A DNA stretch of 59,548 nt from Verrucomicrobiia bacterium (GTDB taxonomy: Bacteria > Verrucomicrobiota > Verrucomicrobiia > Palsa-1439). The notes under the pieces were generated by a model. The model had not been told where the DNA came from, searched no databases, and saw nothing but the letters and a program-made list of their open reading frames with translations. Where the stretch lies: contig JBEKYJ010000001.1 in assembly GCA_049511095.1 (NCBI GenBank), positions 1 through 59,548 of the forward strand, written 5' to 3'. Made by a program: the position numbers and the translations under genes. Positions 1 to 59,548 of the stretch are shown one piece after another; position 1 is the first letter of the stretch, and the number at the start of each line of letters is the position of its first letter.

Positions 1-129
1 CTCTGTGATGCGATTCCCTTGCTCATGGCGTTTCCCTCCTAGGCGCGAACGGGATATTACCAGATTGAGTGGAGGAAGGACAATGCTCGCGCGTTTGGGG
101 GTGTTGAATCAAGCCACCCGAGTGTGCTG

Positions 130-626
130 TAACAGTCGCAGCTTTATAGTGGCCGACCCTTTTTAGGATTTCTTCGACACGCTTGATCCAGGCAAACGGC
201 TTGGGATTCTCGTTATGCTGGTGGATGTATTGATGGATCGTTTCAACGAGCTCGTTGACGCTCTTGAAAGAGCCGCACCGAATCCGTGTCCGAGTGATTT
301 CTCCAAACCATCAATTTTACCAGATTCAACCAGGAAGAACTGGTGGGAGTGAAATGCGGTAGTGTCCTAAACCAAATCGGCACCGCACACATGCCGTGTA
401 TGCTGTGGCGCTGCCCAAAAGGATGGTTTGCCTTCGCCCCGCCTTCACGCGGATTTTGAATGTCATCACAAGTCAGGCTACGCTGCAGCGCTCCAACAGA
501 CGCAGTCGGGCTGCTGTAAAGTGGAACGTCATCCATGGCGAACAGGTCTCCTGTTTTCCACCATCTGGCCACAGTTAGGAGAAAACCCTTCGGTGGATCA
601 CTTGTTACATCAGGGTTCGGCCCCAC
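130..626 (-). pseudogene. IS630-family transposase relic (C-terminal part, frameshifted and degenerate)
   Basis: Minus-strand translation gives ...LPHFTPTSSSWLNLV (ORF 243..626). After a frame change near 300 it reads GEITRTRIRCGSFKSVNELVETIHQYIHQHNENPKPFAWIKRVEEILKRV. The pattern HFTPT..SWLN.VE...RG.F.SV.EL...I..Y...N...PF.W is the conserved C-terminus of IS630/DDE_3 transposases. The upstream part is degenerate, no terminal inverted repeats were seen, and the boundaries are approximate. Confidence 0.6.
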
Positions 627-687
627 CTCGTAACACAGTCAGGCGCGCGCGACCGGCGCGGAACCTACCCGGGTTCCTTTCTGCACC

Positions 688-716
688 TTGACGAGTCCAA
701 ACGAAGCCGTTACTCT
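688..716 (+). promoter_or_regulatory. Candidate sigma70-type promoter for tRNA-Leu(CAA)
   Basis: TTGACG (688..693), 17-nt spacer, TACTCT (711..716). The tRNA starts 10 nt downstream. Confidence 0.3.
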
Positions 717-725
717 CACCTCGTC

Positions 726-812
726 GCCGCCGTGGCGGAACTGGCAGACGCGCTGGACTCAAAATCCAGTACCAGCAATGGTGTGTGGGTTCGACTCCCT
801 CCGGCGGTACCA
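726..812 (+). tRNA. tRNA-Leu (anticodon CAA), CCA encoded
   Basis: Hand-folded cloverleaf. Acceptor GCCGCCG/CGGCGGT, anticodon stem CTGGA/TCCAG with loop CTCAAAA, long variable arm, T-arm GTGGG-TTCGACT-CCCTC, then A-CCA. Length 87 nt. Confidence 0.9.
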
Positions 813-868
813 TTCTTGTGCCCTCTGAATCGCCGAAAACAGGATGCCACCCAGGTTCACCGACGGAA

Positions 869-2728
869 CTATTCGACCGTCACGCTCTTGGCCAGGTTGC
901 GGGGCTTGTCCACGTCACAACCGCGTAACACGGCGATGTGATACGCGAGCAGTTGGAGCGGCAGGACCGTCAGCAACGGCTGCAGGCATTGCAGTGTGTC
1001 CGGGATGTAAATGACATCGTCGGCTCTCTTGCCGATGTCCGCATCGCCTTCGGTCGCGACGACAATGACCGGGCCTTTGCGCGCCTTCACTTCCTCGATG
1101 TTGGCCATGCCTTTCTCATACACCGAGTTTTTCGGGCAGAGAAACACCGACGGCGTGCGCGGATCGACAAGCGCGATGGGCCCGTGTTTCATCTCGGCGG
1201 CGGGATAGCCCTCGGCGTGGACATAGGAGATCTCCTTCAGTTTCAGAGCGCCTTCGAGCGCCACGGGGAAGTTGATCTGGCGCGCGAGAAACAGGAAGCT
1301 GTTGGCCTCGCAATACTTCTTCGCGATAACCGCAATCGCGTCGCTCTGCTGGAGCACCCGCTCCATCTTCGACGGGATTTCCTCCAGCCCGCGGAGAATC
1401 TCCGTGCCGCGCGTGGAGGCAAGATGCCGCATCCGTCCCATCAACACCGCCAGCAACGTCATCATCGTGACCTGCGAGCTGAACGTCTTGGTCGCGGCGA
1501 CTCCGATCTCGGGCCCCGCGTGCATGTAGATGCCGCCGTCGACTTCGCGGGCAATGGTGGAACCGACCACGTTGATGATGCCGAGCGTCTTGTGGCCTTT
1601 GCGCCGCGATTCGCGCACCGCCGCCAGCGTGTCGATCGTCTCGCCCGATTGGCTGATGGCGAACACGACGGTGTGCTTTTCAACGGGCGCGTTCCGATAG
1701 CGAAACTCGCTGGCGTAATCGCATTCGGTCGGGATGCGCGCGAGGTCTTCCATCAAATACTCGCCGATCATGCCAGCGTGCAACGCCGTGCCACAGGCGA
1801 TGTAAATGATGCGGTCCACGCCCCGCAATTCGGCGGGGGTGAGATTCAGTCCGCCAAGCCGGACGGTGGCTTCCTCGTGGCTGATACGGCCGCGAATGGC
1901 GTTGGCCACGGCGTGGGGCTGTTCGAAGATTTCCTTGAGCATGAAGTGCGGGAACTTCCCGCGTTCGACCTCGTCGGCGGCAAACTCGACTTCGCGAATC
2001 TGCGGACTGACGCTCGCCGCCTCGATGGTGGACACCTGGAAATCATCGCGCGTGAGCGTGACGATCTCAAAATCGTTCAGGTATACGACGCGGCGCGTGT
2101 GGGCGATGATCGCGCTGACGTCGCTGGCCAGAAAATTCTCGTCGCGTCCGACACCGACGAGCAGGGGACTGCCGCGGCGCGCCCCGACAATCTGGTCAGG
2201 GTGATCCGCGTGGACGACTGCGATGCCGTACGTGCCCACCACATCCTTCAGGGCGCGGCGCACCGCTTCGGTGAGGGTGGAACCGTTGGCACCGGGGTGC
2301 TCGGCGCGGATCTGGTCGTAATGGTCGCCGACGAGATGGGCGAGGACTTCGGTGTCGGTTTGAGAAAGGAACTTGTGGCCTTTGGCGAGAAGCCGTTCCT
2401 TGAGATGCTGATGGTTTTCAATCACGCCGTTGTGGACGAGGGCGATCTTAGCCGACTGGTCGAGATGGGGATGGGCGTTGGCATCCGTCGGGGGCCCATG
2501 GGTGGCCCAGCGCGTATGGCCGATGCCGGTCTCGCCTTTGGCGGGTTGTTTCATGAGAACCCCGGCGAGATTGTCGATGCGGCCGGCTTTCTTTCGGAGT
2601 TCGAATCCGCCTTTAGTAACGATACAGAGGCCGGCAGAGTCGTACCCGCGATACTCCAATCGGCGCAGGCCTTCGAGGATGACGGTTTGGGCGGGCTTCC
2701 GGCCAATGTAGCCGATAATGCCACACAT
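869..2728 (-). CDS. glmS: Glutamine--fructose-6-phosphate aminotransferase (isomerizing)
   Basis: ORF 869..2788 trimmed to the internal Met that gives N-terminal MCGIIGY (catalytic Cys2). The Ntn glutaminase domain, two SIS domains and the C-terminal ...DKPRNLAKSVTVE are typical of GlmS. Confidence 0.95.
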   Translation of the reverse strand: MCGIIGYIGRKPAQTVILEGLRRLEYRGYDSAGLCIVTKGGFELRKKAGRIDNLAGVLMKQPAKGETGIGHTRWATHGPPTDANAHPHLDQSAKIALVHNGVIENHQHLKERLLAKGHKFLSQTDTEVLAHLVGDHYDQIRAEHPGANGSTLTEAVRRALKDVVGTYGIAVVHADHPDQIVGARRGSPLLVGVGRDENFLASDVSAIIAHTRRVVYLNDFEIVTLTRDDFQVSTIEAASVSPQIREVEFAADEVERGKFPHFMLKEIFEQPHAVANAIRGRISHEEATVRLGGLNLTPAELRGVDRIIYIACGTALHAGMIGEYLMEDLARIPTECDYASEFRYRNAPVEKHTVVFAISQSGETIDTLAAVRESRRKGHKTLGIINVVGSTIAREVDGGIYMHAGPEIGVAATKTFSSQVTMMTLLAVLMGRMRHLASTRGTEILRGLEEIPSKMERVLQQSDAIAVIAKKYCEANSFLFLARQINFPVALEGALKLKEISYVHAEGYPAAEMKHGPIALVDPRTPSVFLCPKNSVYEKGMANIEEVKARKGPVIVVATEGDADIGKRADDVIYIPDTLQCLQPLLTVLPLQLLAYHIAVLRGCDVDKPRNLAKSVTVE

Positions 2729-2886
2729 AGCACATTCCTTGTCTGAAGTCGCGCGACGATGATTCAACCGCCCGAAGTGTCCGGGCACCGGCGGCGATGG
2801 CGAATCACAGTGGCGTGGACTTCGTATCGCAGTTGTTTTCTACCGCCGACAAGTTTTACTGTATCTAATATTTGCCGGATTGTCAA

Positions 2887-2916
2887 TTGACGCGACGAAG
2901 GGGCTTTGACTAGTAT
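2887..2916 (+). promoter_or_regulatory. Candidate promoter immediately upstream of the glgC ATG (possible leaderless mRNA)
   Basis: TTGACG (2887..2892), 18-nt spacer, TAGTAT (2911..2916). The A of the glgC ATG (2923) lies 7 nt after the -10 element, and there is no Shine-Dalgarno between them. Confidence 0.3.
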
Positions 2917-2922
2917 CGTGGC

Positions 2923-4233
2923 ATGGCTCCGTTAGGACTCAGACCAATCACCCCCGCGAATGTGTTGGGCGTGATCATGGGTGGCGGTGAGGGACGACGG
3001 CTCTTTCCATTGACGAAGGAGCGCGCGAAACCCGCCGTGCCGATTGCCGGCAAGTATCGTCTGGTCGACATCCCCATCAGTAACTGCATCAACTCCAACA
3101 TCCGCCACATTTACATCCTCACGCAATTCAACTCGGCGTCACTGCACCGCCACATCCACCAGAGCTATGCGTTCGACCGGTTTTCGCGCGGCTTCGTGGA
3201 AATTCTCGCCGCGCAACAGACGACCGGCGGCGTGTCGAGTTGGTATCAAGGGACGGCCGACGCGGTACGCCAGAATCTGCGTTACTTCCTGGAGCAGGCT
3301 TACGAATACATCGTGATTCTCTCGGGCGATCAACTGTACCGCATGGATTTTCGGAAGGTGCTGCAGCAGCATGTGGAATCCTATGCGGACGTCACGATTG
3401 CGGCCATCCCGGTGACGCGCAGCGAGGCGAGTTCGGTGGGTGTGCTGCAGGTGAACGAGGAAAAGCGGATCGTCCGCTTCGTGGAGAAGCCCAGAGACCT
3501 GAAGCTGTTGGATGAGCTGAAGATCCAGGACCCGCTGCTTTCCTACCTTCGGATCACCAGCAGTGAAGACCACTATCTGGCGTCAATGGGGATCTACGTG
3601 TTCAACCGGGAGATTCTCCGCAAGGTGCTGGACAACGACAAGACCGACTTCGGCAATCACATCATTCCCGACGCCATCGGCCGGCACCGCGTGTCGGCGT
3701 ACATTTTTCAGGGATACTGGGAGGACGTGGGAACGATCCACACCTTCTTTGAGGCGAACCTTGCGTTGTGCTCGCTCAAGCCGTCGTTCAATTTCTTCGA
3801 CCGCGACGCGCCCGTGTACACACACCCGCGTTTTCTGCCGGCATCGAAACTGGTGGAAAGCGATATTCGCAATGCGCTGGTCGCGGATGGATGCATCATC
3901 CTGCGTTCGCGTATTGAGAATGCCGTCATCGGCGTGCGCTCCTTCATTGGATCCGACTGTGTGTTGCGAGACGTCGTCCTGATGGGATGCGACTTCTTTG
4001 AGACGCCGCATGAAATGCTCGAAGAGGACGCGATGGGTATTCCGCACATGAGCATCGGGCGCGGCTCCAAGATCGAGCGTGCCATTATTGACAAGAACGT
4101 GCACATCGGCGAGGGCGTGGTGATCACCAACAAGAGCGACGCGCCGGATTTTGACGGCCCGAACTATTGCATCCGCGACGGCATCGTCATCATCCCCAAA
4201 AACGCCGTCATCCCCGCCGGGACGCGGATTTGA
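2923..4233 (+). CDS. glgC: Glucose-1-phosphate adenylyltransferase
   Basis: 436 aa. Contains GGGEGRRLFPLTKERAKPAVPIAGKYRLVDIPISNCINS (the GlgC nucleotide-binding signature) and a C-terminal left-handed beta-helix region. Confidence 0.9.
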   Translation: MAPLGLRPITPANVLGVIMGGGEGRRLFPLTKERAKPAVPIAGKYRLVDIPISNCINSNIRHIYILTQFNSASLHRHIHQSYAFDRFSRGFVEILAAQQTTGGVSSWYQGTADAVRQNLRYFLEQAYEYIVILSGDQLYRMDFRKVLQQHVESYADVTIAAIPVTRSEASSVGVLQVNEEKRIVRFVEKPRDLKLLDELKIQDPLLSYLRITSSEDHYLASMGIYVFNREILRKVLDNDKTDFGNHIIPDAIGRHRVSAYIFQGYWEDVGTIHTFFEANLALCSLKPSFNFFDRDAPVYTHPRFLPASKLVESDIRNALVADGCIILRSRIENAVIGVRSFIGSDCVLRDVVLMGCDFFETPHEMLEEDAMGIPHMSIGRGSKIERAIIDKNVHIGEGVVITNKSDAPDFDGPNYCIRDGIVIIPKNAVIPAGTRI

Positions 4234-4272
4234 AGCCACGGATGACACGGGAGGATTTCTGCAAAAGCAGTG

Positions 4273-4300
4273 TTGACACGTTTTGGGAATCCGCTATAGT
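4273..4300 (+). promoter_or_regulatory. Near-consensus sigma70 promoter upstream of the tRNA-Thr/tuf cluster
   Basis: TTGACA (4273..4278), 16-nt spacer, TATAGT (4295..4300). Confidence 0.5.
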
Positions 4301-4510
4301 CGGGTGACCCCATGGAGGGGTGATACAGTAAGGCAAGCTTAAGAGGGGCAGCAGAACCCGCCGACTGTTTCCTTATGCAAAAGGGCAGTTTAAGGAAACA
4401 GAGGGGGGTTCTAGCGTCTTTTTGTGTCTAGTGTACTTTCGTCAGGGCGATGCACCGATACACTGCTTCTGGAAACGATTGTGCGGCACGGTGTTGGGAA
4501 GTGAACTGTT

Positions 4511-4586
4511 GCCCACGTAGCTCAGTTGGTAGAGCACGTCCTTGGTAAGGACGAGGTCATCGGTTCAAACCCGATCGTGGGCTCCA
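4511..4586 (+). tRNA. tRNA-Thr (anticodon GGT), CCA encoded
   Basis: Acceptor GCCCACG/CGTGGGC, D-arm GCTC-AGTTGGT-AGAGC, anticodon stem CGTCC/GGACG with loop TTGGTAA, T-arm ATCGG-TTCAAAC-CCGAT, then T-CCA. Confidence 0.92.
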
Positions 4587-4654
4587 GATAACGGGCAGTG
4601 CGGCAGCAGACACGGTCAGTAAGATCAGACAATTAAGAGAGACAGGAGGAGAGC

Positions 4655-5845
4655 ATGGCCAAAGGAAAATTTGAACGAACGAAGCCACACGCCAACGTCG
4701 GGACAATCGGTCACATCGACCACGGCAAGACGACCTTGGTGGCCGCGATCTTGAAGGTGCTGGCCAAACAGGGCAAGGCCGAGGTCAAAAGTTACGCGGA
4801 CATCGCCAAGGGCGGTACGGTTCGCGACGAGACCAAGACCGTGACCATCGCGGTGGCTCACGTCGAATACGAGAGCGAGAAGCGGCACTACGCACACATT
4901 GACTGCCCCGGGCACGCGGACTACGTGAAGAATATGATCACGGGCGCCGCCCAGATGGACGGCGCGATCCTCGTCGTCAGCGCGGCGGACGGCCCGATGC
5001 CGCAGACCCGCGAGCACGTGTTGCTGGCCCGGCAAGTGGCGGTGCCGGCCATGGTGGTGGCGCTGAACAAGGTGGATCTCGTCGATGACCCAGAACTGCT
5101 GGACCTCGTCGAACTCGAAGTGCGCGAACTTCTCTCGCAATACCAGTTCCCCGGCGACAAGACGCCGGTGATTCGCGTCAGCGCAACGAAAGCGCTGGCC
5201 GGTGATCCCGAGGCCGAGAAGCACGTACTGGAGTTGATCAAAGCGGTAGACGAGTTCATCCCCGACCCGGTGCGCGAGAAGGACAAACCGTTCCTGATGC
5301 CCGTCGAGGACGTGTTCTCGATCACAGGCCGCGGCACGGTGGCCACGGGCCGTATCGAACGTGGCATCGTGAAGGTCGGCGACGACGTGGAGATTGTCGG
5401 ATTGCGTGAGACCCAGAAGACGGTCGTCACGGGCGTGGAAATGTTCCGCAAGCTGCTGGATCAGGGCGAAGCGGGCGACAACATCGGCGCGCTGCTGCGC
5501 GGCATTGAAAAGGACGGCGTCGAGCGCGGTCAGGTGTTGGCCAAGCCGGGGTCGATCAAGCCGCACAAGAAGTTCAAGGCCGAGGTGTACGTGCTGAGCA
5601 AGGAGGAAGGCGGCCGTCACACGCCATTTTTTAATGGATACCGCCCGCAATTCTATTTCCGCACGACGGACGTCACAGGGGTGTCGAAGCTGCCGCAAGG
5701 CGTCGAGATGGTGATGCCCGGCGACAACGTGAACATGGAGGTCGAATTGATCACGCCCATCGCCATGGAAAAGACGATGCGCTTCGCTATCCGCGAAGGC
5801 GGACGCACGGTCGGCGCGGGACGCGTGACTGAGATTATGGAATAA
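4655..5845 (+). CDS. tuf: Translation elongation factor Tu
   Basis: 396 aa starting [27 protein letters not shown], with DCPGHADY and NKVD GTPase motifs. AGGAGG Shine-Dalgarno upstream. Confidence 0.98.
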
Positions 5846-5872
5846 GGCCAGAGATTCGGGAGTTCACGCAAG

Positions 5873-6028
5873 ATGCCCAGAGAGTTGATCACCATGGCCT
5901 GCACCGAGTGCAAGAGCCGCAATTACACGTCGACGCGGAACAAGCGGGCGCAAGGTTCCGAGCGGCTGGAGCTGCGCAAGTTTTGTCCCAAGTGCGGCAA
6001 GCACGTGTCACATCGAGAAACGAAGTAA
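5873..6028 (+). CDS. rpmG: 50S ribosomal protein L33
   Basis: Hand-translated 51-aa ORF, too short for the ORF track: [51 protein letters not shown]. It has the CxxC...CxxC zinc-ribbon pattern and the L33 signature. Confidence 0.9.
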
Positions 6029-6070
6029 GCAGGGACGGAGGTTCGGCGCGGAAAAGACCGCAGTGCGGAT

Positions 6071-6146
6071 ACGCCAGTAGCTCAATTGGCAGAGCGACGG
6101 TCTCCAAAACCGTAGGTTGGGGGTTCAAGTCCCTCCTGGCGTGCCA
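6071..6146 (+). tRNA. tRNA-Trp (anticodon CCA), CCA encoded
   Basis: Acceptor ACGCCAG/CTGGCGT, anticodon stem ACGGT/ACCGT with loop CTCCAAA, T-arm GGGGG-TTCAAGT-CCCTC, then G-CCA. Length 76 nt. Confidence 0.9.
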
Positions 6147-6233
6147 GTTGGGCGGGAATCGAGGTCGGCGTTCTGAGAATGGCAGGCTGGCTGCGGGGGC
6201 GGGACGGACGAATCAGACAAAGATGGCGAGAAC

Positions 6234-6431
6234 ATGACAAACCCATTTCTCAAAGCACGGAGTTTCGTGGTCGAAGTGTTGGCGGAACTGAAGAAATCGT
6301 CTTGGCCGACATGGAAGGAATTGGGGGACTCGACCATCGTTGTGATTATCACGGTGTTGATTCTGGGTGTGTTCGTCGCGCTGGCGGATGTGGTGTTTTT
6401 GCGGATCATTGCCTTTTTGACCAGGGCTTGA
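6234..6431 (+). CDS. secE: Preprotein translocase subunit SecE
   Basis: 65 aa with a single C-terminal TM helix. Contains ELKKSSWPTWKEL, and sits in the conserved position before nusG. Confidence 0.85.
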   Translation: MTNPFLKARSFVVEVLAELKKSSWPTWKELGDSTIVVIITVLILGVFVALADVVFLRIIAFLTRA

Positions 6432-6444
6432 TGAAAGAAACGAG

Positions 6445-7011
6445 ATGGATACGACGGTAAAATCTGAATTTCAGTGGTTTGTGCTCCACACGCTTTCTGG
6501 TCAGGAACAGAAAGTGAAGGACAGCATCGAGAAACGCATCAAAGTCGAGGAAATGGCCGAGTGGATCAAGGAAGTGCTGATCCCGACGGAGAAGGTGGCC
6601 GAGGTCAAAAAGGGCAAGAAAACGACCAGCACGCGGAAGTTTTATCCGGGTTACATCCTCGTACATATGAAGCTGCTCGATGAAAAGAACCAGTTGCGCG
6701 AACGCCCGTGGTACTTCATCCGCGAGACGCCGGGCATCATTGGGTTTATCGGCGGGGATCGCCCCGTTCCGCTCAAGCAGGACGAAGTGGAGAGTATTCT
6801 GGCGCAGATCGAGGAGCGCCAAGAGAAGGTGGCCCCGAAGGTCGCCTTCGAGAAGGGCGAGACGGTCAAGGTCACGGACGGACCGTTCCAGAACTTCACG
6901 GGAGTGATCGACGAAATCGATCCCAACCGTGGCAAGTTGAGAATCTCGGTGTCAATTTTCGGCCGTTCGACGCCGGTCGAATTGGAGTACTGGCAGGTCG
7001 AACGCGCGTAG
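6445..7011 (+). CDS. nusG: Transcription termination/antitermination factor NusG
   Basis: 188 aa. N-terminal NGN (WFVLHTLSGQEQKV) and C-terminal KOW (GETVKVTDGPFQNFTGVI). Confidence 0.95.
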   Translation: MDTTVKSEFQWFVLHTLSGQEQKVKDSIEKRIKVEEMAEWIKEVLIPTEKVAEVKKGKKTTSTRKFYPGYILVHMKLLDEKNQLRERPWYFIRETPGIIGFIGGDRPVPLKQDEVESILAQIEERQEKVAPKVAFEKGETVKVTDGPFQNFTGVIDEIDPNRGKLRISVSIFGRSTPVELEYWQVERA

Positions 7012-7020
7012 CGAGGGAAC

Positions 7021-7449
<429 letters not shown>

Positions 7450-7459
7450 CGAGGTTTCT

Positions 7460-8158
7460 ATGGCAACGCACGGCAAACGGTATCACGAGGCAGTCAAACA
7501 GGTCGATTCCAAGCGCCAGTACAAGATCGGCGACGCGGTCGAGCTTCTCAAGAAGCTGCCCAAGACGAGATTTGATGAGACGATTGAACTGGCGTTCAAA
7601 TTGGGGGTCGACCCCAAGCAAAGCGACCAGATGGTTCGCGGCACCGTCGCGCTTCCACACGGCAGCGGCAAGAAAGTGCGCGTGGTCGTTTTCGCCAAGG
7701 GTACCGCGGGACAGGCTGCCAAGGATGCCGGTGCGGATTTCGTTGGCTTTGAGGACCTTATTAAGAAGTGCCAGGAAGGCTGGACGGATTTTGACGTGGC
7801 AGTCGCGACGCCCGAGGCCATGCAGGAGGTCCGCAAGCTCGGCAAAGTTCTTGGTCCAAAGGGGCTGATGCCAAACCCGAAGACGGGTACGGTCACGGAC
7901 GACACGGGAAAGGCCGTCAAAGAAGTGAAAGCCGGCCGCGTCGAGTTCAAGATGGACAAAGCGGCGAACCTGCACGTCTCGTTCGGCAAACTCTCGTTCG
8001 AGGGGAAGGCGATTGAGGAAAACGCGCGGGCGGTCATCAGCGCCGTGGCGCACGCGAAGCCGGCGACGTCGAAAGGTCATTTTATTGAGAGCTGCACGAT
8101 GTCGAGCACGATGAGCCCGGGCATCAAGATTGACCATCACGAGTTTTCGGCGAGTTGA
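7460..8158 (+). CDS. rplA: 50S ribosomal protein L1
   Basis: 232 aa. The string RFDETIELAFKLGVDPKQSDQMVRGTVALPHG is typical of L1. Confidence 0.97.
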   Translation: MATHGKRYHEAVKQVDSKRQYKIGDAVELLKKLPKTRFDETIELAFKLGVDPKQSDQMVRGTVALPHGSGKKVRVVVFAKGTAGQAAKDAGADFVGFEDLIKKCQEGWTDFDVAVATPEAMQEVRKLGKVLGPKGLMPNPKTGTVTDDTGKAVKEVKAGRVEFKMDKAANLHVSFGKLSFEGKAIEENARAVISAVAHAKPATSKGHFIESCTMSSTMSPGIKIDHHEFSAS

Positions 8159-8179
8159 CGTAGAGGGGCATGGATTTTC

Positions 8180-8734
8180 ATGAGACCAGAAAAGCAACTG
8201 ATTGTTGAGGATTTGAAAAAGCAGGTCGGCTCGTCGCCGTTTGTAATCCTGACGGAATACAAGGGAATGACGGTCCAACAGTTCGGCGAGTTGCGCAAGC
8301 GGCTGCGCGCTGCGAAGGCCGAGTATCACGTGGCCAAGAACACCATGTTGCGTCACGCGATGAAGGCCGCCGAGCTTCCCGAGTTGGACCGCAACCTCGG
8401 CGGGATGACCGCCGTCGTGGTGGGCAACGACAAGTCCGACATCGGCGCTGTCGCAAAAGTGCTGAAGCAGTTCGGCAAGGAATTTGAGAAACCGAAGTTC
8501 AAGGTCGGGTCGCTGGGCAAGCAGGCGCTGAGCGCGGACGAGATTTCCGCGGTGGCCGATTTGCCTTCGTTGGATGCGCTGCGGGCGCAGTTGGTAGGCC
8601 TGTTGCAGACGCCCGCCACCCGGATCGCGGTCGTGCTCGGCGCGCCCGCAAGTCAAATTGCGCGCGTGCTGAAGGCGCACGCCGACAAGCAGGGAGCGGC
8701 GGTCGCGACACCTGTCGAGGCGGCTCCCGCGTAG
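8180..8734 (+). CDS. rplJ: 50S ribosomal protein L10
   Basis: 184 aa. Lies between rplA and rplL and shows the L10 pattern ([19 protein letters not shown]). Confidence 0.93.
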
Positions 8735-8831
8735 GAGCGTAAACAAATGGTTCCTCGTCGAGCCGATGGCTGTCGGCTGTAAACGTCCCGAAGCTTCGGG
8801 GCGCGACGATACCGAGAGGAAGGATACGAAC

Positions 8832-9218
8832 ATGGCAGCAAATCTGGATCAAATCGTAGAACAACTGAGCGGTCTCACGGTGATCGAAGCCGCGGACCTT
8901 TCGAAGAAGCTCGAAGAGAAGTGGGGCGTGAGTACAGCGGCCCCAGTCGCGATGGCGGCAGCCCCGGCGGGCGGCGCGGCGGGTGGAGCCCCGGCGGCGG
9001 AAGTCAAGACGACTTTCGACGTGGTTCTGAAGGAAACGGGCGCGAACAAGATTGGCGTGATCAAGGAAGTGCGGGCGGTGACCAGCCTCGGCTTGAAAGA
9101 AGCCAAGGATCTGGTCGAAGGCGCTCCGAAGACCGTGAAGGAAGGCGCCACGAAGGAAGAGGCCGAGGAAATCAAGAAGAAGCTCGAAGCGGCCGGCGCC
9201 AAAGTCGAGTTGAAATAA
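8832..9218 (+). CDS. rplL: 50S ribosomal protein L7/L12
   Basis: ORF 8766..9218 trimmed to the ATG at 8832, giving [23 protein letters not shown].... Ala/Gly hinge, then the C-terminal [28 protein letters not shown]. Confidence 0.95.
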
Positions 9219-9227
9219 TTGGTGTGG

Positions 9228-9255
9228 CTGCGCCCCAAAGGTTTTCGGGGCGCAG
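9228..9255 (+). terminator. Stem-loop in the rplL-rpoB intergenic region (attenuator-like, no U-tract)
   Basis: CTGCGCCCC (9228..9236) pairs with GGGGCGCAG (9247..9255) across a 10-nt loop. A second, smaller hairpin GGCGCT-tcgcgg-AGCGCC follows. Confidence 0.35.
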
Positions 9256-9344
9256 AAACAATTGGGTGACGGGGCGCTTCGCGGAGCGCCTCGACACCAT
9301 CAACAACGCGGACAGAGAGGGCAGGAATGCCCGGGAAGTAATTC

Positions 9345-12300
9345 ATGGCTGAACGAAAATACTTCGGCAAATTGGGTGACGTGATTGAGCCCCCTCCGAT
9401 GATCGAGGCTCAAACGGATTCCTATGCAGAGTTTCTGCAGGCGGAGGGGACGACCCGCCGCAAGAACATCGGTCTTCAGGCCGTGTTCAAGGAAGTCTTC
9501 CCGATCGAGAGTTACGACGGGCAGGCGGTTCTCGATTTCGTGGAATACACGATCGGTGAGTCCAAGACCTCCTGGCTGGATTGCCTGCGCGAGGGCATCA
9601 GCTACAGCGGCCCGCTGCACGTCACGTTCCGTCTTAAGGACACGAACGGCACCAAGGAAGAAAAGGTGTACATGGGCGAAATCCCGCTCATGAGCCCGTC
9701 GGGCAGCTTCGTCATCAATGGCGCCGAACGCGTCATCGTCAGCCAGTTGCACCGTTCGCCCGGTATTTGCTTCGAATCATCCATTCACACGAGTGGCAAG
9801 GTGCTGTACGGCTTCCGCATCATCCCCGACCGCGGTTCGTGGCTGGAAGTGCAGTTTGACAACAGCGATCTGCTCAATATCTACCTCGATCGCCGTCATC
9901 GCCGCCGCAAGTTCCTGGCGACGACGTTCCTGCGCGCGCTGGGTTACAGCACGGACGAAGACATCCTGAAGCTGTTCTATCAGATCGAGGACGTAAAGCT
10001 GAAGGATTTCACCAGCGGCGAAGAGACGGCCAACAAGGTGCTCATCGCCGACGTGATGGACACGGAAAAACAACTCGTTGTCGGGCGCGCGTTCGAGCCG
10101 CTCAACAAGAGCGTGGCGCGCCAGTTGATCGATCTCGGCGTGGACAAGGTCAAGGTCGTCGATATTTCCGTGGACGACGGTTGCATCATCAAGTGCCTGC
10201 GCAAGGACACCTGCAAGGATCAGGAAGAAGCGCTGAAGGATATTTACCGCCGGTTGCGTCCGGGCGATCCGCCCACGATTGCCAACGCCAACGCGATGAT
10301 CAAGCGTCTGTTCTTTGATGCCCGCCGCTACGACCTCGGTCGCGTCGGCCGCTACAAGATCAATCAGAAGTTGAACCGCAGCGCGGACATGGAAAGCCGC
10401 GTCCTCGAAAAGGAGGATCTTATCGAGGCGGTCAAGTATCTGCTGAACCTGCGCAAGGGCGAAGGCTCGGTGGACGACATCGACCATCTCGGCAGCCGCC
10501 GCTTGCGCACGGTGGGCGAGTTGCTCGCCAACCAGTGCCGCATCGGTCTCGCGCGCACCGAACGCGTGGTCAAGGAACGCATGACGTTGTTCGACGTCAA
10601 TACCGACACCATGACGCCACAACAGCTGATCAACCCCAAGGCGCTGTCGGCGGTCATTCGGGATTTCTTCGGTCGCAGCCAGCTCAGCCAGTTCATGGAT
10701 CAGACGAACCCCTTGAGCGAGCTGACGCACAAACGCCGTCTCTCCGCGTTGGGGCCGGGCGGTTTGTCGCGCGAGCGCGCGGGATTCGAAGTTCGCGACG
10801 TTCATCCGTCGCACTACGGGCGCATCTGTCCGATTGAAACGCCTGAAGGTCCGAACATCGGTTTGATCAGCGCGATGAGTCTCTATGCGCGGATCAACGA
10901 GTTCGGCTTCCTCGAGACACCCTACCGCAAGTTGAAAGATGGTCGCGTGACGGAGCAGGTGGATTATCTCACCGCCGACCAGGAGGAGAACTACGTCGTC
11001 GCCCAGGCGAACGCGCCGATCGATGGCCGCGGTCACTTCCAAATCGAGAAGGTTTCCTGTCGGTACAAGGGCGACTTCATCGAAGTCGAACCCGCGCGCG
11101 TTCACTACATGGACGTGTCGCCGAAACAGTTGGTTTCGATAGCCGCGGGTCTCATCCCGTTCCTCGAACACGACGACGCCAACCGCGCGTTGATGGGTTC
11201 GAACATGCAACGCCAGGCGGTGCCGCTGCTGCAAAGTGATTCGCCGCTCGTCGGCACGGGCTTGGAGGGACGCATCGCCCGCGACTCGAAGGTGTGTATT
11301 GTCGCGGAAGAAGCGGGCGCCATCGCCAGCGTGGACGCGCGCCGCATCGTCGTGACCAAAGACGGTGAAATGCCGGAAGGCAAACGCAAGCTCGTCACCG
11401 ACCCCGAGAACCACCTCTGGGTGTACGAACTCCGCAAGTTCATGCGCTCCAATGCCGGGACCTGTTTCAACCAGAGGCCCATCGTCGCTCGCGGGGAGAA
11501 GATCAAGAAGGGGCAGGTACTGGCGGACGGCCCGTGCTGCGAAAGCGGCGAACTGGCGCTCGGCCGCAACGTGCTCGTCGCGTTCATGCCCTGGTGCGGA
11601 TACAACTTCGAAGACGCCATCCTCGTGAACGAGCGTCTCGTGAAGGAGGACGTGTATACGTCGATTCACGTGGATGAGTTCGAGGCGGGTGCGCGAGACA
11701 CGAAGCTCGGCCCCGAGGAAATCACACGGGACATCCCCAACGTCGGGGAAGAAGCCTTGAAGGATCTCGGCCACGACGGCGTGATCCGCGTGGGCGCGGA
11801 AGTGAAGCCGGGCGACATTCTCGTCGGCAAAATCACGCCGAAAGGCGAAACGGAACTGGCCCCGGAAGAGCGACTGCTGCGCGCCATCTTCGGCGAGAAG
11901 GCGGCGGATGTGAAGGACACGTCATTGCGCGTGCCCAGCGGCACCTACGGCATTGTGATGGACGTGAAAGTGTCCGCCCGCAAGGAGCCGACGCGTCCCA
12001 ACCTGACGCCGACGGAGATTCGACGCCAGAAGAAGCAGATTGAAGAGGACCACAAGAAGAAGTCCACCGAGTTGCGCGAGGAACTCACCGAGAAGTTGAG
12101 CAACATTCTGCTCGGCGAAAAGATTCCTTTGGACGTTGTCAATGCGGAGACGGGCGAGATCATCATCCCGGCCAACCGCAAGATCACGAAGACGCTCCTG
12201 CGCAAGCTGGCGACGGTGTACGACCACATTGAAATTGATCCGTCCCCGATTCGCATCAAGATTCGCGAAATCATCGGGGAGTTCGAACATCGCTTCAGCG

Positions 12301-13132
12301 AACTCGACATGGAACGCGACCGTCAACTGGACCGTATCGAAAGCGGCGAAGACGTCGACCCGGGGATCATCAAGCAGGTCAAGGTGTACATTGCCAGCAA
12401 GCGCAAGCTGAGCGTCGGCGATAAGATGGCGGGTCGCCACGGTAACAAGGGGGTCATTGCCAAGATTCTGCCGGAAGAGAACATGCCGTTCCTCGCTGAC
12501 GGGACGCCCGTGGACATCGTATTGAACCCGCTCGGTGTGCCGAGCCGTATGAACGTGGGCCAGGTACTGGAAACGCACCTCGGCGTGGCGGCGAAAGCGC
12601 TCGGGTTGAAGATCGCGTCGCCGGTGTTCGATGGGGTGACAGAGAAGGAAATCCACGAGATGATCGGTCAGGCCAAGAAGGTGGATGGGTACTTATGGGT
12701 AAAGGAAGACGGCAAGTCGCCGTTGTATGACGGCCGCACGGGCGAGTTGTTCGATCAGGAGGTCGTGGTCGGCTACATCTATATGCTGAAACTGGGCCAT
12801 CTCGTGGCGGACAAGATTCACGCGCGCGCCGTCGGCCCGTACTCGCTGGTCACCCAACAACCGCTGGGCGGCAAGGCGCAGTATGGCGGCCAACGCTTCG
12901 GTGAAATGGAAGTCTGGGCGATGGAAGCCTACGGCGCGGCGTATGCGCTGCAGGAGTTGCTCACCGTCAAGAGCGACGATGTGCAGGGCCGCACCCGCAT
13001 CTACGAGTCCATCGTCAAGGGCGACAACACGCTCGAAGCGGGCACGCCCGAGTCGTTCAATGTTTTGATGAAGGAAATGCAGAGCCTATGCCTCGACGTT
13101 CGCGTCGGGAAGAACGGAGGCGAGCACAAATT

Positions 13133-13136
<4 letters not shown>
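9345..13136 (+). CDS. rpoB: DNA-directed RNA polymerase subunit beta
   Basis: 1263 aa with conserved beta-subunit blocks ([36 protein letters not shown]). Confidence 0.98.
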
Positions 13137-17299
<4,163 letters not shown>

Positions 17300-17320
17300 A
17301 GCAAGGCCTCCCAAAAGGGC

Positions 17321-17349
17321 TTGCGTTGCACCGGAGCGTGTGTTAATTT
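17321..17349 (+). promoter_or_regulatory. Candidate promoter for rpsL
   Basis: TTGCGT (17321..17326), 17-nt spacer, TAATTT (17344..17349). It lies about 48 nt upstream of the rpsL ATG. Confidence 0.3.
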
Positions 17350-17396
17350 TCGCGCTCCTTGTGCCACCAAGAAGATGGCAGTCAACGGGTTAGGAA

Positions 17397-17807
17397 ATGC
17401 CAACAATTAACCAACTGGTTCGTAAGGGTCGTCGCCAACTGAAGGCGAAGTCGAAGGCGCCGGCGCTGGGGTCATGCCCGCAACGTCGCGGGGTGTGCCT
17501 GCAGGTGATGACGCGCACGCCGAAGAAGCCGAACTCGGCCTTGCGGAAGGTGGCGAAGGTGCGTCTGACCAATGGCATCGAAGTGATTGCGTACATCCCG
17601 GACGAGGGACACAATCTGCAGGAGCACTCGATTGTGCTGGTACGCGGCGGACGCGTGAAGGATTTGCCGGGCGTGCGCTATCACATCGTGCGCGGCACAT
17701 TGGATGCGATGGGCGTGGAGAAACGCCGCCGCAGCCGCAGCAAGTACGGTGTGAAGCGACCGAAGGACGCGGCCCCGAAAAAGGCCGAGGCTCCGAAGGA
17801 CGCCTGA
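17397..17807 (+). CDS. rpsL: 30S ribosomal protein S12
   Basis: 136 aa starting [12 protein letters not shown], with ...[19 protein letters not shown]. Has a short Lys/Ala/Pro C-terminal tail. Confidence 0.98.
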
Positions 17808-17828
17808 TCTATTTGAGAGAATTCGAGC

Positions 17829-18299
17829 ATGCGGAGACGAAGAGCAGATCGACGGCCGAGAGTACGTGACGTGCGCTTTAACAGCGAGACTGTCACGCGG
17901 CTCATCACGTGCATCATGAAGAGCGGCAAGAAGTCCGTGGCCGAGCGGATTGTGTATGGCGCGTTCGAGCGTATCGCGGAGAAGGCCAAGGACAAGAGTC
18001 CGCTGGACGTGCTGCACGCGGCGTTGGAAAACGTGAAGCCGAGGCTGGAAGTGAAGTCACGCCGGGTTGGCGGCGCCAACTATCAGGTGCCGGTCGAGGT
18101 GTCCATCGATCGTCAGGAAGCCTTGGCGATGCGCTGGATGATCCAGTATGCCGGCTCCCGTAAAGGCACGGCGATGACGGACGCCCTGGCGTCAGAGATT
18201 TTGGACGCGTCAAACAATACGGGTGCGTCCGTCAAGAAGCGCGAAGATACGCACAAGATGGCGCAGGCCAATCGTGCGTTTGCGCACTACCGCTGGTAG
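17829..18299 (+). CDS. rpsG: 30S ribosomal protein S7
   Basis: 156 aa. Contains SGKKSVAERIVYGAF...RRVGGANYQVPVEV.... Confidence 0.97.
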   Translation: MRRRRADRRPRVRDVRFNSETVTRLITCIMKSGKKSVAERIVYGAFERIAEKAKDKSPLDVLHAALENVKPRLEVKSRRVGGANYQVPVEVSIDRQEALAMRWMIQYAGSRKGTAMTDALASEILDASNNTGASVKKREDTHKMAQANRAFAHYRW

Positions 18300-18385
18300 T
18301 CCGGAGGTGAATTCACCCGCTTGGACGAGCCACGGTTGTGTTGTCGTGAGATTTTGGTGTAACAATTAGCATTCGTAATCAGAAA

Positions 18386-20547
<2,162 letters not shown>

Positions 20548-20551
<4 letters not shown>

Positions 20552-20856
20552 GCAACCAACGCATACGAATCCGCCTCAAAGGGTACGACCACCGCCTGCT
20601 CGATCAATCGGCGCATGACATTGTCGAAACGGCCAAGCGCACGGGCGCGAAGGTGGCCGGGCCGATCCCGTTGCCGACCGACATTTGGCGGCACACCGTC
20701 AATCGCTCGCCGCACGCGGACAAGAAGTCGATGGAGTCATTTGAGATGCGGACGCACAAACGTTTGCTCGACATCATCGACCCGACAGCGAAAACGGTGG
20801 ATGAGTTGAAAAAGCTGAACCTGCCGGCGGGTGTCGACATCACGATCAAGATTTAG
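20548..20856 (+). CDS. rpsJ: 30S ribosomal protein S10
   Basis: 102 aa. Starts [16 protein letters not shown].... The ATG overlaps the fusA stop as ATGA. Confidence 0.97.
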
Positions 20857-20858
20857 CC

Positions 20859-21515
20859 ATGGAACTTCTCGGCAAAAAACTTGGAATGGCGCAATTGTTC
20901 GACGCGAACGGTAATTTCGTGGGCGTCACCGTCATCGAGGCGGGACCCTGCACGGTGTTACAGAAGAAGACGCCGGAGAATGATGGGTATCATGCGGTGC
21001 AACTGGGGTTGGGCACACGCAAGGAAAAGAACGCCGGCAAGCCGCTCATCGGCCACTGCAAGAAGGCCAACACCGAGCCAGCGCGATTTATTCGCGAGTA
21101 TCGTACGGAAGAGCCGGTGCAGTTCAATGTCGGTGACAAGATCACGGTGAAAGAATTTCAGCCCGGGCAGTATGTGGACGTGATTGGCACCGGCAAGGGC
21201 AAGGGCTTTCAGGGCGTCGTCAAACGGCATAAGTTCGCCGGCGGTGACATGACGCACGGCGCGAAAGGTTGGCATCGCCGCAGTGGCGCGATTGGCCAAC
21301 GTCTGTTTCCGGGCCGCGTGTTCAAAAACATGCGGATGCCCGGCCACATGGGCGACGTCAAAGTGACCACGCAGAATTTGCGCGTGGTGCAGGTGCGTGA
21401 GGCGGAGAACCTGCTGCTGGTCGAGGGAGCGGTGCCGGGTGCGACCGGCGCGTTTGTCGTGGTTCGCCACGCGAAGAAGAAGGCCCAACCCGCGGCGAAG
21501 GCGGCGAAATCATGA
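20859..21515 (+). CDS. rplC: 50S ribosomal protein L3
   Basis: 218 aa. Contains LGKKLGMAQLF...GKGFQGVVKRH.F.GG..THG. Confidence 0.96.
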   Translation: MELLGKKLGMAQLFDANGNFVGVTVIEAGPCTVLQKKTPENDGYHAVQLGLGTRKEKNAGKPLIGHCKKANTEPARFIREYRTEEPVQFNVGDKITVKEFQPGQYVDVIGTGKGKGFQGVVKRHKFAGGDMTHGAKGWHRRSGAIGQRLFPGRVFKNMRMPGHMGDVKVTTQNLRVVQVREAENLLLVEGAVPGATGAFVVVRHAKKKAQPAAKAAKS

Positions 21516-22138
21516 AGCTGCCGGTCGTCACAATGTCCGGTCAAGGGAAGGGCGAAGTCGAGTTTGCCGACGGGTTGCTCATCAAGGACGGCAAAGGCAC
21601 TCAGGCGGTGCATGACACGGTGACGGCGTACATGGCGAACCAGCGCCTCGGCACGGCCAGCACGAAGCAAATCAGCGAAGTCCACGGCAGCGGCAAGAAG
21701 CCGTGGAAGCAGAAGGGGACGGGACGGGCGCGGGCGGGGTCGTTCGCCTCACCGTTGTGGCGCGGGGGTGGCGTGGTGTTCGGGCCGAAACCGCGGGATT
21801 ACACGATTAACGTGTCGAAGAAGGTGAAGGCGCTGGCGTTTCGCAAGGCGCTGAGTGAGCGATTGCTGGCGGGAGACATCGTGGTGGTGGATGAATTGAA
21901 GCTGGCGAGCCACAAGACGAAGGAGTTTGCGGGCATCGTGGCAAAAATCGGGGCGAAAAATGCGCCGACGCTGGTTGTGACGGACCGGGTGGACGGGAAT
22001 TTGAGGTTGGCATCGCGGAACATGCCGAACGTACAGGTCGAACCGGCGGATTCCGTGAACGTGTATGAGTTGTTGCGGTTCGAAAAAATTGTCACGACGA
22101 AAGCCGGGCTGGAGAAGCTGGGCGCGCGCGTGGGGTAA
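21512..22138 (+). CDS. rplD: 50S ribosomal protein L4
   Basis: 208 aa. Contains GSGKKPWKQKGTGRARAGS..SPLWRGGGVVFGPKPRDY. Confidence 0.96.
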   Translation: MKLPVVTMSGQGKGEVEFADGLLIKDGKGTQAVHDTVTAYMANQRLGTASTKQISEVHGSGKKPWKQKGTGRARAGSFASPLWRGGGVVFGPKPRDYTINVSKKVKALAFRKALSERLLAGDIVVVDELKLASHKTKEFAGIVAKIGAKNAPTLVVTDRVDGNLRLASRNMPNVQVEPADSVNVYELLRFEKIVTTKAGLEKLGARVG

Positions 22139-22143
22139 GACCG

Positions 22144-22428
22144 ATGAAAGATCCATATTCAGTGGTCAGGACCGTACGCATCACCGAAAAGGGGACGGCG
22201 CAGACTGAGGCGTCGAATCAATACCAGGTCGTCGTGGATAAGCGGGCGAACAAACTGGATGTCAAGCGGGCGGTCGAGCATTTGTTCAAGGTCAAAGTGG
22301 TCCGGGTGAACACGATGAACGTGCGCGGCAAGGCGCGCCGCGAGCGGACGATGCAATTTGGACGTACGCCCGGTTGGAAGAAGGCAATCGTCACCCTCAA
22401 AGAGGGCGACAAGATCGAATTGGGTTAG
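22144..22428 (+). CDS. rplW: 50S ribosomal protein L23
   Basis: 94 aa in the conserved position. Contains NQYQVVVDKRANKLDVKRAVEHLFKVKV. Confidence 0.95.
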   Translation: MKDPYSVVRTVRITEKGTAQTEASNQYQVVVDKRANKLDVKRAVEHLFKVKVVRVNTMNVRGKARRERTMQFGRTPGWKKAIVTLKEGDKIELG

Positions 22429-22434
22429 CGATTT

Positions 22435-23271
22435 ATGGGACTCAAGACTTTCAGGCCGTTGACGCCGTCGCTGCGCGGCACGGTGCTTTCTGATTTCTCG
22501 GAAATCACGAAGAGCAAGCCGGAAGCGAAGCTGACGGAGGCGAAGCGCCGGACGGGTGGTCGCAACAATCACGGGCGCATGACGTCGCGCGGGATCGGCG
22601 GCGGCCACAAGCAGCGCTACCGCATCATCGATTTCAAGCGGGACAAGGTCGGCGTTGAGGCGGTGGTGGAAGCGGTCGAGTACGATCCGAACCGCTCCGC
22701 CCGCATCGCCCTGGTGAAGTACAAGGACGGCGAGAAGCGCTACATCATTGCGCCGCTCGGTCTGCAGGTGGGTGCGAAGTTGATGAGTGGACCCGACGCC
22801 GAGTTGGCGATCGGCAACGCGCTGCCGTTGAAGAAGATCATACCGGGGATGCCGATTCATAACATCGAACTGCACCGGGGTCATGGGGGGCAGATCTGCC
22901 GCAGCGCGGGGATGGCGGCGCAGATCACGGCCAGCGAAGGCGACTACGTAACCGTGAAGATGCCCTCCGGCGAACTGCGGCTGATCAACCGTGAGTGCTA
23001 CGCCACGATCGGACAGATTGGCAACACGGATCACATCAATATCATGCTGGGGAAAGCGGGACGAAACCGCTGGCTGGGCCGGCGCGGTATTTCGCGCGGC
23101 ATGGCGCGCAACCCGGTGGATCATCCGATGGGCGGCGGCCAGGGCAAGAGCAAGGGCGGCGGTGGGTGGCATCATCCGGTCTCGCCCTGGGGCAAGCTGG
23201 CCAAGGGCGGCACGACGCGCCGTAAGAAGAAATACTCGAACGGGATGATTGTAGAGAGAAGGAAGAAATAA
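22435..23271 (+). CDS. rplB: 50S ribosomal protein L2
   Basis: 278 aa. Contains [26 protein letters not shown]...[14 protein letters not shown]. Confidence 0.98.
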
Positions 23272-23550
23272 ATGGGACGGTCCCTGAAAAAAGGCCCCTT
23301 TGTTGACGACCATTTGATGAAGAAGGTCGAGACAATGAAGGTCAGCGACAAGAAGCCGATCAAGACCTGGTCGCGACGCTCAATGATTGTCCCCGAGTTC
23401 GTGGGACACACGTTTCTGGTACACAACGGCAAGGTGCACACGCCGGTGTTCGTGACCGAGAACATGGTGGGACATCGCCTCGGCGAATTCTCGCCAACCC
23501 GTACGTTCCGGGCGCACGGCGCCCACACGGAGAAGGCGGTCGCGAAGTAA
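23272..23550 (+). CDS. rpsS: 30S ribosomal protein S19
   Basis: 92 aa. Contains [19 protein letters not shown]...[31 protein letters not shown]. Confidence 0.98.
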
Positions 23551-23568
23551 CGCGGCCTGGAGCCAGTT

Positions 23569-24336
23569 GTGGCGGTACTTGGCGCGCGAACGAGAGTGTG
23601 TGCAGTTGGTTTGTTCTTTGCAGTAACAGGGCCGCTGGCCGTCGGAGGGGCGCCGGCCGCAACCGATGAGTTGCGGGTGTTGGTGGAGAGGCTGACCAAC
23701 GACAACGAGCGTCTCAAGACGGAACTCGATCAGCGCGAGACGGTCATTCGCCTGCTCACCGAGAACCTGGCGGTGGCCCGGACGGAGAGCGAGTTGTTCC
23801 AGAAGCAGTGGCGGGAAGCGCAGTTGCGGGCCCAGGCGCTCGGCGTCAACTTTGCCGATGACAGCGCGAGGCAGACGCAACGCCAGCTCGTGGAGAGCGT
23901 GCGGGCGCTGTACCTCGCGGAAGTGGAACGGCAACGATTGGTGGAGCAACTGCAGAGGTTGCTCGACGCCGTCCAGAAGCAGGGCGATATCGCCGGGGAG
24001 TTGGCGCGGACGAAGGCGCTCTTGGCGGCAGCGGAGAAACCCGCGGCCAACGAGGCGGGGAAGACTGGTGGGGTGGTCGGACAGGCGGGGGGCACGCTGG
24101 GGGCGGCCACGGTGTTGGATGTGAACCCGGACCTGCGGCTGGTGGTGCTGAACGTTGGTTTGCTGCAGGGCGCGCGGATTGGGATGCCGTTGATTGTGTT
24201 GCGCGGCGACCGCGTGATTGCGGAATTGAAGATTGTGGACGTGCGCCAGCGGATTTGCGGCGCGTTGATCGAACGGACGGAGAAGCAGGTCACGCTCAAG
24301 ACGGGAGACGTCGCGCGCGTGGCGAAGAACTCGTAA
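23569..24336 (+). CDS. Hypothetical exported coiled-coil protein with a C-terminal beta-rich domain, embedded in the S10 operon
   Basis: 255-aa ORF with a GTG start preceded by GGAG (6-nt spacer). It begins 18 nt after the rpsS stop and ends 10 nt before the rplV ATG. Third-codon positions are G/C-rich like the neighbours. The N-terminus (RTRVCAVGLFFAVTGPLAVGGA) looks like a signal peptide. About 130 aa of heptad-like E/L/Q/R-rich sequence follow, then a Gly-rich linker and a ~75-aa beta-type segment (VLDVNPDLRLVVLNVGLLQGARIGMPLIVLRGDRVIAELKIVDV...). I recognise no family. The 460-aa antisense ORF reads as R/H/P/Q-rich antisense noise. Confidence 0.7.
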   Translation: MAVLGARTRVCAVGLFFAVTGPLAVGGAPAATDELRVLVERLTNDNERLKTELDQRETVIRLLTENLAVARTESELFQKQWREAQLRAQALGVNFADDSARQTQRQLVESVRALYLAEVERQRLVEQLQRLLDAVQKQGDIAGELARTKALLAAAEKPAANEAGKTGGVVGQAGGTLGAATVLDVNPDLRLVVLNVGLLQGARIGMPLIVLRGDRVIAELKIVDVRQRICGALIERTEKQVTLKTGDVARVAKNS

Positions 24337-24346
24337 CGATGGATTT

Positions 24347-24682
24347 ATGGAAGTAACAGCGATCACAAAATATGCGCGGATGAGCCCGTCGAAGGTGGGC
24401 GAGGTGACGCGGCTGATCCAGGGATTGAGCGCCTCGAGCGCGCTGGAAGTGCTGCGGGTGATTCCGCGCAAGTCGGCGCGGATGATCGAAAAGACATTGA
24501 AGTCGGCGATCGCCAACGCGACGAACAACGCGAGCCTGGCGGCGGATGTGTTGATCGTGAAAGAAGCCGTGGCCAACGAAGGGCCGCGGTTGAAGCGCTG
24601 GCAGCCCAAGGCGCGGGGGAGTGCGGGCCCGATTATCAAACGGACCTCGCACATCCAGATCATATTGACGGATGGACAATAA
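24347..24682 (+). CDS. rplV: 50S ribosomal protein L22
   Basis: 111 aa. Contains AITKYARMSPSKVGEVTRLIQG...KRWQPKARGSAGPIIKRTSHI. Confidence 0.97.
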   Translation: MEVTAITKYARMSPSKVGEVTRLIQGLSASSALEVLRVIPRKSARMIEKTLKSAIANATNNASLAADVLIVKEAVANEGPRLKRWQPKARGSAGPIIKRTSHIQIILTDGQ

Positions 24683-24685
24683 GCT

Positions 24686-25372
24686 ATGGGACAAAAAACG
24701 AATCCAATTGGTTTTCGCGTGGCGGTCACCAAGGACTGGCTGTCGAAGTGGTACGCCGACAAGAAGGATTACGCGCCACTGTTGCTCGAAGACATCAAGA
24801 TTCGTGAGATTGTGAAAAAAAAGCTGGCCTCGGCCGCGGTCCCGAAGATTGCCATCGAGCGGTATGCGAACCGGGCGCGGATCACGATTTCAACCGCGCG
24901 TCCGGGGATTGTCATCGGCCGCAAGGGCGCGGAAATCGACAAGCTCAAGGAAGAGCTGGCCGCGTTGACCGGCAAGGAAATCTACGTGGATATCCTGGAA
25001 GTCAAGACGCCCGAGACGGACGCGCAGCTCGTGGCGGAGAACATCGCGCTGCAGTTGGAACGGCGCATCAGCTTCCGGCGGGCGATGAAGAAGGCCGTGC
25101 AGACGGCGATGGATTTTGGCGCGCAAGGAATCAAGGTGGCGTGCGGTGGCCGGCTGGGCGGCGCAGAGCTGGCGCGGCACGAGAAGTATCGGGTCGGCAA
25201 GATTCCGCTTCACACGTTGCGCGCGGACATTGATTACGGCCTGGCGGAAGCGCAGACGGTGTACGGCAAGATTGGGGTGAAGGTGTGGGTGTGCAAGGGT
25301 GAGCGGCCGTTGCGGGCCGCCGTGCCAGCGCAACCCGCGCCGATGCCCGTCGGCCCCGCGTCGTCAGGGTAG
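24686..25372 (+). CDS. rpsC: 30S ribosomal protein S3
   Basis: 228 aa. Starts [12 protein letters not shown] and has a KH domain. Confidence 0.98.
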
Positions 25373-25404
25373 CGCGGACGAGGTACCGGAGGAATTTCGA
25401 AGTC

Positions 25405-25815
25405 ATGCCAATGATGCCAAAGAGAGTGAAGTATCGGAAAGCCCACCGCGGCAGCCGGACGGGCACGGCCTGGCGGGGGGCCACGGTTGCGTTTGGCGAA
25501 TATGGCCTGCAAGCGTTGGAACGCGCGTGGGTGACGACGACGCAAATTGAGGCGTGCCGAGTCGCGCTATCGCGCAACATGAAGCGACGCGGGAAACTGT
25601 GGATTCGGGTGTTCCCGGACAAGCCGATCACGAAGCGACCGCCGGAGACGCGCATGGGCAAGGGCAAGGGCCCGCCCGAGACCTGGGTGGCGGTGATACG
25701 ACCGGGGAATGTGTTATTTGAACTGGGCGGCGTGACGGAGGTATTGGCGCGCGAGTCGTTTCGACTGGCGGCGTCCAAGCTGCCGATCTCGACGCGGTTT
25801 CTGGCAAGACGGTAG
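25405..25815 (+). CDS. rplP: 50S ribosomal protein L16
   Basis: 136 aa. Contains [13 protein letters not shown]...[13 protein letters not shown]. The start could be one of three closely spaced Met codons. Confidence 0.96.
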
Positions 25816-25823
25816 GCGGCGAC

Positions 25824-26036
25824 ATGAAAGCAAAGGAAATCCGTGAGTTGACAGAAGCGGAGGCGCAGTCCAAACTGCGTGATCTTCGGCAGGAATTGTT
25901 CAACCTGCGGCTTCAACAGCAGACGGCGAGGCTTGAGCGACCCAGTCGCATCCGCGAAGTGCGGCGTGACATGGCGCGCATTGAGACCGTCTTACGGGAG
26001 CGACAACTCCAGACGGCGCCGGCAGCGGCCAAGTAG
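25824..26036 (+). CDS. rpmC: 50S ribosomal protein L29
   Basis: 70 aa. Contains [28 protein letters not shown]. Confidence 0.93.
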
Positions 26037-26069
26037 CGGCGCTGACCGACGGAAACATTTCGGATTCAT

Positions 26070-26360
26070 ATGGCGGACCAAGCAACAATCGAAAGCAGGA
26101 AGCGGGAGCTGGTGGGCGAAGTCGTCAGCGACAAGATGGACAAGACCATCGTGGTCGAGGTCGCCCGGCGTGTCCGTCATCCGCGGTACCAGAAAGTCAT
26201 GACGCTGTACAAGAAGTTCTACGCCCACGACGAGAAGAGCGAAGCGGGTGTGGGCGACAAGGTGCGGATTGTCGAGTCACGACCGCTGAGCAAGTTGAAG
26301 CGGTGGCGGCTGGCGGGGGTGTTGGAGAAGGCGACGAAGATCGAGAAGGTCGAAGTATGA
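26070..26360 (+). CDS. rpsQ: 30S ribosomal protein S17
   Basis: 96 aa. Contains [29 protein letters not shown].... Confidence 0.95.
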
Positions 26361-26722
26361 TTCAGATCCGAACGCATTTGGACGTTGCGGACAACACCGG
26401 CGCGCGCGTAGCGTGGGCGATCGGCGTCCTGGGACACCAGAAGCGTTATGCGCGGATTGGTGACGTGATCAAGGCACACGTCAAAGAGGCCGCGCCCGAC
26501 GGGACGGTGAAGAAGGGCGAGGTGGTGACCTGTGTGGTGGTGCGGACGAAGTCACCGCTGCGTCGCACGGACGGGTCGTACGTGCGGTTCGACAACAATG
26601 CGGTGGTGATCATCGACGAGCAACTCAACCCGAAGGGTACACGCATTTTCGGGCCGGTCGCGCGTGAATTGCGCGACAAGAATTTTACAAAAATCATTTC
26701 ACTCGCCCCCGAGGTGCTGTAG
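26357..26722 (+). CDS. rplN: 50S ribosomal protein L14
   Basis: ORF 26303..26722 trimmed to [17 protein letters not shown]. The ATG overlaps the rpsQ TGA as ATGA. Confidence 0.97.
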
Positions 26723-26725
26723 GCC

Positions 26726-27007
26726 ATGAGGAATATGCCGGTCAAGAAGAACGACATCGTGGTGGTGCTTTCGGGAGAGGATCGGGGGAAGATCGGGAAA
26801 GTGCTGGCGACGTTCCCCGGGAAGGACCGCGTCCTTGTCGAGGGAGTGAATGTGATCAAGAAGGCGCTGCGGAAGAGCCAGAATAATCCCAAGGGCGGCA
26901 TTATCACCAAAGAAGGGGCGATTCACATATCCAAGGTGATGAAGCAGGAGCGCTACGACGCCCGGCGCAAGAAGCATGGAGGCGCCCCGGCGGTGGCCGA
27001 GGCGTAA
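26726..27007 (+). CDS. rplX: 50S ribosomal protein L24
   Basis: 93 aa with a KOW motif ([20 protein letters not shown]). Confidence 0.94.
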
Positions 27008-27016
27008 TCAGGTTTT

Positions 27017-27553
27017 ATGGCGCGGCTCTACGAGTTTTACAAGAAAGACGTGGTGGAACAGCTTATGAAGGGCGGTCGGTACGCCAATCGGATGCAGGTG
27101 CCGAAGGTGGAAAAGGTCGTGGTGAACATGGGCGTAAATGCCAACCACGACAAGGACGTGATCAACGAGGCCCAACAGGAGTTGGCCACGATCACGGGCC
27201 AGAAGGCGCAGGTCACCAAGGCCAAGAAGAGCATCTCGAACTTCAAAGTGCGCGAAGGTATGCCCGTCGGCGCCCGGGTGACGTTGCGGGGTCTGCGCAT
27301 GTACGAGTTTTTGGAGCGGTTTTTCAACGCGGCGTTACCGCGCATCCGCGATTTTCGCGGGATGAATCCTCGTGGATTCGATGGTCGCGGCAGTTACACG
27401 ATGGGTGTGAGGGACCAGACGATTTTCCCCGAGGTCGAACTGGACAAGATCAAGCACAACCTCGGGATGGACGTGACGATTGTGACGACGGCAAGCACCG
27501 ATGCGGAAGCCAAGGAGCTTCTTAAATTGCTCGGCATGCCATTCAGCAGTTAG
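27017..27553 (+). CDS. rplE: 50S ribosomal protein L5
   Basis: 178 aa. Contains [13 protein letters not shown]...DFRG.NP..FDGRG.YT.G.... Confidence 0.97.
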
Positions 27554-27564
27554 GGGATCGAGCT

Positions 27565-27750
27565 ATGGCGAAATTGACCTGGGAAGTGAAGCAGCGGCGG
27601 CCCGCGAAGTTCAAGGCGCGGGCGTATAACCGTTGCCAGAACTGCGGCCGTCGGCGCGCGTATATCCGGCGGTTCAAGATTTGCCGTATTTGCTTCCGCG
27701 AACTGGCCAGCCAGGGCAAGGTGCCTGGCGTGGTGAAGGCGAGCTGGTGA
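27565..27750 (+). CDS. rpsN: 30S ribosomal protein S14, type Z (zinc-binding)
   Basis: 61 aa. Contains [25 protein letters not shown] with the CxxC...CxxC pattern. Confidence 0.95.
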
Positions 27751-27754
27751 TCTG

Positions 27755-28153
27755 ATGAATGTAACGGATTCCATTGGTGACATGCTGACGCGGATTCGCA
27801 ACGGGAACAGCGCGCTCAAGCCGGAGGTGCTTATTCCGTATTCACGCCTCAAGGCGGAGATTGCGAAGGTGCTGAAACGCGAGGGGTACATCGCGGACTT
27901 CTACGCGGAGAAACTGGAGAGCGGCCGGCAGGTGTTGAAGGTTCAGCTCAAGATCGTCGGCAAAGAGCGCGCGATCGTCGGGATCAAGCGCATCAGCCGA
28001 CCGGGACTGCGGCGCTATGTCGGTTCGCAGGATGTTCCGCGCGTGCTCGGGGGGATGGGAATTTCGATTTTGACGACCTCGCGCGGCATCATGACCGGCC
28101 GGGAAGCCAAGAAGGCGAACGTGGGCGGAGAGCTGTTGGCGTACGTGTGGTGA
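27755..28153 (+). CDS. rpsH: 30S ribosomal protein S8
   Basis: 132 aa. Contains DSIGDMLTRIRNGN...GGELLAYVW. Confidence 0.97.
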   Translation: MNVTDSIGDMLTRIRNGNSALKPEVLIPYSRLKAEIAKVLKREGYIADFYAEKLESGRQVLKVQLKIVGKERAIVGIKRISRPGLRRYVGSQDVPRVLGGMGISILTTSRGIMTGREAKKANVGGELLAYVW

Positions 28154-28159
28154 TTCGTT

Positions 28160-28723
28160 ATGTCACGAATTGGCAAACAACCAGTTGAGATTCCGGCCAA
28201 GACCAAGGTCGAGGTGAAGGGGCAAACGGTGCATGTGGAAGGGCCGAAGGGCACGCTGGAATGGACGGTGCCCTCGCCGATCAAGGTCGAGGTGAAGGAA
28301 GGCAAGGTGGTAGCCAGCACCACGCAAATGGATCGCATGGGCAAGTCCCGATGGGGGTTGTCGCGCAGCCTGATTGCCAACATGGTCCGAGGTGTCAACG
28401 AAGGTTACCGGAAGAAGTTGCTGGTCGAAGGCGTGGGTTTCCGCGCCGCGGTGCAAGGGGCGAATTTGCAGATGTCCATCGGGTATTCGCATCCGATCGT
28501 GTTCGCGATTCCGAAAGGCGTGAAAGTCTCGGTGGCGGACACGCAGGACAAGAAACCCGAGATCACGATTGAAGGCCCGGACAAACAGATGGTGGGCGAA
28601 GTGGCGGCCCGGATTCGGCGTTTCTATCCGCCCGAGCCTTACAAGGGCAAGGGAATCCGCTACGTAGGCGAACAAGTACGCCGCAAGGCGGGCAAGACCG
28701 TGACCACGGCGGGCGGCGGTTAA
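28160..28723 (+). CDS. rplF: 50S ribosomal protein L6
   Basis: 187 aa. Contains MSRIGKQPVEIP...PEPYKGKGIRY.GE.V. Confidence 0.97.
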   Translation: MSRIGKQPVEIPAKTKVEVKGQTVHVEGPKGTLEWTVPSPIKVEVKEGKVVASTTQMDRMGKSRWGLSRSLIANMVRGVNEGYRKKLLVEGVGFRAAVQGANLQMSIGYSHPIVFAIPKGVKVSVADTQDKKPEITIEGPDKQMVGEVAARIRRFYPPEPYKGKGIRYVGEQVRRKAGKTVTTAGGG

Positions 28724-28738
28724 TTTGGGTGTTACGTT

Positions 28739-29095
28739 ATGATTCCACGAACCAGAGTTGAGGCGCGATATCGGCGGCACCTCCGGCTGCGGCAGAAAGT
28801 CCGGGGCACGGCGCAGTGTCCCCGGATGAGTGTGTGCATGACGGGCAAACATATCTATGTCCAGTTGATTGATGACGTCAACGGCGTGACGCTGGCCTCA
28901 GCGAATACGACCGCGTCGGACTTGAAGGGTACGAAGGCCACGATCGCGGGCGCGAAGAAGGTTGGCCAGTTGGCCGCGCAACAGGCGCAGGCGAAGAAGA
29001 TCACCGAGGTCGTGTTCGACCGCGGCGGGTTGCGGTATCACGGGCGTGTCAAGGCGTTGGCGGACGCGGCACGCGAAGCAGGATTAAAATTCTAA
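28739..29095 (+). CDS. rplR: 50S ribosomal protein L18
   Basis: 118 aa. Contains [17 protein letters not shown]......[24 protein letters not shown]. Confidence 0.96.
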
Positions 29096-29096
29096 T

Positions 29097-29690
29097 ATGG
29101 CACCTGAGAAGAGACCAAAGATTGCAAAACCTGTTGGGGCCACGGACAAGGAAGCCTCGCCGGTGGCGGTGGTCGAGGAATTGGGAGTCGAGCTGGAGCG
29201 CGGCGGCGGCGAGATCACCGAGAAGGTGGTGTACGTCAACCGTAGCGCGAAGGTCGTGAAGGGCGGACGCCGTTTCCATTTCAGCGCGCTGGTGGTGGCC
29301 GGTGATCGTCGGGGCCGTGTGGGCTGGGGGTTTGGCAAGGCCAACGAAGTGGCGGACGCGATCCGCAAGGGAACCGATCAGGCGAAGAAGGCCCTGGTAT
29401 CGGTGAATTTGAGGAACTCCACGATTCCGCACGAGGTAATGGGCGTGTTCGGCGGCGGGCGCGTGTTGCTAAAGCCCGCGTCGCCCGGCACGGGCGTGAT
29501 TGCGGGCGGGGGCGTTCGCGCGGTCATTGAGGCAGTCGGCGTGCGGGACGTGCTGACGAAGTCGCTGGGTTCGAGCAACGCGGTAAACGTGGTTAAGGCG
29601 ACGATCGACGCGCTGCTGCAACTGCGACCACGTGAAGAGATTTTCCGGGTGCGCGGTATGTCGCGACACCCCGGCGCGGGGGCGAGCTAA
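29097..29690 (+). CDS. rpsE: 30S ribosomal protein S5
   Basis: 197 aa. Contains [40 protein letters not shown]. About 30 aa of N-terminal extension. Confidence 0.97.
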
Positions 29691-29691
29691 C

Positions 29692-30213
29692 ATGACCATG
29701 CGATTGCACAATTTGAAGCCCAGGCCGGGGGCGAAGCACCGCACGAAGCGTTTGGGGATTGGCGAGAGTTCGGGGCACGGCAAAACGAGCGGGCGCGGCG
29801 GCAAGGGGCAAACCGCACGGTCGGGCGGCACGATTCGGCTCGGGTTCGAAGGCGGCCAGATGCCGTTGATCCGTCGTATTCCCAAACGCGGGTTCAACAA
29901 TGCGAATTTCCGCACGGCGTACACGATCGTCAACGTCGAGCGGTTGAATGCGTTCGACGACGGCGCGACGGTCACACCGGAGACGCTGGTCGAGGCCGGA
30001 TTGGCGGACAAGAGGTTTTGGGAAGGCGTGAAAGTGCTGGGCAATGGGGAGCTGAAGAAGAAGCTCACGGTCAAGGCGCACCGCTTCAGCGTCTCCGCAC
30101 GCGAAAAGATCACGAAGGCGGGGGGCCAGTGCGAAGAACTGCCGCTGCGCAGCATTCATCACCAGCTCGCGGAGCCGGCGGCCACGGCGAAGACCGCCGC
30201 AGGAGAGAAGTAA
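29692..30213 (+). CDS. rplO: 50S ribosomal protein L15
   Basis: ORF 29632..30213 trimmed to the ATG at 29692 (alternative at 29698), directly after the rpsE TAA. Contains [41 protein letters not shown]. Confidence 0.95.
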
Positions 30214-30236
30214 CGGGCGATCTTTGACAACCTATT

Positions 30237-31583
30237 ATGTTCTCCGCATTCCTTAACTGTTGGAAAATCCCCGAACTGCGGCGCCGGATTCTGTTCACGC
30301 TGGCCATGGTGGCCATCGCTCGGCTGGGCGCAAATATTCCGTGCCCGGGAGTCAATCCCACCGAACTGAACCAGTACATGGAGCGGGTCCAGCAGAACGT
30401 CGGCGGCAGCATCATCGGATTGGCGAATATGTTGACCGGCGGCGCGCTGCAGCAATGCGCGGTGTTTGCGCTTGGCGTGATGCCCTATATCAGCGCGTCC
30501 ATCATCATGATGCTGATGACGGCGCTGATTCCTTCCTTGGAGCGGCTGAAGCAGGAAGGCGAGCCGGGGCGCGCCAAGATCATCCAGTATTCGCGCTACA
30601 TGACCGTGGGCTTGTGTATCCTCCAAGGGTGGCTGGCGGCCAAGGCCTTTGAGCATCCCGGGCAGCTCTTCCCCGGGTTCAGCGGGATTCTGGTGATCAA
30701 TCCGGGAGTCGCCTTTGAGATCCTGACGGTGATTACGATCACCAGCGGGACGATTCTACTGATGTGGATTGGTGAACAGATTACGGAGCGCGGAATTGGC
30801 AACGGGATGTCGATTATCATCACGGTGGGCATTGTCGACCGGTTGCCGCGGGCGATCCTGTTCACCTGGCGGCTGTTCGTCGGGCCCGAGAGCAAATTCA
30901 ATGTTCTGCACGCGGTGTTTTTGCTGGTGATGGCGGTGGTGGTGACGGCAGCGGTGATTGCGGTCACCGAATCGCAGCGGAAGATTCCCGTGCAGTATGC
31001 AAAACGGATGGTCGGGCGGAAAATGCTGGGCGGCGGCCAGACATTCATGCCGCTGAAGATCAACTATTCCGGCGTGATGCCGATTATTTTTGCGCAGGCG
31101 ATCCTGCTATTCCCCGCGAAACTCTTTTCCATGTTGCAGATGCCCCTATTTCAGAACATGTCGCGGAGACTGACCGAGGGCCAGTGGCTGCATCTGGCGC
31201 TGTACGGCTTGATGATTCTGTTCTTCTCGTATTTCTGGGTGGCGACCCAATTCAACCCGTTGCAGATTGCGGATGATTTGAAGAAGTACGGTGGGTACGT
31301 CCCCGGGATTCGGCCGGGTCGACCGACGGCGGAGTATCTGGATCATGTGATGACGCGGATTACATTGGCCGGGGCGCTGTTCTTGACGATCGTCGCGGTG
31401 ATTCCGTACATTTTGTCACAGAACATGGGCCTGCCGTATTTGACGGCAAGTTTCTTCGGCGGAACGAGCCTGCTGATTACGGTCGGGGTGATGCTGGATA
31501 CCATGCGCCAAGTCGAGTCGCATCTGGTGATGCGGCATTACGACGGCTTTTTGCGCAAGGGGCGGCTGCGAGGCCGCCGCTGA
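30237..31583 (+). CDS. secY: Preprotein translocase subunit SecY
   Basis: 448 aa, polytopic membrane protein. Contains IPELRRRILFTLAMVAIARLGANIPCPG...LFALGVMPYISASII. Confidence 0.98.
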   Translation: MFSAFLNCWKIPELRRRILFTLAMVAIARLGANIPCPGVNPTELNQYMERVQQNVGGSIIGLANMLTGGALQQCAVFALGVMPYISASIIMMLMTALIPSLERLKQEGEPGRAKIIQYSRYMTVGLCILQGWLAAKAFEHPGQLFPGFSGILVINPGVAFEILTVITITSGTILLMWIGEQITERGIGNGMSIIITVGIVDRLPRAILFTWRLFVGPESKFNVLHAVFLLVMAVVVTAAVIAVTESQRKIPVQYAKRMVGRKMLGGGQTFMPLKINYSGVMPIIFAQAILLFPAKLFSMLQMPLFQNMSRRLTEGQWLHLALYGLMILFFSYFWVATQFNPLQIADDLKKYGGYVPGIRPGRPTAEYLDHVMTRITLAGALFLTIVAVIPYILSQNMGLPYLTASFFGGTSLLITVGVMLDTMRQVESHLVMRHYDGFLRKGRLRGRR

Positions 31584-31602
31584 CGGTGACGGGAGGGTGA
31601 CA

Positions 31603-32256
31603 ATGGGTCACCACCGCATGGTGTTTTTGGGGCCGCCGGCATCGGGCAAGGGAACGGCGGCGATGGCATTGAGCGCGGCGCTGGGTGTGCCGCACGTGTC
31701 GACGGGGCAAATGTTCCGGGCGGCGATCCGCAAGGGCGGCTCGGTCGGCGAGGCGGCGAAGCAGTTCATTGACAAAGGGCAGTTGGTGCCCGACGACATC
31801 ACGGTAGAGGTCGTGCGGCTGTGGCTGGATGAACACGGGCGCGACTGCGGATTCATCTTCGATGGGTTCCCGCGCACGCGGGCCCAGGCGGAGGCGTTTG
31901 ACCGGCTGCTGGAGGAGAAGGGTCTGACGGTAACGGCGGCGGTCCTGCTGGACGCGAGTGAGGGCGACATCGTCGAACGCGTGCTGGGACGACTCAGTTG
32001 CGAAAAGTGCGGCGCGCTGTATCATCGGGAATTCGTGGCCCCGCGACGGCCCGGTGTGTGCGACCGATGCGGCGGCAAGCTGGCACGGCGCGCGGACGAC
32101 ACGGCGGAGACCGTGCGGAAGCGGCTTGATATTTACCGTGAACTGACGCTGGACGTGGTGAAGCACTACGAACGAGCGGGAATTCTGAGGCGCGTGGACG
32201 CCGGGCAGTCGAAGGACAGAGTGTTCGCGGACATCGCGGAGTTATTGAAATCGTGA
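31603..32256 (+). CDS. adk: Adenylate kinase (zinc-lid type)
   Basis: P-loop GPPASGKGT and a CEKCG...CDRCG lid. The ATG at 31603 lies 5 nt after GGGAGGG. The ORF track offers GTG 31597, and ATG 31618 is also possible. Confidence 0.93.
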   Translation: MGHHRMVFLGPPASGKGTAAMALSAALGVPHVSTGQMFRAAIRKGGSVGEAAKQFIDKGQLVPDDITVEVVRLWLDEHGRDCGFIFDGFPRTRAQAEAFDRLLEEKGLTVTAAVLLDASEGDIVERVLGRLSCEKCGALYHREFVAPRRPGVCDRCGGKLARRADDTAETVRKRLDIYRELTLDVVKHYERAGILRRVDAGQSKDRVFADIAELLKS

Positions 32257-33029
32257 TCATCATCAAGACGCCAGATGAGATTAAGCGGATGCGGGTCGCG
32301 TGTAACGCGGCCGCGGAGATACTGGCGGGGGTGGCGCATGAGGTTCAGCCCGGACGCACGACCGGGGAACTCAATGAAGTTGCGGCGGGGTTGATCGCAA
32401 AGTTCGGTGGAAAGAGTCCGTTCCTCGGGTACAAGGGGTATCCCGGGCACATCTGCGTGTCCGTGAACGAGGAAGTCGTGCACGGGATCCCGAGCAAGCG
32501 TCGGGTGCAGTATGGCGACATTGTCAGTCTGGATGTGGGAATCATAGTGAATGGATTTGTGGGTGACAACGCGACGACGGTCGCCGTGGGGGTGGTCGAG
32601 GCGCGGACGCAGCAGTTGCTGCGGGTGACCGAGCGGGCGTTGTACGCAGGGATTGCGGCGGCGCGCGCGGGGAATCGAGTGGGCGATATTTCGAGCGCGG
32701 TGCAGACGATGGTTGAGTCAGAGGGGTTTTCGGTGGTTCGGGAGTTTGTGGGACACGGAGTCGGGCGGAAGATGCACGAGGAGCCGCAGATTCCCAACTA
32801 CGGTCGGGCCGGAGACGGGCCGAAGTTGAAGCCGGGAATGACCCTGGCAATTGAGCCGATGATCAATGCCGGCACGAGCGATGTGGTGATGTTGAGCGAT
32901 GGTTGGACCGTGGTATCGGCCGACAGCGCGCCGAGCGCGCACTTTGAGCACACGGTACTCGTAACGGATGCGGATGCAGAGATTTTGACGTGGCTAAGGA
33001 AGAGCCCATACGAGTCGAAGGCACGGTAG
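32253..33029 (+). CDS. map: Type I methionine aminopeptidase
   Basis: 258 aa. Contains [11 protein letters not shown]...metal ligands D..D..H..E..E pattern...HFEHTVLVT. The GTG start overlaps the adk TGA. Confidence 0.95.
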
Positions 33030-33214
33030 TTGAATTGCTGCCGAACACGATGTTTCGGGTGGAGTTACCGAATAAACATCGGATTCTGGCGCATGTTTCG
33101 GGTAAGATGCGTTTGCATTTTATTCGGCTGTTGCCCGGCGACAAGGTGATGATCGAGATGTCACCGTACGATTTGAGCAAAGGCCGGATTACATTTCGGC
33201 AGAAAGAGCCGTAG
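32990..33214 (+). CDS. infA: Translation initiation factor IF-1
   Basis: 74 aa, (GTG)[36 protein letters not shown]. The conserved MAKE N-terminus fixes the start at 32990, 40 nt inside map. Confidence 0.95.
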
Positions 33215-33229
33215 GGAAGCAGGACCGAT

Positions 33230-33343
33230 ATGAAAGTGAAACCTTCCGTAAAACGGTTGTGCGAACGCTGCAAGGTTGTGCGGCGAAAGGGAGTGGTGCG
33301 CGTGATCTGCACCAACCCGCGCCACAAACAACGCCAAGGGTAG
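33230..33343 (+). CDS. rpmJ: 50S ribosomal protein L36
   Basis: Hand-translated 37 aa, too short for the ORF track: [37 protein letters not shown]. Confidence 0.93.
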
Positions 33344-33356
33344 AAGAGGTATCGTT

Positions 33357-33746
33357 ATGGCACGCTTGATTGGTGTGGAAGTACCGGACCAAAAGAAGAT
33401 CGGGATTGCGCTCCGATACATTTATGGCATCGGCCCGACGACGGCGCTCCAGGTTTGTGAAAAGGCGAGCGTGGATCCGAATGTGCGGGCGAAGGACCTG
33501 AACGACGAACAACTGTCGCATTTGACGACGGTACTGCAGGGCTTTCGCATCGAGGGCGATCTGCGGCGCGAAGTGCAGACGAACATCAAACGGTTGATGA
33601 GCGTCAATTGTTACCGCGGCCTGCGACACAAGAAGGGCCTGCCCGTTCGCGGTCAGCGGACTTCGACGAACGCGCGCACGCGCAAAGGGCCGCGCAAGAC
33701 GGTCGGCGTCGTTCGCGCCAAGGAAACGAAAACCGCCAAGGTCTGA
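33357..33746 (+). CDS. rpsM: 30S ribosomal protein S13
   Basis: 129 aa. Contains [11 protein letters not shown]....AL.YIYGIG... Confidence 0.97.
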
Positions 33747-33775
33747 TTGCATGGTCAATGATTTGAAGGAGCACG

Positions 33776-34354
33776 ATGGCTAAGGAAGCACCGAAGAAAT
33801 CCGAGGAATCGAAGGCGAAGGAACCGAAAGCGAAGTCGCCGAAGGCCAAACCAGCGGCGGCGGAGACAGTTGTGGCACCGGCAAAGACGGAAGCGCCGGG
33901 AGCGGTTGCCGCCGCACCGGCAGCGCCGACCGTCCCGACGACAGCCGCCGAAGCGTTGGCCGAAGGAGAAGTCGCCAAGAAGGTTATCAAGGCCAAGCAC
34001 AGCAAGAACGTCTTTCAAGGGATCGCCCATATCATGGCCACGTTCAACAACACGGTCGTGTCGATCACGGATTTGAAGGGCAAGGTAATCGGCTGGTCAA
34101 GCGCGGGCCGTGTCGGTTTCAAAGGTTCGCGCAAGAGCACGGCGTACGCGGCGCAGTTGGTCGCGCAGGATGCCGCGCGACAGAGCATGGCGCACGGCTT
34201 GAAGGAAATCGAGGTGTGGGTGAAGGGGCCGGGCAGCGGGCGCGAAGCGGCGATCCGTGCGTTGCAGGCGATCGGGTTGGACATCACCGTGATCAAAGAC
34301 GTGACACCGGTCCCGCACAACGGTTGTCGGCCGCCGAAGCGTCGCCGCGTGTAG
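33776..34354 (+). CDS. rpsK: 30S ribosomal protein S11 with a ~60-aa Lys/Ala/Pro/Glu-rich N-terminal extension
   Basis: 192 aa. The conserved S11 core starts near [18 protein letters not shown] and ends with the typical ...[16 protein letters not shown]. Confidence 0.95.
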
Positions 34355-34372
34355 TCAGGAGATTTCGTAACC

Positions 34373-34984
34373 ATGGCACGATATAAAGGACCACGAGTTC
34401 GCATCAGTCGCCGATTCGGCATGCCGATTTTCGGCCCGTCGAAGTATCTGGAGCGCCGCGCCTATCCGCCGGGCGTGCACGGCCCGAAGAAGTCCCGTCG
34501 CAAACAGAGCGAGTACGGCGTGGGGTTGGCGGAGAAGCAGAAGTTGCGGTACCAATACGGTTTGATGGAGGCGCAATTCCGGCGGATGTTCGAGAAGGCG
34601 TTGAAGAAGCGCGGTGTCACGGGCGAAACGTTGCTGCAATTACTGGAGACCCGGCTTGACAACGTCGTGTTCCGCATTGGGTTTGCGACGACGCGTCCGT
34701 TTGCGCGGCAGATGGTCACGCACGGGCATATCCGGGTCAACGGTCGGAAGGTTTCGTCGCCCTCGTTCAATGTGAAGGCGGGCGACGTCGTCGAAATCCG
34801 CGAGACCGCCGCGACACGCCAGTTGGCGACCAAGAGCCTGGAATCGGCGCAGATTCGGCCCGTGCCGGACTGGATCACGTTTAACCGGGAGGCGCTACGG
34901 GCGCAGATTGCGCGTATTCCGTCGCGGGATGACATTCAGCCAATGGTCAACGAGCAGTTAATCGTCGAATTTTATTCTAGATAA
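34373..34984 (+). CDS. rpsD: 30S ribosomal protein S4
   Basis: 203 aa. Starts MARYKGPRVRISRRFG and has an S4 RNA-binding domain. Confidence 0.97.
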   Translation: MARYKGPRVRISRRFGMPIFGPSKYLERRAYPPGVHGPKKSRRKQSEYGVGLAEKQKLRYQYGLMEAQFRRMFEKALKKRGVTGETLLQLLETRLDNVVFRIGFATTRPFARQMVTHGHIRVNGRKVSSPSFNVKAGDVVEIRETAATRQLATKSLESAQIRPVPDWITFNREALRAQIARIPSRDDIQPMVNEQLIVEFYSR

Positions 34985-35074
34985 CCAGAATCTGCGTCCG
35001 ATTCCGGACGCAACAACGAGCCGTCGGTCCGCGTTTCTAGGGCGCGGGAAACCCGGTTCACAGGAGAGTTCGCC

Positions 35075-36124
35075 ATGCCAGTTCGACTAGGTCGATTTGA
35101 AATGCCCAAGCGGTTGACGCGGGATGACGCCAGCGCGACGCCGACGTATGCCAAGTTTGTGGCCGAGCCGCTCGAAGCGGGATACGGACATACGATTGGC
35201 AACTCATTGCGACGCGTGTTGCTCAGTTCGCTTGAAGGCGCGAGCATCAGTTCCGTCAAGATCGAAGGGGCTCCCCACGAGTTTACGAGCATCCCCGGCG
35301 TCGTCGAGGACGTGACCGACATTGTGCTCAACCTGAAGAAAGTGTTGCTGAAATCGCACAGCCGCGAGGCGCACGTCGTGTATCTCACGGCCAATAAGGA
35401 AGGGGCGGTAACGGCGGCGGACATCAAGAGCGACCAGGTGGTGGAGGTGCTCAACCCCGACCAGCACATCTGTACGCTGGACAAGAAGATGCACTTCGAA
35501 ATCGAGTTGGAAATCAAGGTCGGTCGCGGCTTCTGTCCGGCCGAGGAGAACAAGAAGCTGGAGCAGCCGATCGGGGTGATCGCGATTGACTCGTTGTTTT
35601 CGCCGGTACGCCGCGTGCGCTACAGCATCGAGGACACCCGCGTCGGGCAGCGTACGGATTACGACAAGCTGATCATTGAGGTCTGGACCGACGGGCGCAT
35701 AACGCCGGAAGACGCCATGGTACAGTCGGCGAACATTCTCCGTCATCACCTCGATGTCTTCTGCGATTACGACAAGAACATCGTGATCGAGTTCGAAGAG
35801 GCGGGCGAGAAGGTAAGCGCCGAGCAGGCGAAGTTGAAGAAGGTCTTGAACATGAGCGTCAACGAGATTGAACTCAGCGTCCGCGCAGCGAATTGCCTGA
35901 ACAACGCCAATATCACGACCGTTGGTCAACTGGCGATGAAGACCGAGCAGGAGATGCTGAAGTACCGCAACTTCGGCAAGAAGTCACTCAACGAGATCAA
36001 GGAGAAGCTCTCCGCGCTCGGCTTGGCGCTGGGTATGAAGTTTGATGCGACGTTGCTCGAAACGCCGGATGTGAACAAGGGTGTGGACGCGGTCCTGGCG
36101 GGCCCGGCACCCGCGCTGGAGTAA
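35075..36124 (+). CDS. rpoA: DNA-directed RNA polymerase subunit alpha
   Basis: 349 aa. N-terminal dimerisation domain (GYGHTIGNSLRRVLLSS) and a C-terminal domain with ELSVRAANCL.N.NI.TVG.L. Confidence 0.97.
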   Translation: MPVRLGRFEMPKRLTRDDASATPTYAKFVAEPLEAGYGHTIGNSLRRVLLSSLEGASISSVKIEGAPHEFTSIPGVVEDVTDIVLNLKKVLLKSHSREAHVVYLTANKEGAVTAADIKSDQVVEVLNPDQHICTLDKKMHFEIELEIKVGRGFCPAEENKKLEQPIGVIAIDSLFSPVRRVRYSIEDTRVGQRTDYDKLIIEVWTDGRITPEDAMVQSANILRHHLDVFCDYDKNIVIEFEEAGEKVSAEQAKLKKVLNMSVNEIELSVRAANCLNNANITTVGQLAMKTEQEMLKYRNFGKKSLNEIKEKLSALGLALGMKFDATLLETPDVNKGVDAVLAGPAPALE

Positions 36125-36155
36125 GAATCAGGCGGACATAAAAGGACATCACGCC

Positions 36156-36635
36156 ATGCGACATCGTAAACGCACAGCCAAACTGGGGATGAAATCCCAG
36201 CATCGGCGCTCCACACTGGCCAATCTCGTGTGCAGCCTGATCGAACACAGCCGCATCACGACGACGATTGCCAAGGCGAAAGTGGCGCGTCGCTATGCCG
36301 ACAAGATGGTCACGCTGGCCAAGAAAGGCACGCTGCACCACCGCCGCCGAGCGGTGGCATTCCTGCGTCACAAGCCGGCGGTCGCCAAGCTGTTTGCTGA
36401 AATTGGCAAACAGCACGGAGACCGCAATGGCGGATATACGCGCATCGTACGCGTCGGCCAACGCATGGGCGACGCGGCCGAGATGGCCATTCTCGAATGG
36501 ACCGGCGCCGTTACCGCGGCGCCTGAGCCTGAGCCGGAGAAGAAGGCCGAAGAACCCAAGTCGAAAGAGACGAAGGCTCCCAAGGCCAAGAAGAAGGTTG
36601 CCGAGAAGAAAGAGGAAAGCGCGGCTTCGACCTAA
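36156..36635 (+). CDS. rplQ: 50S ribosomal protein L17 with a Lys/Glu-rich C-terminal tail
   Basis: ORF 36081..36635 trimmed to the ATG at 36156, giving MRHRKRTAKLGMKSQHRRSTLANL.... Confidence 0.95.
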   Translation: MRHRKRTAKLGMKSQHRRSTLANLVCSLIEHSRITTTIAKAKVARRYADKMVTLAKKGTLHHRRRAVAFLRHKPAVAKLFAEIGKQHGDRNGGYTRIVRVGQRMGDAAEMAILEWTGAVTAAPEPEPEKKAEEPKSKETKAPKAKKKVAEKKEESAAST

Positions 36636-36758
36636 GACGCTTCCGCTACGACGATCACCGACGCGGCTTCCTTGACCGAGGAGGCCGTTGTCATTTCGGG
36701 ATGCAGGCTGCCTGGCGGGGTCTGGCGGAAAGGCAGTCGAGCCACGGTTCCAGTCGGC

Positions 36759-37139
36759 TCAAATGTGGCGGCTATCGTGCTCGTCCTTGGTGTGGTAGCC
36801 GGTATCCTGACGGGAGAGGTTAACCTGGTGTTTCTTGGCGTAGGCTTCGTAGAAGTCGGCGGGGGTCATCTCGAGGACTTGGGCGATGGAGATGAGGAAG
36901 TGCAGCAAATCAATGACTTCCACGCGGGCGTTCTGCTTGTCGAACTTCTGGTATTTCGCCCACCACTTCCAGGGAACGCTATCGGTGAGCTCCGCGACTT
37001 CTTGGGTCATGGCGCGGCAATAGTTAAGGACCCATTGCTGGCGCTGTTCATCGGTCATGTTGGCGGTGTCCACGCCGATGCGTTTGTTGAGTTGCTCCTG
37101 CAGGCGAAAGATCTCATCCAGTTTGTCGGGTGCGCTCAT
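36759..37139 (-). CDS. All-alpha NTP pyrophosphohydrolase, dimeric dUTPase-like (dUTPase_2/MazG superfamily)
   Basis: ORF 36759..37184 trimmed to MSAPDKLDEIFRLQEQLNKRIG.... The block EVAELTDSVPWKWWAKYQKFD...EVIDLLHFLISIA resembles the metal-binding helices of dimeric dUTPases. The assignment is from memory of the family, not from a search. The opposite-strand ORF 36672..37223 looks like antisense noise. Confidence 0.5.
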   Translation of the reverse strand: MSAPDKLDEIFRLQEQLNKRIGVDTANMTDEQRQQWVLNYCRAMTQEVAELTDSVPWKWWAKYQKFDKQNARVEVIDLLHFLISIAQVLEMTPADFYEAYAKKHQVNLSRQDTGYHTKDEHDSRHI

Positions 37140-37219
37140 AGTAAAGGGTTGGCGTATTATCGAGATATAGTGGTGAAAAAGCACTGCTTTTCTGCTATAA
37201 GTAACTGCGTGGTCGGTCT

Positions 37220-39829
37220 GTGATGAAAAGCCGTGATGCTACCACATCCGTGACGAAGCCGCTGCGCGACGTGCGCCTGACGGCAATCAATTTCGTGTCC
37301 GACGCCGTCAACCGCAGTCTGGACCTCAAGGAAATTGCCGATAACGCGCTCGACGCGATCCTCGCGGTGATGAAGGTGGATGCGGGTGCGGTGCATATCT
37401 GGCAGGATGCCGATCAGGCCCTTCACATATTTGCCCGACGCGGACTGAACGAGGCGTTTGTGCGCCAGGTCGCGGTGCTGCGCAAGGGCGACGAGAATAT
37501 CGACGCGGTGCTCAATGGCGAAACCCGTGTCATCCAGGATTTCAAGGTCAGCTCCCCGGACTTGCCCGCAAACGCTGGCGCACAGGCAGGGTTCCAATCG
37601 GCGGTGCTGGTGCCGATTCGAGCGCACGGGTTCGTCATGGGGATGCTGGGGCTGGGTACGTACAAGGTGCGAAAATTCGACGAGGCGGATGTTGATCTCA
37701 TCGAAGTGGTCAGCAACCAGATCGGCAACGCGATGGTGCACGCGCAATTGGAAAGTGACCTTCGCGCCAGCGAGGAAGAACATCGGGCGCTGGTGGAGAA
37801 CTCAGACGATGCGATTTACATAACCGACATTACGGGGAGGCCCCGATATGCCAACAACGCCTTCACGCGGATCTGCGGGTATGCGCTTTACGAAGTGGTG
37901 CGGACGGACTTGTTGGGTTACGTGCACGCTGAAGACGTCGAGATGGTGCGGCGCGCGTTCAATGCGTTGCTGCGCGGCGAATCGATTCGCAATGTTGAAT
38001 ACCGTTTCCGGCGCAAAGACGGGGCGTGGATTGACTTGCAGAGCAGTGGCAACGTTTTTTCCCGGGTGGGCGGTCGCGTTCGGGAAGTGCAGTTCACCGT
38101 CCGGGACATCACGCAGGCGCGCCAGCGTCAGCAACAGTTGCTGCGCCGCAATCGGCAACTGGCCGCGCTCACCACGTTGGCCGAAGTTGCGAATTCCTCG
38201 CTGAATATCGAAGAAATCGCCCGCAACACCCTCAAGGTTGCCTTGGAAAGCACGGGAATGAGCGGCGGCGTGATTCATTTGGCCGACGCCAAGCGGCAAC
38301 AGCTTCACTTGTACGTGCAGGCAGGTTTACCGGAGGAGATGGTCGGGGAAATCCGCGTGTTGAAATGGGGCGAAAGCATGCCCGGGGCCGTGGCGGCATC
38401 GGGCCAGGCGGTGGTGCTCGGCGACATGGCGTCGCAGGCGCCGCCGGTTCCTTCGTTGGCGTTTCCGCATGGCTTCCACGCCACGATCATTGTACCGGTC
38501 AAGGCCAAGGGCGAGTTGCTGGGCACGCTCGGTTTGGTAAACCGCGAAGCTGTGGAGTTCCCGCCAGAAGTTGTCGAGATGGTCGTGGCCATGGGCAACC
38601 AACTGGGGATCGCCGTGGCCAATGCGCGGTTGTATGAAACGCAGCTTCGTGAGAACGAGAAGCTGACGGCGTTGGTGGACATCAGCAGCGGCAGTGCCCA
38701 ACAACTCGAGTTGGATCCATTGCTGCAACGGATCCTGCAGCGTGCGGCGGCGTTGCTCCGGGCGGATGCGGCCTATATTTCGCATTACGATGCGACGGCG
38801 GAGCAGGCGGAGATTGTGGCGGCGAGCGCCAATTTCGCCCAGCTTACCGGCATGCGGTATCCCGCGACGCAGGGTCTTTTCGGGCAGATTCGCCCGTCCC
38901 GGCAGGGGAGGATTTTCACGCGCGAGGAAGTCAAGCAGCATGGGTACAGCTCGGTGCTTCGGGAGTCGGACGTCCGGTCCGCGTTGGTGGTGCCCCTGAT
39001 CTCGCGCAATGAGCTAATCGGCACTCTGACCCTGACGCGGCACGGGGACAAAGCGGCCGAGTTCACGGCGGCGAACCTGGAATTGATCGAGGCGTTTGCC
39101 AGCCGCGCGGCGGTGGCGATCGACAACGCGCAGTTGTTGAAGGACCTTGGCCGCAAGAACAACCTCCTGCAGTTGCTCATTGAAGAGGCGCATCACCGGA
39201 TCAAGAACAACCTGCAGATGATTTCGGGCCTGCTTCAGTTGGAGGCGGATATGGCCCAGGTGGATTCATCGAAGGAGTTTTTGCAGACGGCGATTACGCG
39301 CATCCAGGCAATTGCCCAAGTGCACAATTTACTGAGCGAGGAGATGCCGGAGAAAGTGGATGCCCATGCATTGATCACGACCATCATCCAGACGCTGGTC
39401 AGTTCGGCACCGGCAGCGAACGGGAAGCCGGAGGTGACGATGGAAGTCGAACATCTATGGCTGGGGGCGGATCAAGCGGTTCCGCTCGCGTTGATTGTCA
39501 GCGAACTGGTGTCGAATTCCTTCGTGCACGGTCAATCACCGGCCGGGCAGCGATTGCGCGCGGAGATACAATGCCGGCGGCAAAATGGCCACGTGCAATT
39601 GGTGGTGCGTGACAACGGCGGCGGGTTTCCTGACGGAAAAGATTGGCGCGAGTTTGAGGGGCAGGGGATGAATATTGTGGCGCAACTGGCGCAGGTGAAT
39701 CTTCGCGGTCACCTGCAGATTGGATCGCAGGACGGTGGCGTCCGTGCGGAATTGCGGTTTGAGGTTGCGGCCCATGGGACCGGGCCCGACGGGGATGCGC
39801 CATCGGCGTTGGCGGGCGCACGGGCTTGA
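37220..39829 (+). CDS. Multi-domain sensor histidine kinase (GAF-PAS-GAF-GAF, HisKA_2-type H-box, HATPase)
   Basis: 869 aa. GAF-like repeats have recurring ...LGTLGL/LGMLGLG... motifs. The PAS segment contains YITDITGRPRYANNAFTRICGY...VEYRFRRKDGAWIDL. The H-box is EAHHRIKNNLQMISGLLQLE, and the C-terminal ATPase region contains ELVSNSFVHG...RDNGGGFP. Confidence 0.85.
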   Translation: MMKSRDATTSVTKPLRDVRLTAINFVSDAVNRSLDLKEIADNALDAILAVMKVDAGAVHIWQDADQALHIFARRGLNEAFVRQVAVLRKGDENIDAVLNGETRVIQDFKVSSPDLPANAGAQAGFQSAVLVPIRAHGFVMGMLGLGTYKVRKFDEADVDLIEVVSNQIGNAMVHAQLESDLRASEEEHRALVENSDDAIYITDITGRPRYANNAFTRICGYALYEVVRTDLLGYVHAEDVEMVRRAFNALLRGESIRNVEYRFRRKDGAWIDLQSSGNVFSRVGGRVREVQFTVRDITQARQRQQQLLRRNRQLAALTTLAEVANSSLNIEEIARNTLKVALESTGMSGGVIHLADAKRQQLHLYVQAGLPEEMVGEIRVLKWGESMPGAVAASGQAVVLGDMASQAPPVPSLAFPHGFHATIIVPVKAKGELLGTLGLVNREAVEFPPEVVEMVVAMGNQLGIAVANARLYETQLRENEKLTALVDISSGSAQQLELDPLLQRILQRAAALLRADAAYISHYDATAEQAEIVAASANFAQLTGMRYPATQGLFGQIRPSRQGRIFTREEVKQHGYSSVLRESDVRSALVVPLISRNELIGTLTLTRHGDKAAEFTAANLELIEAFASRAAVAIDNAQLLKDLGRKNNLLQLLIEEAHHRIKNNLQMISGLLQLEADMAQVDSSKEFLQTAITRIQAIAQVHNLLSEEMPEKVDAHALITTIIQTLVSSAPAANGKPEVTMEVEHLWLGADQAVPLALIVSELVSNSFVHGQSPAGQRLRAEIQCRRQNGHVQLVVRDNGGGFPDGKDWREFEGQGMNIVAQLAQVNLRGHLQIGSQDGGVRAELRFEVAAHGTGPDGDAPSALAGARA

Positions 39830-39889
39830 CTTTGGACGAGGTGGTCCTAAGATTGCGACGGAGAAGCGAAAGCGGAAGTTTGGAGTCCG

Positions 39890-40516
39890 ATGAAATCCCT
39901 GCGAGTGCTCATTGCTGACGACGATGGCCTGACGTTGATGGTGTTGCGGAAGATCCTCGTGGCGATGGGGCATACGGTCGTGGGGGAAGCCGGTGACGGC
40001 CAGCAGGCGGTCACCCTCGCTCGCGAAACGAGTCCGGACCTGATTATTCTCGATATTCGCATGCCGAGGATGGACGGATTGGAGGCGGCACGGGTGATTC
40101 AAGCCCAGCGCATGACCCCGATTATCGTCCTAAGCGCGTACACCGAGTCCGGTCTGGGCAGTGAGGCGGCCGGCGCGGGAGCGAATGCGTATTTGGTCAA
40201 GCCGTTCACGGGGGAACAGCTGAAGCCCGCGATTGAGTTGGCGCTGGCCAACTTCGAGAAGTCCAAGGAACTCGAGGCCAAGCTGCAGCAGATGAACGAA
40301 GCGCTGGAATCGCGCAAGCTTATCGAGCGGGCCAAGGGGATTCTGATGCGGCAAACGGGAATGGACGAGGAGACCTCCTACCTCAAGTTGCAGAAGACGG
40401 CCCGCAACGAGAACCGCAAGCTGGTGGACGTGGCGCGGGCGATCATCATGGCCGAGCAGCTTCGCCGCGACAGCATCAAGCCACCCACTGCGCCGCGTGG
40501 TCACGAGCCGTCGTAG
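39890..40516 (+). CDS. Response regulator with ANTAR RNA-binding output domain
   Basis: 208 aa. The REC domain has ADDD...DLIILDIRMPRMDG. The C-terminal ANTAR signature is LESRKLIERAKGILMRQTGMDEETSYLKLQKTARNENRKLVDVARAII. Confidence 0.9.
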   Translation: MKSLRVLIADDDGLTLMVLRKILVAMGHTVVGEAGDGQQAVTLARETSPDLIILDIRMPRMDGLEAARVIQAQRMTPIIVLSAYTESGLGSEAAGAGANAYLVKPFTGEQLKPAIELALANFEKSKELEAKLQQMNEALESRKLIERAKGILMRQTGMDEETSYLKLQKTARNENRKLVDVARAIIMAEQLRRDSIKPPTAPRGHEPS

Positions 40517-40610
40517 CGCCCCGACGGCGGCGACCTGGCTTCGGCCTTGACCCTCGCCGCACCTTCCCGCTAGGCTCGCGCATCCTATCTCAGAAGAACG
40601 GAAATCGCCC

Positions 40611-41543
40611 ATGGAAAACGTGGTCATCATTGGCTCGGGTTGTGCCGGTTGGACGGCGGCGCTGTACACAGCGCGCGCGAATTTGAAACCATTATTGCTC
40701 ACAGGGGAGCAACCCGGCGGGTTGCTCACGACCACCAGCATTGTTGAGAATTATCCCGGCTTTCCCGAGGGAGTCGACGGCACGGAACTGATGATGCGGA
40801 TGCAGAAGCAGGCAGAGCGGTTTGGCGCGCAGACCCGCTACAGTGCAAAAGTCACGAGGGTTGATTTCAGCAAGCCACCGTTCAAGCTGTGGCTGGACGA
40901 CGAGGTGGTGGAGACAAGAACGGTGATTATCGCGACCGGCGCGTCGCATCGGCACCTGGGGCTGAAGAACGAGGAGCTGCTCGAACGCAAGGGGGTTACG
41001 TACTGCGCGACCTGCGACGGCGCGCTGCCGATGTTTCGCAACAAGCCGTTGGTGGTGGTCGGTGGGGGCGACTCGGCGTGCGAAGAAGCGACGTATCTCA
41101 CGCATTTTGCGTCGAAGGTGTACCTCGTGCACCGGCGCGACCAGCTTCGCGCGTCGAAGATCATGATTGACCGCGCACTCTCCAATCCGAAGATCCAGCC
41201 GGTGTGGGACTCGGTCGTTACGGACATTTACGACGCCAGCAAGGATACCGTGACGGGTGTGCAGCTAAAAAACGTCAAGACCGGAGCGACTTCCACGCTA
41301 CCCTGTGATGGCGTGTTCGTGGCCATCGGCCATGTGCCGTCCACGGAATTATTCAAAGGACAGATTGAGCTGACGGCCGATGGATACATCCTGTGCAAGA
41401 AGGGGACGTACACCAACGTGCCCGGCGTCTTCGCGGCGGGGGATTGCGTGGATCGCGTGTACCGTCAGGCCATCACGGCGGCGGGAACGGGCTGTGCCGC
41501 AGCGATTGACGCGGAACGTTACCTTGCCGCCCAGCATGCATAA
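40611..41543 (+). CDS. trxB: Thioredoxin-disulfide reductase
   Basis: 310 aa with GSGCAG (FAD), the CATCDG redox-active disulfide, GGGDSACEEA (NADPH) and GVFAAGDC. Confidence 0.95.
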   Translation: MENVVIIGSGCAGWTAALYTARANLKPLLLTGEQPGGLLTTTSIVENYPGFPEGVDGTELMMRMQKQAERFGAQTRYSAKVTRVDFSKPPFKLWLDDEVVETRTVIIATGASHRHLGLKNEELLERKGVTYCATCDGALPMFRNKPLVVVGGGDSACEEATYLTHFASKVYLVHRRDQLRASKIMIDRALSNPKIQPVWDSVVTDIYDASKDTVTGVQLKNVKTGATSTLPCDGVFVAIGHVPSTELFKGQIELTADGYILCKKGTYTNVPGVFAAGDCVDRVYRQAITAAGTGCAAAIDAERYLAAQHA

Positions 41544-41563
41544 GGCGATTGGCCCGGATGGGC

Positions 41564-42055
41564 CTACGACTCGGCGGCTTCGATGATTTTGATGAAGGAG
41601 GCGGCGTCGGGGGCGTCGAGCAGACGTTGGCGAAGGTCATCCTGACGGAGGAGGCGGGCGAGGGTTCCCACGACGCGCAGATAATCGGTGACCATCTGCT
41701 TGGGGGTACCGATCAGAAAAATCAACCGGACGGGGCTGCCGTCCTTGGCTTCAAAATTGATGCCTTCGCGGCTGCGCCCGACGGCGACGAGGATGTCCGA
41801 GCACTGGTCGGTGCGGGCGTGGGGGATGGCCACATCATGACCGAGGGCGGTGTTGCTGACGCGCTCGCGCTGGAGGATTTCTTCGAAGAACGCTTCGAAA
41901 TTGCCGACGCACTTGTGCTGGGCGAGCAGCTCCGCCACTTCGCGCAACGCCGGGACCTTTTCCCGGGACTGCAACTCCAGTTGGATTGTCTCGGGGCTCA
42001 ACAGTGACGCAATTTTCGATGGAGAAGCTTTGGGACCGTTAGACATTGGCTCCAC
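41564..42055 (-). CDS. ptsN: PTS EIIA(Ntr)-type regulatory protein (PtsN-like)
   Basis: 163 aa. EIIA type-2 pattern: ...RERVSNTALGHDVAIPHARTD....LIFLIG.P. It overlaps the 3' end of nadK by 17 nt, or by 8 nt if the second Met is used. Confidence 0.7.
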   Translation of the reverse strand: MEPMSNGPKASPSKIASLLSPETIQLELQSREKVPALREVAELLAQHKCVGNFEAFFEEILQRERVSNTALGHDVAIPHARTDQCSDILVAVGRSREGINFEAKDGSPVRLIFLIGTPKQMVTDYLRVVGTLARLLRQDDLRQRLLDAPDAASFIKIIEAAES

Positions 42056-42917
42056 TCCACTTTAATTTCTCTCGTAACACTTCGAAATACGAATGACCTT
42101 TCGGCGTGACCAGTTGCACGGTTCGGGGCGATTGGCGGACTTCCACTTCGTCGCCCATTTCCATCGGCAATTGCACCTGGCCATCGACTGTCAACAATAG
42201 CTCACCCGCGGCGCGGGCCGCGTGACAACGGATCACCGACTTCTCCCCCGCGATGACCGAGCGATTACTCAACGCGTGCGGACAGATGGGCGTGATAATC
42301 AATGCCCGTGCTGTCGGCACCAGAATTGGCCCGCCCGCGCTCAACGAATACGCCGTCGAGCCCGTTGCCGTGGCGAATATCATGCCGTCGCATACATATT
42401 CTGTCAACAATTGCCCGTCGATGGACAAGTGGAGGCGGACGATGCGCGAAAAGGCCCCGCGGGAAATGACGACATCGTTCAGGGCCGGAGGGGTTTCCTG
42501 GCGTTTGCCGCGACGGATCAAGGTAGTCTGCAGCGTTTGGCGCTCGCTGAGCTCGTAGTTGCCGCGCAAGATCGCGCGCACGGGGGTCTTGAGCTTGTCG
42601 CCACGAACGGTGGTGAGAAACCCGAGGTTGCCGAGGTTTACGCCGAGGATGGGTGTTTCCGAGCCCTCCAATTCGCGAGCGACCCGCAAGATGGTGCCGT
42701 CTCCGCCGAGTACGATAATCAGATCGGCGGCTTTTCGAATGTCTTTCAGCGACTGCGCGAGCTTGGGCTTGCCGACGAGGACGGCGGCCTGGCGTTCGAG
42801 GAGCACGCGGAGTTTGCTCTCGCCAAGGACGGCGAGCAATTCGAGCAAACGGGCTCGCGCTTCGGCTTTGCCGACGTGCGCGATCACGCCAATGGTCCTG
42901 GGGATGCGCGGTTTCAC
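42039..42917 (-). CDS. nadK: NAD kinase
   Basis: 292 aa. Contains GGDGTILRVARE and ...ATGSTAYSLSAGGPI. Confidence 0.93.
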   Translation of the reverse strand: MKPRIPRTIGVIAHVGKAEARARLLELLAVLGESKLRVLLERQAAVLVGKPKLAQSLKDIRKAADLIIVLGGDGTILRVARELEGSETPILGVNLGNLGFLTTVRGDKLKTPVRAILRGNYELSERQTLQTTLIRRGKRQETPPALNDVVISRGAFSRIVRLHLSIDGQLLTEYVCDGMIFATATGSTAYSLSAGGPILVPTARALIITPICPHALSNRSVIAGEKSVIRCHAARAAGELLLTVDGQVQLPMEMGDEVEVRQSPRTVQLVTPKGHSYFEVLREKLKWSGANV

Positions 42918-43666
42918 GGTTTACGCAAGGCGATGAGAAACTCCTTGTTGCCAGCCGGTCCGAGCAACGGAGACGGGATGACTCCCAGCGGCGTCAGCCC
43001 AAGGGTCTTTGTCGCAAATTCATGGATGGTCTTTGTCACGGCTTCGTGCACCAGAGAGTCTCGCACAACCCCGCCTTTTTTCACGAGCTTTTTCCCGGCT
43101 TCAAATTGAGGTTTAATGAGGGCCACGAGGGCGCCCCCCGACTTGAGCGCGGCGACGGCGGCAGGCAGCACCTTGGTCAACGAGATAAAGGACACATCGA
43201 TGGTCACCAGATCGACTGGCCCGCCGAGATCGGCGACCGTGAGATTGCGGGCGTTGACGCCGTCGTGAACAACGACCCTTGGATCCTGCCGCAATTTCCA
43301 GTTCAGTTGGCCTTTGCCCACGTCGATCGCGTGCACGCGCGCGGCGCCACGCTGCAGCAGGCAATCGGTGAACCCGCCCGTCGAAGCGCCGAGGTCGGCG
43401 CAAACGAGGTTGTCGCAGGAGATCTGGAACGCCGCGAGCGCAGCTTCGAGCTTATGGCCTCCGCGGCTGGTGTATTTCTCCGCCGCCTCGACGACGAGGG
43501 CGGCGTCATCGCCAACCAGGTCGCTGGGTTTGTGGGCGAGTTGTCCGTCGACGCGCACGGCGCCTGCAAGAATCAATCGTTTCGCCTTTTCGCGGCTTTC
43601 CGCGAGGCCGCGGGCGACGAGTTGGGTGTCAATACGGTCGCGCATAGGTGACGCCACGAGATTCAT
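42914..43666 (-). CDS. tlyA: TlyA-family rRNA (cytidine-2'-O)-methyltransferase
   Basis: 250 aa with an S4 domain (RIDTQLVARGLAESREKAKRLILAGAVRVDG) plus an FtsJ-like methyltransferase domain (DLGASTGGFTDCLLQRGA). The start may instead be the Met at 43645. Confidence 0.88.
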   Translation of the reverse strand: MNLVASPMRDRIDTQLVARGLAESREKAKRLILAGAVRVDGQLAHKPSDLVGDDAALVVEAAEKYTSRGGHKLEAALAAFQISCDNLVCADLGASTGGFTDCLLQRGAARVHAIDVGKGQLNWKLRQDPRVVVHDGVNARNLTVADLGGPVDLVTIDVSFISLTKVLPAAVAALKSGGALVALIKPQFEAGKKLVKKGGVVRDSLVHEAVTKTIHEFATKTLGLTPLGVIPSPLLGPAGNKEFLIALRKP

Positions 43667-43687
43667 TTCGCGGCCAGCGCGACCTCA

Positions 43688-45637
43688 TCAGGCGGTGCGG
43701 GCGGCGGTCGCGCTGCCCAAGACACGAAACTGCTGCGGTTTGGCGCGTTGCGTCGCGGCATCGGCGAGGAGCTCCTTGACCTTGGCAATGGCGGTTTGGG
43801 AGTTCAACCCGTATTTGTCCTGGAGCGCCTTGTTGCTGCTGGCATGCTCGATGAAGTTGTCAGGCCAACCGACGCGGGCGACCGGCGTATTGATGCGCAA
43901 ATCGTCCAGTGTCTCCAGCACGGCGCTGCCGAAACCGCCCATCAGGACGTGATCCTCGATGGTGCAGAGCGCCTTGCAGATGTGACCATATTTCTCAATC
44001 ATCTCGCGGTCGATGGGTTTGCAGAAGCGGGCGTTGATGAGGGCGACAGACAGGCCGTCGGCTTGCAGCGCCGCAACAGTTTCGCGGGCGATTTTCGTTA
44101 CCGCTCCGTAGAAGATCACCGCGACGTCAGTTCCGTGCTGCAGCACTTCGGCTTTGCCGAGGGGCAGTATGGCGGGACGTTCCTTGATGGGCACGCCTTC
44201 ACCAGGGCCGCGCGGATAACGGATAAAGATCGGGCCGTGATGTTGCAGGGCAGTCCACAGCATATCGACCAATTCATCCTCGTCTGTTGGCGCCATCAAG
44301 ATGGCGCGCGGGACGCACCGGGCGTAGGCAATGTCGAAGACGCCATGATGCGTCGGGCCGTCGTTAGCGGACAAGCCGGCGCGGTCCATCGCGAAGACCA
44401 CGTCCAGATTCTGCAACGCGACGTCGTGAATGATGCAATCGTAGGCGCGTTGGAGGAACGTCGAGTAAATCGCGCAGACGGGTCGGTAGCCCATGGTTGC
44501 CATGCCCGCCGCGAAGATGACGGCGTGTTCTTCGGCGATGCCGACATCGAAATAACGGTCCGGTTTCGCCGTCTGCAGCTTCATGAGGCTCGTGCCGCTG
44601 GGCATGGCGGCGGTGATGCCGACGAGTTTGCTGTTCACGTCGCAAAACCGCACGAGCGCGTCCGCGAAGACATCCTGATAGTTTGGCGGCACGCCTTCCT
44701 TTTTGGCGGGTGACTTGCCGGTGGCGATGTCAAACGGCCCGCAGCCATGAAACGTCTGCGGGTCTTCGAGGGCCTTCTCGTAGCCCTTGCCCTTCTTGGT
44801 GAGAATGTGGATGAGAACGGGTATTTCCTGGAGTTTGGCCCACTGGAGGGTTTCGATGAGCAACTGCGTGTTGTGGCCGTCGATGGGGCCGATGTAACGG
44901 AGACCGAACTCCTCGAACAGGAGGCTGGGGACGATGATGCCTTTGACGGCCTCTTCGACCTTGTGACTAATCTGGGCCAATTCGGGCCCGACGCGGGGCA
45001 GACGCCCGATAAAATGGTCGATGCGCTTGTGGGCGGCAGCATAGGACGGATGGCGGACGATGCGGTTGAGATACTCGGAGATCGCGCCGACGTTCTTGGC
45101 AATGCTCCATTCGTTGTCATTGAGGATGACGATCAGGCGCTTGGTGGTGGTCTTGATATTGTTCAGGGCTTCGTAGGTGATGCCGTTGGTGAGAGCGGCA
45201 TCGCCCGCGATGCAGACGACATTTTCGTCGGTCTTCGCGTGGTCGCGCGCGGCGGCCATGCCGAGCGCGGCGGAAAGGGCGGTGCCGGCGTGTCCCGCGC
45301 CAAAACAATCGTGCTGGCTCTCGGCACGGAACGCGAAACCCATGGGGCCACCCGACTGGCGGATCTTATTGAAATTCTCGCGCCGCCCAGTGAGCAGTTT
45401 GTGGACGTACACCTGATGGCTGACGTCCCACACGAATTTGTCCTTGGGAGACTCGAACACGCGGTGCAGGGCGAGGGTCAGTTCGACCACACCGAGATTG
45501 GGTCCGAGGTGGCCGCCGGTTTTGCTGAGCACGGTGATCAGCTCCTCGCGGATTTCCTGGGCCAGGACTTGAAGCTGCTCCATGGTGAGCAGCTTCACGT
45601 CGGCCGGCGTGTTCATCATGTCTAAATAGCGTCCCAT
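43688..45637 (-). CDS. dxs: 1-deoxy-D-xylulose-5-phosphate synthase
   Basis: 649 aa. Contains GGHLGPNLGVVELT.ALH, GHAGT and GDAALTNG (ThDP binding), plus a transketolase-like C-terminal half. Confidence 0.96.
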   Translation of the reverse strand: MGRYLDMMNTPADVKLLTMEQLQVLAQEIREELITVLSKTGGHLGPNLGVVELTLALHRVFESPKDKFVWDVSHQVYVHKLLTGRRENFNKIRQSGGPMGFAFRAESQHDCFGAGHAGTALSAALGMAAARDHAKTDENVVCIAGDAALTNGITYEALNNIKTTTKRLIVILNDNEWSIAKNVGAISEYLNRIVRHPSYAAAHKRIDHFIGRLPRVGPELAQISHKVEEAVKGIIVPSLLFEEFGLRYIGPIDGHNTQLLIETLQWAKLQEIPVLIHILTKKGKGYEKALEDPQTFHGCGPFDIATGKSPAKKEGVPPNYQDVFADALVRFCDVNSKLVGITAAMPSGTSLMKLQTAKPDRYFDVGIAEEHAVIFAAGMATMGYRPVCAIYSTFLQRAYDCIIHDVALQNLDVVFAMDRAGLSANDGPTHHGVFDIAYARCVPRAILMAPTDEDELVDMLWTALQHHGPIFIRYPRGPGEGVPIKERPAILPLGKAEVLQHGTDVAVIFYGAVTKIARETVAALQADGLSVALINARFCKPIDREMIEKYGHICKALCTIEDHVLMGGFGSAVLETLDDLRINTPVARVGWPDNFIEHASSNKALQDKYGLNSQTAIAKVKELLADAATQRAKPQQFRVLGSATAARTA

Positions 45638-45654
45638 GCTAGGCTCCTAGTTGG

Positions 45655-45969
45655 TCAGAACAGCTTACCGCTTTCGTCTTCGGACTGCTCGTCCTCGCCT
45701 TTGGCGGGTTCAGCCTCGAACGGCTCAAGAGCGACGCTTCCGTCAGGCTTCTTGGCGAGAACCTCGATCTTCTTCTCGGCTTCCTCGAGTTTTTGGTTGC
45801 AGAAGCGCACCAGACGCGTGCCTTCCTCATACTTTTTGAGGACGTCTTCGAGCGGCAACTCAGCCCCTTCCATGTCAGCCACGATTTTCTCGAGCCGCTG
45901 GATGGCCTGTTCAAACGTCAGCCCGTTCTTGCTGAGAACGGGCTCGGCACCCTTTTTCCTGCTTTTCAT
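45655..45969 (-). CDS. xseB: Exodeoxyribonuclease VII small subunit
   Basis: 104 aa. Contains LTFEQAIQRLEKIVADMEGAELPLEDVLKKYEEGTRLVRFCNQKLEEAEKKIEVL. Confidence 0.92.
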   Translation of the reverse strand: MKSRKKGAEPVLSKNGLTFEQAIQRLEKIVADMEGAELPLEDVLKKYEEGTRLVRFCNQKLEEAEKKIEVLAKKPDGSVALEPFEAEPAKGEDEQSEDESGKLF

Positions 45970-47330
45970 CCGGCTTTCCCTGAAGAAGATACCACAGAAG
46001 TGAAGGTGCCATCAAGCACCTTGGTTGAAATCTTAGTGCCTGCGGTGACGTGGCGTATGGTGCGGACGATGCGGCCTGACTCAGGAATGAGGGTGATGCT
46101 GTAACCGCGCCGTAACGTGGCCTTCGGGCTGAGAAGCTCCAGCTTGGCGTCCGCTTGGGCGAGGCGATGCCTTGTTCCTTGTTGGCGATGCGTCCAGGAT
46201 GCCTGGAAACGCTGTTCGTCCGAACCAAGCCGCTGCCGCCAGTTGACCAGAAACGCCTGGGGGCTGAGCAGTTTGAATTTTTCGCTGGCCGTGTCCAATT
46301 GCGCGCGGTGCGCACGGAAGGCCGCACTCGTGGCCCGCGTGAGACGGTGACCATAATCATCAACTTGCTGCTGGTATTGTCGAATAATCTCGGTGGGGCG
46401 GCGGAAGACGTAGCTCGATGCCAAGTCGGAGAAGTGTTGGCGCGTTTCGGCGAGCCGCAGCCGCAGATCCTTTTGCAGGCGCGACTGATACTGTCCGATC
46501 TGGTGCGCGAATTCGTCCTTGGCCTTCACCACCAACTCGGCGGCGGCGCTCGGCGTCGGCGCGCGAAGGTCGGCAACAAAATCGGAAATGGTGAAGTCGA
46601 TTTCGTGACCGACGGCGGAGATGGTGGGGATTTTCGAGCGCGCGAGGGCGCGGGCGACCACTTCTTCGTTAAAGGCCCACAAATCCTCGAGCGAGCCGCC
46701 GCCGCGGGTCACGATCAGCACGTCGAGCGGCAGGCGGTGTGTTGTATGTAAGGTGTTGAATTCGTCGATGGCGGCGGCGATTTCCTGCGCCGCGCCGTCG
46801 CCTTGAACCCGGACGGGATGGATCACGATATGCACGTTGGGGAAGCGGCGCCCGATGATGTTAAGGAAATCGCGGATTGCGGCGCCCGTGGGAGAGGTGA
46901 TGAGGCCGATGTGCTGGGGCAGGGCGGGGATGGGCTTTTTGCGCGCGGGATCGAACAGGCCTTCCTTCGCGAGGCGCTGCTTGAGTTCCTCGAACGCGAG
47001 TTGCAGCGCGCCAAGCCCTTTTGGCAGAAGCCGGCGGGCGACGAGCTGGTACTGCCCGCTCTTCTCGTAGACGCTGATGTCGCCGGACGCGATGACCTGC
47101 AGACCGTCCTTGAGCTTGAAACCGACCTTCGCCGCCACGCCGCGAAACAGCACGACAGGCAATTGCGCGTTGGCATCCTTCAGCGTGAAATACACGTGGC
47201 CCGACGATGGCGAGCGGAGATTGGAAACCTCACCCTCGACCCACACACTGGGGAACTTGTCTTCGAGCAGGTCCTTGATGCGATGCGTCAGATCCGTGAC
47301 GCTGAGAACTTGTGCGGGTGCGGTTGGCAT
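45966..47330 (-). CDS. xseA: Exodeoxyribonuclease VII large subunit
   Basis: 454 aa. N-terminal OB fold (VWVEGEVSNLR.PSSGHVYFTLKD) and a catalytic region (VGLITSPTGAAIRDF...RGGGS.EDLW.FN). Overlaps xseB by 4 nt. Confidence 0.95.
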   Translation of the reverse strand: MPTAPAQVLSVTDLTHRIKDLLEDKFPSVWVEGEVSNLRSPSSGHVYFTLKDANAQLPVVLFRGVAAKVGFKLKDGLQVIASGDISVYEKSGQYQLVARRLLPKGLGALQLAFEELKQRLAKEGLFDPARKKPIPALPQHIGLITSPTGAAIRDFLNIIGRRFPNVHIVIHPVRVQGDGAAQEIAAAIDEFNTLHTTHRLPLDVLIVTRGGGSLEDLWAFNEEVVARALARSKIPTISAVGHEIDFTISDFVADLRAPTPSAAAELVVKAKDEFAHQIGQYQSRLQKDLRLRLAETRQHFSDLASSYVFRRPTEIIRQYQQQVDDYGHRLTRATSAAFRAHRAQLDTASEKFKLLSPQAFLVNWRQRLGSDEQRFQASWTHRQQGTRHRLAQADAKLELLSPKATLRRGYSITLIPESGRIVRTIRHVTAGTKISTKVLDGTFTSVVSSSGKAG

Positions 47331-47338
47331 CGGATTGG

Positions 47339-48097
47339 TCAGTTTAGGTGAGACTTCACGCGCTTAAGAGCCTGCCGCGCCTGGCCCCAGTAATAGTCGT
47401 CGGTCACCCACGCGCGCGGCATGGTGAGCGCCTTTTCTAGGGTGTCGTTGGCTTCCCGCCAGCGGCGCGCCGAGGCGAGCGTGATGCCGAGTTCGACGCG
47501 ATGCGGGATGGTCGTGGGCTCAAGCTGGCTGGCGCGCTCCAGGTCATGAATCGCGTCGTCGAGGGAGGCGGATGGAAACTTTCCGTAGATCAACTCGGCA
47601 AACTTGCGCAAGATCCAGTTCAACTCGGCCATCTCCCGGTTCCAGACGCCGAGAACATGCCAGGCGATGTCTTCCTTATCGTTGCGTTTGATCGCGCGCT
47701 CGGCTTCCTTCTTCACCTCGCTGGCGAGTTGGACCTTGCGTTTGCCGCCTTCATACAGCGCGAGCTTGCCGACGGCGACGGCGAGGTAGGCGTGGCCCTT
47801 GGAATCGTCGGGTTTGAGTTTCACGGCGGCCCGCGCCAGTTGCTCGGCTTCGATGCAGCACTGTTTCTGCTCGCTCAAGTCCTTTGAAAGCGTGCTGGTA
47901 TCGCAGAGTGCGCGGGCGAGTTTCCAGGTGGCTTCGTAATCGTCGGGTGCCCGGGCCTGCGCGGCGCGGTAGGCGCTGAGGGCCGAGGGGAGATCGAATT
48001 TTGCCAGCGCGGCATCGCCAGCGGCGACATCCTGTTGCGCGCGCGCGCCGGTAACCGCCCCGAAAAGAAACAGAGCCAGCCAAAGGCTACGGCTCAT
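47339..48097 (-). CDS. Secreted helical-repeat (TPR-like) protein, function unknown
   Basis: 252 aa. Signal peptide MSRSLWLALFLFGAVTGARA. The alpha-helical repeat character is judged by eye. Overlaps the upstream small gene by 11 nt. Confidence 0.6.
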   Translation of the reverse strand: MSRSLWLALFLFGAVTGARAQQDVAAGDAALAKFDLPSALSAYRAAQARAPDDYEATWKLARALCDTSTLSKDLSEQKQCCIEAEQLARAAVKLKPDDSKGHAYLAVAVGKLALYEGGKRKVQLASEVKKEAERAIKRNDKEDIAWHVLGVWNREMAELNWILRKFAELIYGKFPSASLDDAIHDLERASQLEPTTIPHRVELGITLASARRWREANDTLEKALTMPRAWVTDDYYWGQARQALKRVKSHLN

Positions 48098-48437
48098 AGT
48101 CTTCGTTGGGGAACTCCGGTCTCATGACGGGTTTGTAGCCCTTGGGCAAAGGAACGGGGAAGGTGACGATATCATACGCCCCGGCGAACTCGCGTGCAAT
48201 CCAGCGGACGACTCCCTTGCCGACTCCGTACGTCACGCCCGCACCGCCGCCGTGCGCCGAGGTGGTCTTGGTGACTTGATTGGGAACCTCCACGATGCCG
48301 AACAGCACATTGGCAACGCCGCGACCGAGTTTGCGCAGCGCATTCTGGCCCTTGGGGGCGTCTTCGTAGTCAGCTCTCACGCCGAGAGGCAGGAGAAAGG
48401 CGAAGACCAGCAACAAACCGAGCAGTTTGGCTTTCAT
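48087..48437 (-). CDS. Small secreted protein, possibly of the exosortase-associated TIGR04073-like family
   Basis: 116 aa. Signal peptide MKAKLLGLLLVFAFLLPLGVRA, followed by KLGRGVANVLFGIVEVPNQV.... The family assignment is from memory only. Confidence 0.45.
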   Translation of the reverse strand: MKAKLLGLLLVFAFLLPLGVRADYEDAPKGQNALRKLGRGVANVLFGIVEVPNQVTKTTSAHGGGAGVTYGVGKGVVRWIAREFAGAYDIVTFPVPLPKGYKPVMRPEFPNEDYEP

Positions 48438-48521
48438 GCGTCCAGTATAGCCGGTCGGTGTCGGCTCTTCAATTTCTTTCCCTTGCGTGTCTCAACGGCG
48501 CTCCAGTAAACTTGAAGTGCG

Positions 48522-49265
48522 ATGAACCTGAAGGGCAAGACGGCACTGGTCACCGGCGCGGCGAAACGGGTCGGACGCGAGATTGCCCTCGGTCTGGCAC
48601 GGCGCGGGGCGAACATCGTTGTGCATTACAACTCATCCGCGCCCGACGCGCGGCGGGTGGTCGCGGAGATCAAGGCGCTGGGCGTGGATGCCATTGCGGT
48701 CAAGGCGAACCAGACGAACGCGCGCGAAGTCCGCGTGGCAGTCGCCAAGGCCGTGAACCATTTTCGCGACATCCACGTGCTGGTGACGAGCGCCGCCGTG
48801 TACCGAAAAACGCCGTTCGACACGCTGACCGAGCGCGACTGGGATTTTCACATCGACGCGAATCTCAAGGGGCCGTTCCTGTTTGCGCTCGAAGTGGGAC
48901 GGCACATGAAGAAGCGCGGGATCGCCGGCAAGATCGTCACCTTTGCCGATTGGTCGGCGATTCGGCCGTATGCGGACTATCTGCCGTACTGCGTCTCGAA
49001 AGCGGGCGTCATCTGCCTGACCAAATCGCTGGCCAAAGCGCTGGGACCGAAGGTGCAGGTTAACGCCATCGCGCCCGGGCCCGTGTTGCTTCCACCGGAT
49101 TTCACCGAGAAGGAAACGCGAGAAGTGATTGAGGCAACGCTCGTGAAACGGCTCGGTTCGCCGCAGGACATTGTCAATTCCGTCCTGTTTCTCATCGAAG
49201 GCGGCGATTTCATCACGGGTCACACGCTCGTGGTGGACGGCGGGCGCTTGATTGCGGGAGTGTGA
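48522..49265 (+). CDS. Short-chain dehydrogenase/reductase, pteridine-reductase (PTR1/FolM)-like
   Basis: 247 aa. Contains TALVTGAAKRVGREIALGLARRGANIVVHYNSS (a PTR1-like cofactor motif) and a YxxxK catalytic pair (YCVSK). Confidence 0.75.
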   Translation: MNLKGKTALVTGAAKRVGREIALGLARRGANIVVHYNSSAPDARRVVAEIKALGVDAIAVKANQTNAREVRVAVAKAVNHFRDIHVLVTSAAVYRKTPFDTLTERDWDFHIDANLKGPFLFALEVGRHMKKRGIAGKIVTFADWSAIRPYADYLPYCVSKAGVICLTKSLAKALGPKVQVNAIAPGPVLLPPDFTEKETREVIEATLVKRLGSPQDIVNSVLFLIEGGDFITGHTLVVDGGRLIAGV

Positions 49266-49379
49266 GCGAGGGCGTCTGTTGCGTGGCATCGGCCCCACAT
49301 TAGAGGTACGATGCAGGCGGGGGTGGCGAGTCGGACGAGAGACGCAACAGTGAAGTTTCTGGTGCAACCGTTAGCCGTT

Positions 49380-49600
49380 ATCTCAAATCGGGACGACGCA
49401 TTGTGGAGTATCGTCGGCTGGGAATTCACGATGCGGTCAACGGCGTAGAATTCCATCAACTCCGACGGGTACGGCTTGAGCAGCGGCAACAACTTGGCCG
49501 GGTCATCAATCTTCGGATCAAACCACGCGGCTTCGGCTTCGCGCGGACTGCACGACTTCAGGGTCGAATCATCACTAGCTTCATTTTGAACCGACGCACC
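49380..49600 (-). pseudogene. C-terminal remnant of an SOS-response-associated peptidase (SRAP/YedK-like) gene
   Basis: Part of minus-strand ORF 49220..49927 reads ...SPREAEAAWFDPKIDDPAKLLPLLKPYPSELMEFYAVDRIVNS.... This matches the SRAP C-terminal pattern (..LSPE....W......L..LL.P.P...M..Y.VS..VN). No N-terminal Cys2 domain is present because the 2TM gene occupies that space. The native stop is lost, and the boundaries are approximate. Confidence 0.45.
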
Positions 49601-49658
49601 GCGCTCAGTGCATGAGGTTTGTTTGGCTGACGCCGCGCAGCTACCGTTGAGACGGAAG

Positions 49659-50546
49659 CTACAACGGGGGTAGAAGCTTTGAGCTATGGTTTGGGAATAT
49701 CCAGAAACCGATACCTTGCCCGGGGAACACCACTCCGGAATAACTGAAACTGCAGTGCCGAGCTGACTTGGACTCCTCAAGGAGGCGTTTCTTCCAAAAT
49801 ACTGCGTCCATGTAGCCGATGTTGTAACCATCAGTATCAACGTCCAAATTGATACGTATGCCCTCCACTGCAGTGTTGAATGACTCGTAGTATGAAAAGG
49901 ACTCTCCGCAAGAGAAACTGGACTCAATGAGGAACTGCAAGCTTTCGCTGGGCTTTAGCCGAAACTGCCTCTCGTGGAAAAGAGACAAACCAGTTGTGGA
50001 CAGCGGGACGTTTGTTTTCTCATAGTGGACCCGATTATCACGCAGATCAATTGCTCTCACCGAGTGGATCTTTAGAGTTCTTCCATGATCAGGAAGAAAT
50101 CCACGATGGTATTCATCGCGGAGCGGGTATGTGACTGCCTCCGAGGATCTATTAGTGACAACGAAAGAAGTCGTAATCTGACAATCGAGCTTGCCCGCTT
50201 TGGCTGTAAACCGATAAGAAGAAGAAAACTGATGCCGCTTTAGCTGTCCGCCCGAAATGACCTCGACGATCCCTGCTGCTAGTTCGTCCGGAACGGGCGC
50301 TCCAGTTAGTCCTGACAGCGCGGCTTTCGCCCCCTGATAATTCCAGTGCTTGGTGAAGTCCTCAAGCTTCTTATAAAAGAGCGCTTCAAAAACATACGAA
50401 ACGGTGAGGGAAACGAGTGCTGCGGCACCGATGTTTCCTAGCAGGTCAAAGATCGATTCTCTTGTTACTCCTCCTCTGTGGAGGACTGGCATAGCCATAA
50501 GAAACACCGCCACTCCTACGGCCATTATATATGCAATAAGCCGCAT
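49659..50546 (-). CDS. Hypothetical membrane protein: two N-terminal TM helices plus a ~220-aa beta-strand-rich domain
   Basis: 295 aa. TM1 is LIAYIMAVGVAVFLMAMPVL and TM2 is LLGNIGAAALVSLTVSYVFEALF. The remainder has alternating-pattern, strand-like sequence. The gene is AT-rich relative to its surroundings. I recognise no family. Confidence 0.65.
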   Translation of the reverse strand: MRLIAYIMAVGVAVFLMAMPVLHRGGVTRESIFDLLGNIGAAALVSLTVSYVFEALFYKKLEDFTKHWNYQGAKAALSGLTGAPVPDELAAGIVEVISGGQLKRHQFSSSYRFTAKAGKLDCQITTSFVVTNRSSEAVTYPLRDEYHRGFLPDHGRTLKIHSVRAIDLRDNRVHYEKTNVPLSTTGLSLFHERQFRLKPSESLQFLIESSFSCGESFSYYESFNTAVEGIRINLDVDTDGYNIGYMDAVFWKKRLLEESKSARHCSFSYSGVVFPGQGIGFWIFPNHSSKLLPPL

Positions 50547-50642
50547 CTGTCTGAATCTCGCAAGAGCTGATCTTGGAGAAGCAATTAACGTATTGGCGGA
50601 GGAGGCTGGGGATCCGGTGGCCGGGGCATAGGCGGCGTCGAC

Positions 50643-51092
50643 CTAGCTTTCATGGGGCTCTCCTTTATCATCGCGTCTGTAATTTAGCTGCGCTAGCGTA
50701 AAGCCAGCCTTCTGGAAAAGATGTTGCGAGATTTTGTTCTCAATGTCAACCCAAGTTTGGTATGAGCGAACACCATTTTCATTCGACTTGGACATGATGA
50801 AATCGACTATCTTTCGCCCGTATTGTTGCCGGCGACATGTGGGGAAGACATAGACGAGGTCGATGTAGCACATTGTTTCCCCCAAAGGAGTGATGAAGTA
50901 GAAACCCGCCAGTCCGATTTTCTGCCCGTTCTCTTCAAAAAGATAGAGGTGGCTATGATTCAGCACCAGCTGCCTCACATTCTGTTCAGCAAGTGCTCTA
51001 ACTCTTTGTGAAACCCCTTCAGGGTGACACGATGCCCAAGCCTCAGCATATGTCTCCAAGTCTTCGTGGCTCAAGATCGGTCTGTGTTTCAC
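50643..51092 (-). CDS. GNAT-family N-acetyltransferase
   Basis: 149 aa. Acetyl-CoA-binding-type segment VYVFPTCRRQQYGRKIVDFIM and C-terminal ...HLFQKAGF. AT-rich like the downstream 2TM gene, which is 96 nt away on the same strand. Confidence 0.7.
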   Translation of the reverse strand: MKHRPILSHEDLETYAEAWASCHPEGVSQRVRALAEQNVRQLVLNHSHLYLFEENGQKIGLAGFYFITPLGETMCYIDLVYVFPTCRRQQYGRKIVDFIMSKSNENGVRSYQTWVDIENKISQHLFQKAGFTLAQLNYRRDDKGEPHES

Positions 51093-51275
51093 TACTCAAC
51101 TCTTATCCATAACGGTCTCGCATTACAAGCGGGCGAATCGTAGCGTGAATCGAGCAGCGAGGGAAGCTGCGAGAGGACGTTGTGTCGTGTCAACGCTCGA
51201 AGGGTGGGGCGAGTGGGCCGGAGCCGTCCCTACCCGCGAGGCGGACGGGCGTTGATTTACTGAGGGGTTTGCAGC

Positions 51276-51689
51276 ATGATGGCGTGCATGTTCCGGGTCA
51301 CGAAACATATTGAGTTCTGTTACGGGCATCGGTTGCTCCATTACGAGGGGAAGTGCCGGCATTTGCACGGGCACAACGGGCGGGTGGAAGTGCACATCGA
51401 GGCCGACAAGCTGGATGCGCGCGGGATGGTGCAGGATTTTTCCGACATCAAGGAGGCCATCAAGAACTGGATCGATGACACACTCGATCACCGGATGTTG
51501 CTGCACAAGGACGATCCGATTGTGCCCGTGTTGAAGCAGCGCGGCGAATTGTTCTACGTGATGGACGAGAATCCCACCGCGGAAAACATCGCAAAGCTTA
51601 TCTTCGACCACGCGCGGTCGAAGGGGTTGCCGGTCGTGGAGGTGCAGTTGTGGGAAACGCCGACGTCGTCGGCCAGTTATCGCGGCTAG
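51276..51689 (+). CDS. queD: 6-carboxytetrahydropterin / 6-pyruvoyl-tetrahydropterin synthase family protein
   Basis: 137 aa. Contains FCYGHRLLHYEGKCRHLHGHNGRVEV...DHRMLL. The Cys, His and His-x-His zinc/catalytic pattern fits QueD/PTPS. The start could be any of the Met codons at 51276, 51279 or 51288. Confidence 0.8.
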   Translation: MMACMFRVTKHIEFCYGHRLLHYEGKCRHLHGHNGRVEVHIEADKLDARGMVQDFSDIKEAIKNWIDDTLDHRMLLHKDDPIVPVLKQRGELFYVMDENPTAENIAKLIFDHARSKGLPVVEVQLWETPTSSASYRG

Positions 51690-51764
51690 AGATTGCGCGG
51701 TCACAGGCCCGCGGTCATTTGAACCCGACAGCGACTTGGAGTAAGTTGCCGGCAGGTGGTTGGA

Positions 51765-52412
51765 ATGAGCGTGAGACGACAAGCCGTCAGCCATTTGGTT
51801 TGTGTCGCTCTGGCAGGAGCCTTGGCCGTGGTGATCTTGTGCTTGAGTCCCACTCGTGGAGTTTGGAGGGAGTCAGTGCCGGCCAATCGATTGGCGGGGC
51901 ACGTTTCGCCCGGCCCGCTGGCCATGAACACAGCGACCACCGCACCCGCAAGCACCAACACCGTTGAAACTGCGGCGGCGAATACTGCGTTGTGGGATGA
52001 CGACGTCCTGAAACCCGGCGCGACGAGTTCGGGTGACCGTTGGGAGAAATTTGAGCAGGAATATGGGATCAAACAGGAAAGCCCGTCGACTTTGGGGCGG
52101 ATGATCCAGTCGGCCAAGTATGGGTTGGATACGATGTGCTTTACCGCGTTGGAAGGGGCCAAAGAACTCGAGTTCACGCACGATTTCGGGGTAGACTCGG
52201 AGAGCGGCACCGGGGAGGCACAACCCGATTACTCGGTTCCGATGGTTGGCCGATTGGGCCACGCGCAATTGAAGTCTGAAGTCACGGTCCACGATCCGCA
52301 GACGGGAGAGGCGTTCATCGGATTGAAACTGGCGATCCCGTTTGGACCGGGTCAGGGAACAACGCCGAAGGTCCCGCACAGTCGGCTCGGCCGGGACGAA
52401 GGCAGCGAGTGA
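51765..52412 (+). CDS. Hypothetical membrane-anchored or exported protein
   Basis: ORF 51756..52412, taking the ATG at 51765 (AGGTGG lies 8 nt upstream). N-terminal hydrophobic segment HLVCVALAGALAVVILCL. No recognisable domain. Confidence 0.55.
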   Translation: MSVRRQAVSHLVCVALAGALAVVILCLSPTRGVWRESVPANRLAGHVSPGPLAMNTATTAPASTNTVETAAANTALWDDDVLKPGATSSGDRWEKFEQEYGIKQESPSTLGRMIQSAKYGLDTMCFTALEGAKELEFTHDFGVDSESGTGEAQPDYSVPMVGRLGHAQLKSEVTVHDPQTGEAFIGLKLAIPFGPGQGTTPKVPHSRLGRDEGSE

Positions 52413-52450
52413 GCTGCGACAGAGTGATAAACGTGGGAGGAGGCCAATCG

Positions 52451-52891
52451 ATGAAGTGCTCTATGGTACAAGTCGTCGTTGGAGTTGGCGTGGCGGTGAT
52501 GGCGTTATCGTGCGCGGAACAATCGTCTGTGCTGAAACCAGCAACCACGGAAGCGACGGTCACGGGGAGAGGCGAGATTGTGCCGGCGACAACCGAGTTC
52601 GCGGGAACGATTGGCAAGGTCGATGCGGAGAAGGGGTTGATACGGGTGGAGCACTGGCCGCTCTCGAAGACGTTCCGCGTGCCGCCGGAATGTCTGATCG
52701 ACATACCGACGAAGGCGGGCGGCGGCCTGGCTCAGTTGAAGGTTGAGGACGCGGTGGTCGTGACCTACTCGGAAGACGGCAAGGAGTTTGTGGCCAACCG
52801 AATCGTCCGCCAAGGGAAGGCGTTTAACAAGGAACGCGACGAGAAGCTGGAACGTCTCAACGAGATGATCAATCCCAGCCCGAATCAATAG
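52451..52891 (+). CDS. Hypothetical lipoprotein
   Basis: ORF 52409..52891 trimmed to the ATG at 52451, preceded by GGAGGA. The signal peptide MKCSMVQVVVGVGVAVMALS|C carries a lipobox-like ALSC. Confidence 0.6.
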   Translation: MKCSMVQVVVGVGVAVMALSCAEQSSVLKPATTEATVTGRGEIVPATTEFAGTIGKVDAEKGLIRVEHWPLSKTFRVPPECLIDIPTKAGGGLAQLKVEDAVVVTYSEDGKEFVANRIVRQGKAFNKERDEKLERLNEMINPSPNQ

Positions 52892-52900
52892 CGGCCAGTG

Positions 52901-54322
52901 TCACTGGCGAGACTGCAGTCGGGCGAGCGCGGTTTGCGCCTCGGGGTAATCGGGGTGGGTTCGCAACGCTTGCTGGTAATGCCAGATGGCATCATTGGTC
53001 TTGCCGGCTCGCTCCAAGGTGACTCCGAGGCGGTAGTGCGCCTCGCTGTCATCAGGGTTGAGTTGCAGCGCCTGCTCCGAGTGTCCCATGGCCTTTTCGA
53101 TTTTGTCTTGTTGAATCAGGATAGCGCCCAGGTTGTTGTGCGCCATCCAAGCGGCCGGGTTCCTGGCCAAGGTATCGCGCCAGAGAGTTTCCTGGTCCTG
53201 ATAAATGCGCGCCTGCTTCCAGGTGGATACAGCCAGCAGCACCAGCACGAGGGCGGTAGCCAGCCTTCCCGAGTCGCGGCCGTGTTGACCGGCGCGCTGA
53301 TACATGGCCGCGCCCGCACTGACCGTCAAGGCGATCAACCCGATGCACGCCATGTACTGAAAGTGGTCGGCAACGTAGGAGTAGCGGAATGGGTAAAGAT
53401 CAAAGAAACCCAACGCTGGCACCAGTGGCGCGATCAGAACAACCACGGCAGCCACCGGGAACAGGTACTGCCACGCCAGACTGGCATCGATTTCCCAGTG
53501 CGGATAGATGAAGGTGAGGTTGTGCGGCCAAAACAGCTTGCCCGCATAAAACCACAGCGCCCGTCCCGCCAGCAGGCAACGCTGGACAAACGACAACGTC
53601 CATTCCGCTCCGGCGGCACCCGCGTGTTTCTCCATCTGGATGGTGACGAGGCCCAGGGCCGCTCCGAGGACCAACAGGGGCGCCAACGCCAGTGCATCCC
53701 GCTTTCCGACCCGGCCGGTCTTCCACCAGACCAGCAACAGCAATGCCGCGGGCAAGGAACACGTCACCGTCTTGCTCAGCAGGGCCGCGAGAAACAGGGC
53801 GATCACCAGTGGATAAATCCGCCAGTCCCACGCGCGCACCGACTTCGGGTCCGTGAGGGGTCGAAACCGCAGATACGTTAAGGCGGCCAGCAAATAGAAC
53901 AGACCGGAAAGGACGTTCTTGCGTTCCGTGATCCAAGCCACCGACTCGACCTGTACCGGGTGGATGGCGAAGATCGTTGCCGCCAGCCACGCGCCCGAAA
54001 TCTCCAGTTTCCGCAACACCCGCCAGAGCAGGAGCGCATTGAGGGTGTGCAACAGAATGTTGACGAGGTGATACCCGAACGGCTGCAACCCCCAGAGATG
54101 ATATTCCACCCAGAAACTGGTAAAGACCAACGGATAGTATTGGATGGTGGTACCGGGCTTGATCCAGATCCCTTTCAGACCATCCACCGACCCGAGCGCT
54201 AAATTCTCGGTTACGTAGCTTTCATCATCCCAGATGAAGCCCGCGTGACGCAGCACCGGCTGGTACGCCACGAGTGTGGCCACCAGCAAGAGCAACGCGA
54301 ATCGCCAGGAGCCGTTTGTCAT
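52901..54322 (-). CDS. Polytopic membrane protein with C-terminal TPR repeats (TMTC/PMT-type glycosyltransferase-like)
   Basis: 473 aa. The N-terminal FIWDDESYVTEN motif is followed by about 9 hydrophobic segments and then TPR units (AHNNLGAILIQQDKIEKAMGHSEQALQLNPDDSEAHYRLGVTL...). Confidence 0.7.
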   Translation of the reverse strand: MTNGSWRFALLLLVATLVAYQPVLRHAGFIWDDESYVTENLALGSVDGLKGIWIKPGTTIQYYPLVFTSFWVEYHLWGLQPFGYHLVNILLHTLNALLLWRVLRKLEISGAWLAATIFAIHPVQVESVAWITERKNVLSGLFYLLAALTYLRFRPLTDPKSVRAWDWRIYPLVIALFLAALLSKTVTCSLPAALLLLVWWKTGRVGKRDALALAPLLVLGAALGLVTIQMEKHAGAAGAEWTLSFVQRCLLAGRALWFYAGKLFWPHNLTFIYPHWEIDASLAWQYLFPVAAVVVLIAPLVPALGFFDLYPFRYSYVADHFQYMACIGLIALTVSAGAAMYQRAGQHGRDSGRLATALVLVLLAVSTWKQARIYQDQETLWRDTLARNPAAWMAHNNLGAILIQQDKIEKAMGHSEQALQLNPDDSEAHYRLGVTLERAGKTNDAIWHYQQALRTHPDYPEAQTALARLQSRQ

Positions 54323-54436
54323 GCCCCGACATCATAAAGTTTCGTCGGCAGGCAGGCAAGATTCCCCACGGATCTGGAAGGCGCACGCCTTCGTGGCAGG
54401 CCGCAGTAAATGCGCCTGGGGTCAGGCAAAACGCAT

Positions 54437-54465
54437 TTGCTTCCACTTCGGCGGAGACGTATCAT
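54437..54465 (+). promoter_or_regulatory. Candidate promoter for tRNA-Leu(UAA)
   Basis: TTGCTT (54437..54442), 17-nt spacer, TATCAT (54460..54465). The tRNA starts 18 nt downstream. Confidence 0.35.
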
Positions 54466-54482
54466 GCGGCGCGTTGCTGGAT

Positions 54483-54579
<97 letters not shown>

Positions 54580-55719
54580 CAAACAAGGCGCTCATCATTG
54601 GCGTTGCGAGAGCTCGCAGCTCATGTCACGAGTGTTTTCACCAGCACCCTGCCCAGTGGCGCGAATTCCAGCAGACACGGACACGCACACAGTAGCCGTC
54701 CCTCGCGGTACGGTGGACGGGGCGGGCGGACTGTTCGGCTTCGCCTGCCCTGTCCCGGTCAATGTACTCACCAAAGCGAAGGGGGGTTGGGCAATTTGAT
54801 GCCAGATTGTTGGGCGATGTCGTCCATCTTCGCCTTGATAGAATTGTAGTCTCCATGATTCCGCATCATTGCCCATTGAGCTACTAGTTCCTTGTATTCC
54901 CGATCCGTAATCTGAGGAGCCAACGCATTCAGCTGTTGGTTGAATAATACGTTCAATTTATGGTCAGCCGAAACCCCCGTCAGAGAGATGAATGCCGCAA
55001 TACAGAATAGAACAGCAAGAACCTGTCCTATTCGTATCCCAATTCTGGCTCGCCTCTCCAATCGCCCAACTACTCCCAGCAGGCGTTCCTTTTCTTTCTC
55101 TAAACCTTCTCTCGTCTCTGGAAGCGGAGCATCCGGCGACGCCTTCTTGGCAATCTGGGGAGCCGCGGTCAAGAACCCGATACTACAGCCGATACTGACT
55201 GATGTTACGAGCGACAGCAACATGATCGAAGACTGATTACGATCACCCCGTGCAGCTGAGGCATAGATGGAATCAACGAACCCCATGTAGACATTCGTGC
55301 CGAACCAGTTCAAAGCATGTCCCATAATTCCCAACAACGGCTGGATAAACACAATGACTATAATCGAAGCGACAACGCTATAGAGGATGGCCTTCCTTGC
55401 ATCGGAATCGGCAATCATAATTGAGCCTCGCCGTCTACTACGTCCAGAAGCATGAGTTGATTATGCCAAACCGTTGCTGAGGGCACAAAACAAAACTGGG
55501 GCCGGTCATGGCCGTTTTATCGGCGTTTCTATTTCGGCTCGACTGTCACCGTTCTTGGCGGTAGAATTCCCAAGTACAGCAGTCATCGATTGCACCGCCA
55601 TCAGTGGAATAACTGCTCGGTTCCGCGCTCCCAGATAGAGTAGAGCAATACTGTATAATAGAGAGTAGAGTAGTACTGCTCTGTACTGGGAGCACTTGAG
55701 AATTGTCCCTTAGAGGGTT
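54580..55719. mobile_element. Integrase-less mini-island or decayed integrative element bracketed by tRNA-derived direct repeats
   Basis: 1140 bp lie between the two perfect 62-bp repeats. Most of it is AT-richer than the flanks: hand-counted 60-nt lines give about 42-55% G+C, against about 60-70% in sampled flank lines. It holds a single credible gene (54768..55418). No recombinase-like translation appears in any frame I read. Confidence 0.6.
54768..55418 (-). CDS. Hypothetical 3-TM membrane protein (island cargo)
   Basis: 216 aa, with GAGG 8 nt upstream of the ATG. Hydrophobic segments are AILYSVVASIIVIVFIQPLLGIMG, SIMLLSLVTSVSIGCSIGFLTAA and IGQVLAVLFCIAAFISLTGV. The C-terminal ~65 aa are soluble and helical. 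I recognise no family. Confidence 0.6.
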   Translation of the reverse strand: MIADSDARKAILYSVVASIIVIVFIQPLLGIMGHALNWFGTNVYMGFVDSIYASAARGDRNQSSIMLLSLVTSVSIGCSIGFLTAAPQIAKKASPDAPLPETREGLEKEKERLLGVVGRLERRARIGIRIGQVLAVLFCIAAFISLTGVSADHKLNVLFNQQLNALAPQITDREYKELVAQWAMMRNHGDYNSIKAKMDDIAQQSGIKLPNPPSLW

Positions 55720-55781
55720 AAATCCCGAGGTGGGTTATACCACCGTGTGGGTTCGAATCCCTCCCCGGGCATTCATTCTCG
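55720..55781 (+). repeat. Direct repeat copy 2 (attR-like): displaced 3' fragment of tRNA-Leu(UAA)
   Basis: Identical to 54518..54579. It lacks the tRNA 5' half, so it is not a functional tRNA. Confidence 0.9.
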
Positions 55782-55810
55782 AATGGCGGTGTCGCAGTCC
55801 CAAGGAAATC

Positions 55811-56542
55811 GTGCCGGAACTTCCCGAAGTCCAAATCATGGTGAACCAACTCGCGCGGCGACTGGAGCGTGGGCGGATTCGGGCGATCGAAGTCCGCGAT
55901 GCAAAGATCAAGTTGCGGCATGATGTGGCGGGGCAGTTGGTGTTGCGGGTGTGGCGGGCGGGCAAGAACATCGTCTTCGATTTGTCGGGCGGGTTGCATT
56001 TGCTGGCGCATTTGCGGATGACGGGCTGGTTCGAGTTTGAGAAACCGGCGCGGTATCGGGCGGCGATCCAGACCAGCCGGGGAACGGCGTATTTTGAGGA
56101 CAGTCGGCGTTTGGGGGTGATGGAGGTTGTGACGCCGTTGGAACTTCACCGGTTGCTGAAGCAACTGGGGCCGGACCCGTTGGTGGACGGCGGTGATTTT
56201 TCGCGGCTGCACATGACGGCGCGGCCGATCAAAGTTGCGCTGCTCGACCAGCGGTTGGTGGCGGGAGTCGGCAACATTTACGCGAGCGAGTCGCTGTGGC
56301 GGGCGCGGCTCAACCCGCGACGGCGGGCGAATCGGCTGGGGCCGGCGGAACTGCGCGGATTGGGGCGGGGCATAGTTGCATCGCTACGCAAGGCGGTCGG
56401 GTACGGGCCGCGCATTTTTGAGGTGCAGAAGTTTGCCGTGTATGATCGGGAAGGGAAACCGTGTCGGCGGTGCGGCACGGCGATCCGGCGCATTACGCAG
56501 GCGCAACGGAGCACGTATTTTTGTCCGCGATGCCAGCGTTGA
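55811..56542 (+). CDS. mutM: Formamidopyrimidine-DNA glycosylase (Fpg/MutM family)
   Basis: ORF 55703..56542 trimmed to the GTG at 55811, so the protein starts (M)PELPEV (catalytic Pro2, Glu3). Contains the H2TH region (LLDQRLVAGVGNIYASE.LWRA) and a C-terminal zinc finger CRRCG...CPRCQ. Confidence 0.88.
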   Translation: MPELPEVQIMVNQLARRLERGRIRAIEVRDAKIKLRHDVAGQLVLRVWRAGKNIVFDLSGGLHLLAHLRMTGWFEFEKPARYRAAIQTSRGTAYFEDSRRLGVMEVVTPLELHRLLKQLGPDPLVDGGDFSRLHMTARPIKVALLDQRLVAGVGNIYASESLWRARLNPRRRANRLGPAELRGLGRGIVASLRKAVGYGPRIFEVQKFAVYDREGKPCRRCGTAIRRITQAQRSTYFCPRCQR

Positions 56543-56675
56543 AAGCCACGGGGGCGAAGCGAATCGTGGGGCCGGGGTGAGTAATATTGGCACGGAGCAA
56601 GCTACTTTTGGCATTGTTACTTGCGAAACACCGTCCGATGAAGCAGATTCGGCTGTTACCAGAGAGGAAACCATC

Positions 56676-57698
56676 ATGAAGATACGCACCATCACTTTTG
56701 CGGTCAGCGCGGTCGCCTTGGCGACGGCCATGACCACGTCGGCCCAAGTCATCATTCGCGGCACGGAATCGTCCGACGGATCCACGACGACCACGACCTC
56801 GACGGTCACCATCAGCACTCCGGATCGGAACATCGTTCCGATCATCAAGGACACCAAGGACGTCAAGGTCAACGACACCACCGAGCAGAGCGAATCAGTG
56901 TTGCGCAGGCGGTTGAACGACGGCAGCTACGTTGAGTCGCAACGGACCACGACCGTCAAGAAGGACCTCTCGCCGGAAAACACCGTCAGTTCCACGGACG
57001 TGGTGGAGAAGGATCGGCAGGGACAGGATCACGTGTCAAGCCATACGGTCCAGGCCGTGAGCAAGTCGGCTGCGGGCGAGACCGCGCAATCGAAGGTGTA
57101 TACGCGCAACAGCAAAGGGGATCTGGTGTTGGATCGCGTGGTGGAAGCCAACACCGTCAAGAGTGACGATGGCGTGGCGAATACGACGCGGGTCGAGAAG
57201 ACGGCGGACGTGAACGGGAACCTGACCCTCAAGAAGCAAGTCGAAGAGGTCGCCGTCGATCGCAGCGCGAATGAGAAGGTGGTCACCGCGAAGACCCGGA
57301 CGGTGGATCACCTGACCGGCGAACTCGCGGTAACGGCGGAAGAGACGAGTTCCATCACGACGCAGGGCAACACCAAACAGACTGAGAGTGTCGTTCACGT
57401 CCCGGGGCGCCTCGGGATGGAGGAGAAGTCCCGCTCGATCACGACCGAGACGACGGCGCCCGATGGTTCCGTCCGGCGGGAGACGATCGAGCAGGGGCGT
57501 TCGATGTATTCGGAAAAGAGCGGCAACCAGATGTTGGAGCCGCTCGTGGCGCAACGCAAGGTCGTCGAGCAGGAAGTGCGCAAGCCTGACGGCACAACGG
57601 TGGTGCAGCGCGAAGTATTTCACCGCGATGTGAATGGTGATTGGAAACCCGAGACATTCTCGACCAAGGGCGCTGACCAGGGCGCCGACAAGAACTAG
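56676..57698 (+). CDS. Secreted protein built from degenerate D/N-G beta-hairpin-like repeats
   Basis: ORF 56376..57698 trimmed to the ATG at 56676 (AGAGAGGA upstream). Signal peptide MKIRTITFAVSAVALATAMTTSAQ. A Thr-rich stretch is followed by at least 8 loosely repeated units such as NDGSYVESQRTTTV, SKGDLVLDRVVEANTV, DDGVANTTRVEKTADV, NGNLTLKKQVEEVAV, PDGSVRRETIEQG and PDGTTVVQREVFHRDV. Confidence 0.6.
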   Translation: MKIRTITFAVSAVALATAMTTSAQVIIRGTESSDGSTTTTTSTVTISTPDRNIVPIIKDTKDVKVNDTTEQSESVLRRRLNDGSYVESQRTTTVKKDLSPENTVSSTDVVEKDRQGQDHVSSHTVQAVSKSAAGETAQSKVYTRNSKGDLVLDRVVEANTVKSDDGVANTTRVEKTADVNGNLTLKKQVEEVAVDRSANEKVVTAKTRTVDHLTGELAVTAEETSSITTQGNTKQTESVVHVPGRLGMEEKSRSITTETTAPDGSVRRETIEQGRSMYSEKSGNQMLEPLVAQRKVVEQEVRKPDGTTVVQREVFHRDVNGDWKPETFSTKGADQGADKN

Positions 57699-57743
57699 CG
57701 ACGCTGTCTGGCGTTAATCCCGTGGATTGGCCGTTGTCTCGGC

Positions 57744-59548
57744 TCACTGGCCGGCGTGCAGTCGGGCGAGCGCGTTGCGCGCGTCGGCGTAATCAGGATT
57801 GATCCGCAGGGCCTGCTCGTAGTGTCCGATGGCGTCTGGAAGTTTGCCGTCACGTTCCAGGGCGGTCGCCAGGTTATAGTGCGCCTCGGCGAGATCGGGG
57901 TTGATCTGGAGCGCTTGGTTCCAATGATCCATCGCCAGCTCGGACCTGCCCATTTGGGCCAGGGCGATTCCCAGGTTGGAATGCGTCTCGGCCAGATCGG
58001 GGTTGATCTGGAGCGCCTGCTCCCAATGTGCGATAGCCTCTGGAAGCCGGCCCAGCCGTGCGAGGGTGACCGCCAAGTTGTTGTGCGTCTCGGCGCTATC
58101 GGGCTTGATTCGCAGCGCTTGCTGCCAATGGGCGATGGCCTCCTGCGACTTGCCCAGGCGGGCACACGCGACTCCCAAGCCATTGAGCGCCGCGGCATCA
58201 TCTGGCTTGACCCGCAGCGCCTGTTCATACTGTTTGATCGCCTCCGGCAGCCGGCCCAGTTGAACCAGGGCGACCCCCAGCTTATCGTGCTCCTCGGCAT
58301 AATGGCTAACGCTCACCAACAGGTTAAACGCCACCGAGAAACCCAGCAGCAGACCCCAACCCCAGCGCGTGGCTCGCCGCCAGACGAGCCGGGTTGCCTG
58401 CCCCGACTTCGAGGTCGGGGCCAGTGCGCGCTCCAATCCGAGGATGCCAACCACGGCCAGCAGCAGCAGGGCCGGCAGGAAGTCCAGCTCATAGCGTAAG
58501 ATCGCGGCCCAGAAGGTACAAACGGTCACCGCATTAATCCCGAAGAGCAGGGCCATTGCCGTCACAAACCAACGCAAGGTCGAGCGCGCCTCCGCTGACG
58601 GGCCGCGCCACGCCAGAGGGACCATGAGGGCCAGCCACACCAGCGGAATGTTCGTCAGGACGCCGAAGGGACTCTGAATCCGCCCATGGCCCGTCGGTAC
58701 GGGTGGCACGGTGATTTGGTGCACGAAGGGGAAATGACCGCTCCAATACGCCGGCTCCAGAAAATAGACGCGGAAATTGAACCAGAGATAGCGCAGACTG
58801 AACAACTGCGTTGTGCCGGGCTTGTATTCGCAGAACAGGTAGCGCGTGCCGAATTCGAACGGATTGTCGAATCGCCGGGCGTTGTAAAGCATCAGCCCCG
58901 ATCCGATGAGCAGGATCGGGCCGGTTGCCGCCAGCAGCGCCGCCCACGGCTGACGCCGGTCACGCCACGCGTGAACCACCGGCACCAGCAGGATTACGGC
59001 GGCGAACAGCAAGTTCGGTCGCGCGCCCACCGCCAAGCCATACGCCACACTGGCGGCCGCCAACCACCGGCACCTCCGTTGTGGCTCGTGCAAGGCGCAC
59101 CAGATCGCCGCCAGCGCCAGCATCGTCAGCATATACCCGCAACTGATCGCCACTTCGTATACATCGGCGTGCGGCAACGTCGCCGGCACGATTGTCGACA
59201 GACCGAGGGCCACCGCGCACGCCGCCACCACCCCGACGCTGACTTCGGCGAAGTAGCGCCGCCACAACGCCCGCAACAGACCCGCGCTGATTACGAATCC
59301 GATCGCGCAAAAAACCACCACCGCTTGTCGATGAAACAGGTAGCGCCCGGTCAGCGCCGCGTACGGCCAGAACAAAAGCAATGCGGGGGTAATCCCGAAA
59401 TAAAGGTATAGCTTGCCCTTGTAGTAGCTCAGGTCGAGTACGCGGCCCAGCGGACCCGGATACTGAGCCCGGGCAACTGGATCGTAGGGGTCGGCGAGTT
59501 GCGCAAACCCGGGGGACGCGTCTTCTTTCAGGTTGAGTTGGCCGGCGC
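57744..59548 (-). CDS. Polytopic membrane protein with C-terminal TPR repeats (PMT/TMTC-like), 5'-partial at the window edge
   Basis: ORF 57744..59381, but the frame stays open to 59548 and reads ...LDLSYYKGKLYLYFGITPALLLFWPY..., so the N-terminus lies outside the window. Many TM segments are followed by about 5 near-identical TPR units (ALQINPDLAETHSNLGIALAQMGR...). Confidence 0.7.
   Translation of the reverse strand, partial: AGQLNLKEDASPGFAQLADPYDPVARAQYPGPLGRVLDLSYYKGKLYLYFGITPALLLFWPYAALTGRYLFHRQAVVVFCAIGFVISAGLLRALWRRYFAEVSVGVVAACAVALGLSTIVPATLPHADVYEVAISCGYMLTMLALAAIWCALHEPQRRCRWLAAASVAYGLAVGARPNLLFAAVILLVPVVHAWRDRRQPWAALLAATGPILLIGSGLMLYNARRFDNPFEFGTRYLFCEYKPGTTQLFSLRYLWFNFRVYFLEPAYWSGHFPFVHQITVPPVPTGHGRIQSPFGVLTNIPLVWLALMVPLAWRGPSAEARSTLRWFVTAMALLFGINAVTVCTFWAAILRYELDFLPALLLLAVVGILGLERALAPTSKSGQATRLVWRRATRWGWGLLLGFSVAFNLLVSVSHYAEEHDKLGVALVQLGRLPEAIKQYEQALRVKPDDAAALNGLGVACARLGKSQEAIAHWQQALRIKPDSAETHNNLAVTLARLGRLPEAIAHWEQALQINPDLAETHSNLGIALAQMGRSELAMDHWNQALQINPDLAEAHYNLATALERDGKLPDAIGHYEQALRINPDYADARNALARLHAGQ

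Follow-up and report, generated by a model that had tools for sequence, protein, structure and literature searches.

FlgT, TsaP and MreC carry barrels through which the periplasmic scaffolds surrounding envelope machines are put together or anchored. FlgT, the flagellar H-ring protein of Vibrio (PF16538; PDB 3w1e and 8z5n), is a periplasmic protein made with a signal peptide, and it has N and M domains in addition to a six-stranded barrel. TsaP (PDB 3jc8), which has FlgT-like domains, is the secretin-associated ring protein of the type IV pilus and is also periplasmic. MreC (PF04085; NF010520), the elongasome scaffold that activates PBP2, starts with a hydrophobic segment, continues with a coiled coil through which it dimerises and a barrel in the periplasm, and is described as having two beta domains. 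Non-ribosomal genes within ribosomal protein operons are known as well: secY, adk, map and infA sit in the spc operon and rpoA in the alpha operon. The junction between rpsS and rplV in the S10 operon is, to our knowledge, among the most stable gene adjacencies in bacteria. Among the lineage-specific conserved hypothetical proteins of PVC bacteria, the 'signature protein of the PVC superphylum' that Lagkouvardos and co-workers are said to have described in 2014 is reportedly small, binds nucleic acids and occurs in every PVC phylum.

The window analysed here, the whole stretch of 59,548 nucleotides of DNA from a Verrucomicrobiia bacterium, carries a fusA-S10-spc string on its + strand, with fusA on the 5' side of the S10 operon and the spc operon on its 3' side. 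The operon reads rpsJ-rplC-rplD-rplW-rplB-rpsS-[X]-rplV-rpsC-rplP-rpmC-rpsQ (Table 1). The canonical order S10-L3-L4-L23-L2-S19-L22-S3-L16-L29-S17 is present on one strand with minimal spacers, and the sole deviation is an additional open reading frame, here designated X, at the S19/L22 junction. A preliminary description of this DNA had placed a non-ribosomal gene with a GTG start at this junction, separated from its neighbours by 18 and 10 nt, and these positions were reproduced exactly from the sequence. The rpsS stop codon TAA occupies positions 23548-23550 and a GGAG motif positions 23559-23562; after a gap of 6 nt X begins with GTG at 23569. The TAA stop codon of X (24334-24336) is followed 10 nt downstream by the ATG of rplV. 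The non-ribosomal character of X was upheld too: the flanking genes encode S19 and L22 according to Pfam, and X itself showed no significant similarity to ribosomal families in Pfam, NCBIfam or the PDB, eukaryotic L34a being matched at chance level (E 0.75).

Table 1 Features of the S10 operon and of gene X in the window
Feature	Position	Strand	Basis
S10 operon	20548..26360	+	ORF list and translations; S19 and L22 by Pfam; identical order in related contigs
rpsS (ribosomal protein S19), 92 aa	23272..23550	+	Pfam Ribosomal_S19 PF00203, E 2.1e-37
rpsS-X spacer, 18 nt, Shine-Dalgarno GGAG	23551..23568	+	Sequence
X, 255-codon ORF, GTG start	23569..24336	+	ORF list, sequence
X residues 1-30, predicted Sec-type signal peptide	23569..23658	+	Hydropathy and manual inspection
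X residues 31-156, alpha-helical coiled-coil region	23659..24036	+	AlphaFold model, periodicity, alignment
X residues 157-176, variable Gly/Ala-rich linker	24037..24096	+	pLDDT, alignment indels, dN/dS
X residues 177-255 and stop codon, modelled six-stranded beta-barrel, FlgT-C type	24097..24336	+	Domain model, Foldseek, Pfam
rplV (ribosomal protein L22), 111 aa	24347..24682	+	Pfam Ribosomal_L22 PF00237, E 9.4e-34

GC-rich DNA yields long spurious ORFs, and X is indeed overlapped by an antisense ORF of 460 codons (23380..24762). These observations would suit a reading of X as an accidental ORF of a GC-rich spacer. This reading, and with it the notion that X is a recent foreign insertion, deserves practically no credence and is refuted by selection, by synteny and by comparison of the antisense frames. 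The dN/dS values of X, calculated according to Nei-Gojobori against 12 relatives, range from 0.17 to 0.37, compared with 0.04-0.14 for S19 and 0.05-0.13 for L22. The strength of this purifying selection is domain-specific. In the same set of relatives it is strongest in the coiled coil and the barrel (dN/dS ~0.1-0.25) and relaxed in the fast-evolving signal peptide, while the linker is near neutral (dN/dS ~1). In all relatives the X frame is open; many of them have interruptions in the antisense frames, and the antisense ORF was set aside as a GC artefact. In one homolog (L023) X is apparently truncated by a single-base frameshift in a G-run; the frame downstream is perfectly conserved, and the frameshift is most likely a sequencing error in this MAG and not decay.

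The presence of hundreds of homologs with a common architecture likewise argues against a chance ORF. Among the scored candidates from a large protein collection 271 homologs of X were found, and an exhaustive profile search of 50%-identity representatives gave 793 family members at E<=1e-3; 318 of them remained at a limit of E<=1e-10 and 40 at E<=1e-30. The majority of these representatives have a length of 240-300 aa and match from end to end. A recent foreign origin is contradicted by the composition of X, whose GC3 of 0.82 falls within the 0.75-0.82 spanned by the ribosomal genes around it, by the absence of phage or defence-family matches in PHROGs and PADLOC, and by an arrangement that persists in loci with as little as ~27% identity in X and ~60% in L2, so that the earlier judgement that X does not look recently acquired is borne out. 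X is a bona fide gene under purifying selection.

The position of X was followed through the family. In all 119 loci with readable flanks, in which X identity to the window protein goes down to ~27%, the gene lies between those for S19 and L22 or directly before that for L22. A scan of species-representative genomes yielded 26 loci, all from Verrucomicrobiia/Verrucomicrobiae MAGs, two of which belong to Chthoniobacterales (31-46% X identity); together with four earlier ones these gave S19-X-L22 in 30 out of 30 loci. Five distant members (P0244, P0270, P0271, P0180 and P0200; 27-42% X identity) have X at the same operon position. Locus L039 (member P0262) has a break in the operon upstream, where kinase-type genes occupy the opposite strand, and X is nevertheless found 3 nt before rplV-rpsC-rplP-rpmC-rpsQ. 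Metagenomes were scanned with a subgroup alignment, the distant alignment being too diverse for this pattern scan, and at least 396 relatives were detected. Of the best 80 of these loci, 75 have S19 and L22 as flanks and 5 are cut by contig ends, without any exception; L2 of the metagenome loci is ~60-64% identical to that of the window. Homolog searches with broad and distant profiles added little, the word index favouring the close clade.

Over 71 loci, X identity co-varies with S19+L22 identity (Spearman rho 0.64, p 1e-9), as expected for vertical co-inheritance. Judged from these sequence comparisons, X appears to be vertically inherited, and its insertion appears to be ancient and lineage-wide as far as sampled. 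The names attached to sampled members, from which the taxonomic range was read and to which a pattern-limited scan of the genome collection contributed, are Verrucomicrobiae, Verrucomicrobiia, Chthoniobacterales, Terrimicrobium sp., Verrucomicrobiales and Verrucomicrobiota bacterium, i.e. several orders, all of Verrucomicrobiota. The comparison of S10 operons proposed in the preliminary description thus revealed the rpsS-X-rplV arrangement throughout the sampled Verrucomicrobiota loci. Like secY, adk, map, infA and rpoA, X is a non-ribosomal gene kept in a ribosomal operon over long distances with minimal spacing. However, those genes occur almost universally and their functions are known, whereas X is phylum-restricted as far as sampled and splits the rpsS-rplV junction of S10, which is otherwise invariant. 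With the PVC signature protein X shares the status of a lineage-specific conserved hypothetical protein of PVC bacteria; it differs from it in being a predicted exported coiled-coil protein that was met only under Verrucomicrobiota names.

Expression signals at the junction are conserved at close range. Members of the close clade keep the 18-nt spacer with a GGAG/GGGAG motif, and X starts in them with GTG or, in some, with TTG; the gap between X and rplV in this clade is 8-17 nt. As had been remarked before, spacers of 18 and 10 nt leave no room for a promoter or terminator of X itself. For this reason X would be transcribed together with the ribosomal protein genes, and on the spacing a common transcript with the S10 genes is the most economical interpretation. 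Promoter- and terminator-like matches across 18-34 kb occurred at chance level; one promoter-like site lies inside rplB, and a promoter within coding sequence upstream of X may exist. An Rfam search of the window returned tRNAs only. No significant RNA structure was detected at the rpsS-X junction (z = +0.67), and in the absence of compensatory pairs a regulatory RNA at this site was rejected. The preliminary description had further supposed that X is coupled stoichiometrically to the ribosomal proteins. This is doubtful: the close clade keeps a weak GTG/TTG start, and because this conserved start is not ATG, translation of X is probably set at a level of its own, lower than that of its neighbours.

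The layout of X that had been proposed before, i.e. a signal peptide, a coiled coil, a Gly-rich linker and a beta domain, was reproduced by AlphaFold models, hydrophobic periodicity and analysis of the N-terminus. The N-terminal segment comprises a basic n-region, the hydrophobic core CAVGLFFAVTGPLAV and an A-P-A cleavage-type site. In 46 of 51 diverse members a hydrophobic segment (12-residue window, Kyte-Doolittle >= 1.8) is present near the N-terminus and is preceded by K/R. Small-residue sites of the AxA↓Q type were seen by eye after the core, for example AQA↓Q and VTA↓D, and APA↓A in the window protein. The tripartite n-h-c pattern with small residues at -3 and -1 is thus present by manual and hydropathy analysis, while the sequence of the segment itself is not conserved across members. 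Only 1 of the 51 members has a signal peptide that ends in a lipobox ([LVI][ASTVI][GAS]C), and Cys11 of the window protein stands before the hydrophobic core. These features suggest that X is exported by the Sec route with a cleavable signal peptide, cleavage being predicted by hand; an uncleaved signal anchor is possible instead.

In the AlphaFold model the predicted mature protein begins with three helices (residues 31-90, 98-136 and 141-156). The hydrophobic periodicity of this region is 3.4-3.5 residues, L35-L91 form a continuous a/d register, many heptad Leu residues are invariant in the family alignment, and dN is far below dS. A PDB profile search with full-length X retrieved coiled coils only, such as tetherin and vimentin, which were regarded as noise. 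The linker has a pLDDT <50 and aligns poorly, with indels and a variable length. Mature X carries 33 K+R and 31 D+E residues.

The C-terminal domain (residues 177-255), modelled alone from a diverse alignment, forms a six-stranded beta-barrel (pLDDT 93.9, pTM 0.83). Foldseek, recommended earlier as a check on this domain, placed two FlgT structures on top of the PDB matches: 8z5n, from the Vibrio LPHT ring (E 2.6e-4), and the crystal structure 3w1e (E 1.3e-3), with TM scores of 0.70-0.71. The next matches were the N-terminal barrels of F1/V1-ATPase subunits, and a search with the full-length AlphaFold model retrieved F1-ATPase N-terminal barrels only. At the sequence level FlgT_C was the commonest Pfam match in the family, obtained with 18 of 51 full-length members and, at E<=1, with 18 of 31 sequences of the domain only (best E 3.7e-7). 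These matches mostly lie below threshold. Six of them were inspected singly; they score 18-20 bits against a cutoff of 27 bits and cover profile positions 4-27 only, within the first third of the model. They stem from a motif in the N-terminal part of the barrel, vvlN.G...Gv..Gmpf.v, that X has in common with FlgT. The window protein itself did not match FlgT_C (PF16538) at E<=1. The barrel core of MreC (PF04085) gave sub-threshold matches, at best with E 5e-4, in 5 of the 51 full-length members and 6 of the 31 domain sequences, the window protein giving no match to PF04085, and the X domain profile matched TsaP (PDB 3jc8) with an E of 1.3e-3. A match to a MexC-like adaptor (E 6.8e-5) was discarded: it comprises a 32-residue beta-hairpin only, and the other parts of a membrane-fusion protein are missing from X.

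Two motifs, GxxxGxRxGMP and V(D/E)VRxxIxGA, characterize the barrel in the X family, the latter being family-specific in comparison with FlgT. G197, R226 and D247 are invariant, and G201, G205-M206-P207, R212, G231-A232 and G246 are nearly so. The preliminary description had likened the beta domain to MreC-type or SH3/KOW-like barrels. A weak affinity to MreC does exist, weaker than that to FlgT-C, while a relation to SH3 or KOW domains found no support. Going by the models, the beta domain is FlgT-C-like in fold, yet the protein falls outside any curated family. The modelled fold is a generic one, common to F1-ATPase N-terminal domains, and does not by itself fix a function.

Searches of the window protein against Pfam, NCBIfam, PHROGs, PADLOC and PDB sequences gave nothing significant. 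No curated Pfam or NCBIfam model covers X, in line with the earlier statement that no family could be named for it. The 271 homologs carry no precomputed Pfam domains, and nearly all of them are labelled 'hypothetical protein'. Among family members the labels MreC, EnvC, 'chromosome segregation ATPase' and NADH dehydrogenase subunit occur as misannotations; the homologs named MreC include a few JGI records. The possibility had been considered that the homologs are already annotated as a known family with this site as its common location. The family is indeed always found here; it is, however, unannotated, apart from these scattered mislabels.

With moderate confidence, X is regarded as a vertically inherited gene embedded in the S10 operon and encoding an exported protein with a coiled coil and a FlgT-C-type barrel, probably a structural or scaffold protein of the periplasm. 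A cleavable Sec signal peptide would direct the protein to the periplasm, where, once released, its heptad region of ~125 residues could form an oligomeric coiled-coil stalk. The flexible linker would carry the C-terminal FlgT-C-type barrel as a conserved docking module on a partner. With X transcribed along with the ribosomal protein genes, its synthesis would track ribosome production, and this tie of transcription to ribosomal protein output may be the selected feature that holds X in place. Since the barrels of FlgT, TsaP and MreC build or attach scaffolds, X most likely serves, by analogy, as a structural component or scaffold of the envelope. A more specific version, in which X is an abundant, phylum-wide element of the envelope, e.g. 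a periplasmic spacer or inter-layer tether, that is transcribed with the S10 genes, supplied in step with growth rate and analogous but unrelated to Lpp and MreC, is speculative and rather unlikely.

The resemblance to MreC deserves attention. Both proteins follow a similar plan, with a hydrophobic N-terminus, a coiled coil and then a beta-barrel, the last periplasmic by prediction in X; the NCBIfam MreC model was matched with an E of 0.099, the Pfam MreC core matches described above point the same way, and so do the JGI labels. X could in this light be a highly divergent MreC that was relocated into the S10 operon. All MreC scores, however, lie far under their cutoffs (11.9 bits against 343 for NF010520), matches to FlgT_C outnumber those to MreC threefold, and in structure the X barrel comes closest to FlgT. 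X has one barrel where MreC is described as having two beta domains, possesses cleavable-type AxA sites in place of a membrane anchor, and was found beside mreB or mreD in none of the 119 loci. An MreC identity is for these reasons considered improbable. Orthology of X with a ring protein of the flagellum (FlgT, in the H ring) or of the pilus (TsaP, which surrounds the secretin) is still less probable. The best fold matches, the Pfam FlgT_C matches and the TsaP match speak for such a relation, and both proteins resemble X in a (for X, predicted) periplasmic location and a barrel of the FlgT type, FlgT also in its signal peptide. Only the C-terminal barrel is shared, however. A long coiled coil takes the place of the N and M domains of FlgT, and neither FlgT_N and FlgT_M nor the LysM/peptidoglycan-binding domain of TsaP was found by Pfam in the window protein or in 51 members. 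The gene context of X is always ribosomal, never one of flagellar or pilus genes, and presence at the same site in every sampled lineage fits a housekeeping function better than an accessory organelle.

A function on the cytoplasmic side is given an equally small chance. X would then not be exported, its N-terminal segment being an anchor or irrelevant, and would act on ribosomes or the translocon. This would explain the adjacency to the gene of the tunnel protein L22 and the strict linkage to rplV, which persists even where the operon is split (L039). The n-h-c pattern with basic residues before the core, on the other hand, predicts an outward C-terminus whether or not the segment is cleaved, X shows no similarity to ribosomal or RNA-binding families, and the mature protein, with its nearly balanced charges, is not basic.

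The barrel fold and the occurrence of non-ribosomal genes inside ribosomal operons were already known; a phylum-wide, predicted exported protein that interrupts the rpsS-rplV junction looks new. That an apparently exported non-ribosomal protein is held at this junction across the deepest sampled splits suggests selection for co-expression with ribosomes. The practical value at present lies in annotation, the definition of the X family correcting the labels MreC, EnvC and 'chromosome segregation ATPase'. The rpsS-X-rplV arrangement also provides a clean, synapomorphy-like marker for Verrucomicrobiota. Furthermore, X is a candidate envelope-architecture factor of clear modular design in a phylum whose cell plan is debated. 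If X should prove to be an abundant envelope element, its supply would in these bacteria be linked directly to the making of ribosomes and through this to growth rate.

The S10 operon is broken in the distant relative L039, where X, the gene for the probably exported coiled-coil protein that lies between rpsS and rplV in the window, stands first in the gene block X-rplV-rpsC-rplP-rpmC-rpsQ. Upstream of it, kinase-type genes on the opposite strand are followed by a gap of ~500 nt. The partner kept by X in this split operon is rplV, and not rpsS. L22 proteins of distant lineages are 144-166 aa in length versus 111-113 aa in the clade of the window, and carry a Lys/Ala/Glu-rich C-terminal extension. 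The S3 protein of L039 is long as well (304 aa).

X of L023 is seemingly cut to 212 aa. The reading frame shifts by one base within a G-run, and the conserved C-terminal part is found intact beyond it in a different frame; a mistake in the assembly or sequencing of this MAG is the probable cause. The stored gene calls of L031 lack any gene between X and S3. Loss of rplV from this locus was ruled out by a tblastn match to L22; the gene call was missed.

An antisense ORF of 460 codons covers the end of rpsS, the entire X and the first part of rplV. Many relatives have interruptions in this frame, which is an artefact of high GC content. Source labels on five homologous proteins (P0100, P0101, P0155, P0321 and P0347) read MreC, EnvC, 'chromosome segregation ATPase' or 'NADH dehydrogenase subunit G'. 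None of these labels was supported in the family scans run, and they look like mislabels, coiled-coil-driven or transferred.

Coordinates of features in the window and in loci of relatives
Feature	Source	Position	Strand
Leu-Phe-Phe codons 15-17 of X (TTG TTC TTT + G)	window	23611..23620	
GAACGAG	window	23588-23594	
Antisense ORF	window	23380..24762	-
Broken S10 operon	L039	1..3996	
Longer L22	L029	3218..3694	
Longer L22	L030	3093..3593	
Longer L22	L033	3907..4401	
Longer L22	L036	3838..4278	
Longer L22	L039	3997..4431	
Frameshifted X	L023	2501..3268	
Interval lacking a gene call	L031	3813..4364	
L22 start (tblastn)	L031	3901	

Within the signal peptide of X, the Leu-Phe-Phe codons show no nucleotide difference, even at synonymous sites, among all 26 distinct close-clade sequences. 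Pairwise dS is nonetheless ~0.7-1.2, and local Phe/Leu codon usage is mixed. RNAalifold predicted pairing of the U-rich tract with GAACGAG and found no compensatory changes for this pairing. The invariant tract might serve as a U-rich ramp or as a site of pausing or binding.
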